From assembly GCA_965200315.1 (NCBI GenBank), contig OZ241362.1, positions 2,752,001 to 2,816,000 of the forward strand: a stretch of DNA of 64,000 nucleotides. The letters are read 5' to 3'. The notes under the pieces are model-generated. The model was given only the letters and a program-made list of their open reading frames with translations. It ran no database searches and had not been told where the DNA came from. Positions 1-64,000 of this stretch are shown piece after piece. The stretch's first letter is position 1; each line of letters starts with the position of its first letter. The position numbers and the translations under genes are program-made. The DNA is from Candidatus Latescibacterota bacterium (GTDB lineage: Bacteria > Latescibacterota > UBA2968 > UBA8231).

Positions 1-1917
1 GGTGCCTTGCCTACCGGGACGACGGCGACGGACTTGGTGCTGACGGTTGTACAGATGCTCCGGGCGCATGGCGTGGTTGGCAAATTCGTCGAGTTTTACG
101 GCCCGGGCTTGCGCGAGCTGAGCTTGGCCGATCGGGCGACCCTCGCCAACATGGCCCCGGAATACGGGGCGACGATGGGCATTTTTCCGGTTGACGAGGA
201 GACGCTGGCGTATTTGGCACTCACCGGGCGCAAGAAGGCGGTGGTCGAGCGGGTCCGCGCGTACATGGAAGCGCAGGGCATGTTCTACCACGCCGAAACC
301 CCGGATCCCATCTTCAGCGAGCACTTGGTGTTAGACATGGCTACGGTCGAGCCGAGCTTGGCCGGCCCGACGCGACCGCAGGATCGGGTCGCGCTCAAGG
401 ACGTGCCGAGTGCCTTCGCCGATTCGCTAACGGACCGCTTTGAGGTGGAAGACGTTGGCAAAAAGGTCGCCGTCGATTTGGGCGAGCAGGGCGCGGTTGA
501 GTTGGACCACGGTGCCGTGCTCATCGCCGCTATCACTTCTTGCACGAATACTAGCAACCCGAGCGCGATGGTGGGAGCGGGGCTGTTGGCGCGCAACGCG
601 GCCGAGCGGGGCCTCTCAGTCCCGGCCTACGTCAAGACCAGCTTGGCACCGGGCAGCCGGGTCGTCTCCCGCTATCTCGACGCGGCCGGCCTCACCGAGA
701 GCCTAGAGGCCCTCGGCTTCCACACGGTCGGGTACGGTTGCACGACCTGCATCGGCAACTCGGGTCCTTTGCCCGAAGAAATCTCCGCGGCCGTGGCCGA
801 CAACGATTTGGTGGTATGCAGTGTGCTTAGCGGCAACCGCAACTTTGAGGGCCGGGTACACGCGGTGACGAAGGCCAATTTCCTCGCCTCGCCGCCGTTG
901 GTTGTGGCCTACGCGCTCGCGGGCCGGGCGACGATCGACTTTGAGCGCGAGCCGCTGGGTTGCGACCAAGCGGGCTGCGAGGTGTTTCTGCGCGACATCT
1001 GGCCTTCGCAAGACCAGATCCGCGACGCGATTGCCCGCTCGCTGACGCCGAAGATGTTCGAGGAAGAATACGGCAATGCGTTTCGTCAGAACGAGACTTG
1101 GAACGCCATTCCCGTGCCCGAGGGTAAGCGCTACGCTTGGGCCGCGGAGAGCACGTACATTCGCAAACCGCATTTCTTCGACGGCCTCACCAAACAGGTC
1201 CAGCCGATCCAGCCGATCCAAGGCGCACGCGTCTTGGCCAAGCTCGGCGACAGCGTGACGACCGACCACATCTCGCCGGCTGGCGCCATCGCCGCGGACA
1301 GCCCGGGGGGCGAGTACCTCGCCAGCCGCGGCGTCGATCGCAAGGATTGGAACAGCTATGGCTCTAGGCGCGGCAATCACGAGGTGATGATGCGGGGCAC
1401 GTTTGCCAATATCCGCATCCGCAACGAGCTGGTGCCCGGCGTCGAGGGGGGCTATACGCGCCACCTGCCTTCGGGCGAACAGATGACCATGTACGAGGCG
1501 GCGATGCGCTACATAGAAGAAGGCGTGTCTTCGATCGTCATCGCGGGCAAGGAATACGGATCGGGTTCGAGCCGCGACTGGGCGGCCAAAGGCCCCTTCC
1601 TGCAAGGCGTCAAGGCCGCAATCGCCGAGAGCTACGAACGCATCCACCGCTCGAACTTGATCGGGATGGGCATTTTGCCGCTGCAATTTTCTCCCGGCGA
1701 TGATCGCCACGCGCTGGGGCTGACCGGCGAGGAGCTATACGATATCGAGGGCCTCGACGACGACCTACAGCCGGGGCAGGTGTTGGAGGTGGTAGCCAAG
1801 AGTGCTGAGGGCGAGAAGCGCTTTGCGGTGCTATGCCGCATAGACACCCCCGTGGAGATCAACTACTACCGCAACGGGGGGATCCTACACTCAGTACTCA
1901 GGCGGATGGCCGAGTAG
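1..1917 (+). CDS. acnA: Aconitate hydratase A, 5'-truncated by window edge
   Basis: Motifs AAITSCTNTSNP, GYGCTTCIGNSG, SGNRNFEGR, TTDHISPAG, YGSGSSRDWAAKG; frame open from base 1. Confidence 0.97.
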   Translation, partial: GALPTGTTATDLVLTVVQMLRAHGVVGKFVEFYGPGLRELSLADRATLANMAPEYGATMGIFPVDEETLAYLALTGRKKAVVERVRAYMEAQGMFYHAETPDPIFSEHLVLDMATVEPSLAGPTRPQDRVALKDVPSAFADSLTDRFEVEDVGKKVAVDLGEQGAVELDHGAVLIAAITSCTNTSNPSAMVGAGLLARNAAERGLSVPAYVKTSLAPGSRVVSRYLDAAGLTESLEALGFHTVGYGCTTCIGNSGPLPEEISAAVADNDLVVCSVLSGNRNFEGRVHAVTKANFLASPPLVVAYALAGRATIDFEREPLGCDQAGCEVFLRDIWPSQDQIRDAIARSLTPKMFEEEYGNAFRQNETWNAIPVPEGKRYAWAAESTYIRKPHFFDGLTKQVQPIQPIQGARVLAKLGDSVTTDHISPAGAIAADSPGGEYLASRGVDRKDWNSYGSRRGNHEVMMRGTFANIRIRNELVPGVEGGYTRHLPSGEQMTMYEAAMRYIEEGVSSIVIAGKEYGSGSSRDWAAKGPFLQGVKAAIAESYERIHRSNLIGMGILPLQFSPGDDRHALGLTGEELYDIEGLDDDLQPGQVLEVVAKSAEGEKRFAVLCRIDTPVEINYYRNGGILHSVLRRMAE

Positions 1918-1934
1918 GCCGGCGAGGGGATGCG

Positions 1935-3176
1935 ATGAGTTCTTGTGTTGTTAAAGATGTCGTGCGCACTGTGCTGCACGTGCCGTTCCACGAGCGTTGC
2001 GCCGACACCATGGAAATCTACGGGCCGGGTTGGTCCATCGTCGAATTGGTCGAAGTGGAGACCGAGGGTGGCGTTGTCGGCATTGGCGAGACGATTCAGG
2101 GATATACGTGGGGCCACTCGCGTGAAGCGGAGTTTGCTCGCGTGCGCGGGCGGAACGTGTTCGAGGTGCTGTGGGACGATTCGCTGGGCGCTGGCTTGCA
2201 GATGGCGCTTTTCGACGCGGCCGGCAAGCACTTAGGCGTACCCTGCCACCGGCTGATGGGGCCGCAGCACCGCGACGCCTGCCCGGTTTCTTGGTGGGCG
2301 CAAAGTATGCCGCCCGCAGCATGGGCGGCCGAGGCTCGCGCGGCCGAGGCGCATGGCTTTACCACCATGAAGGTCAAGGCGCGGCCTTGGTACGATATTG
2401 CGGCACAGTTGCAGGCCGTGGATGAGGCCACTTCCCAGCACTTCAAGCTGGACGCCGACTTCAACACCATGTTGCTGGGGGTTGACCAAGCCGCCCCGCT
2501 CATCGCACGCTTAGAGCGAGACAACGCCTGTCTCGCCATCGTCGAGTCGCCGATTCCGCAGGACGATGTGGAGGGCAACAAGCTCCTGCGGCACAAGATC
2601 CAAAGTCCAATCGCCATGCATATCGGCCAGCCGCCGCCCATGACGGCGATCCGCGCGGGCGTGTGCGACGGGTTTGTCATCGGCGGCGGAGTACGCCGCG
2701 TCTTGAGCGACGGCAACTTGGCGGAGCGGGCGCAAATGCCGTTCTGGTTGCAGATGGTGGGCACTGGCCTGACGGCGACCTTTGCGGCGCACTTGGGGGC
2801 GGTGCTAAAGGAAGCGCGCTGGCCGGCGATTCCCTGCGTCAACATCTATTCGCACGTTTTGGTGCAGGAGTTTGCCGCGGAGGGAGGGCATCTGCGGGTG
2901 CCGGAGGCTCCGGGCTTGGGGGTCGAGTTGGACCGGGATACTGTGGAGCGCCTGCGCGTCGAGCCGGACTTTGCAAAAGCGCCGGTGCGCCAAATACACG
3001 CCGTGCGCTGGCCCGATGGCCGGGTTTTGTGGGCTGCCGACGGCAGCTACCGCGGCGATTTCACCGCTGGTAAGCGAACGGGCTTTTTGCCGGGGATGCA
3101 GCTAGAGGTGCGGCTCGACGATGGCAGCGAAGAATTTGATCGAGAACATCGGGAGCGGTTTCCGGGGCGAGCTTAG
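1935..3176 (+). CDS. Mandelate racemase/muconate lactonizing enzyme family protein
   Basis: VEVETEGGVVGIGE, ALFDAAGKHLGVP, KxK motif (MKVKAR), VPEAPGLGVELD; ATG 1935 after GAGGGG. Confidence 0.85.
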   Translation: MSSCVVKDVVRTVLHVPFHERCADTMEIYGPGWSIVELVEVETEGGVVGIGETIQGYTWGHSREAEFARVRGRNVFEVLWDDSLGAGLQMALFDAAGKHLGVPCHRLMGPQHRDACPVSWWAQSMPPAAWAAEARAAEAHGFTTMKVKARPWYDIAAQLQAVDEATSQHFKLDADFNTMLLGVDQAAPLIARLERDNACLAIVESPIPQDDVEGNKLLRHKIQSPIAMHIGQPPPMTAIRAGVCDGFVIGGGVRRVLSDGNLAERAQMPFWLQMVGTGLTATFAAHLGAVLKEARWPAIPCVNIYSHVLVQEFAAEGGHLRVPEAPGLGVELDRDTVERLRVEPDFAKAPVRQIHAVRWPDGRVLWAADGSYRGDFTAGKRTGFLPGMQLEVRLDDGSEEFDREHRERFPGRA

Positions 3177-3253
3177 GGTGCGCTAAGAAACGCTGAGACG
3201 ATTCGACGAATGGACTGCGCTTTGAAGTGCCATCACGTAGAGTTGGCTAGGAG

Positions 3254-3292
3254 AAAAAGCGGCCCGTGTCGGAAGACATGAGCCGCTTTTTT
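3254..3292. terminator. Bidirectional intrinsic terminator
   Basis: AAAAAGCGGCCCGTGTC-GGAA-GACATGAGCCGCTTTTTT between convergent genes. Confidence 0.75.
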
Positions 3293-3502
3293 GTGAGAGT
3301 ATCGCGGTGTTGTTTTAGGGGAGGACGAGATATACGCTTGCTTTTTTAGTATCCTCCTACCCGCTTGCCTTTGAGTGGCCGCTTCCTCCCGCAGAGCAAC
3401 AGGCCGGCAAAGGGGTATTACGGGTCGAGGTGGCGCGATGTGATCTCCATTAGAGCTAGGGACAGCCCGGCCAATGAGCGAATTCACTCCACTTCGATGA
3501 AC

Positions 3503-3868
3503 TCAACTCGTGTATTGACGCAACCATGTTTTGACTGAACGGCTCGTTTCGGGCGAGCGGCTCAGTGCGCCTGTTATATGAGACAGATCGTTTGGGGAAA
3601 GGATGCCTGCTTTCTTGATCTGCCGGAGCACCATGCGGTTGACCAATTTTGGCACGGGTGCAATGCGGGCGTCGTGGACAAAATGGACGCGGTTCGTAGA
3701 AGGCAAATACGCCGGTTCTACAGTGACTATGTCCTCACTCTCATCGTCTTAATAGAGCGGATGCAACACCGCCACTAATACCTCCCGCTCAAGAGAAGGC
3801 TCGGTCAGAATTAGGAACAGCCGAAAGGGCTGTGTGGTCATGCGAAGGATCGTTCCAGCCTCCAACAC
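3503..3868 (-). pseudogene. Putative toxin (PemK/MazF-like) interrupted by an in-frame TAA
   Basis: GTG overlaps the Panacea stop (TAGTG); frame MLEAGTILRMTTQPFRLFLILTEPSLEREVLVAVLHPLY*DDESEDIVTVEPAYLPSTNRVHF...; stop at 3749-3751. Confidence 0.55.
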
Positions 3869-4440
3869 TATGAAAGCCACTCGTCGAGTTGATTGCTCAC
3901 CTTCACGCGCACCCCAACCTCCTGTATATAAGCGTCCTCTTTTCCCAAGGCCATGAGAATGTCCCCTAGAGGCAGCGGACAGCTAGCCGGCCCCACAGGG
4001 TCGGCACTGGGATCTTGCCATTCGGGAAGATGATCGTGGGTATATTGGACCAATTCTCGCCAATGCCAACTGCCAAAATGTGCCACCACCTCTCGAGCGA
4101 TGCCGATCTCGTTTTCCGACATTGCCTCAATCGTCAGGGGCTCTTGTGCCAGTTCTATATGATAGGTTCCCTTTCGGCGGATATGGCTCTGCCAGACCGA
4201 CTCACGCTCCGGCCACGGCGGCTCTCGAATAAGGTCGTAGGTTCGGCTTAAAACGGGGCCATGAGCCATCGACACATAGGCATCGGTAGAAATCGGCCAC
4301 CCTTGCTCGTTCAGCGACGCACGGTCTGCCAAGTACATTAGCTTTATGAGCTTGATATACTCCATCGAACCGCCGGCCTCGCGCAACAACACAACGGCTA
4401 GTTCGGTGACCTTGCGGAGATTAAAGCGCAAATTTTCCAT
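3868..4440 (-). CDS. Panacea-domain (SocA/DUF4065) antitoxin
   Basis: KLIKLMYLADR...G.PIS.D.Y.SM.HGPV signature and LVQYTH..LPEW. Confidence 0.85.
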   Translation of the reverse strand: MENLRFNLRKVTELAVVLLREAGGSMEYIKLIKLMYLADRASLNEQGWPISTDAYVSMAHGPVLSRTYDLIREPPWPERESVWQSHIRRKGTYHIELAQEPLTIEAMSENEIGIAREVVAHFGSWHWRELVQYTHDHLPEWQDPSADPVGPASCPLPLGDILMALGKEDAYIQEVGVRVKVSNQLDEWLS

Positions 4441-4591
4441 GGGGCATCTTTGGGAAGAAGGTGTGTCTGGTTAAGTACCAATAAACGAAAACCGTGTCAA
4501 TTCTAAAAGACCTCATGCGGTCAGCCCATTGGGCCGATGCGGATCAGACCTAAGTAGGAACAACGCTGTTTCTCAGAGGTAACAACTCCCC

Positions 4592-5131
4592 TCACTTGAC
4601 CAAGGCGGCAATTTGCTTGAACTCCTCCGTCCCCGCTTCCTGAAGCAACTCAAATAGACACATTTCCACCGCGGTGATTTGTGCGCCAGCGGATGCCATT
4701 CTTTGCAGCCCTAGCGCCTTGTTCTCGACTGTGCGCGAGGAGACCGCGTCGGTCACAACTTCGACTTGGTAGCTCGAGTCCAGCAAATCGCGGGCCGTCT
4801 GATAGACGCAGATGTGGCTTTCGATGCCGGCCAAGAGGATCTGGCGGCGACCGCTCTGGCGCAGTTGGGTTTGGAAAGTGCTGAGACCACAGGCGCTAAA
4901 GCAGGTCTTGGCCAGTGGCTCTTGGCCGGATAGCAGGTCGGCGACTTCGGGAATGGTGGGACCAAGCCCTTTGGGATATTGCTCCAGCCATAGAATGGGC
5001 AACCTTAGGACCTGTGCGCCCTTGACGAGAACCTGTAACTGGCGGTAGAGTGCCTCGCGCTCGTGCATCAGCGAGGCCAGCTTGCCCTGAATGTCGATGA
5101 GGACAAGTGCGGTGTGGTCGCGGCTGAGCAT
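4592..5131 (-). CDS. Isochorismatase-family hydrolase
   Basis: ALVLIDIQGKL, EQYPKGLGPT, KTCFSAC, GIESHICVYQTA; ATG overlaps upstream TAA. Confidence 0.9.
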   Translation of the reverse strand: MLSRDHTALVLIDIQGKLASLMHEREALYRQLQVLVKGAQVLRLPILWLEQYPKGLGPTIPEVADLLSGQEPLAKTCFSACGLSTFQTQLRQSGRRQILLAGIESHICVYQTARDLLDSSYQVEVVTDAVSSRTVENKALGLQRMASAGAQITAVEMCLFELLQEAGTEEFKQIAALVK

Positions 5132-6276
5132 TAGATGTACCCGGTTGAGCCGTCGGGGCGTGTCGGGCTGGAGCGTTCCCAATGGATGTATTCGTTGTCG
5201 GCGATGGCTTCTTCGTTGACCTCGACGCCCAGCCCCGGCCGGTCCGGTCGCAGCTCCAAGTAGCCGTCTTTGGGCAAATAGGGTTCGTCAAGCCAGTCAT
5301 TCCACTCGGATTCGGTCGGCAGGAGGTATTCGAGGATTTTGAAGTTGGGTGCCGAGGCGCAGAAGTGCAGGTTGACCGCAGTCGCCAACGGCCCCATGGG
5401 GTTGTGCGGAGCAATGCTGATGTAGTGGGCTTCGGCAATGGCGTTGATCTTGCGCATTTCGAGCAGGCCGCCGCAGACGCAGATGTCGGGCTGGATGATG
5501 TCGGCACCTTGGTTGGCGATTAGATCGAGAAACTCAAAGCGGGCGTAGAGGCTCTCGCCGGTAGCCAACGGCACCTGCATCTGCGACTTGAGGCTGGTCC
5601 ACGCCGGAACGTGCTCAGGGCGCAGCGGCTCTTCGTAGAAGAAGGGGTCGTACGGCGCGAGGGCATTGGCTAGCTGCAAGGCACGAATCGGCTCGAATAT
5701 CTTGGCGTGCGGGTCGAAGGCAAATTCCCAGGCGTCCGGGCAGCTAACGCGCAATTCTTCAAAATACTTGGTCGCCTCGGAGCAGACGCGGCCCCAGCGA
5801 TGGGCGTCTGGGTCGAGCCGATAGGGGCTGGTTTTGAATGCCGTGAAGCCATACTCCTCATTCAGACGCCGGGCTTGGTCGGCGGCCTCTTGGCCGTCGC
5901 GGCCGCCGATGGAGCGATAGACGCGCACCCGGTCGCGAGCGTGGCCGCCCAAGAGCTGATAGACCGGGACGCCCGCAGCTTTGCCGGAGATGTCCCACAG
6001 CGCGTGGTCGATGCCAGAGATAGCCGACAGGCCGATGCCGCCTGGTGGGAAGCGGAACTGCTGGTGCAGCTTCATCATGATGAATTCGATCCGCCGCGGG
6101 TCGATGCCCTTGATCAGCTCAAAGCAATAATCGACGGTGGGGCCGACGGCTAGGTCAGGGCCGATGGAGTAGGTCTCGCCCCAGCCGGTGATGCCCTCGT
6201 CGGTCTCGACTTTGACCAAGACGCGCGGGCGGTTGCCGAAGCGGGCGATGATGGGGGTGATGGCAGTGATTTTCAC
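5131..6276 (-). CDS. Mandelate racemase family acid-sugar dehydratase (DgoD-like)
   Basis: VKVETDEGITGWGE, IDHALWDISGK, EEP, ATGE, QPDICVCGG, APHNP; GTG start. Confidence 0.9.
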   Translation of the reverse strand: MKITAITPIIARFGNRPRVLVKVETDEGITGWGETYSIGPDLAVGPTVDYCFELIKGIDPRRIEFIMMKLHQQFRFPPGGIGLSAISGIDHALWDISGKAAGVPVYQLLGGHARDRVRVYRSIGGRDGQEAADQARRLNEEYGFTAFKTSPYRLDPDAHRWGRVCSEATKYFEELRVSCPDAWEFAFDPHAKIFEPIRALQLANALAPYDPFFYEEPLRPEHVPAWTSLKSQMQVPLATGESLYARFEFLDLIANQGADIIQPDICVCGGLLEMRKINAIAEAHYISIAPHNPMGPLATAVNLHFCASAPNFKILEYLLPTESEWNDWLDEPYLPKDGYLELRPDRPGLGVEVNEEAIADNEYIHWERSSPTRPDGSTGYI

Positions 6277-6287
6277 AGTAGGTCTCG

Positions 6288-7661
6288 CTATTGGAAGAAG
6301 AGGGGGTAAGAGGCGTTTTCGGCTTCGCGTTTGATCAGGCTCATCAGTTCCATTGTGTGGTAGTCGCCCCACATGGCCGCCTCGCCGCAGGGAATTTTGC
6401 GGCCTTGAGGCACGTAGTCCCAGCCATTGGGACGATGGTAGATCGCGTGGAGGGTGATGCCTTGGTGTTGGGGATCAACGGCGAGATACGGTTCCTCTAA
6501 GAGGGCGCGGGCAATGGTGAAGGCCGCAGCGCGATAGCGCGTCCCCCTTGCTGCGTCCCCCTTGGACAAATAGTAGTTGCCCAAGCGCAAATAGCCTTGG
6601 CCGCAGATAGCCGCAGCCGAACTGTCGAGCGGCTCGACGTCGTTGTACGGGTCGGAGAGCTGGTCGGTTATCGCGCCAAAGGAGGCGACCCCAGGTGCGC
6701 CCGTGTCCCAGAACGGTACGCCGTCGGCAAAGCTGTTGGCGATGTGGAATTCAGCGGTGGCTAGGGCGGCTTTTTCCATGGTTTGCACGAGGTCGGCCTT
6801 GGTGCCAAAAGGCTCGACGTCGGCCTCGCTGAGTGTGGCGAAATACTCTAGCTGCTCGGCGTAGCCCGTAAGCACCCACGACAGACCGCGAGTCCAAGTC
6901 GAAAACGGAGTGTAGCCCTGCTGGGTGCTGGGGCAGCGGTACTGGCCGTCGCGGGTGTTGAAGATGGATTCGTGGACTACGCGGCCGGGTGTGTCAAACG
7001 CATCGCGGCCCTCGCCGTAGTACACGTTGAAACGGGCGTTGGTCTGGGCGTGTTCGATTAAGCGGCCGAGCAGACTGATGCGCTTGTCGCCCTCGCCCAT
7101 CAGCGCGTGGCCTAGCTGGTGCGCGGTCCCCAAGATGCGCAGCGAGCGCATGGTGTCGGAAAAGAGCGAATGCGGGCCGTTGAAGGAGTGGATGAAGCCC
7201 GTGCCGTACGCGGTCTCGGTCCAGCGCGCGGCTTGCACGGCACCCGACAGCTTGATGGCCAATTCGTAGAAGTCCAGCTCGCGCTGATCGTGCGGAATGC
7301 GGCCTTCGAGCATCAGGCGGCGCAAATTGCCATAGGTGGAGAGGTTGTTGAAGCCGTGGTCGTGGACGCCGACGTGCGAGACGTGCGGCGCCATCTGCGC
7401 GATGGTACGGTCGCGGCCGAGCGCGAGGAAGCGCACGTCATCGGTCATGTCGTACTGCAGGATGGCGCAGCCGTATTGGAAGCCCTGAGTCCACTCGGTC
7501 CAGCCTCGGGTGGTGTAGCGCCCCTGCTGGGTGAAAACCGGGGTGCCGCGAGCCGGGTCCCAGGTGCTGTCGAGATCGAGGATTTTGGCACCGGTAAGAG
7601 TTAAAAAACGCTGGATTGCTGGAAGGAGTTGTTGGGCGTTCAGGTCTTGGTCTGGTTTCAC
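6288..7661 (-). CDS. Glycoside hydrolase family 88-like (unsaturated glucuronyl hydrolase)
   Basis: WTEWTQGF, HDHGF, STWTRGLSW, DSSAAAI, WGDY motifs. Confidence 0.75.
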   Translation of the reverse strand: MKPDQDLNAQQLLPAIQRFLTLTGAKILDLDSTWDPARGTPVFTQQGRYTTRGWTEWTQGFQYGCAILQYDMTDDVRFLALGRDRTIAQMAPHVSHVGVHDHGFNNLSTYGNLRRLMLEGRIPHDQRELDFYELAIKLSGAVQAARWTETAYGTGFIHSFNGPHSLFSDTMRSLRILGTAHQLGHALMGEGDKRISLLGRLIEHAQTNARFNVYYGEGRDAFDTPGRVVHESIFNTRDGQYRCPSTQQGYTPFSTWTRGLSWVLTGYAEQLEYFATLSEADVEPFGTKADLVQTMEKAALATAEFHIANSFADGVPFWDTGAPGVASFGAITDQLSDPYNDVEPLDSSAAAICGQGYLRLGNYYLSKGDAARGTRYRAAAFTIARALLEEPYLAVDPQHQGITLHAIYHRPNGWDYVPQGRKIPCGEAAMWGDYHTMELMSLIKREAENASYPLFFQ

Positions 7662-7789
7662 GAGATGTTTCCTTTGGCTTGGGCAGCGAGAAGATAGGAG
7701 GGGCGTGGGGGTGGGTCAATGCGGGTTGGTGGGCGTTGGTCGCTTGCTTATTTTCCTTCGCCGCACAGACGAGACCAAGGAGAAGTCCC

Positions 7790-10339
7790 GTGAGCATACC
7801 CGACGAAGGCATTGTCTTAAAAGTAAAAGAGACCGAGGGCATTACCCGCCGAAAGTACCCCCTGACCAGGGGCGTCCCCCTGCCCCAAGGCACCGTGGCA
7901 GACGTGGAAAACTTGTCTTTACAAGACGCACAGGGCCGAGATGTCCCAGTGCAACTACGGGCCTTGGGCCGCTGGCCGGACGAGAGCGCGAAGTGGGTCT
8001 TGGTGGATTTTCAGGCCGATGTGGAAGCGGGACAAGAGGCCGTGTACACCTTGAAATACGCGGACCAAAAAGTTGCGGCGAACGTCCAAGGCGTAGAAAT
8101 CGCCGAGCGGGAAGATCGCTTTGAGGTGTGTACCGGGCCGCTACGCTTTGGCATAGGAAAAAAGTCTTTCGCGCTTTTTGACGGGGTGGAGCTGGGGCAG
8201 CTAGAGGAAGGGTCGTTTGTCTCCGAGGTAGAAGTTGCACCTCGGGGCGGCGGCGACGCTTGGGCCAAAATTTCCGAGTCCGAGTTCGCCGGAGGAACGC
8301 AGCGGCGCATCTACGGGCTGGGGGGCACGTGTCTGGCCTCAGAGGGCGTGGAGGAATACGCCGTCGAGATCGAAGAGGCCGGTCCCTTGCGGGCGGTGAT
8401 TTGCTGCCAAGGGGCCTACGAGTCCACCGCACCCATGCACCACTACGCTGGCTATGGCCCCCTGCGCTTTGCGACCCGGATCTACGCCTATGCCGGCAAG
8501 GCGCAGGTGCGAGTGGTCCACACGGTGATCGTCACCTGCAACCCGCGCGAGACCGAGGTGGAGGAATTGGGCTTGCGCGTCCCAATCTTGCCCGAAGGCA
8601 GCGGAACTTGGCGCGTCGGGGCCGGGCGGGTCATGGCCGGGCCTTGGGTGGCCGAGCGCTACGCATTGCTCTCCCAGCGGCTGGACAATCACTTCTATTG
8701 GGAAGAGTACGAGGGCGTTGAGCGCGCCGTGCGGGCCGAGGGCGAGCGAGCCGCTGGCTGGATTTGTGCTGAGAACGGCCGCGTCGGCGTCGGCGTTGCG
8801 CTGCGCTACATGGCCGAGGAATACCCCAAGGCCCTCGGCCTAGGGGCGCAAGGCATTGATGTCTTTTTTTGGCGCGACCCAGAAGGCCGGCGGCTCAGTT
8901 GCAAACGCTACGCCGAGGAGGTGGCTTGGCACGAGGGCGAAGGAGTCTATGCCGACGGCACGGGCACCGCGAAGAGCAGCGAGTTTTTCGTCGACTTTTT
9001 TCGCGCCGGCTCGGCCGCCGCCGAGCGGTTGCAGGGCCTTTTGCACCCGCCCCAAGTGAGCGTCGCGCCGGATTGGGTGGTGCAGAGCGGGGCGGCTGGC
9101 GGCTTGGCAACCGGCGCTGGCTTTCCGCGCTCCGACCGCATGTTGACGGGCTTTGTCGCTTGGATGGAAGGGCACATCGAGCGCTATCGCTGGAAGGGGT
9201 TTTTCGATTGGGGCGACGTGATGGCCACTTGGGAAGAGAGCGCAGGAGGCTGGCGCTTCAAGGGCCGCTGGGGTTGGTGCAACAGCGAATGGGATCCGCG
9301 CCACGCCGTGTGGTTGCAGTATTTGCGCACGGGCGCGGGGAGCTACTACGCGCTCGGCGAAGCCATGACCCGGCACTCGCTGGACGTAGACACCTGCCAC
9401 TATCACCCGTTTCGGCCCTATATGGTCGGCGGCTGTTTCCGCCACAGCATGGACCACTTTGGCGACGAGCCGTGCGCTTCGCACACCTTCATCGACAACT
9501 GGGTGGATTACTACTATGTAAGCGGCGACGAGCGGGCGCGGGAGGTCTTGCGCGAGGCCGGGGAATTTTTCCTGCGCTACCGCTGGAGCGAGAACCCGCG
9601 CTATAGCTTCAGCTTGCGCTCCATCGCCAACGTGCTGCGGGGCTTGCTCTACCTGTACGAGCTGACCGGCGAAGCGCGCTTTATGCGCCGCGCCGACGAG
9701 GTGTACGACTCGGTAGCGCACGGCCAAAACGAAGACGGCAGTTGGCACAAGCGCTTCCAAGTATCCACGGAGGGCAAGCTGCCCGACCAAGGGCCGTATG
9801 GCATGGCCACGGAGGGCACGACCCTCGCGGTGGAAATGGGCACGGCGGGCCCGTTTAGCGACGAAGAATTTCTCGCGCTGCGGGGGAGCTTTACTGCATT
9901 AAAGCGGGTGTTGCCTTACGAGGAGCAAAAGGGCTATCAGACTCACTATTTGATGGTCGGGCTGGAGCGGCTACACAGGATGACCGAGCGTGCGGATGTA
10001 GCCGAGGTTTTCGTGCGGGCCGTCGATTGGTTTTGCGGCGGCCGAGGCGTCTTTGACGCCGAGTTTGCCCGCGCCCAAAGCTACCACGGCGTACTCTGCG
10101 GCTCGCTGGCGTACGCTTGGCGGCTGACCGGGGAGCGAGGCTATCTGGAGGTGGGGCGTACGGTACTGGCCGAGTTGATCGCGCAGCAGGACTGGAGCGA
10201 CCGCCCGGATTACCGGGGTGCGGTGGCTATGCACCCGACTGCGTTGAGCTTGGTGTTCTTTGGCGTGCCGTCGCTACTGGGGGCGCTCGCAGAAGCAGGC
10301 TTGGAGGAATATAGCAATCCTGCATCACCTCATAGATGA
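7790..10339 (+). CDS. Large protein, exo-rhamnogalacturonan lyase (PcRGLX/YetA)-like
   Basis: PLTRGVPLPQG...L.RWPD.S.KW N-terminus, GFFDWGD, WCNSE, H..DVD; GTG after AAGGAG. Confidence 0.55.
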   Translation: MSIPDEGIVLKVKETEGITRRKYPLTRGVPLPQGTVADVENLSLQDAQGRDVPVQLRALGRWPDESAKWVLVDFQADVEAGQEAVYTLKYADQKVAANVQGVEIAEREDRFEVCTGPLRFGIGKKSFALFDGVELGQLEEGSFVSEVEVAPRGGGDAWAKISESEFAGGTQRRIYGLGGTCLASEGVEEYAVEIEEAGPLRAVICCQGAYESTAPMHHYAGYGPLRFATRIYAYAGKAQVRVVHTVIVTCNPRETEVEELGLRVPILPEGSGTWRVGAGRVMAGPWVAERYALLSQRLDNHFYWEEYEGVERAVRAEGERAAGWICAENGRVGVGVALRYMAEEYPKALGLGAQGIDVFFWRDPEGRRLSCKRYAEEVAWHEGEGVYADGTGTAKSSEFFVDFFRAGSAAAERLQGLLHPPQVSVAPDWVVQSGAAGGLATGAGFPRSDRMLTGFVAWMEGHIERYRWKGFFDWGDVMATWEESAGGWRFKGRWGWCNSEWDPRHAVWLQYLRTGAGSYYALGEAMTRHSLDVDTCHYHPFRPYMVGGCFRHSMDHFGDEPCASHTFIDNWVDYYYVSGDERAREVLREAGEFFLRYRWSENPRYSFSLRSIANVLRGLLYLYELTGEARFMRRADEVYDSVAHGQNEDGSWHKRFQVSTEGKLPDQGPYGMATEGTTLAVEMGTAGPFSDEEFLALRGSFTALKRVLPYEEQKGYQTHYLMVGLERLHRMTERADVAEVFVRAVDWFCGGRGVFDAEFARAQSYHGVLCGSLAYAWRLTGERGYLEVGRTVLAELIAQQDWSDRPDYRGAVAMHPTALSLVFFGVPSLLGALAEAGLEEYSNPASPHR

Positions 10340-10402
10340 TCCGCAGAAAGACGCCGAATGGTAGGAGCGAGACGATCCGCCCAAGTCTTTCAGGGGCGCT
10401 AA

Positions 10403-10547
10403 GAAGCCGTCTGAAAACTAGGGGTTCGGCCTCGCCCGCGGCGCAAAGCACTTGGGATCGAGGGCGTCTCGCCCTCGAAAAACGCAGGTTGCCAAGACCG
10501 CTCAACAGCCTCGTCAACCAATCCAACGGGAATTTTCAGACCGCTTC
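10403..10547. mobile_element. MITE with 15-bp terminal inverted repeats, TAA target duplication and internal palindrome
   Basis: GAAGCCGTCTGAAAA ... TTTTCAGACCGCTTC flanked by TAA on both sides; homologous copy at 50095-50238. Confidence 0.75.
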
Positions 10548-10563
10548 TAAAGGAGAAAGTACC

Positions 10564-12057
10564 ATGCTAGAACGACCCAATATCATTCTGATTATGACCG
10601 ACCAACAGCACTTTGACACAATCGGTGCTTGGGGCTACGACTACGCGATTACGCCGGCGATGGACCGCTTGGCCGCCGAGGGGCTTTCCTTCCGCAATGC
10701 CTTTTGCCCAGGCGCGACCTGCATTGCCTCGCGGGCGGCGATCTTCACGGGTATGTACCCTCACAACACCGGCGTGTACAGCTTTGATCACTGGGCCAAT
10801 CACCGCAATTGGGTGCAAGATCTCAACGACGCAGGTTATCACTGCGTCAACATCGGCAAGATGCACTTTGCGCCGCGCGATGTCGCCGGGGGTTTCCGCG
10901 AGCGGGTCGTGGTGGAGAATCCCACCAGCAAGAACCTCGACATGGGTGGGGCTGACGACGATTGGGGCCGCTATCTGCGGATTCATGGCTTAGTGCGGCC
11001 CAACCACCGCAACAAGACCGATCCGCATTGGCTGAGCAAATACCAAGGCGTCCCCTGGCACTTGGAGGAGCGCTTTCACTCGGATGTCTTTATTGGCGAC
11101 TCAGCCCTTACTTGGATCCGCGATTACAAGGGCCAACAACCGTTTTTCTTGCAGGTAGGTTTTACCGGCCCGCACGAGCCGTGGGACCCGCTGCCGAGGC
11201 ATCTGGAGCAGTACGCAGAGCGGCCAATGCCCCCCCGCGTACTGCGCGAGGGCGAGTTGGCAGACAAGCCGCCCCAGCACACGGCGCAGAGAAAGACACA
11301 CGCTGAGACCGAGCACGAGTCCGCGATCGACATGTACTCGCCCAGCGAAGAGGACATCGCCCACATGCGGCGGCACTACTATGCCAAGATTACCACGGTG
11401 GATGAGAAGTTGGGCGAGGTCCTCGACGCGCTTCAGAGGCGGGGCTTTCTGGACCATAGCCTGCTGATCTTCTGCTCGGATCACGGCGAGCTGTTGGGCG
11501 ATCACGGGCTGGCGTACAAATGGCTGATGTACGATCCGATAGTACACGTGCCGCTGATCGTGCGCGACAGTCGGCGGGCTCAGAAGGGCGATGCGGTCGG
11601 CGACTTAGTTTCGTTGATGGATTTGGGACCGACGCTCCTAGAGGCGGCGGGCGTGGAGGTCCCTAGTTATCTGGAGGGACGCTCGCTGCGGCCATACTTG
11701 GAGGGGGCTGCGGATTCCGCGCCGCGCGAGTGGGTATTCTGCGAGGACAACTATCAGGTGATGATGCGCGGCCAGCGGCACAAAATGGTCTATTACATCG
11801 GCCAAGAGCAGGGCGAGCTATACGACTTGGAGCAGGACCCTCACGAGTTGTGGAACCTCTGGGGCCGACCCGAGCAGCAGGAACTGCAAAACGAGCTTAC
11901 AGCCCGTTTACTCGGCTGGCTCGCCGCAAGCACTTACTACAACGCGGGCTACCGCCGTCAGCGCAGCCGGCAGTACGCGATGCGCTGGCCGCGACCGGAT
12001 GACGCGTTTTTACACGGAGCACGGGGGAAAGCAGTGCCCCGTTCATTTGATCTCTAG
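10564..12057 (+). CDS. Sulfatase (choline-sulfatase/arylsulfatase-like)
   Basis: RPNIILIMTDQ, CIASRAAIFTG (CxAxR), GKMH, PHEP, SDHG; RBS AAGGAG. Confidence 0.92.
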   Translation: MLERPNIILIMTDQQHFDTIGAWGYDYAITPAMDRLAAEGLSFRNAFCPGATCIASRAAIFTGMYPHNTGVYSFDHWANHRNWVQDLNDAGYHCVNIGKMHFAPRDVAGGFRERVVVENPTSKNLDMGGADDDWGRYLRIHGLVRPNHRNKTDPHWLSKYQGVPWHLEERFHSDVFIGDSALTWIRDYKGQQPFFLQVGFTGPHEPWDPLPRHLEQYAERPMPPRVLREGELADKPPQHTAQRKTHAETEHESAIDMYSPSEEDIAHMRRHYYAKITTVDEKLGEVLDALQRRGFLDHSLLIFCSDHGELLGDHGLAYKWLMYDPIVHVPLIVRDSRRAQKGDAVGDLVSLMDLGPTLLEAAGVEVPSYLEGRSLRPYLEGAADSAPREWVFCEDNYQVMMRGQRHKMVYYIGQEQGELYDLEQDPHELWNLWGRPEQQELQNELTARLLGWLAASTYYNAGYRRQRSRQYAMRWPRPDDAFLHGARGKAVPRSFDL

Positions 12058-12734
12058 GATTCGGTTAAGAAGCTGGCGAGGAGATCGACGGCCGCGGTCT
12101 GGTCTATTTTGCCGGTGTTGATCGTCAGGTCGTAGAGCAGGGGGTCGTTCCAGTCGGCGTTGTGGAAGTTGCGCAGGTAGCTCTGACGCCACTGGTCGTG
12201 TTGCTCGATGAGTTTCTGCACTTGCTCGCGGCCCATGTCGCGGCTTTGCATCAATCGTTCAATCCGCGTTTCGAGCGGGGCGATGATTTTGACGTGACAG
12301 GCATTGGGGAAATCGGCGAGGACGACTTGGCTGGCCCGACCGACGACGACGGCCTTACCGCCTTGGCCAAAATCCTGCACGAGGGTCGTGATGAGTAGTT
12401 GGTACGTGCCGCGGTCGAGGTATGTCGCTTCGCTAACATCGTGCTCGCGCATGTGGGGAAACTCGAGCCCAAACTCGGGCGCATACGCGGCAGCCGATAG
12501 GGGAAAAGCCCCCGGAGCGACTTCGGGCACGAGCAATTTCTTGAGGAAGAACCTGAGCCGGCCCTCCCCTTTTTCGTCGTAGCGTTCAACCTCTTCGACC
12601 GAAGTATCGGTGATGCTGGCGATTTCTTCGACGAGGCGGCGGTCGATAAATTCGTAGCCCAGCTTGGCGGCCAACTGCTCGGCGATCCAGTCGCCAAAGC
12701 TGCCGAGCTGGCGGGCAACCGTGATGACATTCAT
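12054..12734 (-). CDS. Cytidylate kinase-like family protein
   Basis: VITVARQLGSFG, VVVGRA, YDLTINT. Confidence 0.85.
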   Translation of the reverse strand: MNVITVARQLGSFGDWIAEQLAAKLGYEFIDRRLVEEIASITDTSVEEVERYDEKGEGRLRFFLKKLLVPEVAPGAFPLSAAAYAPEFGLEFPHMREHDVSEATYLDRGTYQLLITTLVQDFGQGGKAVVVGRASQVVLADFPNACHVKIIAPLETRIERLMQSRDMGREQVQKLIEQHDQWRQSYLRNFHNADWNDPLLYDLTINTGKIDQTAAVDLLASFLTES

Positions 12735-12789
12735 GGCGAGTCTCTTAGGTTGGAAGTGCTCATGTCCCAGCTTGTACTCCTCTGTAAAG

Positions 12790-12819
12790 AGTATAAAAGG
12801 CGGATATTTGCCGTGTCAA
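12790..12819 (-). promoter_or_regulatory. Sigma70-like promoter
   Basis: Minus strand TTGACA-18 nt-TATACT upstream of the cytidylate kinase-like gene. Confidence 0.55.
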
Positions 12820-13910
12820 CGTTTTTTGGGCCGGCCCAACTGCGGCCCCAAGCGGATGGAATGGGTTTTGACGAGGCAGTAGATTGGGTCGCCGATGCCG
12901 AGCTGCATTTCCTCGATGGCTTCTGGGGTCGTCTTGGCGGCTAGCCGACGCCCGACATCCACGTAGATGAGCTGTTTCCCCCCCACATCGGCAATTGCGC
13001 TGATGGTCCCCTGCAAAGCATTGCGTACGCTCAGCCCCTCGGGGTGCTGGCGAGCGAGGACGATGTCGTCGGCGCGGATGCCGATAAAAAGGCGGCTGCC
13101 TACGGGTTGATCGCAGTAGGGGATTTTGAGCTGCTGACCGTGGCACAGGACCTCGCAGACGCCCCGTTCAGCGTCGGTCGCCGCGATTTCCACGTCGAGG
13201 ACGTTTTCAAATCCGTGCTCTTCGACCAGTGGCAGGACTTGGGGGTGGGCGGCGATGGTGAAAAAGTCGCCGTGTGCGACGACTTGGCCGCGGTCGAGGA
13301 CGACAACCTCGCTGGTGAGTTCGAGGATTTCGGCGACCGAATGGCTGACGTAGAGAATGGGAATCTGGAGGGTGTCGCGGACGTGGCACAAGTAGGGGAT
13401 GATGCGGTTTTTGAGGCTCTGATCGAGCGAGGCCAGCGGCTCGTCCATCAGCAGCAGGCGCGGGGAGGCGAGCAGGGCGCGGCCCAAGGCGACGCGCTGG
13501 CGCTCGCCGCCGGACAGGTGCCTCGGCCGACGCTTGAGCAGAGAACCAATTTCGAGCAAATCGACGATTTGGTCCAAGGCAAAGCGGCGCGCTGCCGCTG
13601 GCAGTAGGTCGCGGCCATAGCACAGGTTTTCCTCGGTGCTCAGGTGCGGAAAGAGCAAGTCGTCTTGAAATACGTAGCCGATGCGGCGGTGCTCGGGCGG
13701 CCAATCGATGCGCTCAGTCGAAGAGAAAAGGGTTTGGCCGTCCAAGGATATTTCGCCAGCGTCCGGTCTCACCAGCCCGGCGACTACGTTGAGCAGCGAG
13801 GTCTTGCCTGCACCCGACGGCCCGTAGATGGCGGTGACGGCGTGGTGACACTCAATATCGATGTCGAGTGCGAAGGGGCCTAGTTGGCGTTGTGCGTGGA
13901 GGCCGAGCAT
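12816..13910 (-). CDS. modC: Molybdate ABC transporter ATP-binding protein
   Basis: GPSGAGKT, LSGGERQRVALGRALL, DEP, C-terminal TOBE (LSVRNAL). Confidence 0.92.
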   Translation of the reverse strand: MLGLHAQRQLGPFALDIDIECHHAVTAIYGPSGAGKTSLLNVVAGLVRPDAGEISLDGQTLFSSTERIDWPPEHRRIGYVFQDDLLFPHLSTEENLCYGRDLLPAAARRFALDQIVDLLEIGSLLKRRPRHLSGGERQRVALGRALLASPRLLLMDEPLASLDQSLKNRIIPYLCHVRDTLQIPILYVSHSVAEILELTSEVVVLDRGQVVAHGDFFTIAAHPQVLPLVEEHGFENVLDVEIAATDAERGVCEVLCHGQQLKIPYCDQPVGSRLFIGIRADDIVLARQHPEGLSVRNALQGTISAIADVGGKQLIYVDVGRRLAAKTTPEAIEEMQLGIGDPIYCLVKTHSIRLGPQLGRPKKR

Positions 13911-13912
13911 TG

Positions 13913-14587
13913 CTAACTCGAACGCAGGCGACGAGCCGACCACTCGCTGGCCACGAGGGCCAACAGCGAAAGCGCGACCGAGACCACGATTAGTCCGACG
14001 ACGCGGCTTTCTCCGTCCGGTTGGTTGAGATACGTGTAAATGGCCGAGGGGATGGTGCGGGTCTGCCCGGCGATGTTGGCCGCAAAGGTGATGGTCGCGC
14101 CAAATTCGCCCAAGGAGCGGGCAAAGCTCAACAGCGAGCCGACCAGCAGGCCGGGAGCGGCGAGGCGCAAGGTCACGGTCAGAAAGACGCGCACCGGACC
14201 CGCCCCGAGGGTGCGGGCGACGCGCTCTAGGCGCGGATCCACGCTTTCAATCCCGAGGCGCACGGAGCGCAGCATCAGGGGAAAGCCAACCACGGCCGAG
14301 GCCAGTACCGCGCCCTTCCAGTTGAAGGCCAACTGGAGATCGAGGGCTGTAAGTATTGGGCCGAAGAGACCGCGGCGGCCAAAAAGCAACAGGAGCAAAT
14401 AGCCGGTGACTACTGGCGGCAGGACCAGCGGCAGGTGACAAAGGCCGTCGAGGGCAATCTTGAGCGGGAACTCCCGCCGGGCCAGCAGCCAGCCCAGCAA
14501 CACGGCCGGCAGCAGGCTCAGCAGCACACAGCAAAAGGCCACGCGCAGCGAGAGTAAAAGGACCTGCACTGCCTCAGTGCTGAACAC
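13913..14587 (-). CDS. modB: Molybdate ABC transporter permease
   Basis: HLPLVLPPVVTGY, FARSLGEFGATITFA. Confidence 0.95.
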   Translation of the reverse strand: MFSTEAVQVLLLSLRVAFCCVLLSLLPAVLLGWLLARREFPLKIALDGLCHLPLVLPPVVTGYLLLLLFGRRGLFGPILTALDLQLAFNWKGAVLASAVVGFPLMLRSVRLGIESVDPRLERVARTLGAGPVRVFLTVTLRLAAPGLLVGSLLSFARSLGEFGATITFAANIAGQTRTIPSAIYTYLNQPDGESRVVGLIVVSVALSLLALVASEWSARRLRSS

Positions 14588-15323
14588 GTTGGTCGCCCAA
14601 AAAGATAAAGCCGTGTTTGCGGAAGATACTGGCGGCCGTATCCGAGCCGAAAAACGCCAGCAGATCGCGCACCTGTGCGCTGGCGCGGCCCTTGACGATG
14701 GCTGCCGGATAGACGATGGGGCGGTGCAGTGAGTCTGGCACTGTCGCTAGGGTTATTACGCGGTCGCTTTGGGCCGCATCGGTGGCGTACACCAAGCCGG
14801 CGGAGCACTCTCCGCGCTCTACGTACACCAAGGCAGCGCGGACGTCGGGCGCGGGTGCGATGCGGCTTTTGATCCCTGGCCACCAGCCCAATTTCTCTAG
14901 GGCTTGGCGGGCGTACTGGCCGGCCGGGACGTGATCGGGATCGCCGAGGGCCAAGCGGCCAGCGAAAGCGCCAGCAAAGGCGAAGTCCCTTGCCCAGCGG
15001 ACAGCGAAAGGTTCTTCTCGCGGTACAATGACCACGAGGGCGTTGCCAAGGAGAGCGACGCGAGTATCTCGCTCGATGTACTGGCGCACTTGGAGATAGT
15101 CCATCCACTCGGCATTGGCGGAAAAGTAAATGTCCGCTGGCGCACCGGCGGCAATTTGTTTGGCTAAAGTCGAAGAGCTGGCGACGGACAGGCGCATCCC
15201 CTCGTAGCGGGTGGCCAGTTCTGAGAGTGCGGAACTTAGGCTAGCGGCGGCGAACACGCTTTGGGCCGCGGCCAGCGCGGGACAGAGCAAGAGCAGTACG
15301 ATGCTAAGTGTGCGCAGGGTCAT
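14574..15323 (-). CDS. modA: Molybdate ABC transporter substrate-binding protein
   Basis: Signal peptide, VFAAASL, SSSTLAKQI..GAPAD, VPAG.YA, GLVYATDA. Confidence 0.93.
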   Translation of the reverse strand: MTLRTLSIVLLLLCPALAAAQSVFAAASLSSALSELATRYEGMRLSVASSSTLAKQIAAGAPADIYFSANAEWMDYLQVRQYIERDTRVALLGNALVVIVPREEPFAVRWARDFAFAGAFAGRLALGDPDHVPAGQYARQALEKLGWWPGIKSRIAPAPDVRAALVYVERGECSAGLVYATDAAQSDRVITLATVPDSLHRPIVYPAAIVKGRASAQVRDLLAFFGSDTAASIFRKHGFIFLGDQRVQH

Positions 15324-17679
15324 GGTGCCAAAACTTGGCCAGCGACTGGGCGATATGGGCGGGGTTGCGGACGGAATGCACTCGGCGCCAAGAGGCGGGA
15401 AAAAGCTGGCGATAGCGACTTTGAGCAAAGCGGCGATCGACGAGGAGGATCGCGCCGCGGTCGCTCGCGGTGCGGATTACGCGGCCTGCGGCCTGCAACA
15501 CGCGGTTCATGCCCGGATAGACGTAAGCATACGCAAAGCCGGAAATATCGCGCTCGTCGAAATAGTGGCGGATCAGGTCGCGCTCCAAGCACAGTTGCGG
15601 CAGCCCAACGCCGACTACTACTGCACCCACTAGCCGCTCGCCGACTAAATCAATCCCCTCGCCGAAGACGCCGCCCATCACCGCGAAACCCACCGTGTGC
15701 TGGGCGGGCTGCAATGGCTCCGCGTCGAATGCGGATAGGAACGCCTCGCGCTGGCGGTCGGACATGCCGCTTTCTTGAACGAGGAGGTCAATGCTTGGGT
15801 ACGCCTCGGCAAAGCGCGTCGCCACCTCCTCCATGTATTTGTACGAAGGGAAAAAGGCGAGGTAGTTGCCCGCACGCTGGCTGACGAGAGCGGCGATGGA
15901 CTCGGCGATGTCGCTGTAGCTCTCGCCGCGCTTTTTGTACGTCGTTTCAATGTGGTCGGCCAGCAGCAGGTGCAGGTGTTCGGGCGGGAAGGGCGAACCA
16001 AGGCTCAACAAGGTATCCCCCTCCTCGCCGCCGAGCAGGTCGCGGAAATACGCCAGCGGCGAGAGCGTGGCCGAGAAGAATACGGCCGCACAGCCACGCC
16101 CTAGGGCCTGGCGGATATTTTGTGCTGGGTCGAGACAGAAGATGCGGAATTGAATATCCCGCCCCTGTTTTTCGCTGTACGTGGTGTAGTGCTCGTCGAA
16201 CAGCTCGCCGATGCGCTCAAAGCCCAGCAACCGGAAGTAGCACTCGATCAATTCGTCCCAAAAGGGCAAGGCCGCGCCCTGCTCTAGTACCTTCTCGGCC
16301 GTGCGGAGGACATTGTGGACCAGCGCCATCAGGTCCGTCGATAGCTGTGGGCTGATCCAACACGCGCCGTCGCCTTCTTGCTCAACCTTCTTGCCGAGCT
16401 TGGCAAAGTAGCGGTTGAGGGCGTCGAGCTGTTTGCTCAAGTCGGGATGCGTCTTGCCGACTAAGCGCTTGAGCCCAGATATCTCGGACTTGCACAGATC
16501 GGCGGAAAACATCGCGCGCGCCCGGTCGACGAGATTGTGCGCCTCGTCAATGAGGAAGGCGTATTGCCCTCTGGTGTCTTGGAAGAAGCGCTTGAGGAAG
16601 GCGCGTGGATCGAAGACGTAGTTGTAATCGCAGATGATGACGTCGCACCACGGCGCGAGGTCGAGCGAGAACTCAAAGGGGCAGACGGTGTGCTTTTGCG
16701 CGCATTCCTCGATGAGGGGCCGGGTGAAGGCGTCGTGGGTAAAGATGTCTTCAAGCGCATCGTTGATGCGGTCGTAGTAGCCGCGGGCGAACTCGCATTC
16801 TTCGGGATCGCAGGTGCTGCCGCCGTTGGGTTTGAAGCAAATTTTGTCGCGGGCCGTCAGCGTCAGGCTCTTGATGCGTGCGCCTCCCCCGCGCAGGTCG
16901 TCAATGGCCTTTTCGGCAACCTTGCGCCCGCTGGTTTTGGCCGTCAGGTAGAAAATTTTTTCGGCATGGCCCAAGCCGAGGGCCTTGGCGGCCGGAAACA
17001 GAGTCGAAATGGTTTTGCCGATGCCGGTGGGCGCTTGGGCAAAAGCCCGACCGCGGCCGTCGATGGTGCGGTAGGTGGCCGCGGCCAGATCGCGCTGGCC
17101 GGGTCGGAACTCGGCGAAGGGAAATTTGAACTCCACAAGCGAAAGATCGCGCTCGGCGCACCACTGTTGGTAGATGCGCGCCCAATGCAGGTAGCGCTCA
17201 ATGAGATCGGCGCAAAACGCCGCCAGTTCGCGGCACGCAAAGGTGCGGCGGTCCTCGTGGTGCTCATAGGTATCCAACTGAAGGTAGGTTAGCTGGACAT
17301 CGATGGCGTCGAGGCCGCTTTGCTCGGCGACCATAAAGGCGTAGAGCTTGGCTTGCGCCCAATGCGTTGGGTTTTCAGGGACCTCGTCGAGATCGGCCTC
17401 GGTGGTCTTGATTTCCTCGACGAGCACGGCGGCGTCTTCGACGAGTAGGCCGTCGATGCGGCCGCTTATTTCGAGGGCGATTTCGTCGGTCTCGATTAGG
17501 TAGGAGATGGGTACTTCCGCTTGATAGTCGGCGGGGCGGGCGCGCTGGATCTTCTGGTGGCCGTGCGTTCCCTCGACTAGGCGGTCGGGACGGGAAAAGC
17601 CGCCGAAAATTAGATCGCCGGAGCGCAGTACGAAGCCAACAAGTTCGCGGACCGAGGTTTTGATCAGGCGCGGGGGCAT
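15304..17679 (-). CDS. DinG/Rad3-family helicase with N-terminal PD-(D/E)xK nuclease domain
   Basis: GRIDG...EEIKT nuclease motif; APTGIGKT, Fe-S cysteines, DEAH, QAAGRVIR. Confidence 0.88.
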   Translation of the reverse strand: MPPRLIKTSVRELVGFVLRSGDLIFGGFSRPDRLVEGTHGHQKIQRARPADYQAEVPISYLIETDEIALEISGRIDGLLVEDAAVLVEEIKTTEADLDEVPENPTHWAQAKLYAFMVAEQSGLDAIDVQLTYLQLDTYEHHEDRRTFACRELAAFCADLIERYLHWARIYQQWCAERDLSLVEFKFPFAEFRPGQRDLAAATYRTIDGRGRAFAQAPTGIGKTISTLFPAAKALGLGHAEKIFYLTAKTSGRKVAEKAIDDLRGGGARIKSLTLTARDKICFKPNGGSTCDPEECEFARGYYDRINDALEDIFTHDAFTRPLIEECAQKHTVCPFEFSLDLAPWCDVIICDYNYVFDPRAFLKRFFQDTRGQYAFLIDEAHNLVDRARAMFSADLCKSEISGLKRLVGKTHPDLSKQLDALNRYFAKLGKKVEQEGDGACWISPQLSTDLMALVHNVLRTAEKVLEQGAALPFWDELIECYFRLLGFERIGELFDEHYTTYSEKQGRDIQFRIFCLDPAQNIRQALGRGCAAVFFSATLSPLAYFRDLLGGEEGDTLLSLGSPFPPEHLHLLLADHIETTYKKRGESYSDIAESIAALVSQRAGNYLAFFPSYKYMEEVATRFAEAYPSIDLLVQESGMSDRQREAFLSAFDAEPLQPAQHTVGFAVMGGVFGEGIDLVGERLVGAVVVGVGLPQLCLERDLIRHYFDERDISGFAYAYVYPGMNRVLQAAGRVIRTASDRGAILLVDRRFAQSRYRQLFPASWRRVHSVRNPAHIAQSLAKFWHHDPAHT

Positions 17680-17731
17680 GGCGTATAATATAGGGGCACT
17701 ATCGGGCACTTGCATTCTCAAAGGAGACGAT

Positions 17732-18607
17732 ATGACGAGCCAATCCGTAGTCTTGGGCGTCATTGGCGGGTCGGGGTTGTACCATATAGAAGGGGTCGAA
17801 ACGGTCGCCGAGCACCGGCTAGATACGCCTTTTGGCGCGCCCTCGGACGCCATTGTCGAGGCGCACATCGGCGGGCGCACAGTGCATTTTCTGCCGCGAC
17901 ATGGCCGAGGGCATCGGCTGCTGCCGAGCGAAGTGCCCTCGTGCGCCAATATCCACGCGCTCAAGCAACTCGGTGTGAACCACGTTTTGGCCATAAGTGC
18001 CTGCGGCATCATGCAGGAAGATATCCGGCCTGGGGACATGATCGTACCCGACCAGATTTTTGACCGCACGCGCGGACAACGCCCATCGACGTTTTTCGGC
18101 GCCGGGATCGTCGGACACGTTATGTTTGCCGACCCATTCTGCGAGACGTTGCGGGGCGAGGTCGTCGCGGCGACACAGGCGGCAGGTGCCAACGTCCACG
18201 AGGGCGGCACGTACCTCTGCATGGAGGGGCCGGCCTTTTCCACCCGCGCTGAGTCGCATTTCTACCGCAACGCCGTGGGCGCAGCCGTGATCGGCATGAC
18301 CGCCCTGCCCGAGGCCAAGCTAGCGCACGAGGCGGAAATGTGCTACGCACTGCTGGCGACGGGCACGGACTACGACTGCTGGCACGAGGAAGAGGAAGAC
18401 GTGACCGTCGAGCAAGTGTTAGCGGTGCTGCGAGCCAACAGTGCCTTAGCTAAGCAGATTGTCTCCGAGGTTGCCACGCGCCTGCCGACCGAATCCGCGT
18501 GCCCTTGTTTGCGCGCGGCCGAAAGCGCCATCGTCACCGACCCAGCGGTGATTCCCTTAGAGGCGAAGGAACGGCTCCGGGTGTTCTACGGGAAGTATTG
18601 GGATTAA
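17732..18607 (+). CDS. mtnP: S-methyl-5'-thioadenosine phosphorylase
   Basis: GVIGGSG, TPFGAPS, FLPRHG, MEGPAFSTRAES, IGMT..PEAKLA, TDYDCW. Confidence 0.93.
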   Translation: MTSQSVVLGVIGGSGLYHIEGVETVAEHRLDTPFGAPSDAIVEAHIGGRTVHFLPRHGRGHRLLPSEVPSCANIHALKQLGVNHVLAISACGIMQEDIRPGDMIVPDQIFDRTRGQRPSTFFGAGIVGHVMFADPFCETLRGEVVAATQAAGANVHEGGTYLCMEGPAFSTRAESHFYRNAVGAAVIGMTALPEAKLAHEAEMCYALLATGTDYDCWHEEEEDVTVEQVLAVLRANSALAKQIVSEVATRLPTESACPCLRAAESAIVTDPAVIPLEAKERLRVFYGKYWD

Positions 18608-18627
18608 GCGACAAAAGGACGAATGGC

Positions 18628-19680
18628 ATGGGCACGATAAAAGTGAATTGGACGAGAAAAATCTACGGCGGCGGCCGCGGCTGGCACGTCGGCAGCTTGG
18701 TGCGCTGGAAGGGTGCGTACCACCTATGCTTCGTCGAGGGCAGCGGCCACGGCAGCGGCGATTCGCAAATCCGCGTCTGCTCATCCACAGATCTGGAGAC
18801 TTGGACTAGCCAAATCGCGCTAGGCGCGAAGACTATCGACCCAAACCTGCTGCCCGTGGGCGACCGGCTTCTAGTGTACGGAGTGCGCCTCAGCCGCGAG
18901 GAAGCCGAAGGACAACCCGAGCCTGAGTACGGCTTCACCTCACAGCAAATAGTCGCCGCGACGACAGACGGAAAGACGTGGAGCCAGCCCCGGCGCTGCT
19001 TTGTGATGAACCACGATTTCTGGCATCCGGTGGAGCACGAGGGCCGCTATTGGGTCACCTGCGACACGGTCGGCCATACCCCCCACGCCAGCCACAATTC
19101 AGTCGATTTGCTCGTCTCCGACGACGGGGAACGCTGGCAGTGGGTCAGCGAGATCATCCACGGCACCACGCACCCTGAATACCGCGACTTGACCGGCCTC
19201 GAATTCGGTGTGCAAGCACCGAGCGAAACGTCCCTTTGCTTTGGGGAAGACCAGCGCCTGTTGGCCGTCACTCGCGCCCGCGGCTACTGCGCCCTGCTTT
19301 CTACCGCGCAGCCGCCCTACGACCAATGGGAGCGCACCTTGTCGCAGGAATCGCGCTGCTACGGCTCGGCCATAGCCCAAGTGGGCCGCCACGTACTCGT
19401 TACCGGCCGCAGCTTCAGCAACGAAGGGATTCGCGCCACAGCGGACCAATTCAACGAACCCTTCAGCCCGCACGACCAGACTCAGCTTCGCACCGGAGTT
19501 TTCCTCTACGAAGATGGCGACATTCGGTTGAAAGCCGTGCTGCCCAGCGGCGGCGACACGGGCTACGCCGGCATCTTGCCCATGGGCGACGACCACGCGC
19601 TCATCGCGTATTACTCGACCTACGAATCGCCCGATGGGGAGTCTTGCGTCTATTTGTCTTCCGTAACCATTGAGAAGTGA
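18628..19680 (+). CDS. BNR/Asp-box beta-propeller (sialidase-like) protein
   Basis: Asp-box-like repeats STDLETW, TTDGKTW, SDDGERW; LPSGGDTGY. Confidence 0.55.
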   Translation: MGTIKVNWTRKIYGGGRGWHVGSLVRWKGAYHLCFVEGSGHGSGDSQIRVCSSTDLETWTSQIALGAKTIDPNLLPVGDRLLVYGVRLSREEAEGQPEPEYGFTSQQIVAATTDGKTWSQPRRCFVMNHDFWHPVEHEGRYWVTCDTVGHTPHASHNSVDLLVSDDGERWQWVSEIIHGTTHPEYRDLTGLEFGVQAPSETSLCFGEDQRLLAVTRARGYCALLSTAQPPYDQWERTLSQESRCYGSAIAQVGRHVLVTGRSFSNEGIRATADQFNEPFSPHDQTQLRTGVFLYEDGDIRLKAVLPSGGDTGYAGILPMGDDHALIAYYSTYESPDGESCVYLSSVTIEK

Positions 19681-19696
19681 CCATGGGGTAGAACGA

Positions 19697-19729
19697 ACAT
19701 TGGGCAGAGAGAAACCCTCTGCCCAATGT
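19697..19729. terminator. 13-bp perfect hairpin, probable terminator
   Basis: ACATTGGGCAGAG-7 nt-CTCTGCCCAATGT between convergent ORFs; no clear U-tract. Confidence 0.5.
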
Positions 19730-19775
19730 CCGACGATCGGTGTCAGAATGGAGAACAATCAGATGTAAAAGATAC

Positions 19776-19975
19776 TCAGCGCAACTGATTGCTCAGATGA
19801 TTTTTGATTCGGCCCCAGGAGGAGCTCTCCACTGCGGTTGCTCCTGATCCCCCGGCATTGGGGCAGTCTTCGCATTCCAGTAAAATCCAGTCGGGAAACC
19901 CATCTCCCTGTGTGTCATAGGTGAGCGGGTTTTCAGCTCCGGTAAATCTATCCTTCAGCAAGCCGACACGACGGG
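19776..19975 (-). pseudogene. 3' remnant of a secreted protein ending in TAVESSSWGRIK
   Basis: Plausible C-terminus only; the upstream part of the ORF overlaps an opposite-strand remnant. Confidence 0.5.
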
Positions 19976-20011
19976 CGCGGCGCAAAAGGATTGCTATAGG
20001 AGGCACGGATT

Positions 20012-20537
20012 GTGACACGGCAGACAACGACACAAGCAGAGCTCGTCCTTCGAGCAAACCGATCCACTCCAGTTGCCTTTTCCCGAGGCGATCATCGATC
20101 CTCCATGGCTGGAAAGTCGCAGACAGGCTCAACTAGAGACCGAGTTCGATGTATTTTGCGACTTTGCCTTCTCCGACCAACTCGAAGACAGTGCTATCCG
20201 CTTTCGCAACAAGATCACTGCCGATTCGGGCAAGGACTACAGGCCGAATCACTACGACCACGGCAATGGGATAGCCATTGCCGACGTGGCCGGGGATGGC
20301 CTCTACGATATCTATTTCGTCACCGAGGTTGGCGACAACGAACTGTGGAGAAATCTGGGAGGCGGCAAATTTGAGGATATTACCCAGAGGGCGGGTGTAA
20401 GTCTCTATCCACTCTACTTCGGACTAGGCGATGCCGAAGTAGTCGATCAGATCACCGTGCGCTGGCCGTCCGGGAGGGAACAGATTGTCTCTGGCCCCAT
20501 CGCAACCAACTCGCTGGTTGAAGTAAGAGAACTTTAG
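20012..20537 (+). pseudogene. CRTAC1/ASPIC-UnbV family remnant with large internal deletion
   Basis: FG-GAP-like YDHGNGIAIADVAGDGLYDIYF joined directly to ASPIC-like LYFGLG...VRWPSG; RBS-linked GTG at 20012 is out of frame. Confidence 0.7.
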
Positions 20538-20568
20538 AAGATGTAGACTAACCTTAGGAGGAAGCATT

Positions 20569-21402
20569 ATGAGACTCAAATTGGCCTGTGCCGACTTCAC
20601 TTTTCCGCTTCTGCCCCACGATCACGTCCTCGACTTGATTGCGATGTTAAAGCTCAAGGGAGTGGATATCGGCCTTTTTGAAGATCGCTCTCACTTGCAG
20701 CCATCGCGCGAATTCGAGAATGTGCGGCGCTCGGCCCGCCGGCTGAGGAAAAAACTAGAAGCTAGAGGCCTAGTTGCTGCCGACGTGTTCATGCAGACAG
20801 CACTGGACTTCGAGTCCTACGCCATCAACAATCCCCAAAAGAGGCGTCGAAACAAAGCGTGCGATTGGTTTCTCAAAACCTTAGAGTACGCCCTCGAGTG
20901 CGGTTCCAAGCACGTTAGCGGGCTGCCTGGAGTACACTTCCGCGACGAAAAGCGCGGCGACTCTTGGGCCCGGGCAGTGGACGAGTTGAGCTGGCGGGTG
21001 GAACAGGCTCGCCAGCACCGCATCATCTACGGAATCGAACCCCACATTGGCTCGCTGGCTTCCCATCCTAAGTCGGCGGCTAGGTTGGTGCGGGACGTTC
21101 CGGGATTGACCTTGACCTTGGACTACAGCCATTTCATTCCGCGGGGCATCCCCGAATCCGCGGTGGAGGTCCTGATTCAGCACGCCAGTCACTTCCACGT
21201 CCGCGGGGCGTGCCGGGGCAACGGCCAAGCGAACTTTGAGCGCAATACCTTGGATTTCGGGCGCATATTGGAGGTCATGCACACGAGTGGTTATCGCGGC
21301 TGGCTCGAACTGGAGTACTGCTGGGGGGAGGGCTATGAAGGCTGCGACACGCTGGCGGAGACCATTCGCTTCCGCGACCATTTGCGGGCACTGGCGGCGT
21401 GA
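20569..21402 (+). CDS. Sugar phosphate isomerase/epimerase (AP endonuclease 2 TIM barrel)
   Basis: IEPH, LDYSHF, HFHVR, GYRGWLELEY; RBS AGGAGG. Confidence 0.85.
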   Translation: MRLKLACADFTFPLLPHDHVLDLIAMLKLKGVDIGLFEDRSHLQPSREFENVRRSARRLRKKLEARGLVAADVFMQTALDFESYAINNPQKRRRNKACDWFLKTLEYALECGSKHVSGLPGVHFRDEKRGDSWARAVDELSWRVEQARQHRIIYGIEPHIGSLASHPKSAARLVRDVPGLTLTLDYSHFIPRGIPESAVEVLIQHASHFHVRGACRGNGQANFERNTLDFGRILEVMHTSGYRGWLELEYCWGEGYEGCDTLAETIRFRDHLRALAA

Positions 21403-21413
21403 GAATGTTGCCC

Positions 21414-22490
21414 ATGGCGGAACGTTTTAGAATAGCGGTCGTCGGCGTCGGTCGGATTGGTGCCTTTCACGCCCGCCACGTCCAAGAGCTGGCCAGCGAG
21501 CGAGGCGATTGCGCGTTGACAGCCATAGTAGATGGGTACGGCGACTTGGCCTCCGAGGTCGCGGCTCAGCTACAGGCCGGCCAAGAAACGGCGATTGGCG
21601 TTTTCAAAGATGTAGAGGAACTAGTCGCGGCTGATGCGGCCGACGGCGCGTTCATTGCCTCGCGCACTGAAAACCACTACCGCGATGCCCAGACCTTGAT
21701 CGACGCGGGTTGGCGCGTGCTGATGGAAAAGCCGCTGACGCACTCTTTGGCCACTGCGCGGGAGTTCGCCGCCTATCTAGACGCCAGCGATTTTCGTCGC
21801 ACGGCACTGATGCAGGCTTTTATGCGCCGCTTCGACGCACCGCTGTTGTGGGCCAAAGCCCTGTTGGATCAAGGCGCTATCGGCGCGCCGTTCAAGATCG
21901 TCTCGATCCTCGAAGATCCAGTGCCGCCGCCCGAGGGGTACAATAGCTCTGGCATACTCTCGGATATGGCGGTACACAACATCGACGAGATTCTCTGGCT
22001 CGGCGGGCAGCAGCCCGAGCGACTGGCGGGTTTTGGCAGCCTGCTTTACAACCAGCAGCACACGGACGTCAAAGAGGATTTCGACGATGCCCTCTTGCAG
22101 ATGTACTTTCCCGAAAACCTAATCGGCCAAGTGACGGTGAGCCGCAACCACGTGGCTGGGTACCGCAATGAGACGTGGGTTTATGGGACGGAGGGGTTGG
22201 TGCATGTGGGGGCCTTTAATGCCGACCCGCTTATAGTGAAAACCGAGGCATTTGGGCGGCGGGGCTCAATTGAGCAGCGGGAATTCGCCCTGCGCGATTA
22301 CGGCTCAGAAGTGCCGTTTTTTATCGAGCGTTTCGGACCGGCGTACAAGGCCGAGGTGGCCCACTATATCGACCAGTGCCGCGCTGGAGCGCCCTTTGCC
22401 GTTGATCACCGCGACGGGTTGAAGGCGTTGGAGATTGCGATGGTGGGAAGTGGGGCGTTGCAGGGACGCGAAGGAGGCGTAGCGGTGTGA
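21414..22490 (+). CDS. Gfo/Idh/MocA oxidoreductase (inositol dehydrogenase-like)
   Basis: GVGRIG, EKP, FMRRFD, DMAVHNID. Confidence 0.88.
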   Translation: MAERFRIAVVGVGRIGAFHARHVQELASERGDCALTAIVDGYGDLASEVAAQLQAGQETAIGVFKDVEELVAADAADGAFIASRTENHYRDAQTLIDAGWRVLMEKPLTHSLATAREFAAYLDASDFRRTALMQAFMRRFDAPLLWAKALLDQGAIGAPFKIVSILEDPVPPPEGYNSSGILSDMAVHNIDEILWLGGQQPERLAGFGSLLYNQQHTDVKEDFDDALLQMYFPENLIGQVTVSRNHVAGYRNETWVYGTEGLVHVGAFNADPLIVKTEAFGRRGSIEQREFALRDYGSEVPFFIERFGPAYKAEVAHYIDQCRAGAPFAVDHRDGLKALEIAMVGSGALQGREGGVAV

Positions 22491-22659
22491 TGTTGCAGCG
22501 AGCTAATTTTCAGGAAGCTAAGCCATCCGACAGCATTCACAAGCCGATCCGCAGGCAGACACAGACAGACACAGACAGACGCAGAATCGTATTCACGAGA
22601 CGATCTACATCTCGAATCGTTCAAATCATTCCGCATTGCTATAGGTAGGTGGAACGGAC

Positions 22660-23820
22660 GTGAAAGTCGCGAAGGTTGAGACCCTGCGGGCCAGCCGCTT
22701 TATCTACGTGCGGGTCCATACCGACGAGGGCATATCGGGTGTCGGCGAGTTGCACCCCGCAAGCGGGACCAGCGGTACGCCGTTTGCGCCCATGGCGGCG
22801 GTGGATTACTGCGCCGAGTACCTAGTCGGCAAGGATCCTCTCCACATTGAGCGCAACTGGCAGCACATGTTCCGCCGCTGCGTGTTTCGCGGCGGCGCAG
22901 ACGCCATGGCTGCGATTGGTGCAATCGACATCGCGCTGTGGGACATCAAGGGCAAGGTATCCGGGCTACCCGTTCATTCGCTGCTGGGCGGTCCCACTCG
23001 GGAGCGCGTACGCGTGTATTCCCATCTACAGGGCGACTCCCCTGCGGAGTTGGCCGAAGACGCCCGGCGCATGGTCGAGGCCGGTTACACAGCCCTGCGC
23101 CTCTATCCGTTTGGTGCCTTTGGGTCCGGCGAGGGCACAAGCCTAGAGCAACTGTCGTTCCGCGGCATGGCTAAGCACGCTGCGGCTACCCTACAGGCGG
23201 TGCGCGACGCCGTGGGAGACGAGATCGATCTCATGGTGGACGTGGTCAATCGACTCACCCCGCCGGAAGCCATCGAGGTAGCCAAGGCGCTTGAGCCCTA
23301 TGGTTTGTTTTTTTTCGAGGATCCCATTGAGCCGGAGAACATGGATGCGTGGGGTCATGTTGCGGCCAATATGCCGGTGCCCGTAGCCATGGGCGAGCGG
23401 CTCTACACCACCTACCAGTTCCGAGAGTTGCTAGCCCACAAGGGGGCCTCGTACATCCGGCCGGACCTGTCGCTCGCCGGTGGAATCACGAATTGTAAAA
23501 AGATCGCGGTGCTTGCCGAAGCAAGCTACGTGGGAGTCGCTCCGCACAACCCGCTGAGTTGCGTTCTGACCGCGGCGTGTGTGCAACTCGACGCCGCCAT
23601 CCACAACGTCGCCATCCAAGAGTACCCGCGGGACGAGTGGGACATCCCCAAACGGAATCTGGTCGAGATGCCACTGCGGCGCGAGGGCGGTTTCCTGATT
23701 GTTCCGCAGACTCCCGGCATTGGAATTGAACTGAACGACGAAGCGTTCCCGCACTACCCGCCTGAGCCTTATACCCGTTCGCCAGTGATTGGACCCGACG
23801 GCGCCCTGCGGGACTACTGA
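22660..23820 (+). CDS. Mandelate racemase family dehydratase (DgoD-like)
   Basis: IDIALWDIKGK, EDP, MGER, APHNP, PGIGIE. Confidence 0.9.
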   Translation: MKVAKVETLRASRFIYVRVHTDEGISGVGELHPASGTSGTPFAPMAAVDYCAEYLVGKDPLHIERNWQHMFRRCVFRGGADAMAAIGAIDIALWDIKGKVSGLPVHSLLGGPTRERVRVYSHLQGDSPAELAEDARRMVEAGYTALRLYPFGAFGSGEGTSLEQLSFRGMAKHAAATLQAVRDAVGDEIDLMVDVVNRLTPPEAIEVAKALEPYGLFFFEDPIEPENMDAWGHVAANMPVPVAMGERLYTTYQFRELLAHKGASYIRPDLSLAGGITNCKKIAVLAEASYVGVAPHNPLSCVLTAACVQLDAAIHNVAIQEYPRDEWDIPKRNLVEMPLRREGGFLIVPQTPGIGIELNDEAFPHYPPEPYTRSPVIGPDGALRDY

Positions 23821-23822
23821 TT

Positions 23823-24089
23823 AGAGCCCCTCTGAACGGACTCCTAGGCAGACAGTACTTTAAAGGATCAGACGAGGGCTGGGCTTGGATTGAGGAAGGT
23901 CAGGTAGCTTTGGTTATAGGCGTGTCGATGGATGCCAATAACGACCTGCTGGACTATGCCCGTGACAACACCCTCCAAATCGTAGTTGTGGCTCCAGAAC
24001 GACCGGACTTCATGCATACACAGGACTGGTTTGTCGAGGGGCTTGCCGAGGATGTCTTGCCCGAACTGACAAAGCGGCTCACCCTCTGA
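23823..24089 (+). pseudogene. 5'-truncated fragment resembling a Sir2/DHS-like NAD-binding C-terminus
   Basis: Open frame ...QVALVIGVSMDANNDLLDYARDNTLQIVVVAPE...VEGLAEDVLPELTKRLTL*; no plausible N-terminal region. Confidence 0.4.
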
Positions 24090-25239
24090 TTATGCACTTT
24101 CCTCGACTTGGCGCGCCATCTGCTCCATATAGGCGGCTTGACCCATGAGGTCTTTCTTGTAGTTCCAACGCATCTTTTCCGGGTACATCACTAGGGAGCG
24201 GTCCGCCAAGGGCAGGGGCACTTGGGTGCCGCCCTGCCGGTGCGATTGGCGCAGGGCCACGGCCAACTCCAAGGCATGGCGCAAATCGGCACCGCTGGTG
24301 ATTGCCAAGTCTCCGCCTTCTTCGAGGACGCGGACGATATCCTCGACAATGGCCCGCATCACCGGCCCGGGCTCCTGCCAGCCCTCGTCGTCGTACCCCC
24401 TCTCCTCCTCGGTGTATTGCTCAAACACCCCTTCCACCTCGACCAGAGGGGCCCCTCGACCGCTGTGCTTGAACAGGCGCAAACCCAAGGCCGTATTGTT
24501 CCAATTGCAGATCAGTCCCTCACTGCCCACCACCTCGAGGCCGCGCCAAGTCGGGCCCGGGAAACTGCTGAAGCACTCTAGGCCATTGCCAAAGCGAATG
24601 TACCCGCCCACTCCGCCGAAACCAGCGGCTCCTTCCTCGTAGGGTTCTTCGTGGTCGCTGTGGGGATCGCCCCCGACCTGGCCGACGACCCACTCCGCCG
24701 GTGCCTTGGCGGCGAACTTGCGCGCCAAGTTCAAACCGTGGCAGCCACCTTGGCCGTTGCCGCCGTACAGACAGATTGATGCGCTGCACTTGGCCAATCG
24801 CCCCCTCCGCGGCCAACTCATAGGCCCGGCGGTAATCTGGATGGCTCGACACCATGACGCCCGAGGCCAGATACACGCCCCGCTGCTGGCAGTTCTCCAC
24901 CATGCGGTCGGCAGCGGACAGCCGGGCCGTCAGCGGTTTTTCGCAAAAGATGGCCTTGACCCCGGCCGCGGCCGCGGCCACCACTGCTCCGGCGTTGGCT
25001 CTCACCGGCAGCACTGGCATGGCGATATCGATCGCCTCGCGTGCCAACATCTCCTCGTAGGTGGCGTAGCCGGGCACCCCGAAGCGGCGGCAACCCAACG
25101 CCAGATTTTCCGCATCCGTATCGGCAATGGCCACCACCTTGCACAAGGGATGCACATCAAAGGCCCGGGCTCGGCTGGTGCCGGCCCGTCCGCAGCCAAT
25201 GACGCCGACCCGGTATTTGGCTTCTCGTTTTTCTCGCAT
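24090..25239 (-). pseudogene. Gfo/Idh/MocA oxidoreductase, frameshifted
   Basis: N-terminal ORF (GCGRAG, CEKP) and C-terminal ORF join if the CAGA duplication at 24768-24775 is removed. Confidence 0.8.
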
Positions 25240-25545
25240 GAGGATTCGTCCCAGTTATTGGATTACTTGGGAAAATAGGGGAGTTCGAGACCGGATTGGA
25301 GATGAGTCTCAGGACTTTAGAGCGTCATCACCCAATCCAGAGCCGGCGGTTAAACTCTCCCCGGATGTTCTTCGACGATCCCAAGCCCTTCCTCGACAAT
25401 ATGGATCAGCACCTCTCGCGGCTGGAAGAGATCGACTTTAAATAAAAGAGCCGTGGTTCACTCCATGAGTCAAAGGGCGATTTCGAGGAACAGGACCGCC
25501 GGGCCGCACACAACTTTGGCACCGGGGCGCTGATCCTTCAGGTCC

Positions 25546-27513
25546 TCATTTGATTAGGACCATCTTCTGCACCCGCGAGACTTGGTCAGCCCCTGTCAGC
25601 CTGCACAGGTAAACGCCCGAAGCCCGGTCCGAGGCATCCCACGTCGCGGAGTGACTCCCGCGGCTCTTGGGCTCGCTGAACAGCGTTTCCACTAGCTGCC
25701 CTGTGAGAGAGTGGATCGACAGCGTCACGTGCTGTGGTGCCGAGAGCGTGAAGTGGATCGCGGTGACCGGATTGAAGGGATTCGGGTAGATGCTATCGAG
25801 CCTCGTCTTCTGGGGTGCCACTTGGTCCGAAGCAGCGCTGGTTATCGCTGTCGCCACGTGGCCGGCGACCTCTATGGGCCAGCCCTCCAGCAACTCGTGC
25901 CAAGGTGCGACGGGCAGATTGCCGTCTTGGTCGCGGGCATACCCGAACATGCGCCACTTTCCCCCGCGGGCCTGATCCGACACCCTGAACCGCGCTGTGA
26001 GGTGAATGCGGTCGCGGCCATCGGTTCCCCAAGTCGTCTCTGTGCCGTCGACGTACAGGCTCTCGGTCCCCGTGAGGTCCGTCCAATCCGCTGAACCCTC
26101 TTCCTCCCTCGCGTACACGGACCCGCTAACACCACGAATGAAGTAGCTGTCGCCGGCTGAGAACTCCTCCAGAGCGATGCGGTCGCCGGTGGCGAGGTGC
26201 CCAGAGCTGATGAGCTGGACGCCGATCTCGGCGATGTCATTCGCTCCCTGAGGGTCGACGGCCAGCGCGTGCAGGTCGTACCAAGTGTTGGGCTCGAGGG
26301 TATCGACGCGCTCCTCTGCGCCGGGCAGGGTGACATAAATATGTCCGACGAAAGGACTGGGGCTCGAGTCCGGGAAGGGATGGCGGGGTGCCGAACTCAG
26401 GGCGCTGTTGTACTTGAAGAGCCGGCCATCGACGAACAGGTTGTAGGCCACAAACTTCGTCTCCCCCTCGTAGTCGTAGTCGTCCACCCACAGCAGCCGG
26501 CGCCACGGATCCGTGGCGTTCACGTTGTCCCCTATGTAGATGTTGTGGAGCACGGCTTCGGCGATGTAATTGCCGTTGTGCGTTGGACCGCCGAAGTCCA
26601 GCATCCGGGAGTACCCGCCGACCGAGTAGTCTCCGCAGCCGGGATCGAAGTGGTTCCCGGTAATCTCCAAGCTGCCGCTTTTGAAGGCCATGGGCCGGGT
26701 GCGCTCGAAGATGTTGTCGCGGACCACGGCTCGAATCGCGTACCCGCCTTGGGGATGGGTATCGACGCAGGCCTGCCACTGCTCTAGGTCGTTGTCGTGG
26801 AAGTAGTTGTTCTCCACGGTGAGCCGGGTCTGCGGGCTGTTGGAGGCAATGGAATGGCGGTTAAAGGTGAATTCGTTGCGCGATATGGCGACCTCGGAAC
26901 CGCCGGTGGCCATGGTCGTTCCCGTAATGCTGATCCCATAGCCGAAGCCATTGCGGTAGTTCTCGTGCAGGTAGCTTCTGGTGACCACGCCCCCGCGGGA
27001 GTTCATGAAGTCGATGCCCTTGCGGAAGCGGGTGATCTCGCAGTTGTCGATTTCGAGCTGGTCGTGCCCGACAACGGCGATGCCGTCTCCGGTTCCCGCC
27101 TCGTGAGTAATGGCCCCCACGAGCTTGAGGCGCTCGAAGGTCACGGCGTCGCTCGCCACGTGGAACAGGTTGAGGTCGCTGTCTTCGGTGTAACACACGG
27201 CGGGAGGGGAATCCCAGTATGGCGGGTCATTCGGCTCTCCCGGCTCGACCTCGCCCACGTCCACGAGTTTGGCCGCGCCGAGAAGGGTGATGCTCCTGTC
27301 GATGACGACCGTCTCGGTGAACAGGTACTCTCCCTCTAAAAACACCAGTGTGTCCCCTGCGAAGGCGCTGGACACGGCCTCCTGAACCGCCGCGCTGGTG
27401 AAGCCCTCCACCTGCAGACCTTGGGAGGGAGCCGCGAGGGCTGGCACAAGGGCCACTAGCCACGCACGGACGGCAGCTATCTTTGCCCTAGTCTTCTCGT
27501 TTCTCGTCTCCAT
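25546..27513 (-). CDS. Secreted right-handed parallel beta-helix protein with C-terminal T9SS-A/FlgD-like domain
   Basis: Signal peptide; Asn-ladder repeats; YPNPFNP...WDA...SGVY...KMVLIK. Confidence 0.75.
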   Translation of the reverse strand: METRNEKTRAKIAAVRAWLVALVPALAAPSQGLQVEGFTSAAVQEAVSSAFAGDTLVFLEGEYLFTETVVIDRSITLLGAAKLVDVGEVEPGEPNDPPYWDSPPAVCYTEDSDLNLFHVASDAVTFERLKLVGAITHEAGTGDGIAVVGHDQLEIDNCEITRFRKGIDFMNSRGGVVTRSYLHENYRNGFGYGISITGTTMATGGSEVAISRNEFTFNRHSIASNSPQTRLTVENNYFHDNDLEQWQACVDTHPQGGYAIRAVVRDNIFERTRPMAFKSGSLEITGNHFDPGCGDYSVGGYSRMLDFGGPTHNGNYIAEAVLHNIYIGDNVNATDPWRRLLWVDDYDYEGETKFVAYNLFVDGRLFKYNSALSSAPRHPFPDSSPSPFVGHIYVTLPGAEERVDTLEPNTWYDLHALAVDPQGANDIAEIGVQLISSGHLATGDRIALEEFSAGDSYFIRGVSGSVYAREEEGSADWTDLTGTESLYVDGTETTWGTDGRDRIHLTARFRVSDQARGGKWRMFGYARDQDGNLPVAPWHELLEGWPIEVAGHVATAITSAASDQVAPQKTRLDSIYPNPFNPVTAIHFTLSAPQHVTLSIHSLTGQLVETLFSEPKSRGSHSATWDASDRASGVYLCRLTGADQVSRVQKMVLIK

Positions 27514-27698
27514 CGCTCGCCAGACCTTGCCTGAAAGCCCGTTGTAGGAATGTCGCCTATGATCCTTATTAGGCCAATGGGTTGTATGACTTCCTCGTCA
27601 ATACCTCTGCAGTGGCCGGGGCCATCAAGTCGTCCTACCCGGATCGGGCGATAGCCATTTGGCAAGGAGCCAAGAGCAAGCGACGGTAAGGAGATTTT

Positions 27699-28238
27699 AT
27701 GACGACGAAAATCAACCAAACGACCCTCGCGCTTGTGCGCGGAGATATTACAAGGGAACGAGTCGATGCGATTGCCAACGCTGCCAACGAGGGACTCATG
27801 GGTGGCGGTGGCGTTGATGGTGCCATTCACCGTGCTGGCGGACCGGCCATCTCAGCGGAATGCAGCGCAATCCGCGCCAAGCAGGGCGGTTGTCCCACGG
27901 GTCAAGCCGTAATCACGACGGGAGGCAACCTTCCCGCAAAGCACGTCATCCACACCGTGGGGCCGATCTGGCGGAGTGGAGACGCTGGTGAAGTCGAACT
28001 GCTCGCTAGCTGTTATCGGGAGAGTTTGGGACTCGCAGTGGAGCACGGCATTAAGACGATTGCATTTCCATCCATTAGCACCGGCGTGTATGGTTATCCA
28101 GTCGCGCAAGCCGCGGTCGTCGCTCTCAATGCGGTGAAGCAATTTCTCAAAGCACACGACGGTCTCGATGACGTGCGTTTCGTCCTCTTCGATGATGCGA
28201 CATACGGGGCTTACGAGAATGCCCTTTTAGCTGTCTGA
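27699..28238 (+). CDS. Macro-domain O-acetyl-ADP-ribose deacetylase (YmdB-like)
   Basis: GDIT, NAAN..L.GGGGVDGAIH, HTVGP, AFPSISTGVYGYP. Confidence 0.93.
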   Translation: MTTKINQTTLALVRGDITRERVDAIANAANEGLMGGGGVDGAIHRAGGPAISAECSAIRAKQGGCPTGQAVITTGGNLPAKHVIHTVGPIWRSGDAGEVELLASCYRESLGLAVEHGIKTIAFPSISTGVYGYPVAQAAVVALNAVKQFLKAHDGLDDVRFVLFDDATYGAYENALLAV

Positions 28239-28281
28239 CTAAAATTTTTATCGTAGGCGAGGTCATCGGCACTGAATCGCC

Positions 28282-28606
28282 TGGTTGTCGTGAACACCTC
28301 GTTCAGTTCCGTTGCCTGCCGTGAGCATTCACGTGCCCCATCTCATCGACGTGGAACATCGCTCACGTGCTCCGCCGTTATGCTCTGCAAGGAACGTTGA
28401 GCTCCACACGCGGAGCACTCGCACTCGACGTCGAACGATATTCGCATGAGCTATTCCTCGACCGAATCTGGCAGCTTCGCGATAACGTGAGCACCTACGA
28501 CGCCGTGTCCGTCTCACTGGCGGAGGCGCTGGGGGCGGTGCTCGTGACCGGCGACAGCCGGCTGCTCGGTGCCCCGGGCCTGACTACCCGCATCGAGCGG
28601 GCATGA
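28282..28606 (+). pseudogene. PIN-domain VapC toxin remnant
   Basis: Fragments LVVVNTS, IHVPHLIDVE, IAHVLRR...YDA...LAEAL...LVTGD in shifted frames. Confidence 0.65.
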
Positions 28607-28666
28607 TTCCCTTTAGCTTGAACGCCCTGCGTCCTCAGCAGAACAGCCACTCACTTACCCACTAAG

Positions 28667-30313
28667 CTAGCTCGTCGGGCGAACGCGGGGGCCGTTCAGC
28701 AATCGGCCCAGCCAAGTGTAGCGGACGAGGAATTGGTAGATCAGCAACAGAAAGCCAGTGCCTACGAGCAAAACCAAGAAGTACTTTATGCCGGAAGAAA
28801 GCGGCCAATCGCGCACGGCCAATTGAGCACCAATGACCAACGGTACGTGCGCCACGTATAGCCAGTACGACGAATCCGACAAGTAGCGAATGGTTTTGTT
28901 TTCGCGGGTGCAGAGTTTGCGAAACAAGCCCATGAACCCAAAGGTCATTATCCAAGCGTAGATCACCTGCAAAGCCACCGCTGAGGTTCGGGCCATGGCC
29001 GGGCCGAATATCTCTTGGCGAAATCCGAATACACCCACTGAAAATTCGAGCCCGAGCGGGAAGACGATAAACAGCCCCACGGGAAGCGCCAGCCACCACC
29101 ATTTTCCGACTCGGCCGTCTGGGTCGTCGCAGTCGAAATACAGAGCACCAAAGAAGAAAAAGAGGACGTAGTAAAGTACTATGTGCGGCATGGGCAGAAG
29201 GCCCAAGGAGGTATCCGGGCCAAAACTCGGTATGACCAGTCCCATGAGCGACTGTGGGATCATGGTCAGAGGGATCAAATAGAGAAAGCGAACGGGTGAA
29301 AGAATGAGCCACTTGGGCGGTCCTTGCCATTGCAGCCAATCAGCGAGGCGGGCGTAGAGTGCAAAGGCGAGGACCAACCAGCAGAGGAACCACAAGAACC
29401 AGAGGTGGTGAAAAACCGGCACGGCAAAGATCGGCCATGCCATCGCTTTAATAAACCCGGTCGATTTCTCCTCTGTCTCGTCGATTTTTTCTTGTCCAGT
29501 GGAGGATTGTTCAAAAAGTCCGGCGATTTCAACGCGGCCGCCCTCAACTTGTCGCGCATCGAGTTCAATCTGCAACAGGCCCGCCAAATACCTAGTCAGT
29601 TCCCAATCCACTTCCAGAGCCATCCGAGGCGTATCGCCATTGTTGTTTTTTGCTTCGGGATCTGCTCCGTGCTGAAGCAGCAGCTTGGCGACTTGCACCC
29701 GTCCCAAGAAAGCGGCCGCGTGCAAGGGGGTGCCGCCATCTTTGGTGCGGCCATTGACCGCGGCTCCGTTTTGCAGCAGCCAATTGACGGCCTCAAGCTG
29801 GCCGACCAGCGCGGCCCATACTAGGGGCGTTTGCCCGGAGGCCAGATCAATACCATTGATATCGGCTTCGTCTTGCAGGTGTCGTTCAATAGCGGCGAGG
29901 TCCCCGTTCTTGGCTGCGTCCCAGATAGTGTCTTCTGCGGCTTTGGCCGCGTTGGCTTCAAATGCAGATGCAATAGCCCAGCCGCTGATCCAGTTCACCG
30001 CCGGAACGATGGTCACCAGCCCGAGCAGGAACGGCAGCAACACGCGGCGCAAGCGGTGGGAAAGCACTGGTTTTAAGCCGCGCCCGCGCCAAAGCATGGC
30101 CGTAAAAAAGCCGCTCAACACAAAGAACACCGGCATGCGGAAACCGTGGATTGCGGCGAATAACAGCCCGAAGAAATCGCTTTGCCGCTCATCCTGAACC
30201 GGCCAAGGAAACGGCGTGAAGGACAACCCCGCGTGCAATGCGATGCCGAGCAACATCGCCGCGGCGCGCAGGGCGTCGAGGTCGTAGCGGCGCGGGTAAG
30301 AGTTCCTATTCAC
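28667..30313 (-). CDS. Acyltransferase family 3 (OpgC/MdoC-like) with inserted ankyrin repeats
   Basis: RRYDLDALRA, FRMPVFFVLSGFF, HHLWFLWFL; ankyrin GQTPLVWAA, GGTPLHAAA, GDTP. Confidence 0.85.
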   Translation of the reverse strand: MNRNSYPRRYDLDALRAAAMLLGIALHAGLSFTPFPWPVQDERQSDFFGLLFAAIHGFRMPVFFVLSGFFTAMLWRGRGLKPVLSHRLRRVLLPFLLGLVTIVPAVNWISGWAIASAFEANAAKAAEDTIWDAAKNGDLAAIERHLQDEADINGIDLASGQTPLVWAALVGQLEAVNWLLQNGAAVNGRTKDGGTPLHAAAFLGRVQVAKLLLQHGADPEAKNNNGDTPRMALEVDWELTRYLAGLLQIELDARQVEGGRVEIAGLFEQSSTGQEKIDETEEKSTGFIKAMAWPIFAVPVFHHLWFLWFLCWLVLAFALYARLADWLQWQGPPKWLILSPVRFLYLIPLTMIPQSLMGLVIPSFGPDTSLGLLPMPHIVLYYVLFFFFGALYFDCDDPDGRVGKWWWLALPVGLFIVFPLGLEFSVGVFGFRQEIFGPAMARTSAVALQVIYAWIMTFGFMGLFRKLCTRENKTIRYLSDSSYWLYVAHVPLVIGAQLAVRDWPLSSGIKYFLVLLVGTGFLLLIYQFLVRYTWLGRLLNGPRVRPTS

Positions 30314-30321
30314 GGCTTGTA

Positions 30322-31572
30322 CTACTCCACCCTTCTCAACGTCCCTCCATCCCGGACGGCCTCGTAAATCTGGGCGAACTCGCGGCTGCCGTCGTCTTCG
30401 ACCGGGAGGCATTCGGACCCGCTTTCGCAGATGGGCATGGCGTCGCGGGGGTACTCGTTGTGGAGGGCTTGCTTGGAGCAGCCATAGTAGGTGACTTCGC
30501 CGTTGGCGCGAGCGTAGCGATAGACGTGGCGAGGCGGATCGACCCAACTGTAGTCCACGCGATATTGCTCTAGGGCCTGAAGATCAATCTCGATGCCGAG
30601 GCCGGGCCGTTCTGGGACTCGGTAGTAGCCGCCGCGAAGCTCAATGGAATCGACCAACAGTTGGCTCTCCCAGATGTTCATGCAGGTAATGGCCGGCCAC
30701 TTGCTCTGGGGGCAGACCGCACCTAAGTGGGCGGCCCACGTGGTGGTGATGCCCGTGCCGACGAGCTGGAGCCAGAAGGGTTTGTTGGCCACGTCCGCGA
30801 CTGCGGATTGCTGGACGATGCCGTGGGCTCCAGCGCAGACGACAAAACCATCGGTGACATCTTCTTGCAGGGTGGTGAGAATCGGCGGCGAGCCGTAGTG
30901 CATGGCCAGAGGGCGGCGGATGTGGTTGCGGATTTGGGCGTTGCCGGCCACATCGGATTGGGGGATGGGCGTCTCAATCATGGCCACCTGCGGGTATTGC
31001 TCCAAGGCGGCTAAAAACTCGACCGCACTGGCGGCGTTGGCGAGCGTGCCGTTGAAGTCCAAGTCGAGCTTGAACTGCGGGGGAACAGCCTCAATAATGG
31101 CTTGGATGCAGGCGTGCAGGTCGTACCATGTTCGCGCCTTGAGCTTGGCGGTGGTATAGCCCTGCGCGACGGCGTCGGCGCACTGGCGCGCCCAGTCTGC
31201 GGCCGGCATGTCTATCGCCCACCACGACAGCGGGCACCAAGTGCGGACCTTGGTGCCCAACAGGCGATAAGCTGGGGCACCCAAGACCTTGCCCACTGCG
31301 TCGAAAAGCGCCTGCTGGACCCCGGCTCCCAGCACATCCTGCCACAGCAAATCGCCGACCGCACGGCCGACGATGCGGTCTTCGATGTCTTCGGGGACCT
31401 TGGCCCACGTGTAGTTGGGGATGGTCTCGCCCCAGCCAATGGTGCCATCGGCGAGGGTGATTTTGCAGAGCTGGACAATGCGCCAATGCGGCAGCCAGTA
31501 CTGCATGTGCTGATTGGTGTGGGCGGTAAACGGAACGTCCAAGTGGATGAGCTCGACGGATTGAACCTGCAT
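30322..31572 (-). CDS. Mandelate racemase/MLE family protein, paralog of 1935-3176
   Basis: Shares CP.SWWA..MP...WA, K.KAR.WYD, PIPQ.DV, PFWLQ.VGTG. Confidence 0.85.
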   Translation of the reverse strand: MQVQSVELIHLDVPFTAHTNQHMQYWLPHWRIVQLCKITLADGTIGWGETIPNYTWAKVPEDIEDRIVGRAVGDLLWQDVLGAGVQQALFDAVGKVLGAPAYRLLGTKVRTWCPLSWWAIDMPAADWARQCADAVAQGYTTAKLKARTWYDLHACIQAIIEAVPPQFKLDLDFNGTLANAASAVEFLAALEQYPQVAMIETPIPQSDVAGNAQIRNHIRRPLAMHYGSPPILTTLQEDVTDGFVVCAGAHGIVQQSAVADVANKPFWLQLVGTGITTTWAAHLGAVCPQSKWPAITCMNIWESQLLVDSIELRGGYYRVPERPGLGIEIDLQALEQYRVDYSWVDPPRHVYRYARANGEVTYYGCSKQALHNEYPRDAMPICESGSECLPVEDDGSREFAQIYEAVRDGGTLRRVE

Positions 31573-31659
31573 TAGGGGCTCCTTTTGGAAGGGGTGGGGT
31601 GGGCTAGATACGGCGGGGCAAGCCAAGTGTCAAGGCGGGGAATGCGTTATATTCGCGGC

Positions 31660-33780
31660 ATGGAAATTCGCCAATTCGCCGAGCAAGTGCTTTTCGGCAC
31701 GCGCTGGGAAGACAAGCTGGTCGTCCTCAACCGCTACGAGGACCGCGCGCCCGGTGCGGGGATTGCGACCCCCAGTGCGCCGGGCCGCCCGCCCGGTTTG
31801 GGGCTGGACGAGTGGCACCGCCGGGAAAAGCTCCGCTTCCGCGATGTGCGCCACTTCCACAGCGAAAAGGAGCGCGGGCTGGTCTTGCACTTTTTCGCCA
31901 ACCATGAGTTGCTCGCCTTGGAGCTGATGGCCCTGGCCCTGCTCAAATTTCCGCAGGCTCCAGAGAAGTTTCGCCGCGGCCTGGTGCAGACGCTCAAAGA
32001 CGAGCAAGAGCACGTGCGGCTCTACCAGCAGCGAATGCAGGAGATTGGCGTACAATTTGGCGAGATACCGGTCGGCGACTTTTTCTGGAAGGCCATCGGG
32101 CCGATGGAGACCCCGATGGATTTTGTGACGGGCTTGAGCCTGACCCTCGAACAAGCCAATCTCGACTACGCACGGCACTACGCCGAGGTCTATCGGCAGT
32201 TGGACGACCCGGAAACCGCAGCGATTCTGGAGCGGATCTACCGCGACGAAATTGGCCACGTCAAGCACGGATTGACGTGGTTTAGGCGCTGGCAGGAGGC
32301 CGGGCTGAGCGAATGGGACGCCTATCGCCGGGCGCTGCGCTTTCCGCTAGGGCCGGCGCGAGCCAAGGGCCTTGGCTTCAACCGCGTGGGTCGGCTCCAA
32401 GCGGGGCTTTCTGCGGATTATATCGACGAATTGGAGCTGTTCTCGCAGTCGCGGGGACGCTGCCCGGCCGTGTACTGGTTCAATGCCAACTGCGAGGAGC
32501 AGGTGGCCTTGGGGCGGCCGGGTCTTACGCCGCCGCAGCGGGTGGCTGAGTTGGAGGCCGACTTCCAAGCGCTGCCCATGCTGTTGTGCGTCCGCGACGA
32601 TATGGTGCTGCTGCGCGAGAAGCCTTCGCCGGCCTTTTTGCGGCGGATGCAGGGGTTGGGCTTTGCGATACCGGAATTTGTCGAGCGTAGTGCAGATGGC
32701 TTAGCGGCACTTGCCGAGCGCAAGGTCAACGCGCTCAGGCCTTGGGGTTGGAGTCCAGACAGCGCCGAGTTGCTAGCGCCGTTGGTCGAGGGTTTGCCTC
32801 GCGGTGGGGAAGGGCCTTGCTGGAGCGCGGCGATTCGGTCGCTCTACGCCAAGTCGTGGAGCGCAGCGCGGCTGGGGGAGTTTCTCGCGGCGCAGGAGAC
32901 CGACTATTTCTGCGGGACGGATGTAGTCGGCACGGCCTGCGCGACGACAGAACAATTAGTAGTGCAGATAGAGCACTTGGCGGAGGCGGGTTTTGACTCG
33001 GTGGTCGTCAAGGCCATCTACGGCTCTGCGGGCCGCGGCCAAATCCACTGCCGTGGAGGACAACTGCGCGCGGAGCAGCGCGGTCGCTTGGAGAACATCT
33101 TGCGACAGCAAGGCCAAGTCTTAGTAGAGCCGTGGCTCGACAAGGTGGTGGATCTGTCGCTGCACTTCGACGTGGGGGCCGGAGGTGCGGTGGCGGTGGT
33201 CGGCTGGACGCGGTTTTTCACCGATGGACGCGGCCAGTATCGCGGCTCGTTTGTCGGTGCGCTTACCGCTGGCCTCGACGAGGAGGTAAAGCGATTTCTC
33301 TACGGCGATGGGCGCGATGCACGCCGCTTGCCCCGCTTGGGCGAGCAACTTGCCGAATGGCTCGCTGATCCGTTGTACGCTGCTGGTTATCAGGGGCCAG
33401 TCGGCGTGGATGCCATGGTGTACCGCGACCGCGACCGGATGCGGCTAAAGCCGATTGTGGAGATCAATCCGCGCACGACGATGGGGCGAGTGGCACTCAA
33501 GTTGCAACAGGCGGTTAATTCGGCGCGCACGGCTCTGTGGCTGGTGATTAGCCGTCGCGAGGTGACGGTGGCTGGGTTTGCTGGCTTGGCCGAATGTGCC
33601 GCTGCGCTGGAGGCCGCACATCCGGCCCGGCTGATGCCCGATGGCAAGCAGTTGAGGGACGGGGTGCTTTTTACGACTGATCCGGCGCAGGCCCGTTCTT
33701 TTGCTACCGTGCTGCTGGTCGGCCAATCGCTGGCCGAGTGTGAGGGGTACTTGCGAGAAGTGGGACTGGCACTCAAGTAA
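31660..33780 (+). CDS. Ferritin-like (DUF455) domain fused to ATP-grasp-like domain
   Basis: HFFANHELLALE, DEQEH, LEQANLD, DEIGH; VVKAIYGSAGRG, VEPW, GPVGVDAMVY, VEINPR. Confidence 0.75.
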   Translation: MEIRQFAEQVLFGTRWEDKLVVLNRYEDRAPGAGIATPSAPGRPPGLGLDEWHRREKLRFRDVRHFHSEKERGLVLHFFANHELLALELMALALLKFPQAPEKFRRGLVQTLKDEQEHVRLYQQRMQEIGVQFGEIPVGDFFWKAIGPMETPMDFVTGLSLTLEQANLDYARHYAEVYRQLDDPETAAILERIYRDEIGHVKHGLTWFRRWQEAGLSEWDAYRRALRFPLGPARAKGLGFNRVGRLQAGLSADYIDELELFSQSRGRCPAVYWFNANCEEQVALGRPGLTPPQRVAELEADFQALPMLLCVRDDMVLLREKPSPAFLRRMQGLGFAIPEFVERSADGLAALAERKVNALRPWGWSPDSAELLAPLVEGLPRGGEGPCWSAAIRSLYAKSWSAARLGEFLAAQETDYFCGTDVVGTACATTEQLVVQIEHLAEAGFDSVVVKAIYGSAGRGQIHCRGGQLRAEQRGRLENILRQQGQVLVEPWLDKVVDLSLHFDVGAGGAVAVVGWTRFFTDGRGQYRGSFVGALTAGLDEEVKRFLYGDGRDARRLPRLGEQLAEWLADPLYAAGYQGPVGVDAMVYRDRDRMRLKPIVEINPRTTMGRVALKLQQAVNSARTALWLVISRREVTVAGFAGLAECAAALEAAHPARLMPDGKQLRDGVLFTTDPAQARSFATVLLVGQSLAECEGYLREVGLALK

Positions 33781-33786
33781 CTGACG

Positions 33787-34200
33787 TTACGCGGCTTCGT
33801 CTAGCAGGTGCCTAAAGGCTTCGAGGCTGGGCACCTGTATGGCCGCCCGGTGTAGCTGCTTGAGGCGCTGCCCATCGTCGATGGTCCCAATGCGAGCGAC
33901 CAACGGACCCGACTCGGCCATCCCAAAGCGAATCTCCAGCACGTCGAGCAAATCTTCAATGGCGCGTTCTCGGCCTCCTTGCTCGATGCCTTTCCCGTGA
34001 AATACTGCACTACCGACGATTCGTATATGGTCGCCTCCGCGATGATGGTCATAATCGTTTCTAACTTTTTTACACTAATCCACCGAATCACTTGGTATTG
34101 CACCAAGACGCGGTAGCCAAGCCGCTCTTGGAGATAGTGCCCCGGATCGGTGCGACCAGCGTCGGGACGCAAATTATACGGCGTATTGCTTTTTACATGA
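33787..34200 (-). pseudogene. Rpn/DUF4351-like remnant (frameshift, internal deletion)
   Basis: YNLRPDAGRTDPG...YESSVVQYF, then shifted IEQGGRERAIEDLLDVLEIRFG...LKQLHRAA...LEAFRHLL. Confidence 0.6.
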
Positions 34201-34232
34201 CTCGACAAGGAATCTGGATTGAATGGGAATCT

Positions 34233-34258
34233 GTAGGAGCAACCCTTGCGGTCGCCCT
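34233..34258 (+). repeat. GTAG-type REP-like palindrome
   Basis: GTAGGAGCAACCCTTGCGGTCGCCCT, near-identical to 40195-40220. Confidence 0.6.
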
Positions 34259-35153
34259 AATCCCGCTCGACCCAGTTGGCAACCACAATCCCCACAGCCA
34301 CCAGCCCCATGCTGGCCAGCAGATAGGGCGATATGGCCTCGTCCAAGAGCGCGGCACTCAACAGCACACCCACCACCGGCGTGGCAAAACCGAAGCCCCC
34401 CAATCGCCCTGGCGAGTGGTGTTGGAGCAGAAAGACGAGGATGATAAAACACAGCCCAGCGACGACGATGCCTTGGTAGAGCACACCGGCGACGACCGGG
34501 CCGGTTAGGACGAATTCGGCTTCGGATTCTAAAAGCACGCTCCAAGCGGCAAACAGTGGCAGGCTCAGCACGGCCTGCCAAAATAGAACTTGATACGGGT
34601 TAAGCCCCTGCACCAACCGCTTGATCACCACCTGCCGCAAGCCCAACAACAAGCCGCTAGCGGCTACCATCGCGTCACCGAGCAGGTGCTGCGTCTCGGC
34701 CAGCGCTAGCGACTCCCAAAACAGCAGCACCACGCCGGCAAACGAAATGACTAAGCCAAACCACCGACTCCAGCCCAAGCGGTCGCCGACGAGCAAGTGC
34801 GCGAAGAGCGCTGTGAAGAAGGGATAGATATTGACCACCACCCCCGAGCGGCTGGCCGTGGTGTATTGAGTGCCGGCGTTCAAAAGCCATATTTGCAGCG
34901 CGAACAGCAGCGCCAAGCCGCCCAACCCCTTCCATTCGCTGAGGGGTGTGCGCAGCCGAATACCAGCAAAAAGTGCCCCGACCCATACGGTCAGAGCACC
35001 CAGTGCAAAGCGCAAGCCAGCCATCGCCGCCGGCGGCACTCCATCGAGACCCACCTTGATCGCCACCGGATTGCCGCCCCACAGCACCGCGGTTACAATG
35101 GCTAGAGTGCCGGCCTTTAGCCCGACGGCCTCATTGCGAATTTTGGCCGCCAA
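34257..35153 (-). CDS. DMT/EamA family transporter
   Basis: About 10 hydrophobic helices, LWGGN, RF, two EamA-like halves. Confidence 0.88.
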   Translation of the reverse strand: MAAKIRNEAVGLKAGTLAIVTAVLWGGNPVAIKVGLDGVPPAAMAGLRFALGALTVWVGALFAGIRLRTPLSEWKGLGGLALLFALQIWLLNAGTQYTTASRSGVVVNIYPFFTALFAHLLVGDRLGWSRWFGLVISFAGVVLLFWESLALAETQHLLGDAMVAASGLLLGLRQVVIKRLVQGLNPYQVLFWQAVLSLPLFAAWSVLLESEAEFVLTGPVVAGVLYQGIVVAGLCFIILVFLLQHHSPGRLGGFGFATPVVGVLLSAALLDEAISPYLLASMGLVAVGIVVANWVERD

Positions 35154-35154
35154 T

Positions 35155-35796
35155 TTACTCGATAATCTCGGCCTTGACGATATAGTCTAAGTTGGGAAAA
35201 TTTTCTTCGAGATAGGCATTGCCGTTCGTGGCGATCTTCCCTTGGGAAGGCTGCTGGCCGTACTCGGCGTTGATCGCATCGACCACCTCCATGCCTTCTA
35301 CTACTTCCCCGAAGGGCGCAAAACCCATGCCGTCGAGGTTGAGGTTATCTCCCAAGTTGATAAAGAGCTGGGTCGTGCGCGTATTGGGCTGATTGGTTTT
35401 GGCAAAGGTGATCCGTCCTCGCGCATTGCTTTGCTTGACCGGGTCGTCGGAGATATGGGCCCGATGCCAGACCTGGTTCAGCGCTGGATTGCCGCTCAAA
35501 CCCCACTGCACCACAAAGTTAGATACCACGCGGAAAAAGCGCTGCCCGTCGTAGAAACCATTGCGGACCAAGTTGTAGAAGCGGTCGGCACCGATCGGGG
35601 CCCAATCGCGCGTCACTTGGATGACCACCGGGCCGGCGCTGGTCTCCAAGCGCACGGAGAATTCGTCGGGTGCCTGCTCGTTTAGGGCCTCGCCTGTAGG
35701 ATCCATTAATATCTCCTTGCTTGTTTCCCCACCTTGACCGCCGGTTCCACAGCCGAAAGCCCAAAGTGCGATGATTAGTAGTGCGCTCCGCTTCAT
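35155..35796 (-). CDS. Cyclophilin-type peptidyl-prolyl isomerase, lipoprotein
   Basis: Lipobox AFGC; RFFRVV..FVVQWG, RTTQLFINL.DN, FAPFGEVVEGM. Confidence 0.92.
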   Translation of the reverse strand: MKRSALLIIALWAFGCGTGGQGGETSKEILMDPTGEALNEQAPDEFSVRLETSAGPVVIQVTRDWAPIGADRFYNLVRNGFYDGQRFFRVVSNFVVQWGLSGNPALNQVWHRAHISDDPVKQSNARGRITFAKTNQPNTRTTQLFINLGDNLNLDGMGFAPFGEVVEGMEVVDAINAEYGQQPSQGKIATNGNAYLEENFPNLDYIVKAEIIE

Positions 35797-35823
35797 AATT
35801 TTATGCCTTTATGCTTGGTGTGT

Positions 35824-38067
35824 TTATTGATCCAGCCTGCTCACGGCTGCGACGAGTGCCTCAGTCGTGATACCGAAGTGCGCCCACGTCTCTAGATGGC
35901 CCTCTGACGGGGCGGTCGTGGGGTCGGTAATGCCGATATGCGCCGCTGGAATGCCCAAGTCGCTAGCGACGCCTGCCACCAGCCCGGCGAAACCGCGTAC
36001 GCCAGTATTGGCTGCGCCGATCAGGCCATCTTCTATAGTTACCACGCCCTTGGGATAGCGACCCACTAGTTCTTCTAAGGCAGCGGCCGGCAGCGGCAGC
36101 CCATTAATTATATGCACATCCACCGAGCCTTCGAGCTGCTCAGCCGCTTCACCGGCCAGAAAAGCCGGCGCACCAAAAGCCAAGATCGCCCGCTCGGCTC
36201 CAGAGTACGTGCGATAGGCCGTCAGCGGCTCCCAAGCGTCGCCCGGCTCCCACAGCGGCCCAGAGCCGTCTTGCTTTGCGAGGATGGGCAGGGAATCGCG
36301 CGGGATGCCGATGATGTGCCCTCCGTAGTGCGCCGCCATATCGCAGACCGCCAAAAACGCCGCCCGCGCATCGGCTGGCCCGTAGAAGCGGTGCAGATAG
36401 GGCAAATAGCTCAAGCCGACGTTGATCCACTCCAAGCCCCAACCCGAAAAGTGATCGCGCCCGGTGCAGGCTCCCACGTGCGAGACGTGGAAGGCGACGT
36501 TGAGGCCCTCGTTGACGCCGGTGAGGTTGCGCTGATAACGCCAGACGTCAAAGCCCTCGCGGGCAATGCCCTCGTAAAAGGCGGCAAACGTCGATACCAC
36601 ATTGAGCTGCGGACCCGGCCTGCTCATCGCCAATCCATCGGTGATCAAACAAGCGGCTTGCTCCTCAATGCTCATCTCGAATTGGTGATCCGCGGCCAAG
36701 AAACCGCGCGCCTTCGCCAGCTTGGTCGAGGGGTCGAGGTCGCAGCTAACGACGAAGACGTCGTCGGGGAAATGCGCGGCCACCGCTGCGTACGCAGCCT
36801 CGGACCCGGCGCGAGGGCTTTCGCTTATGCCCACTGTGGGCAAGCTAACCTTTTCCCGCGCATCTTGCGGCAGAACCAAATTGCTGCTGCCGGGAGCAGG
36901 TCTAGCTCGGGTTTCAACTTGGCGCTTCTCGCCTTGGCGCAGCGTCGCTAGGGCTTGGTCCGCAGCCGCTGTCTTTTGAAACATCGGATTGCTCAGCACT
37001 TGCGCGGCGTCGCGGCCCTTCATGTGGCCGTCGTGATGCCCTTCGCCGCCGGGGAGCTTGTTGACCAAGAAGAGGCACTCGAGCATCGGCACTACGTCTC
37101 GGTAGCTCATCAGCGAGCCGGGGACCCAGATGCGAGTGCTGAGATCGACGCCGTGCTCGGCGGCGAACGCTGCGACCTCGGAACCAATGCCCAAGCGATC
37201 GCCAAAGTCGCCGAGGAGTTCGTGCGTTCCCGTGGGATAGATCAACGTCGGTCGCCCTTGCTGCGCCAGTTTGTAGCTTTCGACATAGGTTTCGTAGAGT
37301 GCTGCATCGTCGTGCAGGGTCTCGATCTCGATAACTTCCACGCCCATCGCCGCAACGATCGGACGCGGGTCCTTGTCCATAATGCCCTCGGTCACGCCCG
37401 AAAGCTGGATGCCGTTGCGGTGCATGACGAAGGTAATCGGCGCTCCGTGGACGGCTGCGCCGTTGAAGCCGTTGAGCGCTTGACCCGAGATGTAGCCGGC
37501 GTCGCCACAGTGGCAGACGACCCAGCTACCCTCGCCGAGCTTGGCCCGCTTGCCGAGGGCTTGGCCCACGGCCACCGGGATCATCACCCCCAAGCGCCCG
37601 CCGTTGAGTTGGGTGCCACCCGGCAGCCAAGACACGTGCCCGGGAGCGTCGAGCCCGCGGCGGAAACCCTCGACGACAATCTCCTCATCGATAAAGCCCA
37701 GTGCCGCCAGTGCCGCGTAGTAGCCCACGGAGGTGTGGGCGTGTTCGATGGTGTACTCGATGCGTTCGTAGTCGGTGACAGCCAAGGTCAGCAAGAGCGG
37801 CGGAATCAGCTCTAGACCGCCGCCGAGGTGGTCCAGTTCGCCGATTTCGGCCAACGAGGCCAGCGAGCGGATTGCGATCGCGGCTGCTTCGATCTGCAAG
37901 CCTTCTAGGGCGGCGATTTGCGCTGGATGCAGTGCTTGTTGTTTGCCGATATCCACGGTGAGCGGCAAGACCTCGGAATGCACTTTCTCGCCTAGATAGC
38001 GCACTCCGCTCAACAGCTCTTTGTTGCGCTGCTGTTGGCCTACTTGCGCCGCTTCGATCCCCCGCAT
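35824..38067 (-). CDS. Divergent transketolase-like ThDP enzyme
   Basis: DHLGGGL, GH...PGG...GG.LG, GDAG...N ThDP-like motif, SIEEQ, STFAAF, HVG...G.DH. Confidence 0.7.
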   Translation of the reverse strand: MRGIEAAQVGQQQRNKELLSGVRYLGEKVHSEVLPLTVDIGKQQALHPAQIAALEGLQIEAAAIAIRSLASLAEIGELDHLGGGLELIPPLLLTLAVTDYERIEYTIEHAHTSVGYYAALAALGFIDEEIVVEGFRRGLDAPGHVSWLPGGTQLNGGRLGVMIPVAVGQALGKRAKLGEGSWVVCHCGDAGYISGQALNGFNGAAVHGAPITFVMHRNGIQLSGVTEGIMDKDPRPIVAAMGVEVIEIETLHDDAALYETYVESYKLAQQGRPTLIYPTGTHELLGDFGDRLGIGSEVAAFAAEHGVDLSTRIWVPGSLMSYRDVVPMLECLFLVNKLPGGEGHHDGHMKGRDAAQVLSNPMFQKTAAADQALATLRQGEKRQVETRARPAPGSSNLVLPQDAREKVSLPTVGISESPRAGSEAAYAAVAAHFPDDVFVVSCDLDPSTKLAKARGFLAADHQFEMSIEEQAACLITDGLAMSRPGPQLNVVSTFAAFYEGIAREGFDVWRYQRNLTGVNEGLNVAFHVSHVGACTGRDHFSGWGLEWINVGLSYLPYLHRFYGPADARAAFLAVCDMAAHYGGHIIGIPRDSLPILAKQDGSGPLWEPGDAWEPLTAYRTYSGAERAILAFGAPAFLAGEAAEQLEGSVDVHIINGLPLPAAALEELVGRYPKGVVTIEDGLIGAANTGVRGFAGLVAGVASDLGIPAAHIGITDPTTAPSEGHLETWAHFGITTEALVAAVSRLDQ

Positions 38068-38143
38068 GTAGAACTCCCTAAGTGGGTATTTTCAGTTGAG
38101 TAAAGGACAGTAAAAGTATAAACCCAGCACCTTATGCGGGCAA

Positions 38144-39154
38144 TTAACGCGGCTTGAACTGCACGGCCAATTTCTCGGCCCAAGCCTTGTTCGCGTCGAT
38201 GGTGCGCCCGGCGTTGTGCGGCGTGTGTACCACGTTGTGCCGCCCCAATAGCGGATCGTCTAAAGGCAGCGGCTCTTGGTCCCACACGTCCGCCGCTAGG
38301 CTCAGCTCATCGGCCATCACCCGGCGCCGGATTGCGTCGGTATCGCAGATTTTGGCTCTGGTTACCAGCACCACCAGACAGCCCTTGGGCAGCGCGTCAA
38401 TGTGCTCAGCCTCGACTAAGCCGCGCGTCGATTCCGTCAGCGGCACCATGGGCGCGAACACTTCGGCATCGGTGACTAGCTGCTCTAGATGGTACTCGCG
38501 GCGCGACCCGGCCCGGTGAAAGCACGGCTCCGTGGCAAACGGATCCCAAGCCGCCACCTCGGCTCCCAGCATCGCGGCGAAGCTGGCGTAGCGGCTGGCG
38601 ATATTGCCGGCTCCTACGATCCGCACGCGCTTGCCGCACAGCGTACCGCTGGCAAAGGCCGGGTCGTCGCCAAACTGGTGCCCGCGTGCGCCGGGCCGGC
38701 CTTGGCCTCCGAGCGGCTCGTAGTCCCAAGGCGCTTGGCTTTGGATGATCTCTCGGTGCAACTGCGGAATCCGCCGCAGCCCGCACAGCGTCAAGGCCAA
38801 GCCAAATTCTGCCACAGTCTGCGACCAAAACCCCTCGCTCGGATGGTCGTAAACAACGACGCCGGCCTCGGCCAGATACTCGCTACAGCCCTCGCCCAAC
38901 CGCCGGCCATAAGACCCCTGAAAGGTCGCTTCCTGCAAGGCACTGAAACTCTGTAGGCACGTCAGACTCGCTGGCACCCCCAGCGTAGCCAACCGCGTCA
39001 CTTGGCTCGACTCTTCGACCACCTCGCCCAAGAGCCGCTCGTCTCCATGCGCTAGACGCACAAAGCCCGCTTGGGGCCACAGGGTGCGAAAGTGGTCGGC
39101 GGCAAAAGGCCAAACTCCGTCAAAATCTGGATGAACGACGATCAGATCGCCCAT
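38144..39154 (-). CDS. D-isomer-specific 2-hydroxyacid dehydrogenase family protein
   Basis: VAEF, VGAGNIA, PLTESTRGLV, TRA, DVWDQEP, TPHNAG. Confidence 0.85.
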   Translation of the reverse strand: MGDLIVVHPDFDGVWPFAADHFRTLWPQAGFVRLAHGDERLLGEVVEESSQVTRLATLGVPASLTCLQSFSALQEATFQGSYGRRLGEGCSEYLAEAGVVVYDHPSEGFWSQTVAEFGLALTLCGLRRIPQLHREIIQSQAPWDYEPLGGQGRPGARGHQFGDDPAFASGTLCGKRVRIVGAGNIASRYASFAAMLGAEVAAWDPFATEPCFHRAGSRREYHLEQLVTDAEVFAPMVPLTESTRGLVEAEHIDALPKGCLVVLVTRAKICDTDAIRRRVMADELSLAADVWDQEPLPLDDPLLGRHNVVHTPHNAGRTIDANKAWAEKLAVQFKPR

Positions 39155-39155
39155 A

Positions 39156-40037
39156 TCATTCGCCCTCCTCACAAAAAAACGGCTGCGTCCAAGCAAACGC
39201 CTCTCCGGCCCCCCAACACTCAAAGCGCACGTAGCCCGCCCGCTCCGGCACTTCCACCTCAATTTCCCGTCCATCGGCCACGGCTATCCGCCTCGCTCCG
39301 GCGCGTAAGGCCACGATCCGCGCCGCATTCTCCGTCTCGATCCAGATTTTGCTGCCCTCAACTTGGACCTCGGTGATCTCAACGCCCGTCGAAGCGTAAA
39401 AGCGACCAGCGCGCAGGGCCTCCACCACGCCGCTAGCCGTTTCCTCCTCCACGTAGGCCACATTCCACCCCAAGCCCACATCGCCTCTCGCCGCGTGGCT
39501 GTCGTCGTTGGCAAACCCCCACAGGCGTCTTCCCGCGCTCAGCAGCATGTCCCAGCGATTCGTCGCGTAGGGGCTGCCCTCCAAACGGCAAATCACGCCG
39601 TTGTATATCTCCAAGCCCACAAAGCCCTCGCAAGCCTGCAAAAGCTCCTGAGGACAGTGGTTGAAATTGCCGTGCCAGTTGGGGTGGTTAAAAAGGGCAA
39701 AACCACCACCCGATTCGTTGACCTCGTCAATTACCTGCTGCCGGTCCGCATGCGGCGCGACCCACGCTGCTCCCCCTACGTGCAAAACGTGCGGGCCATT
39801 CGCTGAAATCTCATTGCCTGGCACCAAAATCATCCCTTGGGCGCCGTATGGCTCGTAGTCTTCCAAGGACGTATAGATGTCGTGATCGGTGATCGCCAAG
39901 AAGCCGTAGCCGCGGCCCGCGTAGTCGTCGATTACCGCTTGGTGATCGCGCTCGCCGTCGCTGGCGGTCGTGTGCGTGTGCAGGTTGCCGACTAGCCAGC
40001 GGCCTCCGTTCAAATTCTGATAGGGATGTTTTATCAT
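39156..40037 (-). CDS. PHP-domain (CehA/McbA-like) metallohydrolase
   Basis: NLHTHT..SDG, TDHD, NHP, NDDSH. Confidence 0.85.
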   Translation of the reverse strand: MIKHPYQNLNGGRWLVGNLHTHTTASDGERDHQAVIDDYAGRGYGFLAITDHDIYTSLEDYEPYGAQGMILVPGNEISANGPHVLHVGGAAWVAPHADRQQVIDEVNESGGGFALFNHPNWHGNFNHCPQELLQACEGFVGLEIYNGVICRLEGSPYATNRWDMLLSAGRRLWGFANDDSHAARGDVGLGWNVAYVEEETASGVVEALRAGRFYASTGVEITEVQVEGSKIWIETENAARIVALRAGARRIAVADGREIEVEVPERAGYVRFECWGAGEAFAWTQPFFCEEGE

Positions 40038-40194
40038 CGGGATTCTCCTCGTTGGGAAGCGGCCTCAAAATACGAGAGCACCCTGCGAGCGACAAGGGAG
40101 GCGGTGTTGACGCGAAAAGTACGTGGCCCTTTAATACAGACCCGTGCAGCAACAAATTTTAAGAACCCATACCCATAACTGAATGTTACGCATT

Positions 40195-40281
40195 GTAGGG
40201 GCAACCCTTGTGGTTGCCCTTTTTGAGAGCCCGCTGGCTGAATGCGCCGTGTGGTTGGCACCCACAAGGGACGCCTCGACA
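40195..40281. repeat. Inverted REP-like doublet
   Basis: GTAGGGGCAACCCTTGTGGTTGCCCT ... degenerate inverted GGCACCCACAAGGGACGCCTCGACA. Confidence 0.6.
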
Positions 40282-40328
40282 TAGATGCGTAACGTCAGAC
40301 CCATAATTAAAATCGCCACAGGAACCCG

Positions 40329-41483
40329 ATGAAAATCACCGATATTCGCACACTTTCGCTCTCGCGCCCCCATGAACCCGAACGCCAGTGGTACAGCGCC
40401 ACCTTCCACGTTCCCAAAGCCGACTGCTCGATCTGCATCATCGAGACCGACGAGGGCTTGCAGGGCATCGCCGAGCCTTGCGCTTATGGTGTGCCGCCTG
40501 CCATCGCCGCTCGCATCGACGAACTCAAGCCCAGTCTCATCGGCCGCGACCCCCGCGACGAAGGGCTGACGCCGCACAACGAAGCAGAGCGCGCCAACGA
40601 CATTGCCAACGCCGGCCTCAACTGCGCGCTGTGGGATTTGCGCGGCAAAATCGCGGGGAAACCCACCGCCGACCTGCTCTGCGCGGTAGGACAGAAACCC
40701 CTGCGCCGCCTCCGCCTCTACGCTTCCTCGGGCGTACGCTACGACTGGGACGACCACCCCGAATCCGTCGTCGAAGAAGCCATCGGCTATGCCGGAGAGG
40801 GCTTCACCGCCTACAAGATGCGCTTGGGCACTCACTGGGCTTGGTCGGGCGTCACCGTCGATCGCTTCCTAAAAATCGCGCACCAAGTCCACGAGGCCGT
40901 AGGTGAGCGCATGGAATTAGCTCTCGACGGCAATTGCCGCCTCTCAATGGAGGAGGCGCTGCCCATCGCCGAAGCTCTTGACGAAATGGGTTGGGCTTGG
41001 TTTGAGGAGCCGGTCGAACGCGTTCCCGCAGACTACGCTCGGCTCAATGAGGCCGTCTCCATCCCCATCACCGGCGGCGAGCCGTTTACCACCTGGGCGC
41101 AGTTCGAGCCTTTTATGGAAGCGGGAGGCTTCGGCATCGTCCAGCCCGACGCTGGCGTCTGCGGCATTGACCTCTGCATGGAGGTCGGCCACAGAGCTTA
41201 CGCAGACTACGGCGGCATACCCCTGATCCCGCACAACTGGCACAATGGCCTGATGACGATGGCCAATGCCCAGATGGTCGCGGCGCTGCCCGACCCGCGC
41301 TTAGTCGAGCTAAATATGAAGCAGGGGCCTCTACAGTGGGAGATTCTGCGCGAGAAGCCGCTGATCGAAGACGGCCACTTGGTTCTGCCCGACGCCCCGG
41401 GCTTCGGCGTCGAATTGGCCGACGACCTCGAAGCGCGCTTCCCGTATATCGAAGGCTCTTGGGGCGATCCCGTACAGCGCTGA
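40329..41483 (+). CDS. Mandelate racemase/MLE family protein
   Basis: ALWDLRGK, KMR, DGN, EEP, GGE, QPD, PHNW. Confidence 0.9.
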   Translation: MKITDIRTLSLSRPHEPERQWYSATFHVPKADCSICIIETDEGLQGIAEPCAYGVPPAIAARIDELKPSLIGRDPRDEGLTPHNEAERANDIANAGLNCALWDLRGKIAGKPTADLLCAVGQKPLRRLRLYASSGVRYDWDDHPESVVEEAIGYAGEGFTAYKMRLGTHWAWSGVTVDRFLKIAHQVHEAVGERMELALDGNCRLSMEEALPIAEALDEMGWAWFEEPVERVPADYARLNEAVSIPITGGEPFTTWAQFEPFMEAGGFGIVQPDAGVCGIDLCMEVGHRAYADYGGIPLIPHNWHNGLMTMANAQMVAALPDPRLVELNMKQGPLQWEILREKPLIEDGHLVLPDAPGFGVELADDLEARFPYIEGSWGDPVQR

Positions 41484-41490
41484 GGACATA

Positions 41491-42324
41491 ATGGTTACCG
41501 ATCGCGAAAATTACCTCTTCGACCTGCGCGGCTACCTGCACTTAGAGGGAGCACTTACCGCCGATGAGGTCAAAGACCTCAACGATTGCCTCGACGCGAT
41601 CCCGCCGCTAGAGCCGGGCGATTGGTATGGCCACGTCCACGCCCATACCTATGGCACGATTGACGGCCTCAACTTGCAGCAAATCTACGAGGCGGGCGAG
41701 CCTTTTGAGCGAATGATCGACCATCCCGCTTGGATTGAGAAAGTGAAGCATTTCGTCGGCGGCGAGGGCACCTTCGACTACGCACACGGGCCGCTCTTCA
41801 TCGACGAAAACTTTGCCAACTTCCGCCAGCCCGGGGAGGCCATTGGCCTGCACTCCGGCGGCTACCCGCCCATCATGCGCAACCAATTTCGCTACCACGG
41901 CGGACGCTACATGTGCGGCCAAATCAACATCCTCGTCGCGCTCACGGACATCGGCCCGGGCGACGGCAGCACCATGCTGATCCCCGGCAGCCACAAATCC
42001 AACTTCACGCATCCCGACCTAGACCGACATCGCATGAAGCCCGAAGGCGCTACCGTTGAGGGCATCACCGGCGCGGTCGAGTGCCAGATGGCCAAGGGCG
42101 ACGCCTTGCTTTTCGTCGATGGCCTCTCGCACGGCTCGGCCCGACGCCAAAACGAGGGCACTCGCCGAATCTTCGTCTATCGCTACGGCCCCTCTTGGGG
42201 CAACTTCCGCCACGGCTACCATCCCTCGGACGAGCTGTTGGCGCGCCTGACGCCCGAGCGGCGACAGATCGTCTGGCCGCAGCGGCCCCGTCCCCAAGGA
42301 CCGCAAAAAAAGGCTACTGAGTAA
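41491..42324 (+). CDS. Phytanoyl-CoA dioxygenase (PhyH) family protein
   Basis: YLFDLRGY, LHSG, IPGSHK, GDALLF...HG. Confidence 0.85.
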   Translation: MVTDRENYLFDLRGYLHLEGALTADEVKDLNDCLDAIPPLEPGDWYGHVHAHTYGTIDGLNLQQIYEAGEPFERMIDHPAWIEKVKHFVGGEGTFDYAHGPLFIDENFANFRQPGEAIGLHSGGYPPIMRNQFRYHGGRYMCGQINILVALTDIGPGDGSTMLIPGSHKSNFTHPDLDRHRMKPEGATVEGITGAVECQMAKGDALLFVDGLSHGSARRQNEGTRRIFVYRYGPSWGNFRHGYHPSDELLARLTPERRQIVWPQRPRPQGPQKKATE

Positions 42325-42328
42325 ATCC

Positions 42329-43210
42329 ATGAAGGGCATCATCCTCGCCGGCGGCCAAGGCACACGCCTTTATCCCCTGACCGTATCGGTCTCCAAGCAG
42401 ATCCTGCCGATCTTCGACAAGCCGATGATTTACTACCCGCTCTCGGTGCTCATGCTGGCCGATATCCGCGAGGTGCTCATCATCTCCAGTCCAGAGCACA
42501 TCGGCCTCTATCGCCAGCTCTTCGGCGACGGCGAGCGGCTGGGGCTGCGTATTGAATACGCGGTCCAAGACCGGCCCGAGGGCGTGGCTCACGCCTTTGT
42601 CGTGGGGGCCGATTTCGCTGGCTGCGATCCCTGTGCCTTGATATTCGGCGACAACTTCCTCTACGGGCACGGCTTGACGGCGATTCTACAGTGCGCTAGC
42701 CAGCTACGGGAGGGGGGATTGGCTTTCGCGTACTATGTGAGCGATCCCACGCGCTACGGGGTCGTCGAATTCGACGCTGGAGGCAACGCCGTTAGCATTG
42801 AAGAGAAGCCGCAAACCCCCAAGTCCAACTACGCGGTCATCGGCCTTTATTTTTACGACGGCGAGGTCGTCGATATCGTCCGTGGCCTCAAGCACTCGGC
42901 TCGTGGCGAGCTGGAGATTACCGATGTCAACAACGAGTATCTGCGTCGACAGCAACTCAAAGTCGAGGTGTTGGGGCGAGGTTTTGCTTGGTTCGACACT
43001 GGGACGCACGAGAGCCTCCTAGAAGCCAACAACTTCGTCCAAACCATCGAGCACCGGCAGGGGCTCAAAGTGGGCTGCGTCGAGGAAATAGCGTACCGCA
43101 GGGGCTACATTGGCGCGGAGCAGCTTCTCCGCATTGCCAATTATTCCGAAGACAATGAATACTGCCTCTATCTCAAGCACCTCGTCGAACAGTCCGGGCC
43201 AACGTTCTGA
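42329..43210 (+). CDS. rfbA: Glucose-1-phosphate thymidylyltransferase
   Basis: MKGIILAGG.GTRLYP.T...SKQ.LP..DKPMIYYPL, EEKP, GRGFAW.DTGT. Confidence 0.96.
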   Translation: MKGIILAGGQGTRLYPLTVSVSKQILPIFDKPMIYYPLSVLMLADIREVLIISSPEHIGLYRQLFGDGERLGLRIEYAVQDRPEGVAHAFVVGADFAGCDPCALIFGDNFLYGHGLTAILQCASQLREGGLAFAYYVSDPTRYGVVEFDAGGNAVSIEEKPQTPKSNYAVIGLYFYDGEVVDIVRGLKHSARGELEITDVNNEYLRRQQLKVEVLGRGFAWFDTGTHESLLEANNFVQTIEHRQGLKVGCVEEIAYRRGYIGAEQLLRIANYSEDNEYCLYLKHLVEQSGPTF

Positions 43211-43401
43211 CGCCTTTTGCGTCGGTAGAGGGCAAATTGTGTCATGGCGGGCCAACTTGGTCAAGAGGCTTTCTGAGAGTAGCGGTTTATTGGTTATTTA
43301 GAATGCCTTATATTTTAGCACTGGTTGCCCTTGATCAAGGACGGCCTGAGCGGCTGTTTGGCACTCGTCATTCTCAAATAAGTGCATAGCACTCGCTGGC
43401 T

Positions 43402-44259
43402 ATGAGACCCCTCGACGAATACGTAAGACAACAGCTCAACGATCATGCCGCTAGGATAGGTGAGGCTCTCGCTGCCGATGTGATGGCAGTCGCCAGTCCA
43501 ATTCTCCCAGGCCTAGAGGTACGGGTTCGCCATGCAGTAGAACTGATTTCTCAACGTAGGGCTACTTTGGCAATTGTCCTCGAAACCAATGGCGGTATAG
43601 TTGAGGTCGTTGAGCGAATGGTTGACACTATTCGGAATTATTACGACGAGGTTGTCTTCATAGTTCCGAATAGAGCAATGTCTGCGGGGACGCTCTTTGT
43701 CATGTCGGGAGATCGAATCCTTATGGACTTTTTCTCTTGCCTTGGTCCTATTGATCCACAAATCGAAGAGGACGGCAAGCTCGTACCGGCACTGGCATAT
43801 TTGAATCAATTCGAGCGGCTGAATGCAAAGGCTGAACAAGGAAACTTGACATCAGCAGAGTACGCACTTCTCAGCAAGTTGGACCTCGGCGAGCTATACC
43901 AGTTCGAGCAAGCAAGAGCACTTTCAATAGAGCTACTCGTAAAGTGGCTATCGAGATACAAGTTCAAAAACTGGACTCAAACCGAGGCGAGAAAGGATCC
44001 TGTCACTCCTAAGATGAGGGAGGACAGAGCCAGAGAAATTGCGGAGAGCTTGAGTAACAGCGAATACTGGCACTCGCATGGGAGAGGGATAAACATGAAA
44101 ACTCTGACCGACGAGCTACGGCTCAAAATTGAGGATTACTCGGTGAACCCAACTCTAGGCCCCTTAATTAGGGAGTATTACGAATTGCTTCAAGATTACA
44201 TGGGCCGCGAACAAATTATCTCCTTCGTGCATACCGTGCATACAGAGAAGTACTTCTAG
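43402..44259 (+). CDS. SDH family ClpP-fold serine proteinase
   Basis: ETNGG, AMSAGT, LGPIDPQ, WHSHG; visibly AT-richer than flanks. Confidence 0.85.
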   Translation: MRPLDEYVRQQLNDHAARIGEALAADVMAVASPILPGLEVRVRHAVELISQRRATLAIVLETNGGIVEVVERMVDTIRNYYDEVVFIVPNRAMSAGTLFVMSGDRILMDFFSCLGPIDPQIEEDGKLVPALAYLNQFERLNAKAEQGNLTSAEYALLSKLDLGELYQFEQARALSIELLVKWLSRYKFKNWTQTEARKDPVTPKMREDRAREIAESLSNSEYWHSHGRGINMKTLTDELRLKIEDYSVNPTLGPLIREYYELLQDYMGREQIISFVHTVHTEKYF

Positions 44260-44320
44260 ATGTAGATGTCGGACCTTATCGGCCACCTCCCCTAGTCCCA
44301 AGCTATAAGGATAAAATGTC

Positions 44321-44512
44321 ATGGCCAAACAAATTAGCCAACCTAGAAAAAAAGCTGAGATCCTTAAAATCAACCCGAAGGTTGATCCAGTCCTAGTAGA
44401 GCGGTACGAGAAGTTGGATTCTGAGTTGCGTCGGCTGGGGGTAAATACCAAGCCCACGTTCAATCTCAAGCCACCGCTAGGCGACGATCGCCTGCATCTC
44501 TTCAACGGATAG
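44321..44512 (+). CDS. Small hypothetical protein (63 aa) downstream of SDH protease
   Basis: ATG preceded by AAGGA; same strand and islet composition. Confidence 0.55.
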   Translation: MAKQISQPRKKAEILKINPKVDPVLVERYEKLDSELRRLGVNTKPTFNLKPPLGDDRLHLFNG

Positions 44513-44514
44513 CC

Positions 44515-44781
44515 ATGTCGATCTTCGCACTCCGTTTCAGTTACCAGAACATCGCCACCGGCCAGGGTTTCGACCTAGCCTTCGTGGGCATGAGCATCGT
44601 CTTCACCGCCTTGGTATTGGTCAGCGTCTTTATCGCTGTCCTGCCGAGGATCCTCGCCGCGATCCACCCCTACATTCCCCCGGCCCAACTGCACACGCAG
44701 AGTCATAGCAGAGAAACCGACGCACCCGCCATCGGCGCGGCCATCGGCCTCGCCCTGCACGCGCGCCGCCAAGACGACTAA
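44515..44781 (+). CDS. oadG: Na+-translocating decarboxylase gamma subunit
   Basis: VGMSIVF single TM helix, Pro-rich linker, AAIGLALH; context. Confidence 0.8.
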   Translation: MSIFALRFSYQNIATGQGFDLAFVGMSIVFTALVLVSVFIAVLPRILAAIHPYIPPAQLHTQSHSRETDAPAIGAAIGLALHARRQDD

Positions 44782-44787
44782 TCGGCC

Positions 44788-45915
44788 ATGGATACTCTCC
44801 TCAAATTCCTCTCTACTACGGCCGTGGCCAACATGTCGGGCGGCAACCTGCTGATGATCGCTATCGGCGCTATCTTCATCTCGCTAGCCATCCGCAAAGA
44901 CTACGAGCCGCTGCTGCTGTTGCCCATCGGCTTCGGCTGCATCGTCGGCAACCTTCCGTCTATCTCCAGCATGGCCATCGGCGTGTACGACCAAGGCAGT
45001 GTGCTCTACTACATCTACTTTGGAGTTAGTCAAGGGATCTTCCCGCCGCTGATTTTTCTCGGCATCGGCGCGATGACCGACTTCTCGACCATGCTCTCCA
45101 ACCCCCGGTTGGTGCTGCTGGGCGCAGCCGCGCAGACGGGCATTTTCCTGACCCTGATCGGCGCACTCTATTTGGGTTTTACTCCGACCGAGGCCGGGGC
45201 CATCGGCATTATCGGCGGGGCCGACGGACCAACGGCGATCTTCCTCGCGGCCAAGCTAGCTCCTCACCTGCTCGGGGCTATCGCCATTGCCGCGTACTCC
45301 TACATGGCCCTCGTGCCGGTCATTCAGCCGCCGGTGATGAAACTTTTGACCACCCGCAAGGAGCGGCTTATTCGCATGAAGCCCCCGCGCGAGGTCTCGC
45401 AGCGCGAGAAGATCATCTTTCCCATCGCCGCTTTTCTGATATGTGCGCTCCTCGCCCCCGGTGCGATCGGGCTGCTCGGCATGCTGTTTTTCGGCAATCT
45501 GCTCAAGGAAAGCGGCGTCACCGAGCGCTTGGCCCAGACCGCCCGCACCTCAATGGTCGATATCGTCACCATCCTCCTCGGGTTCTCGGTCGGCTGCTCA
45601 ACCCAAGCCCAGACCTTTCTCACGCAGCAGTCGGTACTCATCTTCAGCCTCGGTGCTTTGTCCTTTGCCATCGCCACGGCCAGCGGCGTACTCTTCGCCA
45701 AGTTTTTGAACCTCTTCACCAAAGACAAAATCAACCCCCTCGTCGGTGCTGCCGGGGTCTCGGCCGTGCCCGACTCGGCCCGCGTGGTGCAAATGATGGG
45801 CCAGCGCGAAGACCCCAATAACTACCTGCTGATGCACGCGATGGCTCCCAATGTCGCCGGGGTCATCGGCTCGGCGATAGGTGCCGGCGTCTTGTGGTCC
45901 GTGCTGGTGGGATAG
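44788..45915 (+). CDS. oadB: Na+-translocating decarboxylase beta subunit
   Basis: YEPLLLLPIGFG, GAMTDF, IGIIGGADGPT, AYSYMALVP, GAAGVSAVP. Confidence 0.95.
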   Translation: MDTLLKFLSTTAVANMSGGNLLMIAIGAIFISLAIRKDYEPLLLLPIGFGCIVGNLPSISSMAIGVYDQGSVLYYIYFGVSQGIFPPLIFLGIGAMTDFSTMLSNPRLVLLGAAAQTGIFLTLIGALYLGFTPTEAGAIGIIGGADGPTAIFLAAKLAPHLLGAIAIAAYSYMALVPVIQPPVMKLLTTRKERLIRMKPPREVSQREKIIFPIAAFLICALLAPGAIGLLGMLFFGNLLKESGVTERLAQTARTSMVDIVTILLGFSVGCSTQAQTFLTQQSVLIFSLGALSFAIATASGVLFAKFLNLFTKDKINPLVGAAGVSAVPDSARVVQMMGQREDPNNYLLMHAMAPNVAGVIGSAIGAGVLWSVLVG

Positions 45916-45932
45916 ACAACGAGGATGCGACC

Positions 45933-47744
45933 GTGAACAAGAAGAAAATTCGCTTCATGTGTACCGCCTTTCGCGACGGCTTCCAGTCGGTCTATGGAGC
46001 GCGCGTTTTCACGTCCGATTTTCTGCCGGCCGTCGCCGCGGCCAAGGAAGCTGGCATCGACTACTTTGAGGCCGGCGGCGGTGCCTGTTTCCAATCGTTC
46101 TACTTCTACTGCGGCGAAGACGCCTTTGCCGCGATGGACGCCTTTCGCGCCACGGTCGGCCCGGACGCCGACTTGCAGACCTTGGCGCGGGGGGTCAACG
46201 TGGTCGGCCTCGAATCGCAGCCGAGCGACATCATCAAGCTCCACGCCGAGCTTTTCAAAAAGCACGGTATCACCACCATCCGCAATTTCGACGCGCTCAA
46301 CGACGTCGATAACCTTATCTACTCGGGGCAGTGCATCGTCGATGCCGGGCTCAAACACCAAGTCTGTGTCACGCTGATGGAACTGCCTCCGGGCTGCTCT
46401 GGTGCCCACGACGCGGCCTTCTACACCAGTACATTGCGCCAGATACTAGACGCCGGCATTCCCTACGATGCGGTCTGCTTCAAGGATGCCTCGGGCACGG
46501 CCGTCCCCGCCAAAATCTATGAAACCATCTCCGAGGCGCGTCTCATGCTGCCCGAGGGCACCTTCATCCACTTCCACACGCACGAAACAGCCGGCATTGG
46601 CGTCAGTGCCAACATGGCCGCCCTCGACGCCGGTGCCGACGCCATTGACCTGTCTATGGCTCCCTGCTCCGGCGGCACCTGCCAACCCGACATCATCGTC
46701 ATGTGGCACGCGCTGCGCGGCTCCGACTACGATCTTGACATCGACGTCGACAAGGTCCGCGACGCCGAGGAGGTCTTCAAGGAGTGCATGGCCGACTATT
46801 TCCTGCCGCCCGAAGCGGTGGCCGTGGAGCCGATGATTCCCTGGAGCCCCATGCCCGGTGGCGCGCTGACGGCCAACACCCAGATGCTGCGCGACAACGG
46901 CATCATGGACAAGTACCCAGATATGATCAAGGCCATGCGCGAAGTAGTAGAAAAGGGCGGGTTTGGCACTTCAGTGACGCCGGTCTCGCAATTTTACTTT
47001 CAGCAGGCTTTCAACAACGTCATGTTCGGCCCATGGGAGCGAATCGCCGCGCCCTACGGCCAGATGGTCTTGGGCTACTTCGGCAAGACGCCGGTCGCGC
47101 CCGACCCCTCGGTCGTCGAGATCGCCGCCCAACAGCTCGGGCTAGATCCAACGACCCAAAAACCGCTCGAACGCAACGACGCCGACCCGAACAAGGGCGT
47201 CGAGCCGGCCCGCCAACAACTGCGGGAAGCTGGCCTTGAAGAGACAGACGAAAACGTTTTTATCGTCGCCGCCTGCCAAGACAAGGGACTCGCCTTCCTC
47301 AAGGGAGAAGGCGAAATCGGCGTACGCAAAGTAGAAAAAGAGCAAAAAGAAGCGGCCCCAACCGACGGTCCGGCGCACTATGCGATCACCGTTGATGGCC
47401 GCCGCTATGCCGTGGCTATTGACGGCGACACGGCCACCGTTGACGGCCGCCGCTTCCAAGTCAGCCTAGAACAGTCGACAGAATCGACCGATGTGGCGGC
47501 TCCCTCCTCGCCGGCACCCAAGGCCGGAGATGGCACGCCGGTCCAAGCCCAGATGCCCGGGAAAGTAATCCGCCACCTCGTCCAACCTGGCGATCACGTA
47601 GAAGCGGGCGACGGAATCCTCGTGCTCGAAGCCATGAAGATGGAAATGCCGGTAACGGCCCCCGTCGGAGGCACGGTAGCCGATATTTTGGTCCATGCCG
47701 GAGATCAGGTGGCTGACGGACAGGTGCTAGCGCACATAAGCTAA
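45933..47744 (+). CDS. oadA: Oxaloacetate decarboxylase alpha subunit-like (carboxyltransferase plus biotin carrier)
   Basis: RDGFQS, FDALND, HFHTH, PGG, VTPVSQ, EAMKM. Confidence 0.9.
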   Translation: MNKKKIRFMCTAFRDGFQSVYGARVFTSDFLPAVAAAKEAGIDYFEAGGGACFQSFYFYCGEDAFAAMDAFRATVGPDADLQTLARGVNVVGLESQPSDIIKLHAELFKKHGITTIRNFDALNDVDNLIYSGQCIVDAGLKHQVCVTLMELPPGCSGAHDAAFYTSTLRQILDAGIPYDAVCFKDASGTAVPAKIYETISEARLMLPEGTFIHFHTHETAGIGVSANMAALDAGADAIDLSMAPCSGGTCQPDIIVMWHALRGSDYDLDIDVDKVRDAEEVFKECMADYFLPPEAVAVEPMIPWSPMPGGALTANTQMLRDNGIMDKYPDMIKAMREVVEKGGFGTSVTPVSQFYFQQAFNNVMFGPWERIAAPYGQMVLGYFGKTPVAPDPSVVEIAAQQLGLDPTTQKPLERNDADPNKGVEPARQQLREAGLEETDENVFIVAACQDKGLAFLKGEGEIGVRKVEKEQKEAAPTDGPAHYAITVDGRRYAVAIDGDTATVDGRRFQVSLEQSTESTDVAAPSSPAPKAGDGTPVQAQMPGKVIRHLVQPGDHVEAGDGILVLEAMKMEMPVTAPVGGTVADILVHAGDQVADGQVLAHIS

Positions 47745-48445
47745 GCCATCTCCCCGCTCCACAACTCGCGTCGCGTCCCATCGTCCTCGCGCAGCAGCAA
47801 TTGCCCGGCCGAGCCAAAGCCCAGCACCACGCCCGTGTACTCACCGACTGCGACGTACTGACCCAAGTTGACGCAGTGAGACTCCCAAGCCGCACTCAGC
47901 GCAGCAAATCCGCCTCTTTCCCAGCGCCCGATCCACTCCTGCAAATGCGGCAGTAACTCGTCCAATGCCCGCTCTACATCGCGCTCGGTGCCCGTCTCAA
48001 TCCGCAGCGAGGTGGCGGGCTGGCCGATGGACGCGGCTTCGTCGGCATCCATGTTGACGTTGAGGCCGATTCCAAGGACGACCCCATTACAGCGCTCGGC
48101 CAAAATGCCGCAGATCTTGCGGCCATCCACTAGCACGTCGTTGGGCCACTTGGTCTGCGCCGCCAAGCCGTTTTTCTCCAAATAGGCCGCCACGCCCAAG
48201 GCAGCGGCCTGCGGTAGCGACAGGACCTGCAACGGCGACGCATCGCTCCGCAACAGCGCGGAAAAGGTCAGGTTGCGACCGGGCTGGGCAAGCCACTGCC
48301 GCTCGTAGCGGCCCCGGCCAGCGGTCTGAGAACGAGCGGCGAGCACGAAGCCGTCGGGCAGGTCCCGGCCCTCGCGCAACCACTCGACCAAGGTCGTATT
48401 GGTCGAGGGCAGTTCGTCGCGCCACTGGGGTTTTTGGAATTGCAT
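47741..48445 (-). CDS. birA: Biotin-protein ligase without HTH domain
   Basis: STN, QTAGRGR, KWPND, KICGIL, GIGLNVN. Confidence 0.92.
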   Translation of the reverse strand: MQFQKPQWRDELPSTNTTLVEWLREGRDLPDGFVLAARSQTAGRGRYERQWLAQPGRNLTFSALLRSDASPLQVLSLPQAAALGVAAYLEKNGLAAQTKWPNDVLVDGRKICGILAERCNGVVLGIGLNVNMDADEAASIGQPATSLRIETGTERDVERALDELLPHLQEWIGRWERGGFAALSAAWESHCVNLGQYVAVGEYTGVVLGFGSAGQLLLREDDGTRRELWSGEMA

Positions 48446-48575
48446 CGTTTTAAATATATGGACGAAGGTTGTGCGCTGGGAAAGCTCGCATTTGACCATG
48501 AGATGTTCCTCTTGGTATTTTCGTACAAGCCCCCTTTGAGCCGATCTCATGCCTTTAGCTATAGGAGACAATCCC

Positions 48576-49955
48576 ATGCCTGTTTCTAGACGCCAGTTCC
48601 TTAAAAGCGCGGCAGCCGTTTCCATCGGCTTTGCCGGCCTCCATCGCCACCTCGCGTGGGGTGCACCAGCACTCGAAAATAGCTTTGGGCCGCTCGTGCC
48701 TGACCCCGAAGGCATCCTCGACCTGCCCGAGGGCTTTAGCTATCGGATTCTCTCGCGCATCGGCCAAGCCATGGACGACGGCCTGCGATTGCCGGGCGCA
48801 GCCGACGGAATGGCCGCTTTCCCCGGGCCAGAGGGCCGCATCGTTTTGGTGCGCAACCACGAGCTGAGCAGCGGGGCGCGGGAGGCCGGTGCCTTCGGCG
48901 ACGACAACGAGGAACTGGGCAAACTACCCAAAGAAGATCTGTACGATTGGGGCCACGGCGAGATGCCGGGCTTGGGCGGCACCACGACCCTCGTGTACAA
49001 CGCGCAAACCGGCGCAGTGGAGCGGGAATTTCTCAGCTTGGCCGGCACTGCGGTCAACTGCGCCGGGGGGCCGACCCCGTGGCATAGCTGGATTAGCTGC
49101 GAAGAGACGACCCAGCGGGTTGAGGGGCAGATCGAGAAAGACCATGGCTACAACTTCGAGGTCCCCGCTACCACAGAAATCCGCCGCGCCGCGCCCGTGC
49201 CGCTCAAGGCCATGGGGCGCTTCAAGCACGAGGCCATCGCCGTCGATCCCCGCTCGGGCATCGTCTATCAAACCGAAGATACCAGCGACAGCTTGATCTA
49301 CCGCTACATCCCCGATGCACCGGGCAAACTAATAGCTGGGCGGCTGCAAGCCTTGGCCGTAATTGACCATCCCGGCTTGGATACCCGCAACTGGGACAAA
49401 GCACTGGTGAGCCCGGGCGAACCGCTCGCCGTGCGCTGGGTCGATATAGAAAACGTCGAGTCGCCAGACGACGACTTGCGCTTCCAAGGGTTTGACGGCA
49501 AGGGCTGCGCCCGCTTTGCCCGCGGCGAGGGCATGTGGTACGGCCGCGAAGCGATTTACTTTGCCTGCACCAGCGGCGGCGAGAAAAAGAAAGGGCAGAT
49601 TTTCCGCTACCAGCCTAGCCCGCACGAGGGCACGACCGATGAGAGCAAGGCTCCGGGGACGCTCGAACTCTTCGTCGAGCCGAACGACGGCGACTTAGTC
49701 GACAATGCCGACAACCTCACGGTCTCGCCCTTCGGCGACCTGATCGTCTGCGAGGACGGCAGCGGGGAAAACAACCTAGTCGGCATAACGCCCGCAGGCC
49801 AGATCTACCGCTTTGGGCACAATCGCATGAACAATTCCGAATTTGCCGGCGCGACCTTCTCGCCCGACGGCCAAGTGCTCTTCGTCAATATCCAGCATCC
49901 CGGCACCACGCTGGCCATCTACGGCCCTTGGGATCGGCGGCAGTCTGACGGTTAG
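48576..49955 (+). CDS. phoX: Alkaline phosphatase PhoX family (Tat-exported)
   Basis: SRRQFLK Tat signal; NHE, NCAGGPTPW..W.SCEE, GRF.HEA, E..GATFSPDG..LFVNIQ.PG. Confidence 0.88.
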   Translation: MPVSRRQFLKSAAAVSIGFAGLHRHLAWGAPALENSFGPLVPDPEGILDLPEGFSYRILSRIGQAMDDGLRLPGAADGMAAFPGPEGRIVLVRNHELSSGAREAGAFGDDNEELGKLPKEDLYDWGHGEMPGLGGTTTLVYNAQTGAVEREFLSLAGTAVNCAGGPTPWHSWISCEETTQRVEGQIEKDHGYNFEVPATTEIRRAAPVPLKAMGRFKHEAIAVDPRSGIVYQTEDTSDSLIYRYIPDAPGKLIAGRLQALAVIDHPGLDTRNWDKALVSPGEPLAVRWVDIENVESPDDDLRFQGFDGKGCARFARGEGMWYGREAIYFACTSGGEKKKGQIFRYQPSPHEGTTDESKAPGTLELFVEPNDGDLVDNADNLTVSPFGDLIVCEDGSGENNLVGITPAGQIYRFGHNRMNNSEFAGATFSPDGQVLFVNIQHPGTTLAIYGPWDRRQSDG

Positions 49956-49958
49956 CTA

Positions 49959-50031
49959 GAAGCGTCTGAAAGCTTGGCGTCCGGCGGTTTGCTACGTTCC
50001 CAGCGTACCGTCTGAGAGACTCAGCAGCTTC
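49959..50031. mobile_element. Degenerate, internally deleted copy of the MITE
   Basis: GAAGCGTCTGAAA...TCAGCAGCTTC; internal CTTGGCGTCCGGCGGTTT resembles the 50095 copy. Confidence 0.45.
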
Positions 50032-50094
50032 TGAGAATCTCTGGCTTGCCGCGCCCAAGTCCGGCGGGCGATACAGTGCTGTGTCGTATTCTGC

Positions 50095-50238
50095 GAAGCA
50101 TTCTTAAAGCTCTCGTCGGACCGCTTTGCGGGGCGGCCGAGAGCCTTGGCGTCCAGCGGTTTTCGAGGGCGAGACGCCCTCGATCCCAGCGGCTGGGAAC
50201 CGCGCGAGAGACCCAACCTGGAGTCTTAAGAAGGCTTC
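50095..50238. mobile_element. MITE copy, inverted relative to 10403-10547
   Basis: TIRs GAAGCATTCTTAA/TTAAGAAGGCTTC; shared core TTTTCGAGGGCGAGACGCCCTCGATCCCA. Confidence 0.7.
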
Positions 50239-50254
50239 TAAGGGAGTTATATAC

Positions 50255-52852
50255 TTGGCGATCCTGTTTAACGAATTAAAGCAATCCGCTCTTGAATGGC
50301 GCAAGAACGGATATGCCTGTGATGAATACCCACTTATAGGCGAAATCCTCGCGTTCCAGATTGAAACACAGGAAGGCACCGCAACGCTCAAGTTCCTGCG
50401 TGACCCTCAGTTTCTCGCCCTTGAGGTGTATTGGTATGTCCGTCTCAAACTGAACACCCCTCACATCATAGACCTCTACAAGCACTACTACGGGGACGAT
50501 AAGAGAACTTTTTTTGAGACTCTCGGCGTTCCCATCTCGAGGGATGCGTTGGAATGGGCGACCACAGAGGCCGTTATCGAGAAGGTCAAAAGCGATCCCG
50601 ATTTTGTCTCTAAAAAGAAAATTCAGGCATTGCACGAGGCGGCGATGTTGGACTATCCGAGTTACATCCTCGCCTTGGCAATGGGTGCCGGGAAAACCGT
50701 GCTGATCGGGACGATTATAGCCACCGAGTTTGCCATGTCCCTGCGCTACCATCCCAAGGGCCACTTCATGAAAAACGCCCTCGTATTTGCGCCCGGCACG
50801 ACGATAATAGAATCCTTGCGCGAACTTAGCGATATGCCTTATGAGAACATTCTGCCGCCCGATCTCTATCGAGATTTTGCCGCCAATTTGAAAATTGAAT
50901 ACCCGAACAACGAAAAGGACATACAGGCTCAGACCAGCAGCAGCTATAACTTGATTATCACCAATACCGAAAAAATCAGTCTGCGAGCGCGGCGGAGAAG
51001 TAATCAGACCGAACTGGATTTCAAGGAAAAGGAACTACAAGCGAATTTGAGACTGCAAAAAATCGCCAGTCTGCCGGACCTCGGCATCTTCTCCGATGAA
51101 GCGCATCACACCTATGGAAATACCTTCAATCAGCTAAAGCGGGTGCGGGAAACCATCAACTACATCCATGAAAAAACCCCTATTGTCGCAGTCGTAAACA
51201 CCACCGGAACGCCTTATTACAAGAGACAGTATCTGAAAGAGGTTATTGTCTGGTATGGACTTGGAGATGGCATCAAGGATAACATCCTCAAAGATCTCAA
51301 CGACGGAATTCACCAATACGACATTAGCAAGCAGGCGGAGCAGAGCGTATTCAATGACATTATCCGGGAGTTTTTCAACCAATACGGCAAGGTCTCACTT
51401 CCGAACGGAGCAAAGGCGAAAATTGCTTTTTACTTTAAGACACAAGATCACTTGGACGATTCCCGTCCTTGGATTGAGCAGGCCATGACGGGAATGGGCG
51501 AAAACGTTTCTCAGATATTGGTTAATACCCAGCAATCAAGCCCGCCGGAAGTGGATGAATTTAAGCGCCTCAACAACCCGGCTAACCAGAAGCGCGTGAT
51601 TCTTCTGATTGGCAAAGGCGTTGAAGGATGGAACTGCCCAAGCCTGTTTGCCTGTGCGCTCATCAAAGAGCAGACGGCGAGCAACAACTACGTTTTACAG
51701 GCGGCGACCCGGTGCCTGCGACAGGTGCCGGGAAACAGGCACTCGGCGAAGGTATTTGTCGATTACGGCAATGTGCGGACGCTAGACAAGGAACTAAAAG
51801 ATAATTTTGGCACTGACCTCGACCTGCTCAGCGCGGCGTCGGGAGACAAGGAGACCGTAACACTGCGTATTGTAAAAACGGAACTGCCCAAACTGGAAAT
51901 CACCCGCACGATCAAGCGGGTTGTCCGCACTGAAAAACCAAGCGGTCATATCGCCCTGAACAAACCGGAATCGCAAGAAGTTCCTGTAGTACTACGCAGT
52001 ATCCTGACGCCGGATTTTAGCGGGCCACGGGAAATCCTGCTGCCGACTGGCGACACCAAGGAACTACCGGCCATAGCGGAGATGACGGGTTGCCATACTG
52101 CCGCTTGGAAGATCGCCTCGCGCTACCACCTGCCGGTAATGCCAATTTTGAAAAAACTCAATAGCCTGTATCCCGAAGGAGAAATGCCAAATAGCCATTT
52201 ATATGGGCTGTTCGAGCAAGTCGAGAGACAGCAAGCGAACTACGAAACCGTAGAAGAAAAAGTCACTGAGGCGATGGCCTTGATTCGGGTTCAGGATGAG
52301 AATGGAAATGATATTTTTGAAAAGGATGAGGACGGCGTTTACGTCCACCATCTGCGCCTGCTTAGGCGGACTTACGACCGGATGAGAACCGGCGGCCTGT
52401 TTGCCGACCGCGAGGAATATGTAGACGAGCACGACCTGACTTTTCACTACACGCCGTACAATTTTGACAGCGAACCGGAGCGGTCCTTTTTCCGGCAAAT
52501 TCTGTCCGCGCTCAATACAAACCCCGATGATGTGGAGGTGTTTCTGTTTACGGGCGGATTGACCGACCCAAAGAAGACTGACTTTCATTTTGAATACATG
52601 GGTGAGGACAAGCGATATCACCGCTATTTCCCCGACTTTGTCATTGTCAAGAAGACGGGCGAGTTTTACATTGTCGAGGTGAAAGATGAAAGCGAGCGTG
52701 GCGATAGAATAGTAGAGGCGAAGAAAAAGGCGGTAGAGAGATTGCAGAAGATGCAACCCGATAAGTTCAGGTATAATATCGTCTATACTTCGGCGACCGC
52801 AACGAGCGCGGCGCAAATCAAGCCAGTTGCTACTTGGATAAACTCACAGTGA
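50255..52852 (+). CDS. res: Type III restriction endonuclease Res subunit
   Basis: AMGAGKT, DEAHH, EGW, Q...R.LR, C-terminal PDF...VEVK; TTG after GGGAG. Confidence 0.85.
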   Translation: MAILFNELKQSALEWRKNGYACDEYPLIGEILAFQIETQEGTATLKFLRDPQFLALEVYWYVRLKLNTPHIIDLYKHYYGDDKRTFFETLGVPISRDALEWATTEAVIEKVKSDPDFVSKKKIQALHEAAMLDYPSYILALAMGAGKTVLIGTIIATEFAMSLRYHPKGHFMKNALVFAPGTTIIESLRELSDMPYENILPPDLYRDFAANLKIEYPNNEKDIQAQTSSSYNLIITNTEKISLRARRRSNQTELDFKEKELQANLRLQKIASLPDLGIFSDEAHHTYGNTFNQLKRVRETINYIHEKTPIVAVVNTTGTPYYKRQYLKEVIVWYGLGDGIKDNILKDLNDGIHQYDISKQAEQSVFNDIIREFFNQYGKVSLPNGAKAKIAFYFKTQDHLDDSRPWIEQAMTGMGENVSQILVNTQQSSPPEVDEFKRLNNPANQKRVILLIGKGVEGWNCPSLFACALIKEQTASNNYVLQAATRCLRQVPGNRHSAKVFVDYGNVRTLDKELKDNFGTDLDLLSAASGDKETVTLRIVKTELPKLEITRTIKRVVRTEKPSGHIALNKPESQEVPVVLRSILTPDFSGPREILLPTGDTKELPAIAEMTGCHTAAWKIASRYHLPVMPILKKLNSLYPEGEMPNSHLYGLFEQVERQQANYETVEEKVTEAMALIRVQDENGNDIFEKDEDGVYVHHLRLLRRTYDRMRTGGLFADREEYVDEHDLTFHYTPYNFDSEPERSFFRQILSALNTNPDDVEVFLFTGGLTDPKKTDFHFEYMGEDKRYHRYFPDFVIVKKTGEFYIVEVKDESERGDRIVEAKKKAVERLQKMQPDKFRYNIVYTSATATSAAQIKPVATWINSQ

Positions 52853-52971
52853 GGAGGTAGGCATGAAAACTCATAACTTATTCTTGATCATATTCTGACG
52901 ACTATCAAAAATTAAAGTCGCTACTGGAAACTCACAGTTGTTGAAACCTTCCTTTTGCAGGTAAAAATTAA

Positions 52972-54795
52972 ATGAAAACTCCACTCAAAATCGCCCCGAT
53001 CAAAGGTCGCCCAATGCTGCATTGGGTTGGCAAGAAACCACTAGACGTTGTGCGGCATTTTCCAGCGCAGTTGTGTGAGACGGTGGAAGTTGACAATCCG
53101 TCGGCCGAGCCGTCCTATAAGGAGTTTGTCAAGAGTAATTACAATCTGCTCTTTCACGGCGATAACAAGGAGATTCTCTCCTCGCTTTTGACTGCCGGAT
53201 TTCGGAGCAAGATTGATCTAATCTATATTGATCCGCCCTTTGATTCTGGAGCGGATTATGTCCGCACAGTTCGGTTGCGCGGGCAGTCTGTAAAACTGGA
53301 AGGCAAGGAGCATTCTTCTATTGAACAGGCGCAGTACGAGGATATATGGGCAAACGATAATTATTTACAGTTCATGTATGAACGGCTGATTTTAATGCGG
53401 GAATTGCTGAGTGATAAGGGCAGCATTTATCTGCATTGTGACCCGAACAAGTCTCACTCTCTTAAACTGCTCATGGATGAGGTATTCGGTACAGAAAATT
53501 TCTTGAATGATATTTCATGGTGCTACAGCGAGCGAGAGGCAGATAAAAAGAAATACAATTGGAAACACGACTGCCTACTATTCTATAGCAAGGATTCAAC
53601 AGCAAATAGGATTTTTAATTGGCGAGAAATTGCTATTGATTATGCGGAATCTAGCGTCAAAAAGTACAACCTGACAGACAATGCAGGTCGGCGGTTTCAA
53701 ATTAGAGGGGGCGGTGGACACCTAACTGGAAAACAACAACTCAAACTTGAAGATGAACAGAAATATCCCGATTGGACTTACCGAGATTATTTGGATGAAA
53801 AAGAAGGTGTCCCGCCCCGCGATTATTTCACCGATATAGATTTTGAGAATCGCGCATCGAATCGCAGGACAGAATATCCCACCCAAAAACCCGAGGCCCT
53901 TTTAGAACGTATAATCAAGGCGTCAAGCAATGAAGGTTCCATCGTCTTGGACTGCTTCTGCGGCTCCGGCACTACCGCCGCTGTTGCGGAAAAGCTGGGC
54001 CGCCGCTGGATTATGGCGGACCTGAACAAGGGCGCGATTCAAACCACCATCAAGCGACTGCAAGGCATTATCCAAAAAAAGAACGGCGATCTTATAGACA
54101 ATGGACGAGGGTTGATTCACTACCGGGTGAACAACTACGATTTTGCCAAAGAGAATGGACTTAAAAAAATTATCATCTCCAAATACGGTATTCAAACAGA
54201 TCGCAAGGACTTATTCTTTGACGGGTTAGCCGGCGAACAGTTGGCGAAAATCATTGAATTGAACCGACCACTGACTCGCCTAGACATTCAGATTATCAAG
54301 GACGAAATCGCCAACAACCGGCCTGACGAAACGCGCGATATCGCGGTTTTCTGCAACGGATCGGAATTGGGGATCATCGAAGAACTCGCCCAGGAGAAAA
54401 GTCCGATCAATAAAATAATCGTCCGCGACATTCAACAAGACGGCATGATCACTAACCATCCACCAGAAGCAGACGTGAGAATTGCCAAAAAAGGCAAAGA
54501 AGTTAAGATCAAAATTACCGACTACATTAGCCCTTCCATCCTTGCGAGAATGGAAATAGACAGAACATTCTTCGAGGAGCAAATCGGCGACTTTCAGGCA
54601 CAGATCGACTGCGTTCTAATTGACACCGACTACAACGGCGAAAATTTCAACATCGTAGAAAGCGACCTGCCGCAGAGGAAAACCGATTTCATCAAGGGTG
54701 AATACAAATTGACGCTTCCCCGCGCCGATGCGACAGTGGCGGTAAAAATAGTCGATATGCTGGGAGAGGAAGTGGTCGCGGTCGCACAACCGTAA
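52972..54795 (+). CDS. mod: Type III R-M adenine methyltransferase Mod subunit
   Basis: LIYIDPPF, YPTQKPE.LL.RII, LDCFCGSGTT. Confidence 0.9.
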   Translation: MKTPLKIAPIKGRPMLHWVGKKPLDVVRHFPAQLCETVEVDNPSAEPSYKEFVKSNYNLLFHGDNKEILSSLLTAGFRSKIDLIYIDPPFDSGADYVRTVRLRGQSVKLEGKEHSSIEQAQYEDIWANDNYLQFMYERLILMRELLSDKGSIYLHCDPNKSHSLKLLMDEVFGTENFLNDISWCYSEREADKKKYNWKHDCLLFYSKDSTANRIFNWREIAIDYAESSVKKYNLTDNAGRRFQIRGGGGHLTGKQQLKLEDEQKYPDWTYRDYLDEKEGVPPRDYFTDIDFENRASNRRTEYPTQKPEALLERIIKASSNEGSIVLDCFCGSGTTAAVAEKLGRRWIMADLNKGAIQTTIKRLQGIIQKKNGDLIDNGRGLIHYRVNNYDFAKENGLKKIIISKYGIQTDRKDLFFDGLAGEQLAKIIELNRPLTRLDIQIIKDEIANNRPDETRDIAVFCNGSELGIIEELAQEKSPINKIIVRDIQQDGMITNHPPEADVRIAKKGKEVKIKITDYISPSILARMEIDRTFFEEQIGDFQAQIDCVLIDTDYNGENFNIVESDLPQRKTDFIKGEYKLTLPRADATVAVKIVDMLGEEVVAVAQP

Positions 54796-54847
54796 ACTTT
54801 CAAACAAGAAAGAGCAAAAGAAGTTTTCTAGGGTAGATTTATTTTTT

Positions 54848-56794
54848 ATGAGCCAGCCCTGTATCAGCGACGCCCAATCCCTCGAGCCGCCCCCAGCCGT
54901 TCTCGACGCCGCGCTGGGCCGGCTCGGCTTTGAGCGCTTTCTGCCCGGCCAACGCGAGGCCATCGAAACCCTGCTCGCCACCGGTCGCCTGCTTTTGGTC
55001 GCCCCCACTGGCGGCGGCAAGAGTTTGACCTACCAGCTACCTGCGGCCCTCCTGCCAGGCACGGCCTTAGTGGTCTCGCCGCTCATCGCCCTGATGCACG
55101 ATCAAGTGCAAGCATTAGAAAGGCGCGGCCTCGCCGCCACGTACCTATCCTCCACTCTCGATGGCGACGAGTTGCGCCGCCGCATGCGCGGGGTAGCCCA
55201 AGGCCAGTACAAGCTGGTCTATGCCGCGCCCGAACGGCTGACCTTCTCCGGCTTCCGCGCCCTCCTGAGCCAGATCAAGTGCTCGCTCATTGCCGTGGAC
55301 GAAGCCCACTGCATCAGCGAGTGGGGCCACGACTTCCGGCCCGAGTACTTGCAGATCGGCGAGCTAGTAAGCGAGTTGCCCGATTGTCGAGTCCTCGCCT
55401 GCACCGCCACGGCCACGCCGGTGGTGCGCGACGAAATCCTCGAACGCCTCGGGCTGCCAAGCGGCACCCCACAGCTAGTGCGCGGCTTTGCGCGGCCCAA
55501 CCTCTCGCTGCGAGTCGTCGAAATCAACAGGGCCGCCGAGCGGCGGCGGCGGGTTGATGCCTTGCTGGCCGAAGCACTCAAAGGCCCCAACCGCAAACCG
55601 GGCACCGCCATCGTCTATGCGCCTACCCGCAAGGGCACGGAGGAAGAAGCCGCCCGGCTGCAAGGGGATGGCTGGCGGGTGGCCGCTTATCACGCGGGCA
55701 TGACGGGGCCAGACCGCGACGCCGTTCAGCGCGCCTTTATGCAAGATCAAATCCAAGTCGTGGTGGCTACCAATGCCTTTGGCATGGGTATTGACCGCGC
55801 CGATGTGCGCGCCATTGCCCATCTGGCCCCACCCAGCTCAATTGAAGCGTACTATCAGGAAGTGGGCCGCGCTGGGCGCGACGGCCAAGACGCCTACTGC
55901 CTGCTGCTGGTCTCGCCCGGCGACATGGCACTGCGCCGGCACCTAATACAAAGCGATGCCAACGGCCGCGCTCCCGACCAAGCGGTGGTCCAGCACAAGT
56001 GGAATCTCTTTTTAGAGCTGATGCGTTGGTGCGAGGGCGGCTCCTGTCGCCACGACGCGATTTTGCGCTACTTCGGCGACGAGGAAGAAACGCTCTCGGG
56101 CTGTGGTCGCTGCGACGTCTGTTGTAGTCTCTCTCATGCCGAGGCGGGCGATGCCACAGAGGTCGCCACCACCGTGCGCAAAGCCCTTTGCGCGGTCGCC
56201 CGCCTGCACGGACGCTACGGCATCCAAATGGCGGCCAAGCTCCTGCGCGGCACTCAAGACGTGCGTCTTGCACGCGACGGCCTAGATCGAACTCCGACCT
56301 TTGGCATCCTCAAGGAGTATCCTGAGCGCTGGCTTTTGCAGCTTTTGCGCCGGTTGGTCACGGCCGGTTGGATCGATTTTTCCGGCGGCGAGCGGCCGGT
56401 CGTGATCCTCACGGAAGAGGGACGCCAAGTCATTCACGCCGAGCGGCCCGCACGCCTACTGCTGCCGCCGAAGTCGGCCCCGCCCCCGGCAGCCCGCACC
56501 GCGCGCGTCCGTCCTTCGGCTGAGCTCAGGTCGAAGCCTCGCATTCCCGATCCTAGCGAGAGTTTTGACGAAAATGCCCAAGCCCTCTTCGATGCACTGC
56601 GCCATCACCGCATGACGCTGGCCCGCGACGAAAAGGTTCCGCCCTACGTCATCGCCAGCGACCGCACGCTCCGCGATATCGTCCTGCTGCGGCCTGCCAA
56701 CCTCGAAGAGCTCAAACTGGCGCACGGCATTGGCCCGGCCAAGGCCGAAAAATACGGCGACGGTCTGCTGGCTATCGTCCAACAGGCTGCCTGA
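54848..56794 (+). CDS. recQ: RecQ-family DNA helicase
   Basis: PTGGGKS, DEAHCISEWGHDFRP, QEVGRAGRDG, Zn cysteines, RQC and HRDC domains. Confidence 0.93.
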   Translation: MSQPCISDAQSLEPPPAVLDAALGRLGFERFLPGQREAIETLLATGRLLLVAPTGGGKSLTYQLPAALLPGTALVVSPLIALMHDQVQALERRGLAATYLSSTLDGDELRRRMRGVAQGQYKLVYAAPERLTFSGFRALLSQIKCSLIAVDEAHCISEWGHDFRPEYLQIGELVSELPDCRVLACTATATPVVRDEILERLGLPSGTPQLVRGFARPNLSLRVVEINRAAERRRRVDALLAEALKGPNRKPGTAIVYAPTRKGTEEEAARLQGDGWRVAAYHAGMTGPDRDAVQRAFMQDQIQVVVATNAFGMGIDRADVRAIAHLAPPSSIEAYYQEVGRAGRDGQDAYCLLLVSPGDMALRRHLIQSDANGRAPDQAVVQHKWNLFLELMRWCEGGSCRHDAILRYFGDEEETLSGCGRCDVCCSLSHAEAGDATEVATTVRKALCAVARLHGRYGIQMAAKLLRGTQDVRLARDGLDRTPTFGILKEYPERWLLQLLRRLVTAGWIDFSGGERPVVILTEEGRQVIHAERPARLLLPPKSAPPPAARTARVRPSAELRSKPRIPDPSESFDENAQALFDALRHHRMTLARDEKVPPYVIASDRTLRDIVLLRPANLEELKLAHGIGPAKAEKYGDGLLAIVQQAA

Positions 56795-56908
56795 ATGCTC
56801 ATAAACCAAAGGGGGAAGTAACTAAAAGTTTGTTTCTTTTGAGGATATGTTACCCTCGGCAGCGGCTCGGCATCTGCGTCGCCGAAAATAATCGTGCCGA
56901 CGGTCGAG

Positions 56909-57097
56909 CTAAGCGGTTGCTGGCGGCTCCGTTTTCTGGTCACCCAAACGACAGGAGGGCAATCTGATATACTGTCGGCCGCTGGCCTGCTCTTGCGCTT
57001 TGAGGTCCTCGACGATCAAATCTAAGTCGTAACCAAACCGCGCTGCATGTTCCTGTCTAATGCGCCGCACTTCGGCGACGATGGGATCATCTTTCAT
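56909..57097 (-). CDS. Small putative antitoxin
   Basis: MKDDPIVAEVRRIR...FGYDL; ATGA overlap with upstream PIN gene. Confidence 0.7.
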   Translation of the reverse strand: MKDDPIVAEVRRIRQEHAARFGYDLDLIVEDLKAQEQASGRQYIRLPSCRLGDQKTEPPATA

Positions 57098-57591
57098 GGC
57101 GCATCCTCCAAAAGTTCCTCCGGCTTACAGATGATCGCCGGCTCATATCCTTTATCTCGACAGAATGCCTCAATTCGCACCCTTGCGCTTGCACCAGCTA
57201 AATGGCGATAGTTCCACGTCAACAGATATGTACAGCGGTTGACTACGGCGACCGCAACGTGCAAGGCATCCTCAAGAGAAGTCTTAGGAATTGCTGCATT
57301 CTCTACCAACGTATGAGCCAAAGCTGTCGCGTTTGGGGTAATTTTGAGTAACTCCACACCTTTCAGTATATCCAGTCTGCGCTGAGCTACCTGCACATCA
57401 CCTCCACCTGCCTCTTGGAGCACCAGTTGCGAAGCAACAACTCTGAAGTCCTGTCTTCTATGCTCCCAACATTCTTGGGTCGATTGCTGATGTCCGGCTA
57501 TGACTACATCGCGGCTTGGCTTGGCCGCGAGGCAACTCGCCACCGTCGTCTCCAAGTAAACGACGGGGAGACTAGCCAGCTTGCTATTCAC
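57094..57591 (-). CDS. PIN-domain (VapC-like) toxin
   Basis: VYLETT, SQLVLQE, DALHVA, LLTWN.RHL. Confidence 0.85.
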   Translation of the reverse strand: MNSKLASLPVVYLETTVASCLAAKPSRDVVIAGHQQSTQECWEHRRQDFRVVASQLVLQEAGGGDVQVAQRRLDILKGVELLKITPNATALAHTLVENAAIPKTSLEDALHVAVAVVNRCTYLLTWNYRHLAGASARVRIEAFCRDKGYEPAIICKPEELLEDAP

Positions 57592-57828
57592 GATGCGCTC
57601 CGCTGGCCTTGCGGCTCAAGGCCGATTCCAAGATGACGCCTAGCACGTCAACTGCACTTTCTTGACATGGGCTATGGACATAACTGACATAAGTATAGAA
57701 GAATTTCGCGGTTAGGAAAATTTTTGCTACTTTGAGGAGAGTCGCCGTCGGGTCGCGAATGGCTACGGCGACGGTCTGCTCGCCATCGTCCAACAGGCCG
57801 CCTAACTCGCTCGTCTGGAGAACGTTTC

Positions 57829-58800
57829 ATGGCTACAATTCGCTGGGGCATCATTGGCTGCGGTGACGTCACCGAAGTAAAGAGCGGCCCCGCTCTTTAT
57901 AAGACGCCCGATTCCGAACTGGTAGCGGTCATGCGCCGCAGCACTGACAAGGCCCGCGACTATGCCGCACGCCACGGCGTACCCAAGTGGTACGACCAAG
58001 CCGACGCACTCATCGGCGACCCGGACGTCAATGCGGTCTATATCGCGACGCCCCCCGACACCCACGCTCACTACGCGGCCCAAGTCGCCCGCGCCGGCAA
58101 ACCTGTTTACGTCGAAAAGCCGATGGCGCGCAACTACGGAGAGTGCTTGGCAATGATCGACGCCTGCCGCCGGGCCGGGGTGCCGCTTTTCGTCGCGTAC
58201 TACCGCCGCGCCCTGCCCGCTTTCCTCAAGGTCCAGTCGCTAGTTGAGGAAGGGGCTATCGGCGCGGTGCGCTTCGCTTCCATCGCGCTCTGCCAACCCG
58301 CGTCAGAGGAGCCCGACGACCTGCCTTGGCGCGTCGTCCCTGAGATTTCGGGCGGCGGCTATTTCTTCGACTTGGCCTCTCACCAGCTCGACTTCCTCGA
58401 CTTTCTCCTCGGCCCCATCGCCCAAGCCTCGGGCCACGCGCTCAACCAAGCCGGGCTCTACCAAGCCGAAGACGCCGTTACCGCCAGCTTTGCCTTCGAG
58501 TCCGGCGCACTCGGCTTAGGAGTTTGGAACTTCGCCGCGGACCAGCACCGCGACCGGATCGAAATTGTCGGCGACAAGGGCCGAATCGCCTTTTCCACGT
58601 TTGCTTTCACCCCGGTCGAATTGATTGCCAACGCCGGCCCCCAAACCTTCGCCATTGACCCACCCCAACACGTCCAGCAACCCCTAGTCCAGACGGTAGT
58701 AGATGCCCTATTGGGTCGGGGCACATGCCCCAGCACCGGCGCAAGCGCCGCTCACACTAGCCGGGTCATGGACCAAATCGTTCACGGTCATGCCGCCTAA
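57829..58800 (+). CDS. Gfo/Idh/MocA oxidoreductase
   Basis: WGIIGCGDV, IATPP, VEKP, DLASHQLD. Confidence 0.92.
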   Translation: MATIRWGIIGCGDVTEVKSGPALYKTPDSELVAVMRRSTDKARDYAARHGVPKWYDQADALIGDPDVNAVYIATPPDTHAHYAAQVARAGKPVYVEKPMARNYGECLAMIDACRRAGVPLFVAYYRRALPAFLKVQSLVEEGAIGAVRFASIALCQPASEEPDDLPWRVVPEISGGGYFFDLASHQLDFLDFLLGPIAQASGHALNQAGLYQAEDAVTASFAFESGALGLGVWNFAADQHRDRIEIVGDKGRIAFSTFAFTPVELIANAGPQTFAIDPPQHVQQPLVQTVVDALLGRGTCPSTGASAAHTSRVMDQIVHGHAA

Positions 58801-59248
58801 AAGCCACGTCCTCAAAGCATCGATGACCTTGCCCCTCGGGCGCGAGGAGGTCTTCGCCTTCTTCGCCGAGGCGCAAAACCTCGAGCGCATTACCCCACCC
58901 GAATTGAAATTCGGCATCGTCAGCCCGACTCCCATCACAATTGCCGCCGGCACCCTCATCGACTATCGCCTCAGCCTCTTTGGCCTGTCCTTCACTTGGT
59001 GTTCGCGGATTTCACACTGGGACCCACCCCACTACTTTGTAGACGAGCAACTCAAGGGGCCTTATAGCTTTTGGCACCACACCCATACCTTCACTGAAAG
59101 CAGCGAGGGGACTGTGATCGGCGACCGCGTTCTCTACCGTCTGCCGCTGTGGCCGTTGAGCGCAATCGGTTTGCCTCTCGTCAAACTCCAGCTCAAACGC
59201 ATTTTTGCTTACCGGCAGCAGGCAATTCGCGAGCTATTGCTCCGCTAA
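58790..59248 (+). CDS. SRPBCC family protein
   Basis: VFAFF...NL..ITPP, FVDEQ.KGPY..W.H.H.F, IF.YR. Confidence 0.85.
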   Translation: MPPKSHVLKASMTLPLGREEVFAFFAEAQNLERITPPELKFGIVSPTPITIAAGTLIDYRLSLFGLSFTWCSRISHWDPPHYFVDEQLKGPYSFWHHTHTFTESSEGTVIGDRVLYRLPLWPLSAIGLPLVKLQLKRIFAYRQQAIRELLLR

Positions 59249-59410
59249 CGCCGCAGCGTTCGCTGCAAAATCACCTCCCTTTCCCGCCATTTTTGTCGCT
59301 CTAATCTGACAACTTTGCAATCAACGCTTGGGCAACGACCCAAATTTTCTTATTTATATAAACTTCCTCCTGCATGTATTCCATCTATCGCACCTAAAAG
59401 GGGGTTCGAC

Positions 59411-60703
59411 ATGCTGATTCGCGGAAAGTGGGGCCTCCTCGCCCTGCTAGCTTTTGTTTTTTTCGCAGTCCCCAATACTGCCTTCGCCCAAGACAAGCTC
59501 GACACCGGCGACACGGCTTGGATTCTGATTTCCACCGGCTTGGTTCTCTTTATGATGATCCCCGGCTTGGCCATGTTTTACGCCGGTTTGGTCCGCACCC
59601 GCAATGTGCTCTCGGTCTTTATGCACTGCTTTGGGATTGCAGCCCTGATCACGGTCTTGTGGACCATTTTCGGTTATAGCTTGGCCTTTACGGCCAGCAA
59701 CCCCTTTATCGGCAACCTGTCCAAGTCTTTTCTCAGCGGCGTTACTGTAGATAGCCTTTCGGGCACCATCCCGGAATTGCTGTTCTTCGTCTTCCAGATG
59801 ACGTTTGCCATCATCACCCCTGGGCTTTTTGTCGGTGCCTTTGCCGAGCGCATGAAGTTTTCGGCCGTGCTGTGGTTCAGTGGGCTGTGGTGCGTTTTGG
59901 TCTATCTGCCCATCACGCACATGGTCTGGGGAGAGGGCGGCTACTTGGGTGCAATGGGCGTCTTTGACTTTGCTGGCGGCATCGTCGTCCACATCACTGC
60001 CGGAGCAGCCGCGTTGGTCGCCGCGATCCTCGTCGGCAAGCGCACCGGCTATCCCGAGCAGCCCATGCCCCCGCACAACATGACCATGAATCTCGTCGGC
60101 ACGGCCATGCTCTGGGTGGGGTGGTTCGGCTTCAATGGCGGCAGTGCCTTGGCGGCGAATGGGCAGGCGGCTATGGCGGTCGTAGTCACCCAGATCTCGC
60201 CCAGCGTCGCGGCACTGACGTGGATTTTTATCGAATGGATCAAAAACGGCAAACCAAGTGCGCTCGGTTTTGCCACTGGTGCCATCGCCGGGCTGGCAGC
60301 CATTACCCCGGCTTCCGGGACAGTGGGGCCGCTCGGCGCTTTTGCCATCGGCCTGTGCTCCGGTGTCGTCGCTTATTGGGCCGCCACTTGGCTCAAGCGC
60401 ACCTGCGGGTACGACGACGCGCTCGACGTAGTAGGGGTTCACGGCTTCGGCGGCTTGGTCGGAGTTTTGCTGGTGTCCTTCTTCGCCTCGACCTCTTTGG
60501 GTGGCACCGTCGAGGGCCTCAACATGGGCAAGCAATTCGGCATCCAAGCCTTCGCCGCTGTCGTCACAGCCGTTTACACTCTGATCGTCTCGTTTATCAT
60601 TCTCAAGGTCATCGACTCAGTCAGCGGCCTGCGGGTAGATGAAGAGACCGAGGCCGACGGACTCGATGTGGGCGAGCACGGCGAAGTGGGATACGACCTG
60701 TAG
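59411..60703 (+). CDS. amtB: Ammonium transporter
   Basis: PGLA.FYAG, FQMTFAIITP, DFAGG.VVH, WFGFNGGS, DD.LDV..VHG. Confidence 0.96.
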   Translation: MLIRGKWGLLALLAFVFFAVPNTAFAQDKLDTGDTAWILISTGLVLFMMIPGLAMFYAGLVRTRNVLSVFMHCFGIAALITVLWTIFGYSLAFTASNPFIGNLSKSFLSGVTVDSLSGTIPELLFFVFQMTFAIITPGLFVGAFAERMKFSAVLWFSGLWCVLVYLPITHMVWGEGGYLGAMGVFDFAGGIVVHITAGAAALVAAILVGKRTGYPEQPMPPHNMTMNLVGTAMLWVGWFGFNGGSALAANGQAAMAVVVTQISPSVAALTWIFIEWIKNGKPSALGFATGAIAGLAAITPASGTVGPLGAFAIGLCSGVVAYWAATWLKRTCGYDDALDVVGVHGFGGLVGVLLVSFFASTSLGGTVEGLNMGKQFGIQAFAAVVTAVYTLIVSFIILKVIDSVSGLRVDEETEADGLDVGEHGEVGYDL

Positions 60704-60741
60704 TTCGCGGCCCAATAGCTCGCCGCTTGGATGGGGCTCCT

Positions 60742-61584
60742 ATGGATGCTTCTTGCTTGCAGTACGCGTTGACCGAGGCCGAACGCCTAGAGTTCTCCCA
60801 GCGCGGCTACGTTGTCTTCGACGAGATGCTGCCTCCCGACGTGGTTGACCCACTAGTGGAAGTCTCCGACCGGATTGACGCGGAGGAACGCCAAAAGCGC
60901 GGCGTCGGCCCCTACGACCGGCTGACCGTCCGCGACATGGTTTGGCGCGACGAACGCTACCTAGCCTTGGTCGATTGGCCCCGAGCACTGCCCAAGGTCT
61001 GGGGAACCCTCGGCTGGAATATCCAGATTTACCACACCGTCCTCGCCTACAGTCCGGCCGCCGAGCCTAACAACTGCCAAGTCAAGATGCAGGGCTGGCA
61101 CCAAGACTCGGACCGCGTCAACCACGAGATCGAGTCCATCCCCCGGCCGCGGATTTCGGTCAAGATGGCCTATTTCCTCAGCGACTGTTCGGCAGCAGGC
61201 CGCGCCAATTTCTGGGTCGTGCCCGGCAGCCATGTGCTGGCCGAGTATGACATCCCCGACGACGGCTCTTTGCCCCGCAACGCCGTCCCCGTGTTGGTGC
61301 CGCAGGGCGGGGCTGTGCTCTTCGACCGTCGGATTTGGCACTCGGCCAGTTCCAATGTCTCCGCTGTTGCCCGCAAAGTGCTTTTCTACGGCTACTCCTA
61401 TCGCTGGCTCCGCCCCCGCGACGACCAGACCGTCGAACACCTTTTTGAGCACTCTGACCCGATTCGCCGCCAGCTATTGGGGTATGCGCCTACCGGCGGC
61501 TACGGTTACACCTCGCCTACCGATGAGGACGTTCCACTGCGCGTCTTTCTGCGCCAACATCTCGGGGCCGAAGCCGCCTCCTGA
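60742..61584 (+). CDS. Phytanoyl-CoA dioxygenase (PhyH) family protein
   Basis: GWHQD, VPGSH, FDRRIWHS. Confidence 0.88.
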   Translation: MDASCLQYALTEAERLEFSQRGYVVFDEMLPPDVVDPLVEVSDRIDAEERQKRGVGPYDRLTVRDMVWRDERYLALVDWPRALPKVWGTLGWNIQIYHTVLAYSPAAEPNNCQVKMQGWHQDSDRVNHEIESIPRPRISVKMAYFLSDCSAAGRANFWVVPGSHVLAEYDIPDDGSLPRNAVPVLVPQGGAVLFDRRIWHSASSNVSAVARKVLFYGYSYRWLRPRDDQTVEHLFEHSDPIRRQLLGYAPTGGYGYTSPTDEDVPLRVFLRQHLGAEAAS

Positions 61585-62606
61585 TGCGGGCGTTGGTAAC
61601 TGGCGGCACCGGCTTTGTCGGAGGTGCCTTGGTCCGCGCCCTCGTCGCTAGCGGCGCACAAATCCGGGTGCTGGCGCGGCCCGCTAGTCAGACCGAGGCG
61701 CTGGAGACTTTGGGCGTCGAAATCGTCCGCGGCGACATCCTCGTTCGTGCGAGCATCGAAGCCGCGCTCGCAGGTTGCGATACCCTCTTCCACGCCGCAG
61801 CCCTCTACGACCTGTGGGGGTTGGACGAGGCCGAACTCTTGGCCACTGAAACCGAGGGGACCCGCAACGCCATGGCGGCGGCGTTGGCAGTCGGCGTCGC
61901 CAAGGTCGTCTATACCAGTACCGCTGTCTGTCTCGGCGAGGCCAAAGGCCACGTTGCCACCGAAACAACAGTCCATCGCGGCTACTTTCTCTCCAGTTAT
62001 GAAAAGGCCAAACGCGCAGCCGAGCAGGTGGCGTTCTCGTATGCAGACAAAGGAGTGCCGCTCGTCTGCGTCCAGCCCGCTGCCATCTACGGTCCGGGCG
62101 ACCGCAAACCCTCCGGGCGCTTTATCATTAACCTGCTCAACGGTCGGGTTCCCGCGCTCTTTCCCGGCTGGATGAGCTTGGTGTACATTGACGACGCAGC
62201 TCGGGGGCACGTGCTGGCGGCTAAAAATGGCCGCGTCGGGGAGCGCTACATACTCGCGGGCACTGTCGGCAAACTCACCGAACTCGGCCAGCAGGTCTGT
62301 CGCTTAGCCGGACGCTGGTCGCCGCCGACCATTCCCGCTCTGCTGGCGGCCCCCTACGCGCTCGGCGGCGAGGCCCTTTCGCGCCTGACCCGCAGACCGC
62401 CGGTTCTGTCGTGGGAAACCTACCGACTCGCCGCGCACGGTTTTCGCGCCGATGGAAGCCGTGTCACCGAGGAGTTGGGCCTAGTCTACACGGACCAAGA
62501 AGAAGGGTTGACGCGGACGATCAATTGGTACTGGGAGCAGGGCTTGCTTAGACGCCGTCCGGCTTGTTTTCGCACAAGGAACCCGCAAAACGCCGATCAT
62601 CGGTAG
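61584..62606 (+). CDS. NAD-dependent epimerase/dehydratase (DFR/HpnA-like)
   Basis: VTGGTGFVG, FHAAA, YEKAK, IYGPGD. Confidence 0.9.
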   Translation: MRALVTGGTGFVGGALVRALVASGAQIRVLARPASQTEALETLGVEIVRGDILVRASIEAALAGCDTLFHAAALYDLWGLDEAELLATETEGTRNAMAAALAVGVAKVVYTSTAVCLGEAKGHVATETTVHRGYFLSSYEKAKRAAEQVAFSYADKGVPLVCVQPAAIYGPGDRKPSGRFIINLLNGRVPALFPGWMSLVYIDDAARGHVLAAKNGRVGERYILAGTVGKLTELGQQVCRLAGRWSPPTIPALLAAPYALGGEALSRLTRRPPVLSWETYRLAAHGFRADGSRVTEELGLVYTDQEEGLTRTINWYWEQGLLRRRPACFRTRNPQNADHR

Positions 62607-62609
62607 GCA

Positions 62610-63082
62610 ATGTCGTTGGGTGGGCTGCTAATTCTCTGCTCACAACGGAGCGCGACAAGTACCACTTTCAAAAGTGGGCCGTTGAACTTGCCGAGGGCTT
62701 TGTAACGGCGAAACGATCCGCAGATGGCGGTATTGATGGCCGGATTTACTTTGATGGTGATAATACCGAGGATTTGGAAAGCATGATCTTGGAAGTGAAG
62801 GGGGGTAGGACGGTATCACAAGCCGATCTGCGCGGGCTGCGCGGTGCGCGGGCCGATAGTAGCGCATTGTTGGGGGGGCTTATTGTCCTACATCCACTTG
62901 GGCAACGACAAGAAACGAATTTCAAGCGCTAGATGGCGCGGGCCGGTACGGTGTCGATTAGAGGCCGGAAGTATCCCAAGCTACAACTCAGGACCGTAGA
63001 GCAAATACTAGCCGGTGAGAACTTCGATACGCCGCCGGTACTAGGCCGTCAGCAGAAGGCGCAACAACAACTTGACCTTTAG
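62610..63082 (+). pseudogene. C-terminal Mrr-like nuclease fragment of a methyltransferase-endonuclease fusion, with internal stop
   Basis: FQKWAV...ADGGIDG...EVKGG; TAG at 62930-62932, frame continues YPKLQLRTVEQIL to 63082. Confidence 0.65.
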
Positions 63083-63100
63083 GACAAAGCCCCTATCATT

Positions 63101-63115
63101 GCCATTAGTAATGGC
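63101..63115. promoter_or_regulatory. Perfect 7-1-7 palindrome, possible operator
   Basis: GCCATTA-G-TAATGGC about 50 bp upstream of ATG 63164. Confidence 0.3.
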
Positions 63116-63163
63116 GTCCGTCCAACAGGATGCGTCCCATCCATCACCGTAGGAGGAATCCCT

Positions 63164-64000
63164 ATGTTCCGCATCATCGCCGCTTTTATCGCCTTCGTCT
63201 TGGTCGCCTGCGACCGCGACGCGCCAACGCAGCCCACAGGAGGAGCGGGCAAAGCCAACTGTCCGTTGTGCGAATACTTAGGAGATAGTAAATACACGAT
63301 TCCCGACGGGGTAACCGTACCCGAAAACGAACCCGACAGCACCGCTACCGACCCCTCACAGGACGAATCTCCCGACACCGTTACCGACCCCTCACAAGAT
63401 GAATCCCCAGAAAACATCGACCCCCCACAAATTGACCCCCCACAAAACTACGCTCTGAGTACACCTCCTCCGACTTGGGTATTTGCAGGAGATGTACCGA
63501 ATTCCGAACGGATTGAGCTCCAAGAGGAGATGGAGGCCGCCCGCGCTTTCTTCGCCGAGCGGTACGGCGTCGAGGCAACCGACTTTACCGTGCTGGTCGC
63601 TACCGACAATGAAGCTCTCGCCCCGGTGTTCCGGGATGCAACCGGCATGGACCTTGGGTATGACTACCCAATCTGGTCGCGTCACAGCGGCGGAGAGGAA
63701 CCGGCGGCACTTCCATTGCCTTTTGTTGAGATTGCCAATAACGGCAGGGGTGTCGTGGTGCTTACGTACGGGAAACACGCTTTCTCTACTCTCAAGGAAG
63801 CCATCGTCCATGAGTACTTCCACGTTTTACAGAACGATCTCGCTCCAAGCACCAAGTTCGACGCACCCTTCTGGATGGTGGAAGGCACGGCCATGTATGC
63901 CGAATACGTGTACAGCCAATCAGGGCCGGACCGACGGCCTTTTTTTGATATGTACTCCCCCTACAGAGACTTAGGGGAGGCGATTAATGAGTTTGAGATA
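63164..64000 (+). CDS. Lipoprotein with acidic repeat linker and gluzincin-like HExxH domain, runs off window
   Basis: Absent from the ORF track because it has no stop in the window. RBS AGGAGG; MFRIIAAFIAFVLVAC; HEYFH...WMVEGTAMY. Confidence 0.75.
   Translation, partial: MFRIIAAFIAFVLVACDRDAPTQPTGGAGKANCPLCEYLGDSKYTIPDGVTVPENEPDSTATDPSQDESPDTVTDPSQDESPENIDPPQIDPPQNYALSTPPPTWVFAGDVPNSERIELQEEMEAARAFFAERYGVEATDFTVLVATDNEALAPVFRDATGMDLGYDYPIWSRHSGGEEPAALPLPFVEIANNGRGVVVLTYGKHAFSTLKEAIVHEYFHVLQNDLAPSTKFDAPFWMVEGTAMYAEYVYSQSGPDRRPFFDMYSPYRDLGEAINEFEI
63341..63445 (+). repeat. In-frame tandem repeats (2x36 bp, 2x15 bp)
   Basis: T(A/V)TDPSQDESP(D/E) twice at 63341-63412; IDPPQ twice at 63416-63445. 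Confidence 0.85.

Follow-up and report, generated by a model that had tools for sequence, protein, structure and literature searches.

A reading frame on the forward strand of a 64,000-nucleotide stretch of DNA from a Candidatus Latescibacterota bacterium (the window) encodes a protein of 706 aa (P0001), in which a DUF455 di-iron domain is fused to an ATP-grasp ligase of the PGM1/BesA/LdmS type (31660..33780). The reading favoured here, to which we give somewhat less than an even chance, is that of a two-step, single-copy, lineage-core enzyme, in which the ligase forms an amide of an amino acid or a peptide and the di-iron half oxidises the same molecule. The frame runs without interruption from the ATG at 31660 to the TAA at 33780; an in-frame TTG at 31585 is a possible alternative start that would add 25 residues, and the homologues align from the Met of the ATG. 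All of the DUF455 and ATP-grasp motifs quoted in the preliminary description are present in this one frame, and a six-frame HMM search of the source genome (G000) gave one match for either half. Since 1,579 homologues (388–1236 aa) were found among 8,000 candidates scored, and stop-free full-length matches occur in 24 of the 25 genomes of the same genus (the remaining one, G020, matches residues 1–590), the fusion is not a product of chance or of the assembly. The literature searched, chiefly open-access papers, describes no function for DUF455 or for the fusion, the latter in agreement with what had been claimed.

The N-terminal half (aa 1–262; 31660..32445, forward strand) comprises an extended arm with a conserved PGRP motif, followed by a ferritin-like four-helix bundle. 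Pfam DUF455 (PF04305) matches aa 39–255 with an E-value of 3.4e-47 and 161.6 bits, against a gathering cut-off of 34.3, and PF04305 was carried by 30/30 Atlas matches of this half. In the AlphaFold2 model of the protein (pLDDT 91.7, pTM 0.87), the bundle helices are placed at residues 69–96, 102–129, 152–180, and 184–211. The ligands follow the order E, ExxH, E, ExxH that is the ferritin-like di-iron pattern, and their conservation was scored over 114 diverse full-length homologues: N81, H82, E83, and E88 of the helix-1 motif H77-F-F-A-N81-H82-E83-L-L-A-L-E88 (31888..31923) are kept in 114/114 and H77 in 113/114, and E115 and H118 of the first ExxH motif (E115-Q-E-H118; 32002..32013), E164 of helix 3 in E-Q-A-N-L-D169 (32149..32166; quoted previously as L-E164-Q-A-N), and E197 and H200 of the second ExxH motif (E197-I-G-H200; 32248..32259) are kept in all 114. 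Thus, the full di-metal ligand set that had been proposed is intact. Structure matches of this half to ferritin-like bundles are middling for a helical bundle (Z 13–14.6), so that it was assigned from the Pfam match and the motifs.

The PGRP motif, the helix-1 His and Glu, and both ExxH motifs are common to this half and other DUF455 proteins (PF04305, COG2833), and the conserved Glu of solitary DUF455 proteins has its counterpart in E83. The ligase-linked subtype is marked by N81-H82; it carries NHE and ExANxD, as opposed to the (H/N/S)IE and ExxGLD of ligase-free DUF455. Neither NHE nor ExANxD occurs in the 14 ligase-free ferritin-like matches, whose genomes yielded no ligase. Like MiaE, Coq7, AurF, ADO, and BioE, the protein has a four-helix bundle with ligands in the same E/ExxH/E/ExxH order (ADO-like chains, Z 12.8–13.9); however, it has no Pfam match to any of these families at E 0.01 (MiaE PF06175 included). 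MiaE, Coq7, and AurF are absent among the best 50 structure matches listed, an absence that does not exclude them. To our knowledge, no oxygenase of these types is fused to an ATP-grasp ligase. The AurF-type motif includes an additional His, placed four residues ahead of the last ExxH, where the query has Ile (residue 193); the invariant H82, judged from the alignment, may be an additional metal ligand at a different place. Identity with BioE was rejected: the ligand spacing is 32/49/33 (E83-E115-E164-E197) rather than the 27/72/30 described for Chlamydia BioE (PMC12915131), and no biotin genes were present among the scanned neighbours.

A short, conserved junction (S264, G266, R267, P269; 32443..32481), which is also the breakpoint of the split genes described below, leads into the C-terminal half. 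The distance from H200 to F274 is 74 aa in 83 of the 114 homologues, and this fixed length, together with the pTM of the model, suggests a set spatial arrangement of the two predicted halves. The C-terminal half (aa 263–706; 32446..33777) is composed of a pre-ATP-grasp domain (PWGW, K398) and ATP-grasp domains, with the motifs V-V-K451-A-I-Y-G-S-A-G458-R-G, V-E490-P-W, G-V-D584, and E601-I-N603-P-R605. The ATP-phosphate Lys and P-loop (K451 to G458; 33010..33033) and the Mg/carboxylate site (D584 to E601-I-N603-P-R605-T-T-M-G609; 33409..33486) are intact as claimed, with K451, D584, E601, N603, and R605 in 114/114 homologues and the hinge Glu E490 in 104/114. No Pfam or NCBIfam family scored above its cut-off in this half; PreAtp-grasp (PF18604) gave no match to the query at E 0.01 and 17.4 bits for one homologue, below the cut-off of 27.5, and Atlas neighbours at 0.92–0.93 carry this family.

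The preliminary description had staked its proposal on an ATP-grasp fold for this half, and the predicted structure bears it out: the best matches span residues 267–704, the pre-ATP-grasp domain included (Foldseek E 4e-14, Z up to 28.2), and are closest to amino-acid/peptide ligases. These are 3wvq/3wvr, which we take to be the pheganomycin peptide ligase PGM1 (Z 28.2/27.6; for 3wvq, Z 27.6, rmsd 3.3, and 381 residues aligned), the Streptomyces peptide ligase 8ynd/8ynq (Z 25.9; across these two enzymes, rmsd 3.1–3.3 and 359–381 aligned residues), the L-propargylglycine-L-glutamate ligase BesA (8yi6; Z 25.2–25.4 over ~380 residues), and the Staphylococcus aureus L-Asp-L-Met ligase LdmS (SAOUHSC_02373; 7r8p/7r8q; Z 24.2–24.6, with 24.2 for 7r8p). 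Ligases of this group fill the first seven places in one structure comparison and the first four in the other, and they stand 4–8 Z units above the next match, PurK (Z 19.6). Identity to the solved ligases is 14–18%. When PDB sequences were searched with the whole protein or with profiles A1 and A2, no match fell below E 0.04; the ligase profile reached a single one under E 0.001, LdmS (E 0.0007). A modelled fold match alone does not give the substrate.

BesA has the GqYxG loop and the ExNxR motif in common with the query, and the beta-ethynylserine pathway pairs a BesA-type ligase with a di-iron oxidase, BesC; unlike the DUF455 half, BesC is a separate, heme-oxygenase-like protein encoded in a multi-gene cluster. 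PGM1 is described as working alongside a core peptide in a cluster for an antibiotic and as using a peptide acceptor (PMC8939145), whereas the query has no cluster and carries a fused di-iron domain. LdmS is likewise a core gene beside a peptidase, HmrA, with which it is paired (PMC9486568), but it has no di-iron partner. Its catalytic K173, E215, D288, D301, and R305, to which that report assigns the roles of ATP Lys, hinge Glu, Mg-binding D/ExN, and carboxylate Arg (PMC9486568), correspond to K451, E490, D584, E601, and R605; for the Mg/carboxylate site, which includes LdmS position 303, the correspondence was mapped by motif and not by structural superposition. Of the residues of the LdmS Asp site, Y252 and R305 are kept in the query family as Y/F527 and R605, whereas the Asp pocket Q244/N255/N307/S309 is replaced by F519/S530 (variable)/T607/G609, as judged from HMM alignment and motif mapping. 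Asp is thus unlikely to be the acyl donor.

By analogy with this family, the C-terminal half would bind Mg-ATP and phosphorylate an amino-acid-type carboxylate to an acyl-phosphate, which would then be joined to an amino acid or a short peptide through the amine of the latter, as LdmS, BesA, and PGM1 do. The N-terminal half would assemble a carboxylate-bridged di-iron site (E83, E115/H118, E164, E197/H200) and, presumably with O2, oxidise the same molecule, most simply by hydroxylation. On the present data, ligation followed by oxidation is only slightly favoured over the reverse order. The ligase would be the core activity, and the DUF455 half a dedicated, dispensable subtype with no use apart from the ligase. 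Genes for substrate supply do not accompany the fusion, so that common metabolites of the cell are the expected substrates. On the other hand, a small-molecule product would not usually come from a monocistronic gene that has neither an exporter nor pathway genes beside it.

The phylogenetic distribution bears on whether the two halves are coupled, as had been proposed. The fusion is kept across several bacterial phyla. In Bdellovibrionota, nine genomes carry it, and wherever a separate NHE-type DUF455 gene occurs the ligase lies directly downstream on the same strand (19/19 genomes; 18 within −16 to +27 nt). These split pairs overturn the idea that the N-terminal subtype is never a separate gene. 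Of the 120 shorter N-half homologues listed, 70 extend into the ligase half, 31 stop within the di-iron half, and 19 stop at the junction; as they come without DNA context, they were left out of the stand-alone counts. In the genomes compared, the NHE...ExANxD subtype was not found without the ligase. The ligase itself occurs in 44/45 genomes of the family and DUF455 in 40/45, the stand-alone ligases nest among fused ones in the tree, and ligase relatives also stand alone in five records from Bacteroidales, a largely anaerobic order (PF04305 has no match in the B. thetaiotaomicron control). The coupling is therefore asymmetric: that of DUF455 to the ligase holds, and that of the ligase to DUF455 does not. 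As several lineages retain the ligase but not DUF455, oxidation would be an optional add-on rather than an obligatory step, and the di-iron half is probably an O2-dependent tailoring module. COX1 is present in 37/40 DUF455-positive genomes of the family, yet the link of this half to oxygen is weak, since two of the four ligase-only genomes also have COX1.

It is also tempting to speculate, though we consider it doubtful, that the pair makes a novel amino-acid or peptide conjugate, or a protein or RNA mark, that is core to several poorly studied phyla; DUF455 would oxidise it (or remove it by oxidation) in aerobes, and gut Bacteroidales would keep it unoxidised. If so, DUF455 would gain its first reaction, and a metabolite or modification of housekeeping character, one form of which depends on oxygen, would come to light. 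Both folds and their chemistries are of known kinds, and the novelty lies in the pairing and the housekeeping-like distribution. DUF455 is widespread, and a ligase-tied subtype makes its function directly testable, with the fused, split-adjacent (Bdellovibrionota), and ligase-only forms (some sister genomes, Bacteroidales) as built-in natural controls. In common gut bacteria, the gene for the ligase-only form lacks an annotation, and its product may therefore be a widespread metabolite or modification that has been overlooked.

The gene neighbourhoods vary. The 134 flanking proteins scanned form a mixed housekeeping set with no family common across phyla, and no biosynthetic cluster was found in 80 GTDB loci. 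The search for precursor peptides covered ORFs above 60–90 aa; the gap upstream of the gene is 87 bp, and the split genes are flush. Amide or peptide hydrolases are direct neighbours in unrelated lineages, namely leucyl aminopeptidase at three loci, aminopeptidase P at six, and a D-aminoacylase-like amidohydrolase at four distinct loci, and an M28 peptidase lies two genes upstream in 14/20 loci. The peptidases were counted in favour of an amino-acid/peptide ligase, but peptidases are common and the loci are related within each lineage.

RNA helicases also recur. A Suv3-like helicase lies directly upstream in 19/19 split genomes and DeaD within two genes at seven loci, with scattered occurrences of RsgA, YebC, ProRS, QueA, and ABC-F, so that a macromolecular substrate fits equally well. 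An amino acid would then be added to the terminus or a side chain of a protein, or to an RNA-linked group, of the translation apparatus, and the adduct hydroxylated when O2 is available, for which the lysylation and hydroxylation of EF-P, or hypusination, provide a precedent. This alternative, which we consider unlikely although it is the foremost competitor of the two-step small-molecule reading, is consistent with a single-copy gene that is vertically kept without pathway genes, with the peptide acceptor of PGM1, and with the shorter split ligases (293–365 aa). Nevertheless, the source genome has no match to the Suv3-like helicase, and the mark would not be essential, since the ligase is absent from 75/75 other genomes of the phylum. 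The substrates that had been suggested also fared poorly. EF-P, an idea that came from the neighbours, was rejected for this lineage, since EpmA exceeds its cut-off in the source genome and in 3/3 ligase-negative relatives (it passed in 0/5 distant ligase-positive genomes, three of which scored near it), and the PGKG loop of EF-P is alike with and without the gene (8/10 loci read). A role for the fusion as a substitute for MiaE on tRNA was abandoned, as MiaE occurs in one of five genomes and that one (G140) has the fusion. Among metabolites, aminolipids were suggested by the Ser-Gly flavolipin; the OlsB/GlsB-type family PF13444 is absent from G000 and G070 and present in three of five genomes, which lends no support to a head-group ligase in this lineage, although one may yet occur in Bacteroidales. 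The portion of an aminolipid review consulted names only GlsA/GlsB.

Another possibility is that the N-terminal half is a redox or metal module (for peroxide removal, or O2 or iron sensing) that guards or switches the ligase and leaves the product untouched. In the structure comparison, Dps- and bacterioferritin-like chains come closest to the bundle (Z 13–14.6, tied), a peroxiredoxin gene precedes the solitary DUF455 of Sinorhizobium and Sphingomonas, and the half is dispensable. However, these bundle matches are middling and oxygenases (ADO-like 5ux2, 6d9f) reach equal Z; moreover, this half is better conserved than the ligase (50% vs 35% mean identity to the query over the 114 homologues), and the long conserved arm and the subtype residues N81, H82, A166, and N167 beside the metal ligands are as expected of a substrate pocket. 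Such a module thus appears improbable.

Ranking next, and improbable as well, is a writer and an eraser in one chain, in which the amide formed by the ligase is taken off again by oxidation at the di-iron half, a hydrolytic amidohydrolase replacing the eraser in some lineages. Oxidative bond cleavage is known for the ferritin-like di-iron enzyme BioE (PMC12704756). A D-aminoacylase-like gene of ~500 aa lies directly upstream of the stand-alone ligase (L108, L109, L165 of G075, and L166/L110 of G070), at the locus where sister genomes carry the DUF455 half, and its orthologue occurs in 2/46 family genomes, both of which lack DUF455 and COX1. Nonetheless, these four loci form one clade, and the swap thus represents one event; G095 and G125 lost DUF455 cleanly without gaining the amidohydrolase, so that it is not an obligatory replacement (absent from two of four ligase-only genomes); and three annotated Bacteroidales records show no such neighbour of the ligase. 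That two housekeeping genes unrelated to each other are joined as a passenger fusion, conceivable insofar as each family occurs alone in other phyla, is very improbable and is close to refuted by the adjacency kept in all 19 split genomes, together with the subtype found solely with the ligase and a fusion kept across several phyla.

A frame of 1,316–1,337 aa in L110/L166 proved to be a shadow frame over two other genes and not a new fusion. The 87-bp gap 5′ of the fusion gene (31573..31659), which separates it from a divergent enolase-superfamily gene, is the presumed promoter region; a sigma-70 consensus promoter was not found in it, and terminator-like sites are at chance level. A weak hint, which we do not count as evidence because it comes from contigs of a single study and DNA carry-over is possible, is that RNA-library contigs from three runs span the gene and end in this gap; an unlabelled run (X6) reads through it.

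The fusion is encoded in one open frame of 706 aa on the forward strand, from an ATG at 31660 to a TAA at 33780, within which all the motifs quoted in the preliminary description were found. Its N-terminal half comprises a DUF455 domain (aa 39-255, E 3.4e-47 in Pfam); no Pfam family scored above cut-off in the C-terminal half, and an NCBIfam search gave only sub-threshold ferritin-like matches. An AlphaFold2 model of the fusion (48-row alignment; pLDDT 91.7, pTM 0.87) was compared with 48,161 representative chains. Over roughly residues 267-704, the C-half best matched 3wvq (Z 27.6, rmsd 3.3, 381 aligned), entitled just "ATP grasp protein," which we take to be the pheganomycin peptide ligase PGM1, followed by 8ynd (Z 25.9), the L-propargylglycine-L-glutamate ligase BesA (8yi6, Z 25.2), the S. 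aureus L-Asp-L-Met ligase LdmS (7r8p, Z 24.2), and then PurK (19.6). Foldseek and a second structural comparison gave the same ligase group; the ATP-grasp assignment, originally made from motifs, is supported by this predicted fold of the PGM1/BesA/LdmS type. The N-half matched Dps-like, bacterioferritin-like and ADO-like ferritin-like bundles, all tied at Z 13-14.6, which is middling for a helical bundle.

For conservation, 113 of 153 homologues were aligned to the query; they were chosen for a length of 640-800 aa, a single protein was excluded for its atypical start, and nearly all are representatives of 50%-identity clusters. The full di-metal ligand set that had been described in the N-half is present and invariant; N81, H82, E83, E88, E115, H118, E164, E197, and H200 occur in 114/114 proteins, as do K451, D584, E601, N603, and R605 in the C-half. 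Mean identity to the query is 50% in the N-half versus 35% in the C-half, and the junction between them is nearly constant in length. By HMM alignment and the ExNxR motif, not coordinates, the LdmS residues K173, E215, D288, D301, and R305, whose roles are described in PMC9486568, correspond to K451, E490, D584, E601, and R605 of the fusion. On the same basis, the Asp-pocket residues of LdmS (Q244, N255, N307, and S309) are replaced by F519, a variable residue at 530, T607, and G609, and therefore the acyl donor of the C-half is probably other than Asp.

The gene is patchily distributed between lineages and near-universal inside some. Fusion homologues numbered 1,579 among 8,000 scored candidates, and the best 80 of 508 confirmed GTDB stretches bear the labels Latescibacterota, Gemmatimonadota, SAR324, Bdellovibrionota, Verrucomicrobiota, and Lentisphaerales, some of which are plainly wrong. 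The source genome has one copy of each half, and the nearest GTDB relatives of the fusion (89-93% identity) are mostly labeled Candidatus Latescibacterota. Within the phylum, the ligase half is found in 44/45 genomes of the same family versus 0/75 of other families, and DUF455 in 40/45 versus 0/75. Matches occur in 76/104 genomes of the phylum of the compared genome G139, every one with a junction-crossing frame, and in 4/150 drawn Verrucomicrobiota genomes, all four fused. The 57 metagenome loci comprise 42 fused forms, 10 that the start of the contig truncates, and 5 stand-alone ligases.

In Bdellovibrionota (the phylum of G137), matches were obtained in 43/121 genomes, of which 9 have the fusion, 19 carry a strong separate DUF455, 14 give weak ferritin-like matches, and 1 has a fragment. 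All 19 separate DUF455 genes are followed directly downstream, on the same strand, by the ligase; the spacing is -16 to +27 nt in 18 cases, and an ORF intervenes in the other. These split ligases are true homologues of the C-half (hhalign probability 99.7) that retain D, ExNxR, and TMG. N81-H82-E83 and ExANxD are present in all 114 fused and all 16 aligned split proteins; NHE or ExANxD occurs in 0/14 of the weak ferritin-like matches, of which 12 show xIE...ExxGLD, as in solitary proteobacterial DUF455, and two are another ferritin-like type. A ligase search of the 14 weak-match, 1 fragment, and 7 DUF455-negative genomes gave 0/22; its positive controls were recovered 3/3, but these were in the model. 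The proposed coupling of the halves thus holds in one direction: this DUF455 subtype goes with the ligase, but the ligase is autonomous.

Four family genomes (G070, G075, G095, and G125; completeness 86-92%) contain the ligase and lack DUF455, with intact upstream DNA and no DUF455 remnant. In a quick maximum-likelihood tree of 67 ligase domains (midpoint root, SH-aLRT only, some stand-alone rows being proteins without DNA context), stand-alone ligases with DNA context are interspersed with fused ones at three points (L108/L109/L165/L166; L167/L168; L135). The pattern suggests that the di-iron half was lost more than once. Bacteroidales ligases are placed apart; they stand alone in five records, in agreement with Atlas neighbours. 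They are annotated "hypothetical protein" (L101-L103, L173, and L174), and in 4/5 records an AAA ATPase and nifJ are divergent from them. COX1 occurs in 37/40 DUF455-positive family genomes versus 2/4 ligase-only genomes, and Bacteroidales is a largely anaerobic order; both observations are weakly consistent with an O2-dependent add-on, the genomes being few and related. On a Streptomyces plasmid, a distantly related ligase (L104:7941-9137) lies in a cluster that also contains radical SAM, ACP, condensation domain, and MFS genes, apparently a separate biosynthetic use of the family.

The fusion is one protein with two intact conserved sites, a dedicated DUF455 subtype, and an autonomous ligase. 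By analogy with family chemistry, the C-half would form an amide via an acyl-phosphate and the N-half would activate O2 at a di-iron center; the distribution suggests that both may share a substrate, oxidation being an optional tailoring step. The product may tentatively be a small amino-acid or peptide amide, the leading reading. The nearest known parallel is a gene cluster in which a BesA-type ligase works alongside a di-iron oxidase that is a protein of its own. Among 80 GTDB loci, read for ORFs of at least 60-90 aa, no biosynthetic cluster surrounds the fusion and no gene family accompanies it between phyla; flanking genes are mixed housekeeping (134 of 195 representatives scanned). Amide or peptide hydrolases recur beside the gene in unrelated lineages, with leucyl aminopeptidase at 3 loci, aminopeptidase P at 6, an M28 peptidase near the split pair at 14/20 split loci, and a D-aminoacylase-like gene beside the ligase at 4 distinct loci of a single clade.

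Modification of protein or RNA is a less probable alternative. RNA helicases also recur: DeaD at 7 loci, and a Suv3-like helicase (PF22527) upstream of the split pair, mostly flush, in 19/19 Bdellovibrionota genomes (L183-L201); the latter has no match in the source genome, and neither neighbour theme is decisive. That the N-half is a redox module is doubtful, and a writer-eraser pair in one chain is likewise improbable. A passenger fusion is very improbable. EF-P, MiaE-substitute, aminolipid (background in PMC12971839 and PMC11631085), and BioE (likewise PMC12704756 and PMC12915131) readings were tested and unsupported. The D-aminoacylase-like amidohydrolase (L165:4377-5876; also L166, L108, and L109) lies, in a single clade of ligase-only loci, where related loci have the DUF455 half; its orthologue is present in 2/46 family genomes, both without DUF455, and absent from the other two DUF455-less genomes, which rules it out as a required substitute.

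Full-text searching of mostly open-access main texts turned up neither a function for DUF455 nor any account of the fusion, in line with the earlier statement that no characterised enzyme of such architecture is known. Passages in PMC9988556, PMC4520260, and PMC12828279 mention DUF455 solely as an uncharacterised ferritin-like family or as a list entry, and neither "ferritin" nor "diiron" occurs in the main text of PMC4431377 and PMC8939145. The fusion is a real, conserved, apparently uncharacterised, predicted bifunctional enzyme, both component folds being already known. Its main value is that DUF455 function becomes testable by screening the ligase, for which the fused, split, and ligase-only forms serve as natural controls.

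Among a further set of loci (L105, L176, L106, and L063), the solitary DUF455 gene of two alphaproteobacteria follows a peroxiredoxin gene, and a gamma-carbonic-anhydrase-like gene flanks DUF455 in Ralstonia and also the fusion in two Verrucomicrobiota loci. A Geobacillus plasmid DUF455 with an N-terminal extension of roughly 110 aa lies between transposases (L107:7389-8522).

In the window, the fusion is separated by 87 bp from a divergent enolase-superfamily gene and has a convergent EamA gene on its other side, and thus is probably monocistronic. Right behind its stop codon, a palindromic intergenic repeat (33796-33870), with five more genomic copies at 88-90% plus one short match, is probably a REP-like hairpin or terminator. 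Farther on, before the EamA gene is reached, short interrupted frames (33870-34250) may be a decayed small-gene pair. Nearby on the reverse strand are an acyltransferase-3 membrane protein into which a block of ankyrin repeats is inserted (28667-30547) and a transketolase-like TPP enzyme of 747 aa with weak Pfam matches (35824-38067; E 7e-5 to 4e-4).
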